Origin: Escherichia coli
GTDB taxonomy: Bacteria; Pseudomonadota; Gammaproteobacteria; Enterobacterales; Enterobacteriaceae
Assembly: GCF_003334815.1 (NCBI RefSeq)
Contig: NZ_QOWO01000119.1
Length of the DNA: 724 nucleotides
Direction: 5' to 3' (one strand)
Part shown: positions 1 through 724 of the stretch, in pieces
Layout of the letters: every line of letters begins with the position of its first letter
Position numbering within the stretch: the stretch's first letter is position 1
Program-made: the position numbers and the translations under genes
The notes under the pieces: model-generated
Told to the model about the DNA's origin: nothing
Database searches by the model: none
The model's input: only the letters and a program-made list of their open reading frames with translations

Positions 1-724
1 GTAAGTCACTGTGTGGATTATCATAACGGTAGCGGGTGATATCGCCGTCAGGGGCAGTTTCCTGAATCAGACGGCCCAATTCATCATATTCCCGGCGCAA
101 TTCCAGCCCGTCAGGCCCGGTGGCTGACGTTAACTGGTTGTGGTGGTTATAGTAAAACGCCGATGCCCTGCCATCCGGCGTGGTTATGCGCGTGATGAGG
201 CCCGTCACCACATCCGGGCTGTACTCTGTTGTCCTGCCTGCGGCATCCGTCTGTGCCCTGAGCCTGCCCACGGCGTCAAACTGACTCTGCGTGACGCTGC
301 CGTCCGCGTGTTCCTTTTTCACCACCCGCTTCAGCCCGGCTTCGCCCTGCGTGTGCAGCACTTCACGGCGGTCCAGGCTGTCGGTGATGGTGATGCGGTC
401 CTTCTCATACTGATACGTGTAGCTTAAGCCTGCCGGGTTTAGCTGTTCTGTCACCCGCCCGTCGCTGTCGTAACGGTAACGGATTTCCGGCCGGCCCGTG
501 TGACGGTGCGCCACCATCCGGCCCCGGTATTTATCATCGTAAGTAAAGCTGCGCACCTGTTTGCCACTACGGTCATACACCACCGCCAGTTCGCCGCGTG
601 GCGTCCAGCCATAGCGCACCAGCGGCGCGGCAGGTAAATTCTCCGGGTATTCCGGGTCGTGCGTCAGCCACACGGCAGACAGACGGATGCCGTTGTCCCG
701 GCCATATTCGGTGTAACCCGGCAG
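1..724 (-). CDS. Rhs-family / YD-repeat polymorphic-toxin core protein, internal fragment (partial at both ends; enterobacterial RhsA-E-like, paralog not assignable)
   Basis: Reverse-complement frame (codons at + 724-722 ... 4-2; + position 1 is the first base of the next codon) is open for all 241 codons with no stop. Translation: LPGYTEYGRDNGIRLSAVWLTHDPEYPENLPAAPLVRYGWTPRGELAVVYDRSGKQVRSFTYDDKYRGRMVAHRHTGRPEIRYRYDSDGRVTEQLNPAGLSYTYQYEKDRITITDSLDRREVLHTQGEAGLKRVVKKEHADGSVTQSQFDAVGRLRAQTDAAGRTTEYSPDVVTGLITRITTPDGRASAFYYNHHNQLTSATGPDGLELRREYDELGRLIQETAPDGDITRYRYDNPHSDL. It contains recurring YD-repeat signatures (xRYxYDxxGRxxxE/Q) at roughly regular intervals and is rich in R/Y/D/G/T, as expected for Rhs cores. 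Third codon positions are G/C-biased (about 21 of the first 30 codons). The family assignment rests on motif recognition and recollection of E. coli Rhs core sequence, not on a database search. Confidence 0.92.
   Translation of the reverse strand, partial: MPGYTEYGRDNGIRLSAVWLTHDPEYPENLPAAPLVRYGWTPRGELAVVYDRSGKQVRSFTYDDKYRGRMVAHRHTGRPEIRYRYDSDGRVTEQLNPAGLSYTYQYEKDRITITDSLDRREVLHTQGEAGLKRVVKKEHADGSVTQSQFDAVGRLRAQTDAAGRTTEYSPDVVTGLITRITTPDGRASAFYYNHHNQLTSATGPDGLELRREYDELGRLIQETAPDGDITRYRYDNPHSDL

Follow-up and report, generated by a model that had tools for sequence, protein, structure and literature searches.

Coding content of the window

The window, i.e., the whole 724-nt stretch of DNA analysed here, is spanned on its minus strand by an internal fragment of an Rhs core ORF of the rhsA/rhsB/rhsC type (2-724), recognised by its open frame, its match to the RHS_core family and its identity with known rhs genes at 723 of 724 positions. 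Neither the start codon nor the stop codon of this ORF lies inside the window. Six-frame translation gave no stop in the 241 codons read from 724 to 2, against 6, 8, 10, 14 and 15 stops in the remaining five frames. The window is 60.4% GC; calculated from base composition, the chance that a 241-codon frame stays open is about 3e-4; among 60,000 frames of shuffled sequence, 13 were open over their full length. The GC content at the three codon positions of the minus-strand frame (0.635, 0.469 and 0.705) is, as expected, that of a real coding frame in a GC-rich gene.

Residues 1-241 of the translation match positions 285-525 of the 1261 positions of the NCBIfam model NF041261 (RHS_core) without a break (E = 2.7e-138, 462.8 bits). 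The whole-protein cut-off of this model, 2000 bits, is out of reach for any fragment, and the full-length genes that differ from the window by one mismatch score 2644-2659 bits. The model TIGR01643 (YD_repeat_2x) reaches 73.3 bits, against a cut-off of 15.8, over four stretches (the best at residues 133-168), and Pfam PF05593 (RHS_repeat) matches the translation five times at E ≤ 0.001. Overlapping YD (RHS) repeats run over residues 133-235 (window 20-328, minus strand; both repeat models), with PF05593 units at 133-165, 149-186, 174-206 and 213-235 (E from 2e-07 to 1e-03), and one more unit covers residues 85-116 (window 377-472, minus strand; PF05593, E = 7.8e-06). YD or YE dipeptides stand at residues 50, 62, 85, 106, 213 and 234 of the translation.

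The first-pass annotation had proposed a stop-free, 241-codon minus-strand frame that crosses the window and encodes YD repeats. The absence of stops in this frame, against 6-15 in the others, and the strong matches of the 241-aa translation to RHS_core, TIGR01643 and five PF05593 units agree with both parts of the proposal. It had also remarked that the frame was missing from the program-made list of ORFs, which is correct: the frame runs off both ends of the window and is absent from the list because it has no stop within it. This holds a lesson for annotation, since ORF tracks that require a stop within the window overlook genes spanning short windows.

What the list does contain are plus-strand ORFs of 38-95 aa, and one of these (e.g., the 95-aa ORF at 140-427) could in principle be the real feature, with the minus-strand frame being incidental. 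We regard this as extremely improbable: rhs is the sole annotation under the match in the RefSeq records inspected, the minus-strand translation has the RHS_core match given above, Rfam matches neither strand, and antisense ORFs about 95 aa long are to be expected in coding DNA of 60% GC. The RHS_core match and the rhs annotation decide the question, and the plus-strand ORFs (at most 95 aa) were dismissed as antisense artefacts. Searches for other types of elements gave no result: there was no Rfam match to an RNA element at E ≤ 1 on either strand of the window, and the PADLOC models of anti-phage defence matched neither the window translation nor full-length RhsA.

The window is an internal piece of a multi-copy gene

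We compared the window with 5,426 complete E. coli genomes using megablast. Of these, 3,885 (approximately 72%) contain it, at 12,129 places in total and with a median of three; only two of the places are not chromosomal. The top matches are 99.9% identical and annotated as rhsA, rhsB or rhsC; the exact 724-mer occurs in none of the 5,426 genomes. Identity is 723/724 nt with rhsA of K-12, with rhsB of a K-12-like strain and with rhsC of strain 4/2-1. The 241-aa peptide is identical to residues 277-517 of the products of all three: RhsA (1377 aa), RhsB (1411 aa) and RhsC (1397 aa). The window thus corresponds to codons 277-517 of the familiar toxin-shell gene rhsA/rhsB/rhsC, which E. coli has in multiple copies, and is an unremarkable internal segment of it. 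The feature was already known, and the window holds nothing new: descriptions of the E. coli rhs core go back to the 1980s, and this textbook segment is annotated in thousands of genomes.

A plasmid origin was considered and rejected. Only ten plasmid-labelled records match the window, all at 98.6% identity or less, and several of them are megabase-sized or very small. A chromosomal origin is therefore favoured. Some very small records labelled as plasmids, 2-15 kb long and assigned to Klebsiella oxytoca, K. pneumoniae or E. coli, are mostly rhs core, 93-99% identical, and suggest unplaced repeat contigs under a wrong label rather than true plasmids.

Genetic organisation of the related loci

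The layout of the locus was read from fetched relatives that differ from the window by one mismatch (K-12 rhsA, K-12-like rhsB and rhsC of strain 4/2-1). In all three, the window falls within a same-strand ORF that runs without interruption for 1377-1411 aa. The start codon of rhs lies 828 nt to the right of the window (locus position 10552, the window ending at 9724). Some 2.2 kb left of the window, residues 1238-1247 form the PxxxxDPxGL motif, which reads PVTNTDPLGL in RhsA and PISNIDPLGL in RhsC. It coincides with the end of the Rhs_assc_core domain (TIGR03696, residues 1170-1247 of the full-length relatives). Within residues 1-1200 of RhsA, Pfam recognises DUF6531 (46-123), RHS repeats and PF03527 (RHS protein, 1143-1179).

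The motif demarcates the variable tip of Rhs proteins (PMC3150448), and the tips of RhsA and RhsC are unrelated sequences. At the rhsA locus, the tip of 130 aa is followed by yibA; beyond it, yibG and an Imm57 pseudogene accompany two orphan RHS-core fragments, in an array that extends to about 6 kb left of the window. At the rhsB locus, a tip of about 164 aa is followed by yhhH, a HEAT-repeat pseudogene and ISEc1. At the rhsC locus, a tip of 150 aa is followed by ybfB, an orphan fragment with ybfC and remnants of ISAs1. The GC content is 57-67% across the core, against 22-45% over most of the region of tips, immunity genes and orphans. This combination of a GC-rich core and an AT-richer tip region is classic for the composite Rhs elements. 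The C-terminal region of RhsA inhibits growth, preventing recovery from stationary phase, and is neutralised by yibA (PMC3150448).

This organisation is largely the one that had been anticipated from the window. The DPxGL motif, variable tip, immunity gene and orphan cassettes were expected to the left, and the N-terminus beyond position 724. All are so placed in the K-12-type relatives (the orphans at rhsA and rhsC), in whose extended sequence neither stops nor a gene boundary interrupt the ORF around the window. The window was said to be core only, which fits the data: it contains neither tip nor immunity gene, and novelty could sit only in the flanks. Extending the contig by 3-4 kb on the left and 1-2 kb on the right, as had been suggested, would take in the main gene together with its immunity gene, but not the whole rhsA orphan array.

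No support for a link with type VI secretion

The remaining expectation, a vgrG or PAAR context above position 724, did not find support. The upstream neighbours in the relatives are yibF-selAB (rhsA), nikR-nikABCDE (rhsB) and ybfA-kdpFABC (rhsC). There is no vgrG within 8 kb in the related rhsA, rhsB and rhsC loci, nor are genes of the T6SS or of EagR chaperones adjacent upstream at these loci. Pfam PAAR has no match in residues 1-1200 of RhsA, and the NF033420 model (T6SS_PAAR_dom) gives 16.7 bits in the nearest full-length genes, against a cut-off of 124, covering model positions 68-94 only. To our knowledge, K-12 lacks a T6SS. In EHEC, rhsA-D lie outside the vgrG islands, and the VgrG that translocates the rhsA/B/C clade, if any, has been called unclear (PMC7216683). 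With no adjacent vgrG, no full PAAR domain and an unclear VgrG partner in the literature, this clade lacks support for delivery by the T6SS.

The N-terminus of these proteins is nevertheless PAAR-like. RhsA, RhsB and RhsC start with MSGKPAARQGDMTQYGGSIVQGSAGVRIG (MSGKPAARQGD...), which includes a literal PAAR motif and resembles the last third of the PAAR domain. In K-12 RhsA, it makes up the first 29 residues or so (locus 10466-10552, minus strand), about 0.8 kb to the right of the window. This motif may be the vestige of a PAAR-Rhs ancestor.

Broken and rearranged rhs copies

The gene around the window is likely, although not guaranteed, to be intact, since the same sequence sits in broken rhs genes in some strains. 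Because the exact 724-mer is absent from the complete genomes, it is from relatives that we infer whether the gene is intact and which tip it has. The window could also come from a broken copy, i.e., a frameshifted, truncated or rearranged pseudogene, or a remnant of the core, to which tip and immunity gene would be functionally unattached. Such copies exist: the matching rhs of E. coli 11899A_LBHALD is annotated as frameshifted and incomplete and has a perfect 130-nt tandem duplication, and that of 2014C-3011 is a truncated rhsC that departs from the window leftward of position 85 or so. Yet the window shows no stop or frameshift over its 241 codons, its sole change relative to the intact K-12 genes is synonymous, and the fetched K-12-type genes have intact ORFs (1377-1411 aa). 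We thus find a broken source copy very unlikely.

In 11899A_LBHALD, the duplication (NZ_CP130447.1, 9266-9525, corresponding to window positions 266-395 or so) produces the frameshift. In the same strain, the rhsC locus continues from its kdp-ybfA side into a partial DUF6531/Rhs gene beside pdeA, a junction that suggests either an rhs-mediated rearrangement or an assembly problem. In E. coli O27:H7 B4103-1 (NZ_CP024245.1, 4655-10192), a gene with an rhsB-type tip, together with yhhH, occupies the rhsA locus, with yibF upstream; yibA and the rhsA orphan array have been kept downstream, and the allele carries C at the position equivalent to window 401. This locus is a natural case of C-terminal tip displacement or of inter-locus recombination. 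In E. coli 2014C-3011 (NZ_CP027591.1, 8037-10192), the rhsC gene is annotated as "missing C-terminus" and is followed by small RHS fragments. To the left of window position 85 or so, the gene no longer resembles the window, which places an internal deletion or a recombination junction at this point of the core.

A single synonymous difference at position 401

The one difference between the window and K-12-type rhsA, rhsB and rhsC is at position 401, where the plus strand has C for T. On the minus strand, this changes AAA to AAG in codon 108, both encoding Lys. The C allele is found, with 100% identity over window 361-441 (an 81-nt query), in nine complete E. coli genomes. The two of these genomes that were examined both differ from the window at many other sites and thus carry a more diverged allele of the core. 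The exact 120-nt pattern around C401 is absent from the collection of species-representative genomes, and it is present in one metagenome contig, at an rhsA-type locus with a yibF-sized ORF upstream, where there are ten differences across the window, so that this contig is not the source.

The window is thus a K-12-type core that has, at 401, either a single-base change or a short patch of conversion. C401 may be a patch of gene conversion, and not a new mutation, in which case it would measure at most about 200 nt, because differences from the B4103-1 allele flank it at about window 276 and 481. A more ambitious proposal is that the source copy carries an undescribed tip/immunity pair or orphan array, with C401 being the footprint of gene conversion between rhs paralogues. 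We judge this unlikely. If it were true, neither a novel tip or array nor a conversion at C401 would change the understanding of Rhs systems.

Which rhs locus does the window come from?

We aligned 2.85 kb of K-12 rhsA with the rhsB and rhsC copies of two related strains. The three copies are identical over approximately 1,168 nt, a block that includes the whole window and overhangs it by about 340 nt on the left and 100 nt on the right. Since rhsA, rhsB and rhsC are identical across the window, it is unassignable to any one locus or toxin tip. The wider implication is that a window within a near-identical multi-copy repeat allows no assignment to a locus, and that the variable parts can be reached only with reads spanning the 3.7-kb core.

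This degree of identity raises the question of whether the 724-nt contig is the collapse, or the consensus, of two or three rhs paralogues, in which case it would have no single set of flanks. The window lies inside the 1.17 kb or so common to the compared copies, a kind of identical stretch that short-read assemblers typically fail to resolve; it is also unusually short and without exact match among the complete genomes. Its ends (1 and 724), however, do not fall on the ends of the identical block, and the sequence itself shows no sign of chimerism. We consider a collapsed repeat improbable. It would in any case be compatible with the explanation of what the window encodes, an internal piece of the Rhs core.

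An inverted repeat in the core

The window contains a perfect inverted repeat of 14 nt (241-254 and 679-692; CGGCATCCGTCTGT and ACAGACGGATGCCG), with arms 424 nt apart. It is rarer than expected by chance, as only 2-5 of 2000 shuffles reach 14 nt. We considered it as a selected pairing element and rejected this in favour of coincidence. In a diverged allele, one arm has three differences and the other is unchanged, with no compensatory change. As the arms do not co-vary in this allele, there is no sign of selected pairing, and pairing of the arms is probably not under selection.

Discussion

The window is, with high probability, part of the GC-rich conserved core of an E. coli Rhs element of the rhsA/rhsB/rhsC clade. 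Its 241 or so residues would then form YD-repeat β-strands in the wall of the Rhs shell (or cage). By homology to Rhs proteins of solved structure, the full protein is expected to be a closed β-sheet container whose ends are sealed by an N-terminal plug (DUF6531, RhsA 46-123) and by the C-terminal Rhs-associated core domain. The variable C-terminal toxin would be enclosed within the container and cut off by autoproteolysis at the PxxxxDPxGL junction, and the small gene directly downstream would encode the cognate immunity protein. The window would thus account for about one-fifth of the container wall and, judging from homology, would include no determinant of catalysis or specificity. This scheme is consistent with structural work in which the Rhs core is a closed β-sheet container, with a plug on each end and a probably unfolded toxin inside that is freed by autoproteolysis at DPxG[LWF] (bioRxiv 10.1101/2024.02.26.582050).

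At the level of DNA, the window is part of a repeat of about 3.7 kb, present in around three copies per genome, that serves as a substrate for homologous recombination. The name rhs ("rearrangement hot spot") itself comes from recombination between rhsA and rhsB (PMC3150448). Homology between the multiple copies drives the rhs-mediated duplications, inversions and displacements of tips, of which the loci of B4103-1, 2014C-3011 and 11899A_LBHALD described above are examples.

The closest known systems are E. coli RhsA, RhsB and RhsC themselves (WP_000015300.1, WP_000015298.1 and the RhsC-type WP_062914703.1), which have the same peptide in the same strand and frame of a GC-rich core, and from whose K-12-type genes the window differs only by C401. 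Among solved structures, the nearest by sequence are Rhs cages: first Tse5 (8cp6, E = 1.3e-38), followed by 8h8a, 7q97, 8qjd and 7pq5. Tse5 of Pseudomonas aeruginosa (8cp6/9i9y), a pore-forming Rhs toxin, has a YD-repeat shell in which residues 189-422 correspond to window residues 10-238 (74.1 bits). The relationship is distant and gapped, and Tse5 is delivered by the T6SS, whereas E. coli rhsA/B/C are not linked to vgrG in the genomes inspected. The PAAR-linked T6SS Rhs effectors, with entries from Salmonella bongori (8qjd), Photorhabdus laumondii and Pseudomonas protegens (7pq5 and 7q97) and Vibrio (RhsP, 8h8a), belong by sequence to the same fold family of YD-repeat containers (E of about 1e-22) and follow the same logic of core, DPxGL and tip. 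They differ in having a complete N-terminal PAAR domain and vgrG clusters, whereas K-12-type RhsA/B/C have only the PAAR-like motif. Teneurins and the BC components of Tc toxins also have YD repeats (teneurin-like 9pt5 and 9ifo, E of about 1e-10); here only the repeat fold is common, and organism, context and payload all differ.

Follow-up and report, generated by a model that had tools for sequence, protein, structure and literature searches.

An rhs core gene fragment

The window, by which we mean the whole stretch of 724 nucleotides analysed here, is an internal fragment of an rhs core open reading frame of the RhsA/B/C subfamily; 724 bases are too few to separate the copies from one another. 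A single reading frame is free of stop codons, that of the minus strand starting at base 724, which yields 241 codons, and the other five contain 6 to 15 stops each. The 241-residue translation matches positions 285-525 of the 1261-position RHS_core profile (NCBIfam NF041261) with E = 2.7e-138 and 462.8 bits; the curated cut-off of this profile, 2000 bits, is meant for full-length proteins and is out of reach for a fragment of this length. Four stretches of YD repeats are detected in the same protein (TIGR01643, YD_repeat_2x; E = 1.1e-20, 73.3 bits against a cut-off of 15.8). Furthermore, the window is identical to K-12 rhsA at 723 of 724 nucleotides, and its 241 residues are identical to residues 277-517 of RhsA. 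These matches agree with an earlier note on this DNA, made from the letters alone, which had taken the window to be part of an Rhs core.

Full-length genes that are 99.9% identical to the window are annotated as RhsA, RhsB, RhsC or "RHS element core protein". Matches to the RhsA/B/C core occur in 3,885 of 5,426 complete E. coli genomes, with a median of three copies per matching genome, nearly all of them chromosomal. The best match in these 5,426 genomes is 723/724, and none of them carries an exact 724/724 copy. The one synonymous difference from K-12 rhsA, at position 401 (position 324 of the reverse complement), is a natural polymorphism that occurs in some rhsC alleles: a 71-base query centred on the variant has perfect matches in 36 complete E. 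coli genomes, most of them at rhsC. The coordinates of the features are collected in Table 1.

Table 1. Features of the 724-base window, in window coordinates.
Feature	Position	Strand	Basis
rhs core ORF fragment (RhsA/B/C subfamily)	1..724	-	sole stop-free frame, NF041261 match; open at both window ends
Best-scoring YD-repeat stretch, one of four	221..328	-	residues 133-168 of the window protein, TIGR01643; coordinates converted from the minus-strand frame
Sole difference from K-12 rhsA	401..401	-	Lys codon 108 of the window frame, AAG vs AAA in K-12, synonymous
Local G+C dip, 51%	1..100	-	100-base sliding profile; rest of window 56-66%

The short open reading frames of the plus strand (up to 95 amino acids) were rejected as genes, being antisense shadows of the minus-strand gene, and every plus-strand frame contains at least 6 stops. 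The window also holds a 19-base direct repeat of 79% identity (161-179 and 504-522) and a perfect 14-base inverted repeat (241-254 and 679-692, with 424 bases between the arms), both of which most likely reflect the repetitive coding sequence of the YD repeats or arose by chance. An Rfam scan and a repeat search of the window returned no RNA family or repeat array that would account for its composition.

The position of the window within a complete gene can be read from K-12 rhsA, which occupies 11173-15306 of its locus (L001). The equivalent of the window is codons 277-517 (L001 12001-12724). Counted from the window, the start codon is 828 bases away on the right, and on the left the core ends after 2,189 bases and the stop codon follows at 2,582. 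The rhs gene of strain AMSCJX02 has a 4-codon indel upstream of the window-equivalent part.

An N-terminal, PAAR-like delivery domain and a linkage to the type VI secretion system would be expected of an Rhs element core protein. Among solved structures, that of Tse5 from P. aeruginosa (8cp6), an Rhs effector, is closest to the window protein, matched over residues 10-238 with E = 1.3e-38, and the other solved matches are likewise shells of Rhs effectors of the type VI system. The window protein has its YD-repeat shell family in common with Tse5, the Salmonella bongori Rhs core (8qjd) and Tse15, all of them distant in sequence. In the solved Rhs proteins the shell encloses a C-terminal toxin, and the core to which the window belongs would encode a shell of this kind. 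K-12 itself is not known to have a working type VI system.

Base composition of the window and its host

The window contains 437 G+C in 724 bases, or 60.4%. The earlier note had called it G+C-rich, correctly, on a count of 436 (60.2%), which was short by one base; its tally of about 70% G/C at third codon positions is matched by a GC3 of 70.5% in the minus-strand frame, with GC1 at 63.5% and GC2 at 46.9%. In a 100-base sliding profile the G+C content ranges from 51% (bases 1-100) to 66%. A local dip is also seen at the corresponding part of other cores, at 55% in K-12 rhsA (L001 12551-12850) and 52.7% in Escherichia albertii (L010 10551-10850), and is conserved between the two species.

The host is considerably poorer in G+C. 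The E. coli K-12 genome has 50.78% G+C (PMC3032704, Table 1), and DNA flanking Rhs elements has 51-55%, with 51.4% outside the K-12 rhsA element. Whole E. coli cores reach 61.6-61.7%, in line with the value of about 60-62% for Rhs cores in a host of about 51% from which the earlier note had argued. That note had also considered an enterobacterial host of about 50-52% G+C, conceding that a host near 60% would make the window unremarkable. The idea that the genome itself is about 60% G+C and the window ordinary has practically nothing left to recommend it: the window is 99.9% identical to DNA on E. coli chromosomes, whose G+C content and flanks are those just given, and we found no support on the other side apart from a few matches on contigs binned to other phyla, which are short and 98-100% identical to E. 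coli DNA.

As a background sample, four 50-kb regions of E. coli K-12 (200 kb in total) were used. Windows of 724 bases in this sample have a mean G+C content of 49.6% (sd 5.5) with the 99th percentile at 60.4%, and 1.1% of them reach 60.4%. Among 134 open reading frames of the sample, GC3 averages 53.2% (sd 9.3), and 70.5% is reached by 1.5% of them and by 2.2% of stretches of 241 codons. The composition of the window is atypical for its host, as had been predicted, and falls at about the 99th percentile of the sample. It is rare in K-12 rather than unique, since the fec operon is equally G+C-rich. This operon (L005 5461-12488), which is flanked by insertion sequences, has 58-61% G+C and a GC3 of up to 71%, matching the richness of the Rhs core.

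Sources of the G+C excess

One simple way to explain a G+C-rich window would be through its protein, with the amino acids of the YD repeats (Gly, Arg, Asp, Pro, Thr, Ala) alone dictating the composition. GC1 and GC2 are indeed above background (63.5% and 46.9%, compared with 57.8% and 40.9%). When the 241 residues were re-encoded 5,000 times with the codon usage of the E. coli background, overall G+C came to 54.3%, so that the same protein written in ordinary codons still exceeds the 50.9% of background open reading frames. The GC3 of the re-encoded sequences, however, averaged 51.6% (+/- 3.1) and never exceeded 62.7%, and the observed 70.5% lies at z = 6.1. Amino-acid composition accounts for about 3.4 of the 9.5 points by which the window exceeds background open reading frames, or about one third, and synonymous codons ending in G or C account for about 6, or about two thirds. 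Amino-acid composition is thereby refuted as the sole cause, and we regard that explanation as very improbable; the excess combines the amino-acid composition of the repeats, acting at the first two codon positions, with a strong preference for G/C-ending synonymous codons.

The preference is plain at silent sites. Four-fold degenerate sites have a G+C fraction of 0.80 in the core, compared with 0.60 in background open reading frames and 0.19 in the tip. The share of CGG among arginine codons is 30% in the core against 10% in the background, that of GTG among valine codons 72% against 35%, and that of CAG among glutamine codons 95% against 67%. The breakdown into one third amino acids and two thirds synonymous codons is a modest but useful outcome of the analysis.

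The junction between core and tip

The gene lies on the minus strand, and its 3' end, together with any fall in G+C at the end of the core, is therefore to be sought leftward of the window. We measured the junction on homologous loci (L001, L006, L007 and L010), comprising E. coli homologues 99.9% identical to the window and the E. albertii homologue, and not on the window's own locus. A PxxxxDPxGL motif has been described as the core boundary (PMC3150448). In the E. coli loci this motif is at residue 1238, and so it is in E. albertii when counted from the Met start (residue 1257 of the E. albertii open frame). In K-12 rhsA the core ends with PVTNTDPLGL at residues 1238-1247.

The earlier note had predicted a sharp fall in G+C at this junction, to be looked for in sliding G+C and GC3 profiles of the extended locus. 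Such profiles across the homologous loci fall abruptly at the 3' end of the core, from 60-62% G+C in the core to 36-41% in the tip after the motif at rhsA, rhsB, rhsC and the E. albertii gene. For K-12 rhsA the values are 61.6% G+C and 72.1% GC3 in the core, and 40.2% and 28.2% in the 393-base tip. The rhsB gene of strain 300709 has 61.7% in its core and 36.8% in its tip, rhsC of strain M217 has 61.6% and 41.1%, and the E. albertii gene 60.1% and 36%; the rhs of Trabulsiella odontotermitis goes from 59.0% to 41-44%. The steepest contrast between adjacent 200-base stretches at the K-12 locus falls at L001 14855-14862, shortly before the codons of the motif (14884-14913). Downstream of K-12 rhsA lie yibA (33.7%), orphan core fragments and yibG (32.3%), and this stretch averages 38% G+C. 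The orphan core fragments stand out as secondary G+C peaks of about 60% (L001 16151-16600).

The fall in G+C some 2.2 kb left of the window would thus arise because the gene is a composite, in which a conserved core is joined at PxxxxDPxGL to an A+T-rich toxin tip followed by an immunity gene. Such an architecture agrees with the C-terminal displacement model (Jackson et al. 2009, PMC2935791), which treats tips as separate modules subject to lateral exchange. The G+C richness of these genes in a host of about 51% G+C is already known, with reports going back to the 1990s, and so is the contrast between core and tip in the Rhs elements of E. coli: a G+C-rich core with an A+T-rich core extension was described by Hill's group, and the contrast is a practical means of finding the limits of orphan tips (PMC2935791). 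The same contrast is found in a clade II gene of a different, more G+C-rich host: SMA1610 of Serratia marcescens Db11 has 67.7% G+C in its core and 46.4% in its tip, with a low-G+C trough downstream over orphan tips (PMC2935791). Closest to the window are RhsA, RhsB and RhsC of K-12 (RhsA-B-C-F subfamily; clade I of Jackson et al. 2009). The analysis carries little weight as a discovery, and its outcomes are modest, the firm identification of the window being one of them.

Age and inheritance of the core

The unusual composition of Rhs cores has classically been read as a sign of horizontal origin. The earlier note cited this reading accurately; a recent import, however, does not fit what is found in a sister species. 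In E. albertii an rhs gene of the same core/tip architecture occupies the same kdp-ybfA site as rhsC in E. coli. The two loci align as a single 11.9-kb block of 91.8% identity (L010 1058-12913 with L007 1-11913) that takes in kdpD, kdpA, ybfA and rhsC. Within the block the core is 91.6-92.4% identical and kdpA-D 90.9-94.4%. The E. albertii gene differs from its E. coli counterpart in a shorter tip (138 nt) and is 90.6% identical to the window at the nucleotide level, with a slightly lower GC3 (70.2%); the core keeps a GC3 of 70-72% in both species. The least conserved segment of the alignment is the spacer between ybfA and rhs, which is A+T-rich (35.5% G+C) and 83% identical.

A core that sits at the same site in both species and has diverged as its kdp neighbours have must predate the split between E. 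coli and E. albertii. Among the marks of a recent genomic island, the core displays atypical G+C content and codon usage; it displays neither absence from the sister site nor a divergence lower than that of its flanks. The core has accordingly been passed down at the rhsC site from the time of the split or earlier, keeping a silent-site composition of its own.

An overall reading can be given a probability of about 0.93: the window belongs to a conserved E. coli rhs core with the 60% G+C that is standard for such cores, forming a composite with an A+T-rich tip, the core being a long-term resident. The competing classical account, in which the core was acquired relatively recently from a G+C-rich donor and its composition is a fading relic, can appeal to the atypical G+C content and codon usage, to the patchy distribution of the core among complete genomes noted above, and to the ISAs1/H-repeat and IS1 genes that adjoin rhsB and rhsC elements. 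It could also draw on the direction of change among E. coli alleles. With E. albertii as outgroup, polymorphisms in four E. coli cores were polarised into 52 GC-to-AT and 32 AT-to-GC changes, as a fading relic would predict. The counts are small, however, and the same procedure applied to the kdp flank gave 75 and 47, a ratio of 1.6 in core and flank alike, so that the excess is no greater than in ordinary host genes. Corrected for the G+C content of the core, the kdp control leads one to expect a ratio of about 2.0, from which the 1.6 of the core is, with these small counts, statistically indistinguishable, and the counts favour neither decay nor upkeep of the composition. The shared site and the roughly 92% identity of core and kdp genes alike, which place the core before the split, make a recent acquisition unlikely. 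Consistent with this assessment, Jackson et al. 2009 concluded that the Rhs family is ancient in enterobacteria (PMC2935791).

More distant relatives point in the same direction. A scan of 100,044 species genomes returned cores from E. albertii, Citrobacter amalonaticus and Trabulsiella, whose hosts have 50-55% G+C, along with short contigs. The Citrobacter amalonaticus and Trabulsiella cores are 65-72% identical in protein, and 86-93% of the memory of strong or weak (G/C or A/T) state at four-fold sites shared with E. coli has been lost (7-14% is left). Despite such near-randomised sites, four-fold G+C is 0.74-0.84 in these cores. This is hard to reconcile with a fading relic. Under a rough two-state model, conditioned on conserved codons and assuming stationarity, silent sites drifting toward the host equilibrium of 0.60 would require an ancestral core of more than 100% G+C, and the cores would thus have diverged under a regime that favours G+C. 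By this rough reasoning, the regime could be either a G+C-rich donor background that preceded separate transfers or a gene-specific force acting inside enterobacteria. The former counts against the overall reading, in that the deep divergence between clades could have taken place in G+C-rich donors before the cores were separately transferred. Taken as a whole, these patterns argue against recent import and suggest a core composition that is old and stable. Atypical composition should therefore be treated with caution, as it is no evidence of recent transfer in a core that is syntenic in E. albertii and stable at silent sites across deep divergence. What can be carried forward is a silent-site composition that is old, stable and distinct from that of the host.

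Possible maintenance of the G+C-rich silent sites

The identity of the gene, its figures, the junction and the synteny are direct observations; why the silent sites stay rich in G+C is something we infer from these patterns. One candidate is active maintenance inside enterobacteria, either by GC-biased gene conversion among core copies or by selection on codons or mRNA. Within E. coli, the cores of rhsA, rhsB and rhsC share 98-99% identity, compared with 92% for the positional orthologue in E. albertii; such similarity fits recent copying or gene conversion among the copies, and conversion that is still going on would be one form of it. Four-fold G+C is also stable between deeply diverged cores whose hosts have 50-55% G+C, as would be expected if a force held it up. 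The Serratia core, too, exceeds its host in G+C, by about 8 points. On the other side, every relative found comes from a host within that range of 50-55% G+C, and no paper linking Rhs to biased gene conversion turned up in the library searched. Maintenance of this sort within enterobacteria seems to us quite possible, at somewhat less than an even chance.

The sequence of events that we prefer would begin with ancestry in a G+C-rich background, after which the composition would have been maintained, GC-biased gene conversion between near-identical core copies being one example of how. We put forward tentatively, and with rather more doubt, the further proposal that the G+C-rich silent sites are not a foreign leftover at all and instead represent a composition actively held above that of the host, with GC-biased gene conversion among copies again as an example of how this might be done. 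If active maintenance were true, Rhs cores would offer a clean system, provided by nature, in which to test biased gene conversion in bacteria.

Two minor observations concern the relatives in the scan. Several short contigs with non-enterobacterial labels carry enterobacterial Rhs core DNA, among them a contig of an "Oscillospiraceae MAG" (L009, 1-2726) that is 98.6% identical to E. coli rhsB and a 553-base contig of "Rheinheimera sp. A13L" (L022, 1-553) that is 100% identical to K-12 rhsA. L013, L020 and L021 are also among these matches, and those labelled Akkermansia and Collinsella are about 70% identical. Such contigs are probably contaminant or wrongly binned. In Citrobacter amalonaticus AUH_CA_2023_1 there are three rhs copies (L011 9158-11662, L012 9239-11593 and L023 9254-11593) whose frames stop at 780-835 residues, compared with about 1,250 for a full-length core; these short frames may be pseudogenes or reflect frameshifts in the assembly.

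Follow-up and report, generated by a model that had tools for sequence, protein, structure and literature searches.

Degenerate YD repeats in an internal fragment of an Escherichia coli Rhs core gene and their predicted beta-hairpins

The DNA analysed here, hereafter called the window, is a stretch of 724 nucleotides from Escherichia coli. A single reading frame runs through it on the minus strand (2..724, in plus-strand numbering, which is used throughout). This frame is open over its whole length, with 241 codons, 0 stops and both ends open, and the remaining five frames contain 6-15 stops each. The 241-residue product is 100% identical to residues 277-517 of RhsA from E. coli K-12 (WP_000015300.1). 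The DNA is identical to K-12 rhsA at 723/724 positions, and the sole mismatch, at +401 (C here, T in K-12), is synonymous. As for other genomes, the 15 best E. coli megablast matches listed all show 99.9% identity to the window, and none reaches 100%. The GC content of the window is 60.4%, and that of its third codon positions 70.5%.

The same strand, frame and repeat content are found in K-12 RhsA and its paralogues RhsB and RhsC, which belong to the NCBIfam family NF041261 (RHS_core). The window corresponds to positions 285-525 of the 1261 positions of this model (E 2.7e-138). It scores 462.8 bits, against a curated whole-protein cut-off of 2000 bits, because only this part of the model is covered; the full K-12 RhsA, which contains the identical segment, reaches 2647.1 bits. 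Of 5426 complete E. coli genomes searched by megablast, 3885 contain the segment (median copy number 3). Records spanning at least 80% of the window number 3877, and the 15 best matches listed among them all fall under genes annotated as rhsA, rhsB, rhsC or RHS core. Since rhsA, rhsB and rhsC hardly differ in their core, the paralogue is not assignable from the window. Considering the frame without stops, the identity to RhsA, the NF041261 match and the annotation of the matching genes, the window almost certainly comes from within the conserved core of a polymorphic-toxin gene of the rhsA/rhsB/rhsC type, encoded on the minus strand, in which the recurring motifs are YD repeats that form one hairpin each.

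The first-pass annotation had listed eight peptide blocks of the minus-strand translation as YD-type motifs of an Rhs-like protein, repeated in degenerate form at the protein level, and had proposed an HMM scan and a self dot-plot as checks. All eight blocks are found exactly where they had been placed, and both checks were carried out. Pfam RHS_repeat, TIGR01643 and RHS_core all match the translation. Pfam RHS_repeat (PF05593) gives 5 matches (i-E 2e-7 to 1e-3) and one weak match, and TIGR01643 (YD_repeat_2x) covers 4 stretches with 73.3 bits at a cut-off of 15.8 (E 1.1e-20). A BLOSUM62 self dot-plot contains 101 high-scoring diagonal segments of 11 residues, compared to 16.3 +/- 7.3 in shuffles, and the periodicity of ~21-22 residues stands ~11.6 SD above the shuffles. 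Offsets of 21, 42, 64, 85, 107, 128 and 149 correspond to a period of ~21.3 residues, and approximate unit anchors are spaced by 19-25 residues (mean 21.7). Profile matches and a period of ~20-22 residues with the motif YDxxGRL(I/T) characterise Rhs and other YD-repeat proteins, and the window has both. The reading as degenerate protein-level YD repeats is thus borne out, since HMM matches, gene identity, predicted structure, fold matches and literature agree.

The Rhs/YD family is among the largest families of repeat proteins. In a HMMER scan of 1.84 billion representative proteins, 40,950 relatives were retrieved at E <= 1e-3, of which 18,855 at E <= 1e-10. The nearest relatives, from Escherichia, Shigella, Salmonella and Citrobacter, bear the names RhsA/B/C or 'RHS repeat protein'. 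Some homologues carry a VgrG domain (PF05954). A PAAR or PAAR-like domain at the N-terminus, or genetic linkage to vgrG, either of which marks Rhs effectors delivered by type VI secretion, would be located outside the window.

The YD-repeat consensus reads x-Y-x-Y-D-x-x-G-R-L-(I/T), and two tools were used to place it. The alignment A1 consists of the window, Rhs orthologues that are 44-81% identical to it, and canonical stretches of giant YD-repeat proteins (28-32%). The second tool is a unit HMM of 21 residues, seeded from RhsA residue 518 onward, i.e., outside the window. Iterated on RhsA, it returned 16 domains every round and showed no growth, and the rebuild may not have taken effect. 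The unit HMM gave a register for 7/8 of the listed blocks with weak scores. These are too weak to tile the window; therefore, register and unit count were taken from A1 and the structure model. In A1, the same number of blocks (7/8) lies on the Y-x-Y-D-x-x-G-x-L position, in agreement with the unit HMM.

The remaining block, LAVVYDRSG (aa 46-54), is out of register, and its description as a YD motif does not hold: its Asp belongs to the turn between two hairpins. A1 sets the block opposite 'tsvTDxxG' of the canonical repeats, at the same position as 'IAVRDRLG' of Tse5. The unit HMM, derived from other parts of RhsA, placed no YD at LAVVYDRSG. According to the structure model, the block forms the second strand of hairpin 1 and the following inter-hairpin turn DRSGK. 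The true motif of the first unit is RYGWTPRGEL (aa 37-46), just upstream. The original list of units is consequently right for seven blocks, which are in register, but incomplete, as it lacks this motif and the units at aa 120-138 and aa 165-181. The two omitted degenerate units are VLHTQGEAGLKRV, with a 3-residue insertion and no literal YD, and EYSPDVVTGLI, with a 1-residue insertion. The useful outcome is a per-hairpin map, which also shows that units can lack a literal 'YD' dipeptide and that such a dipeptide can occur without marking a unit.

The hairpin geometry was predicted with AlphaFold2 on the excised fragment, using A1 with 25 sequences. Two homologues were left out of the structure alignment, P0095 for a frameshifted stretch and P0079 for an internal deletion. 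The model has a mean pLDDT of 90.7, with 183 residues at 90 or above. Its 19 beta-strands, all within residues 36-231, alternate with turns or loops of 2-7 residues; they make up 9 whole hairpins plus the opening strand of a tenth. Within a hairpin, the turn coincides with the motif's D-x-x-G, and between hairpins with a second D/N/T-x-x-G. The spiralling antiparallel sheet that characterises Rhs/YD-repeat proteins is thereby found in the predicted model. Strand limits given below were assigned by DSSP, and all features lie on the minus strand.

Ahead of the first regular hairpin, aa 1-35 (620..724) contain no unit of the canonical YD type and are largely irregular in the model, apart from a 2-residue bridge at aa 17-18. 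Here pLDDT is 38 over aa 1-10 and 82-84 over aa 11-30, and Pfam RHS_repeat has no match on aa 1-35. The segment may represent the passage between N-terminal plug and barrel. Its sequence (LPGYTEYGRDNGIRLSAVWLTHDPEYPENLPAAPL) is conserved among the enterobacterial Rhs cores in A1, without a counterpart in canonical YD proteins.

Hairpin 1 (575..619, aa 36-50) is formed by VRYGW (strand 36-40), the turn TPRGE and LAVVY (strand 46-50), with the weak Pfam match at 42-75. Its motif is degenerate, with W for Y and T for D. In A1, RYGWTPRGEL stands opposite 'YTYNISGEL' and 'YGYDNKQNL', and VVYDRSG opposite 'HITDAEGG' and 'SVTDPMGN'. Hairpin 2 (500..559, aa 56-75) joins QVRSFTY (56-62) and MVAHRH (70-75) by the turn DDKYRGR and is matched by the unit HMM at 57-72. 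The turn of this YD unit is longer by 2 inserted residues, which appear as a 2-residue gap in the canonical sequences of A1. Hairpin 3 (440..484, aa 81-95) is a canonical YD unit, IRYRY (81-85), DSDGR and VTEQL (91-95), with a unit HMM match at 82-93 and a Pfam match at 85-116. The same Pfam match covers hairpin 4 (380..421, aa 102-115), in which YTYQYE (102-107) and RITITD (110-115) are connected by the tight turn KD. This hairpin is degenerate, with YE for YD and a turn that lacks Gly, and the unit HMM match (99-106) is weak. Hairpin 5 (311..367, aa 120-138) pairs REVLHTQ (120-126) and RVVKKE (133-138) across the loop GEAGLK, with a short helical turn at 129-131. It is strongly degenerate and has a 3-residue insertion, and A1 pairs it with 'ITYTYDTE---SRLV'. 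The Pfam match at 133-165 starts in its second strand.

Hairpin 6 (248..295, aa 144-159) is an FD variant with VTQSQF (144-149), DAVGR and LRAQT (155-159). It is covered by the Pfam match 149-186 (E 2e-7) and the unit HMM match 141-156. Hairpin 7 (182..232, aa 165-181), with TTEYSP (165-170), the turn DVVTGL and ITRIT (177-181), lies under the Pfam matches 149-186 and 174-206. P replaces the second Y, and A1 pairs EYSPDVVTGLI with 'SYTYD-DQGNL'. Hairpin 8 (119..166, aa 187-202) is a YN variant, ASAFYY (187-192), NHHNQ and LTSAT (198-202), matched by Pfam at 174-206 and by the unit HMM at 185-201. Hairpin 9 (56..103, aa 208-223) shows the canonical YDxxGRL(I/T), with ELRREY (208-213), DELGR and LIQET (219-223); its unit HMM match (212-223) is the best in the window, and Pfam matches at 213-235. 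Of hairpin 10, only the first strand and turn are present (2..40, aa 229-241, ITRYRYDNPHSDL; strand 229-231, unit HMM 230-235), as it is cut by the end of the window. Model confidence drops at this cut end. Hairpins 1, 4 and 5 have no literal YD and were recognised only by register and predicted structure.

Fold comparison leads to the same family. The top Foldseek matches in the PDB are Tse5 (8cp6, E 1.3e-17), RhsA of P. protegens (7q97) and an Rhs core of S. bongori (8qjb; TMq 0.73, rmsd 2.8 A, 212 columns), followed by the BC components of Tc toxins (4igl, 4o9x) and teneurins. A sequence search of the PDB yielded matches to 13 solved Rhs/teneurin-like chains, and no structure of E. coli RhsA/B/C was among the sequence or fold matches. 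The annotation's statement that the repeats of Rhs-like proteins form beta-hairpins of a shell is supported by the predicted hairpins, by these fold matches and by the literature (PMC10684867).

The closest solved systems are the Rhs effectors of type VI secretion systems (T6SS): Tse5 (8cp6), RhsA (7q97), Rhs1/Tre23 (7pq5), 8qjb, Tse15 (8uxt) and RhsP (8h8a). They share the hairpin fold of the window (Foldseek E down to 1e-17, TMq up to 0.73) at ~26-29% identity in structural alignments. Their N-terminal delivery domains and C-terminal toxins differ, and all of these lie outside the window. For Tse5 of P. aeruginosa, phmmer aligns window residues 10-238 to Tse5 189-422 (E 1.3e-38). The YDxxGRL consensus and the use of D-x-x-G as hairpin turn are common to both (PMC10684867). 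Compared to Tse5-type effectors, the units of the window are more degenerate, as seen in hairpins 1, 4 and 5. The Tc BC components, YenB/YenC2 of Yersinia entomophaga (4igl) and TcdB2-TccC3 of Photorhabdus (4o9x), form the same spiral of RHS-repeat hairpins as a toxin-enclosing shell (Foldseek E ~1e-9 to 2e-7). They are only 14-17% identical to the window, their shell is made jointly by B and C (TcdB2-TccC3, YenB-YenC2), and it is not a T6SS/PAAR-type effector. The Tc BC shell docks on the TcA injection channel. Teneurins and teneurin-like proteins (6fb3, 9ifo) also share the YD-repeat shell fold (Foldseek E ~1e-8 to 5e-9), and teneurin-like proteins match the window by phmmer at E 1e-10. In contrast, teneurins are eukaryotic adhesion and signalling proteins, and their C-terminal domain lies outside the shell (PMC8636562).

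The proposed function in encapsulation, autocleavage and delivery is taken from solved homologues and the literature. Each YD unit is predicted to fold into one antiparallel beta-hairpin with the D-x-x-G of its motif as the turn, and a second, looser D/N-x-x-G turn to join successive hairpins. In the full protein, the hairpins would spiral into a closed shell, or cocoon, around the variable C-terminal toxin. The toxin would remain enclosed until cleavage at the aspartyl-protease motif DPxG...DPxG and could then be delivered into a neighbouring cell. The barrel of Tse5 consists of 40 hairpins with the consensus YDXXGRLV, in which DXXGR forms the turn and Tyr points towards the cavity (PMC10684867). 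For E. coli Rhs proteins, the similar consensus YDXXGRL[I/T] is cited in the same source. Toxins are caged in the shell in both Tc toxins and Rhs proteins (PMC8636562). The C-terminal part of RhsA from E. coli was reported to inhibit growth and to be neutralised by the downstream yibA (PMC3150448). The end of the Rhs-associated core carries the motif PxxxxDPxGL, or DPxG-x18-DPxG, an aspartyl autoprotease that demarcates the toxin (PMC3150448; PMC10684867). The shell, the cleavage motif, the toxin tip and the immunity gene fall beyond the limits of the window, and the K-12 copy alone was the source of what is described of them here. There, RhsA matches TIGR03696, the Rhs-associated core domain, with 83.2 bits at residues 1170-1247, the end motif is visible in the translation, and yibA directly follows rhsA. 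The YD repeats of the E. coli Rhs core are already known, structures of homologous shells have been available since 2013 (4igl), and nothing in the window departs from the known family. The conserved Rhs core is present in multiple copies in most E. coli genomes, and the significance of the result is small beyond correct annotation.

Several other explanations of the repeats were weighed. It is scarcely credible that the repetition exists at the DNA level, through recent duplication or gene conversion between units that would be seen as common oligonucleotides. The recurrence of aacggta noted in the first-pass annotation is real, as the 7-mer is present at 25..31 and 472..478 and has no third copy in the window, both sites coding for RYRYD, and the extended match between 21-35 and 468-482 reaches 13/15. 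It does not, however, exceed chance. The window contains 42 pairs of repeated 7-mers. Mononucleotide shuffling gives 23 +/- 6.5 and codon shuffling 31 +/- 8, with 11% of the codon shuffles reaching 42; repeated 8- to 10-mers are as frequent as expected or rarer. The two RYRYD blocks (CGC TAC CGT TAT GAT and CGT TAC CGT TAC GAC) are identical at 12/15 nucleotides, with only 2/5 synonymous third positions in common, and they share the 7-mer because the two peptides are identical. Between units, mean nucleotide identity is ~30% on approximate anchors, the register of which may be off by 1-2 residues, and on the same approximate anchors third positions agree at 38% of the identical residues. Tandem Repeats Finder detected no array with a period near 60-70 nt, only two chance-level rows of 19-20 nt, which confirms the earlier view that this is not a tandem DNA repeat array. 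The DNA-level reading was rejected on the k-mer shuffles, the third positions and Tandem Repeats Finder. The repeats are ancient and diverged, and not a DNA repeat array.

Even with protein-level repeats, the copy might be truncated, rearranged or pseudogenised, so that the repeats are real and no functioning shell is made here. Rhs fragments marked as pseudogenes do occur at E. coli loci, the database fragments P0014, P0070 and P0079 fuse distant parts of the core, and neither gene end is inside the window. Nevertheless, this is very improbable: the 241-codon frame is intact, its protein is identical to that part of the functional-length K-12 RhsA, and the annotated pseudogene fragments at the K-12 rhsA locus are C-terminal pieces and not the region of the window. 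The 15 best listed matches, among the 3877 records that span 80% or more of the window, also argue against it, since all 15 fall within genes annotated as rhsA/B/C or RHS core. A role of the repeats in binding ligands or carbohydrates at the surface was a hypothesis for Rhs and WapA before structures existed. Surface-exposed binding repeats instead of an encapsulating shell wall are very improbable, even more so than a defective copy. The solved homologues matched by both sequence and fold are all closed shells built from YD repeats, and according to the literature, Tyr lies on the cavity face and D-x-x-G in the hairpin turn (PMC10684867). The preferred reading remains that of YD repeats of an Rhs core that form the hairpins of a toxin-enclosing shell.

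The three database fragments mentioned above are partial Rhs proteins from short contigs. In P0014, RhsA ~136-460 is fused to 885-988; in P0070, RhsA 282 to ~415 to 1094-1256; and in P0079, RhsA 277-383 to ~531-779. They represent either deletions between YD units or assembly collapse. That they are real alleles produced by recombination between YD units, with shells of fewer hairpins, and not assembly artefacts, seems doubtful. If they were, the repeat units of the window would offer natural sites of breakage at which the toxin container changes in size.

Some further observations concern the K-12 locus and the window itself. Downstream of rhsA in K-12 lie yibA (a HEAT repeat protein), two pseudogenised 'RHS repeat-associated core' fragments, yibG (a Sel1 repeat protein) and a frameshifted Imm57 immunity gene. 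Such an arrangement of orphan toxin/immunity cassettes has been described for rhs loci (PMC3150448). In the window, an Rfam search of both strands found no family at gathering score. The longest open reading frame on the plus strand (140..427, 95 aa, GTG start) is antisense to the conserved rhs coding sequence. Long antisense reading frames can arise by chance in GC-rich coding DNA. At the K-12 locus, the GC content is 0.60-0.65 in the rhsA core and drops sharply to 0.36-0.46 in the tip at the 3' end of this gene, in yibA and in the orphan fragments downstream. This contrast between a GC-rich core and an AT-rich tip is a described feature of Rhs elements.

What the first reader, a model, noticed from the sequence alone, without database searches (positions are those of the whole stretch)
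1..724. Likely multi-copy paralogous core: recombination substrate and assembly or locus-assignment caution
Established knowledge: enterobacterial genomes commonly carry several Rhs elements whose cores are near-identical over kilobases (the name derives from rearrangement hot spot), and they mediate RecA-dependent duplications and inversions and cause short-read assembly collapse. Inference: a 724-bp core-internal window cannot be uniquely assigned to one Rhs locus, and any variant calls or coverage in it may mix paralogs.
Basis: inference. Interest (0 to 1): 0.25.

Follow-up and report, generated by a model that had tools for sequence, protein, structure and literature searches.

The report
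Multi-copy E. coli Rhs core fragment
The window is an internal piece of the well-known E. coli Rhs toxin "core" gene, which most strains carry in two or three nearly identical copies, so it cannot be pinned to one chromosomal locus; this is ordinary and already known.

Summary
Confirmed and ordinary. The minus strand is one open frame (241 aa). It equals residues 277-517 of both RhsA and RhsB of E. coli K-12, with one synonymous DNA difference at window position 401.

Copy number in E. coli:
- In K-12, rhsA and rhsB are base-for-base identical across the window, which sits inside an exact 1,811-nt shared run. rhsC is 96.8% identical and rhsD 74%.
- Of 5,426 complete E. coli genomes, 3,885 carry the sequence, at 12,129 places (median 3 per genome, range 1-7).
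- In an evenly spaced sample, 59 of 60 genomes have two or more copies. BL21(DE3) has one.
- The same sequence type sits at the rhsC locus in strain M217, so sequence does not identify locus.

The source genome was not found, so its own copy number is untested.

The recombination claim needs trimming. The recA-dependent rhsA/rhsB duplication was recovered under selection. K-12 copies are direct repeats, which predicts duplications or deletions rather than inversions. Jackson et al. 2009 found no reported natural Rhs-mediated rearrangement.

Assembly trouble is shown only indirectly: contigs that end inside the core, core-only contigs filed under unrelated taxa, and one scrambled "complete" genome.

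Interest is low.

The parts
2..724 (-). Internal segment of an Rhs core ORF (clade I, RhsA-B-C-F type). It encodes 241 aa identical to residues 277-517 of K-12 RhsA and RhsB. Both ends of the gene lie outside the window.
   Evidence: Only open frame. RHS_core E=2.7e-138. 723/724 nt identical to K-12 rhsA and rhsB. Peptide found at residue 277 of both proteins.
20..472 (-). Stretch with the significant YD (RHS) repeat matches, aa 85-235 of the window peptide. It forms part of the beta-sheet wall of the Rhs shell.
   Evidence: Five Pfam PF05593 hits with E<=0.001. TIGR01643. Homology to the shell of Tse5 8cp6 at E=1.3e-38 and to other solved Rhs shells.
401..401 (.). The only difference from K-12 rhsA/rhsB: C on the + strand, making Lys codon AAG instead of AAA, which is synonymous. 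K-12 rhsC carries the same base as the window here.
   Evidence: The 120-nt context (341-460) is exact in only 9 complete genomes, two of which were fetched and are about 97% identical to the window elsewhere.
561..599 (.). Patch that discriminates paralogs: 8 of the 23 sites separating the rhsA/B type from the K-12 rhsC type. It is the most useful part of the window for telling copy types apart.
   Evidence: gene-strand window positions 126-164. A 51-nt probe over 555-605 finds 6,240 places in 2,658 genomes, median 2 per genome.

Best explanation
The window is nt 829-1552 of the roughly 3.7-kb GC-rich core of an E. coli-type Rhs gene of the rhsA/rhsB sequence type.

As protein, it contributes YD-repeat beta-strands to the hollow shell that encloses the variable C-terminal toxin. 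This role is inferred from homology to solved Rhs shells.

As DNA, it is one member of a dispersed family of direct repeats, usually 2-3 copies per E. coli chromosome.
- Some copies are identical over more than 1.8 kb, so reads, variants and coverage from this window cannot be attributed to one locus without spanning information.
- The copies are good substrates for RecA-dependent homologous exchange. That means unequal crossing-over, giving duplications or deletions between direct repeats, and gene conversion, which keeps the cores alike and moves sequence types between loci.

Shown here: identity, copy numbers, and the lack of any link between sequence type and locus. Taken from the literature: recA dependence and the rhsA/rhsB duplication. 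Inferred: gene conversion as the homogenising process.
For: Identity:
- One open frame, RHS_core and YD repeats, 99.86% identity to K-12 rhsA and rhsB.

Anatomy of the K-12 homologues:
- The core ends at PxxxxDPxGL, residue 1238.
- Core GC is 0.62 against 0.36-0.41 for the tips. The window's GC is 0.604.

Structure:
- Tse5 8cp6 at E=1.3e-38, plus ten other T6SS-associated Rhs-type chains.
- The shell role is described in PMC10684867.

Copy number:
- 12,129 places in 3,885 genomes, median 3.
- 59 of 60 sampled genomes have at least 2 copies.
- The rhsA/B-type probe has a median of 2 places, and 52 of 60 sampled genomes have at least 2.

Indistinguishability:
- rhsA equals rhsB over the window.
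- The exact shared runs are 1,811 and 1,214 nt.
- All 575 possible 150-mers are identical between the two genes.

Homogenisation:
- The 30 rhsA/rhsB differences cluster at the two ends of the core. None of 200,000 random placements leaves an exact run that long.
- The M217 rhsC-locus copy is of the rhsA/B type, whereas the K-12 rhsC copy is 3.2% divergent.
- B4103-1 has an rhsB tip plus yhhH at the yibF (rhsA) locus.

Recombination in the literature:
- recA-dependent unequal crossover between rhsA and rhsB (PMC2935791). The two genes lie 142,991 bp apart in direct orientation.
- About 2% of structural variants in mutation-accumulation lines arose through non-IS repeats such as rhs (PMC5289635).
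Against: - The source genome is unknown. There is no exact match in 5,426 complete E. coli genomes. The central 120-mer has no match in GTDB representatives, and its single JGI metagenome match is not the source. Copy number in the actual genome is therefore a population-based expectation.
- Single-copy carriers exist, such as BL21(DE3).
- The rhsC-type copy differs at 23 sites, so 150-nt reads carry 2-10 mismatches against it and can usually be separated from it. rhsD-type cores, at 74% identity, do not cross-map.
- Jackson et al. 2009 argue that these loci are not real rearrangement hot spots in nature.
- There is no Chi site in the window.
Confidence: 0.93

Rival explanations
1. The window is single-copy in its source genome, from a strain like BL21(DE3) that kept only one clade I core. 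The mapping and assembly caution would then not apply.
For: - BL21(DE3) has one place.
- 8 of 60 sampled genomes have a single place for the rhsA/B-type 51-nt probe.
- 1,541 of 5,426 genomes have no copy at all, which shows these loci are dispensable.
Against: - 59 of 60 sampled carriers have at least 2 places.
- All 14 sampled genomes whose best copy is at least 99.6% identical to the window, the class the source most resembles, have 2 or 3 places.
Confidence: 0.05
2. The window's one unusual base (position 401) is not a true allele of one locus. It would be a product of paralog mixing: a polishing or consensus error from mis-mapped rhsC-type reads, or a very short gene-conversion tract from an rhsC-type copy.
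For: - The exact 724-mer is absent from all 5,426 complete genomes, while hundreds carry the version that differs at this one base.
- The variant base is the one K-12 rhsC has at that site.
- Discrepant Illumina calls in rhsC are documented (PMC6703438).
Against: - Only 1 of the 24 sites that separate K-12 rhsA/B from rhsC in this window carries the rhsC base.
- The nearest diagnostic sites, 21 and 28 nt away, are of the rhsA/B type, so any tract would be under 49 nt.
- An ordinary synonymous A-to-G transition explains the base equally well.
- Nine genomes carry the same 120-nt context, so the base exists in nature.
Confidence: 0.15
3. Rhs cores are true hot spots that frequently reshape natural chromosomes by duplication and inversion, as the name and the first reader's wording imply.
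For: - The original recA-dependent rhsA/rhsB duplication (PMC2935791).
- Rare structural variants mediated by rhs in mutation-accumulation lines (PMC5289635).
- One complete genome, 11899A_LBHALD, joins the rhsC flank to the pdeA region through a scrambled core.
Against: - Jackson et al. 2009 found no published case of natural Rhs-mediated rearrangement and call the original phenotype an artefact of selection.
- IS elements account for 96% of structural variants in the mutation-accumulation lines.
- All K-12 rhs genes are direct repeats, so inversions are not expected.
- The 11899A_LBHALD junctions are unique among 5,426 genomes. One joins core nt 2703 directly to core nt 1, with no homology between them, which looks like misassembly.
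- The other non-K-12 loci inspected kept the K-12 upstream flank.
Confidence: 0.1

Closest known systems
E. coli K-12 rhsA (b3593) and rhsB (b3482), core region
   Same: 723 of 724 nt and 241 of 241 aa are identical, in the same frame and at the same position (nt 829-1552, aa 277-517). GC content is similarly high.
   Different: One synonymous base differs, at window position 401. The window alone cannot say which locus it comes from, rhsA, rhsB or another. The variable toxin tip and the immunity gene that define each element lie outside it.
E. coli K-12 rhsC (b0700) and rhsD (b0497)
   Same: Same gene family and architecture: a core ending in PxxxxDPxGL followed by a variable tip. rhsC shares the window's base at position 401.
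   Different: rhsC differs at 23 nt and 9 aa in the window (96.8% identity). rhsD is only 74% identical and belongs to a different subfamily.
Solved Rhs shells: Tse5 (8cp6), P. protegens RhsA (7q97), Salmonella bongori Rhs core (8qjd), Tse15 (8uxt)
   Same: YD-repeat wall of a beta-cocoon that encapsulates a C-terminal toxin. Sequence homology ranges from E=1.3e-38 to about 1e-21. The role is described in PMC10684867.
   Different: These are distant homologues from other genera. No structure of an E. coli clade I Rhs was found, and secretion of the K-12 proteins was not examined here.
Other dispersed chromosomal repeats (rRNA operons, IS elements)
   Same: Kilobase-scale near-identical copies that break short-read assemblies and serve as substrates for RecA-dependent exchange (PMC7430833; PMC5289635).
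   Different: Rhs cores are protein-coding and non-mobile. They are far less often implicated in rearrangements than IS elements or, in natural genomes, than phage, IS elements and rRNA operons.

Membership tests
Rhs element core (NCBIfam NF041261 RHS_core; Pfam PF05593 / TIGR01643 YD repeats) | Tandem YD-peptide repeats | tested here: met
   Five PF05593 hits with E<=0.001. TIGR01643 at E=1.1e-20 with 3 stretches.
Rhs element core (NCBIfam NF041261 RHS_core; Pfam PF05593 / TIGR01643 YD repeats) | Full-length equivalog score at or above the curated cut-off (2000 bits) | tested here: inconclusive
   The score is 462.8 bits, E=2.7e-138, colinear over profile positions 285-525 of 1261. A 241-aa fragment cannot reach a cut-off set for the whole protein.
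E. coli clade I / RhsA-B-C-F subfamily | Near-identity of the core DNA to K-12 rhsA/B/C (a few percent divergence within the subfamily, over 20% to rhsD/E) | tested here: met
   99.86% identity to rhsA and rhsB, 96.8% to rhsC, 74% to rhsD.
E. coli clade I / RhsA-B-C-F subfamily | GC-rich core (about 62%) contrasting with AT-rich tips | tested here: met
   Window GC is 0.604. K-12 cores are 0.616-0.619 and tips 0.36-0.41.
Complete Rhs toxin element | Core ends in PxxxxDPxGL, followed by a variable C-terminal toxin and a downstream immunity gene | not testable with these tools
   This lies outside the 724-nt window and the source contig is unknown. It is present in the K-12 homologues (motif at aa 1238; yibA, yhhH and ybfB downstream).
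Complete Rhs toxin element | Export by a type VI secretion system (PAAR/VgrG association) | not tested
   Nothing in the window bears on this. Only the literature statement is available (PMC3967940).
Multi-copy dispersed repeat in the source genome | Two or more copies at about 95% identity or better in the same genome | not testable with these tools
   The source genome was not identified. Across E. coli, 59 of 60 sampled carriers have at least 2 places, and K-12 has 3, two of them identical.

The most novel reading that the evidence does not exclude
The window's single difference from the common rhsA/B haplotype is the footprint of a very short gene-conversion tract (under 49 nt) from an rhsC-type paralog. 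Together with rhsA/B-type sequence at the rhsC locus in M217, this would mean that Rhs cores are undergoing ongoing concerted evolution, with sequence types moving between loci within E. coli lineages.

A much less likely reading is that the small 'circular plasmid' records made of Rhs sequence are real excised circles of the kind Jackson et al. hypothesised. The one inspected is indel-rich and carries unique chromosomal flank, so it looks like an artefact.
Probability: 0.25. Interest if true: 0.15.

Novelty: already known. Interest (0 to 1): 0.08.

Why it matters
This is mainly a practical caution. Variant calls, coverage and locus labels from this 724-nt stretch are unreliable unless long reads or locus-specific flanks are used. 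RefSeq itself labels the same sequence RhsA, RhsB or RhsC. Core-only contigs also turn up filed under unrelated organisms or as "plasmids". Biologically it adds nothing new: Rhs cores as multi-copy YD-repeat toxin shells and as recombination substrates have been described since 1984.

Tried and rejected
- Source hunt. A 120-mer around position 401 gave 0 hits in GTDB representative genomes. It gave one JGI metagenome contig that is only 98.6% identical over the window, so it is not the source.
- Chi sites as a recombination enhancer. There is no exact GCTGGTGG. Three one-mismatch sites against 1.04 expected, reached in 15 of 200 shuffles, is not significant.
- Internal DNA repeats. Only short, imperfect two-copy families were found.
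- The perfect 14-nt inverted repeat at 241-254 and 679-692. That length is reached in 4% of codon shuffles, and the two arms fall in different reading frames, so it is chance.
- Plus-strand ORFs of up to 95 aa. These were rejected as antisense artefacts of a GC-rich gene, because the minus frame is open throughout and identical to RhsA/B.
- The 11899A_LBHALD locus as a natural Rhs-mediated inversion. Its junctions are unique among 5,426 genomes and one lacks any homology, so it cannot be told from a misassembly.

Full report
**What is in the window**

Only one of the six frames is open from end to end: the minus strand read from position 724. It gives a 241-aa peptide rich in YD motifs. The plus-strand ORFs of up to 95 aa are antisense by-products of a GC-rich gene.

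The peptide matches three family models:
- NCBIfam RHS_core (NF041261) at E=2.7e-138, colinear with profile positions 285-525 of 1261.
- TIGR01643 YD_repeat.
- Pfam RHS_repeat, with five significant matches spanning aa 85-235.

The 462.8-bit score is below the 2000-bit equivalog cut-off only because the query is a fragment.

Against solved structures the best relatives are the shells of T6SS Rhs toxins. Tse5 (8cp6) scores E=1.3e-38, and P. protegens RhsA (7q97), Salmonella bongori Rhs and Tse15 score about 1e-22. In those proteins the YD repeats form a spiralling beta-sheet cocoon that encloses the C-terminal toxin (PMC10684867). The window's protein-level role is inferred from that homology.

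**Exact identity**

Against the five K-12 MG1655 rhs loci, the window compares as follows:

| K-12 gene | Identity over the window | Differences |
|---|---|---|
| rhsA | 99.86% | 1 nt |
| rhsB | 99.86% | 1 nt, the same site |
| rhsC | 96.8% | 23 nt, 9 aa |
| rhsD | 74% | n/a |
| rhsE | no match | the pseudogene lacks this part |

- The window corresponds to nt 829-1552 of rhsA and rhsB, and the peptide is found at residue 277 of both proteins.
- The one difference is at window position 401 (C on the + strand, making Lys codon AAG rather than AAA). It is synonymous, and K-12 rhsC carries the window's base there.
- The K-12 homologues show the classic architecture. The core ends at PxxxxDPxGL (residue 1238). 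Core GC is 0.62 against 0.36-0.41 for the tips, and the window's GC is 0.604.

**The multi-copy claim**

Megablast of the window against 5,426 complete E. coli genomes finds 12,129 places in 3,885 genomes, with a median of 3 per genome and a range of 1-7. In 60 records sampled evenly down the ranking, 59 have two or more places. The exception is BL21(DE3). All 14 sampled genomes whose best copy is at least 99.6% identical have 2 or 3 places.

I then used a 51-nt probe over the patch where the rhsA/B and rhsC types differ most (window 555-605).
- With megablast's 28-nt word it cannot seed on the K-12 rhsC type.
- It still finds 6,240 places in 2,658 genomes, with a median of 2 per genome.
- 52 of 60 sampled genomes have two or more places.

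About 28% of complete genomes carry no copy.

**How indistinguishable the copies are**

- K-12 rhsA and rhsB are 99.19% identical over 3,713 nt.
- The window lies inside an exact shared run of 1,811 nt (gene nt 82-1892), which is followed by another exact run of 1,214 nt.
- Every possible 100-, 150- or 250-nt read from the window is identical between the two genes.
- The nearest discriminating sites are 748 nt and 341 nt beyond the window's two ends.
- Reads of 150 nt differ from K-12 rhsC at 2-10 positions, so that copy is usually separable. rhsD-type cores do not cross-map.

**Sequence type does not identify locus**

- The one-mismatch hits are annotated RhsA, RhsB, RhsC or simply "RHS element core protein" in different strains.
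- In strain M217 the copy next to ybfA/kdp, which is the rhsC locus, carries the K-12 rhsA/B-type sequence. Its rhsA-locus copy differs from the window at three sites.
- In B4103-1 the yibF (rhsA) locus carries an rhsB-type tip and yhhH, followed by yibA.
- The 30 rhsA/rhsB differences in K-12 are crowded at the two ends of the core. None of 200,000 random placements leaves an exact run of 1,811 nt.

Together these results fit gene conversion, or recent exchange, that homogenises the cores. The process itself is inferred, not observed.

**The recombination claim**

- The literature supports a recA-dependent unequal crossover between rhsA and rhsB that duplicates the interval between them. It was recovered under selection for glyS amplification (PMC2935791).
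- The two genes lie 142,991 bp apart in direct orientation.
- All five K-12 rhs genes are on the same strand. Simple homologous exchange there predicts duplications or deletions, not inversions.
- Jackson et al. 2009 state that no natural chromosomal rearrangement mediated by rhs had been reported, and they regard the original phenotype as an artefact of selection.
- In mutation-accumulation lines, 96% of structural variants were IS-mediated and about 2% arose through other repeats such as rhs (PMC5289635).
- Recombination within a single rhs locus, between the main gene and an orphan fragment, is selected in Salmonella (PMC3967940).
- The window has no Chi site.

The core is therefore a bona fide recombination substrate, but "hot spot" and "inversions" overstate what is documented.

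**The assembly claim**

No reads were available, so collapse could not be tested directly. The indirect evidence is consistent and consists of the following cases:
- A JGI metagenome contig carries the yibF flank and stops inside the core.
- A 5,191-bp linear "plasmid" filed under Klebsiella oxytoca is an E. coli kdpA-kdpF-ybfA-rhs fragment that ends at core nt 2771.
- A 2,340-bp K. pneumoniae record ends inside the window.
- A 10,245-bp "circular plasmid" is an indel-rich fragment of the rhsA locus.
- In the species-representative genomes, a conserved 50-mer from the window occurs only on two short core-only contigs. One is filed under Rheinheimera sp. (553 bp, 100% identical to K-12 rhsA/rhsB) and the other under an Oscillospiraceae MAG (2,726 bp).
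- A published Illumina-versus-nanopore comparison in O157 lists a discrepant Illumina SNV in rhsC and attributes such calls to mis-mapping in repeats (PMC6703438).

**The source**

- No complete E. coli genome holds the exact 724-mer.
- The 120-mer around position 401 is exact in nine complete genomes. The two that were fetched are only about 97% identical over the rest of the window.
- That 120-mer is absent from GTDB representatives.
- It is present in one metagenome contig, which is not the source.

The window is therefore the common rhsA/B haplotype plus one base. Whether that base is a real allele, a very short conversion tract from an rhsC-type copy, or a consensus error cannot be decided here.

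**Verdict**

It remains untested for the unknown source genome. The background statement about inversions and hot-spot behaviour should be toned down. All of this is textbook Rhs biology, so novelty is nil and interest is low.

Noticed in passing
L008 (NZ_CP130447.1, strain 11899A_LBHALD) 3563-7651; breakpoints correspond to window position 266: A 'complete' genome has a scrambled Rhs core, ordered [nt 1-1287][nt 1158-2703][nt 1-1287]. It joins the kdp-ybfA (rhsC) flank to pdeA and a stub of IS421. Both junctions are unique among 5,426 genomes, so it is either a misassembly or a private rearrangement.
   Followed up: partly
L013 (NZ_CP069926.1), L014 (CP088628.1), NZ_CP069827.1: Small non-mobilizable 'plasmid' records in PLSDB are chromosomal Rhs-locus fragments. 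One is E. coli kdp-ybfA-rhs DNA filed under Klebsiella oxytoca and ends inside the core. One 'circular' 10-kb record is indel-rich rhsA-locus sequence. One 2.3-kb K. pneumoniae record ends inside the window.
   Followed up: partly
L015 (Rheinheimera sp. A13L, 553 bp) and L016 (Oscillospiraceae MAG scaffold, 2,726 bp): Short contigs made only of Rhs core sit in assemblies of unrelated taxa. L015 is 100% identical to K-12 rhsA/rhsB nt 556-1108. They are probably E. coli contamination or mis-binning.
   Followed up: partly
L009 and L010 (strain M217); L012 (strain B4103-1): In M217 the rhsC-locus core is of the K-12 rhsA/B sequence type. In B4103-1 the yibF (rhsA) locus carries an rhsB tip plus yhhH ahead of yibA. 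Both are natural exchanges of core or tip between Rhs loci.
   Followed up: partly
window 401: The only base that differs from K-12 rhsA/rhsB matches the K-12 rhsC base, while the neighbouring diagnostic sites do not. It could be a point mutation, a micro-conversion or a consensus artefact.
   Followed up: partly
window 241-254 and 679-692: A perfect 14-nt inverted repeat separated by 424 nt. That length is reached in 4% of codon-preserving shuffles and the arms lie in different reading frames, so it is judged to be chance.
   Followed up: yes
L007 (OGYW01007552.1) 1-35: The metagenome contig with the rhsA flank ends at about core nt 3300, where the K-12 paralogs begin to diverge. Its first 35 nt do not align to K-12 rhsA.
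   Followed up: no
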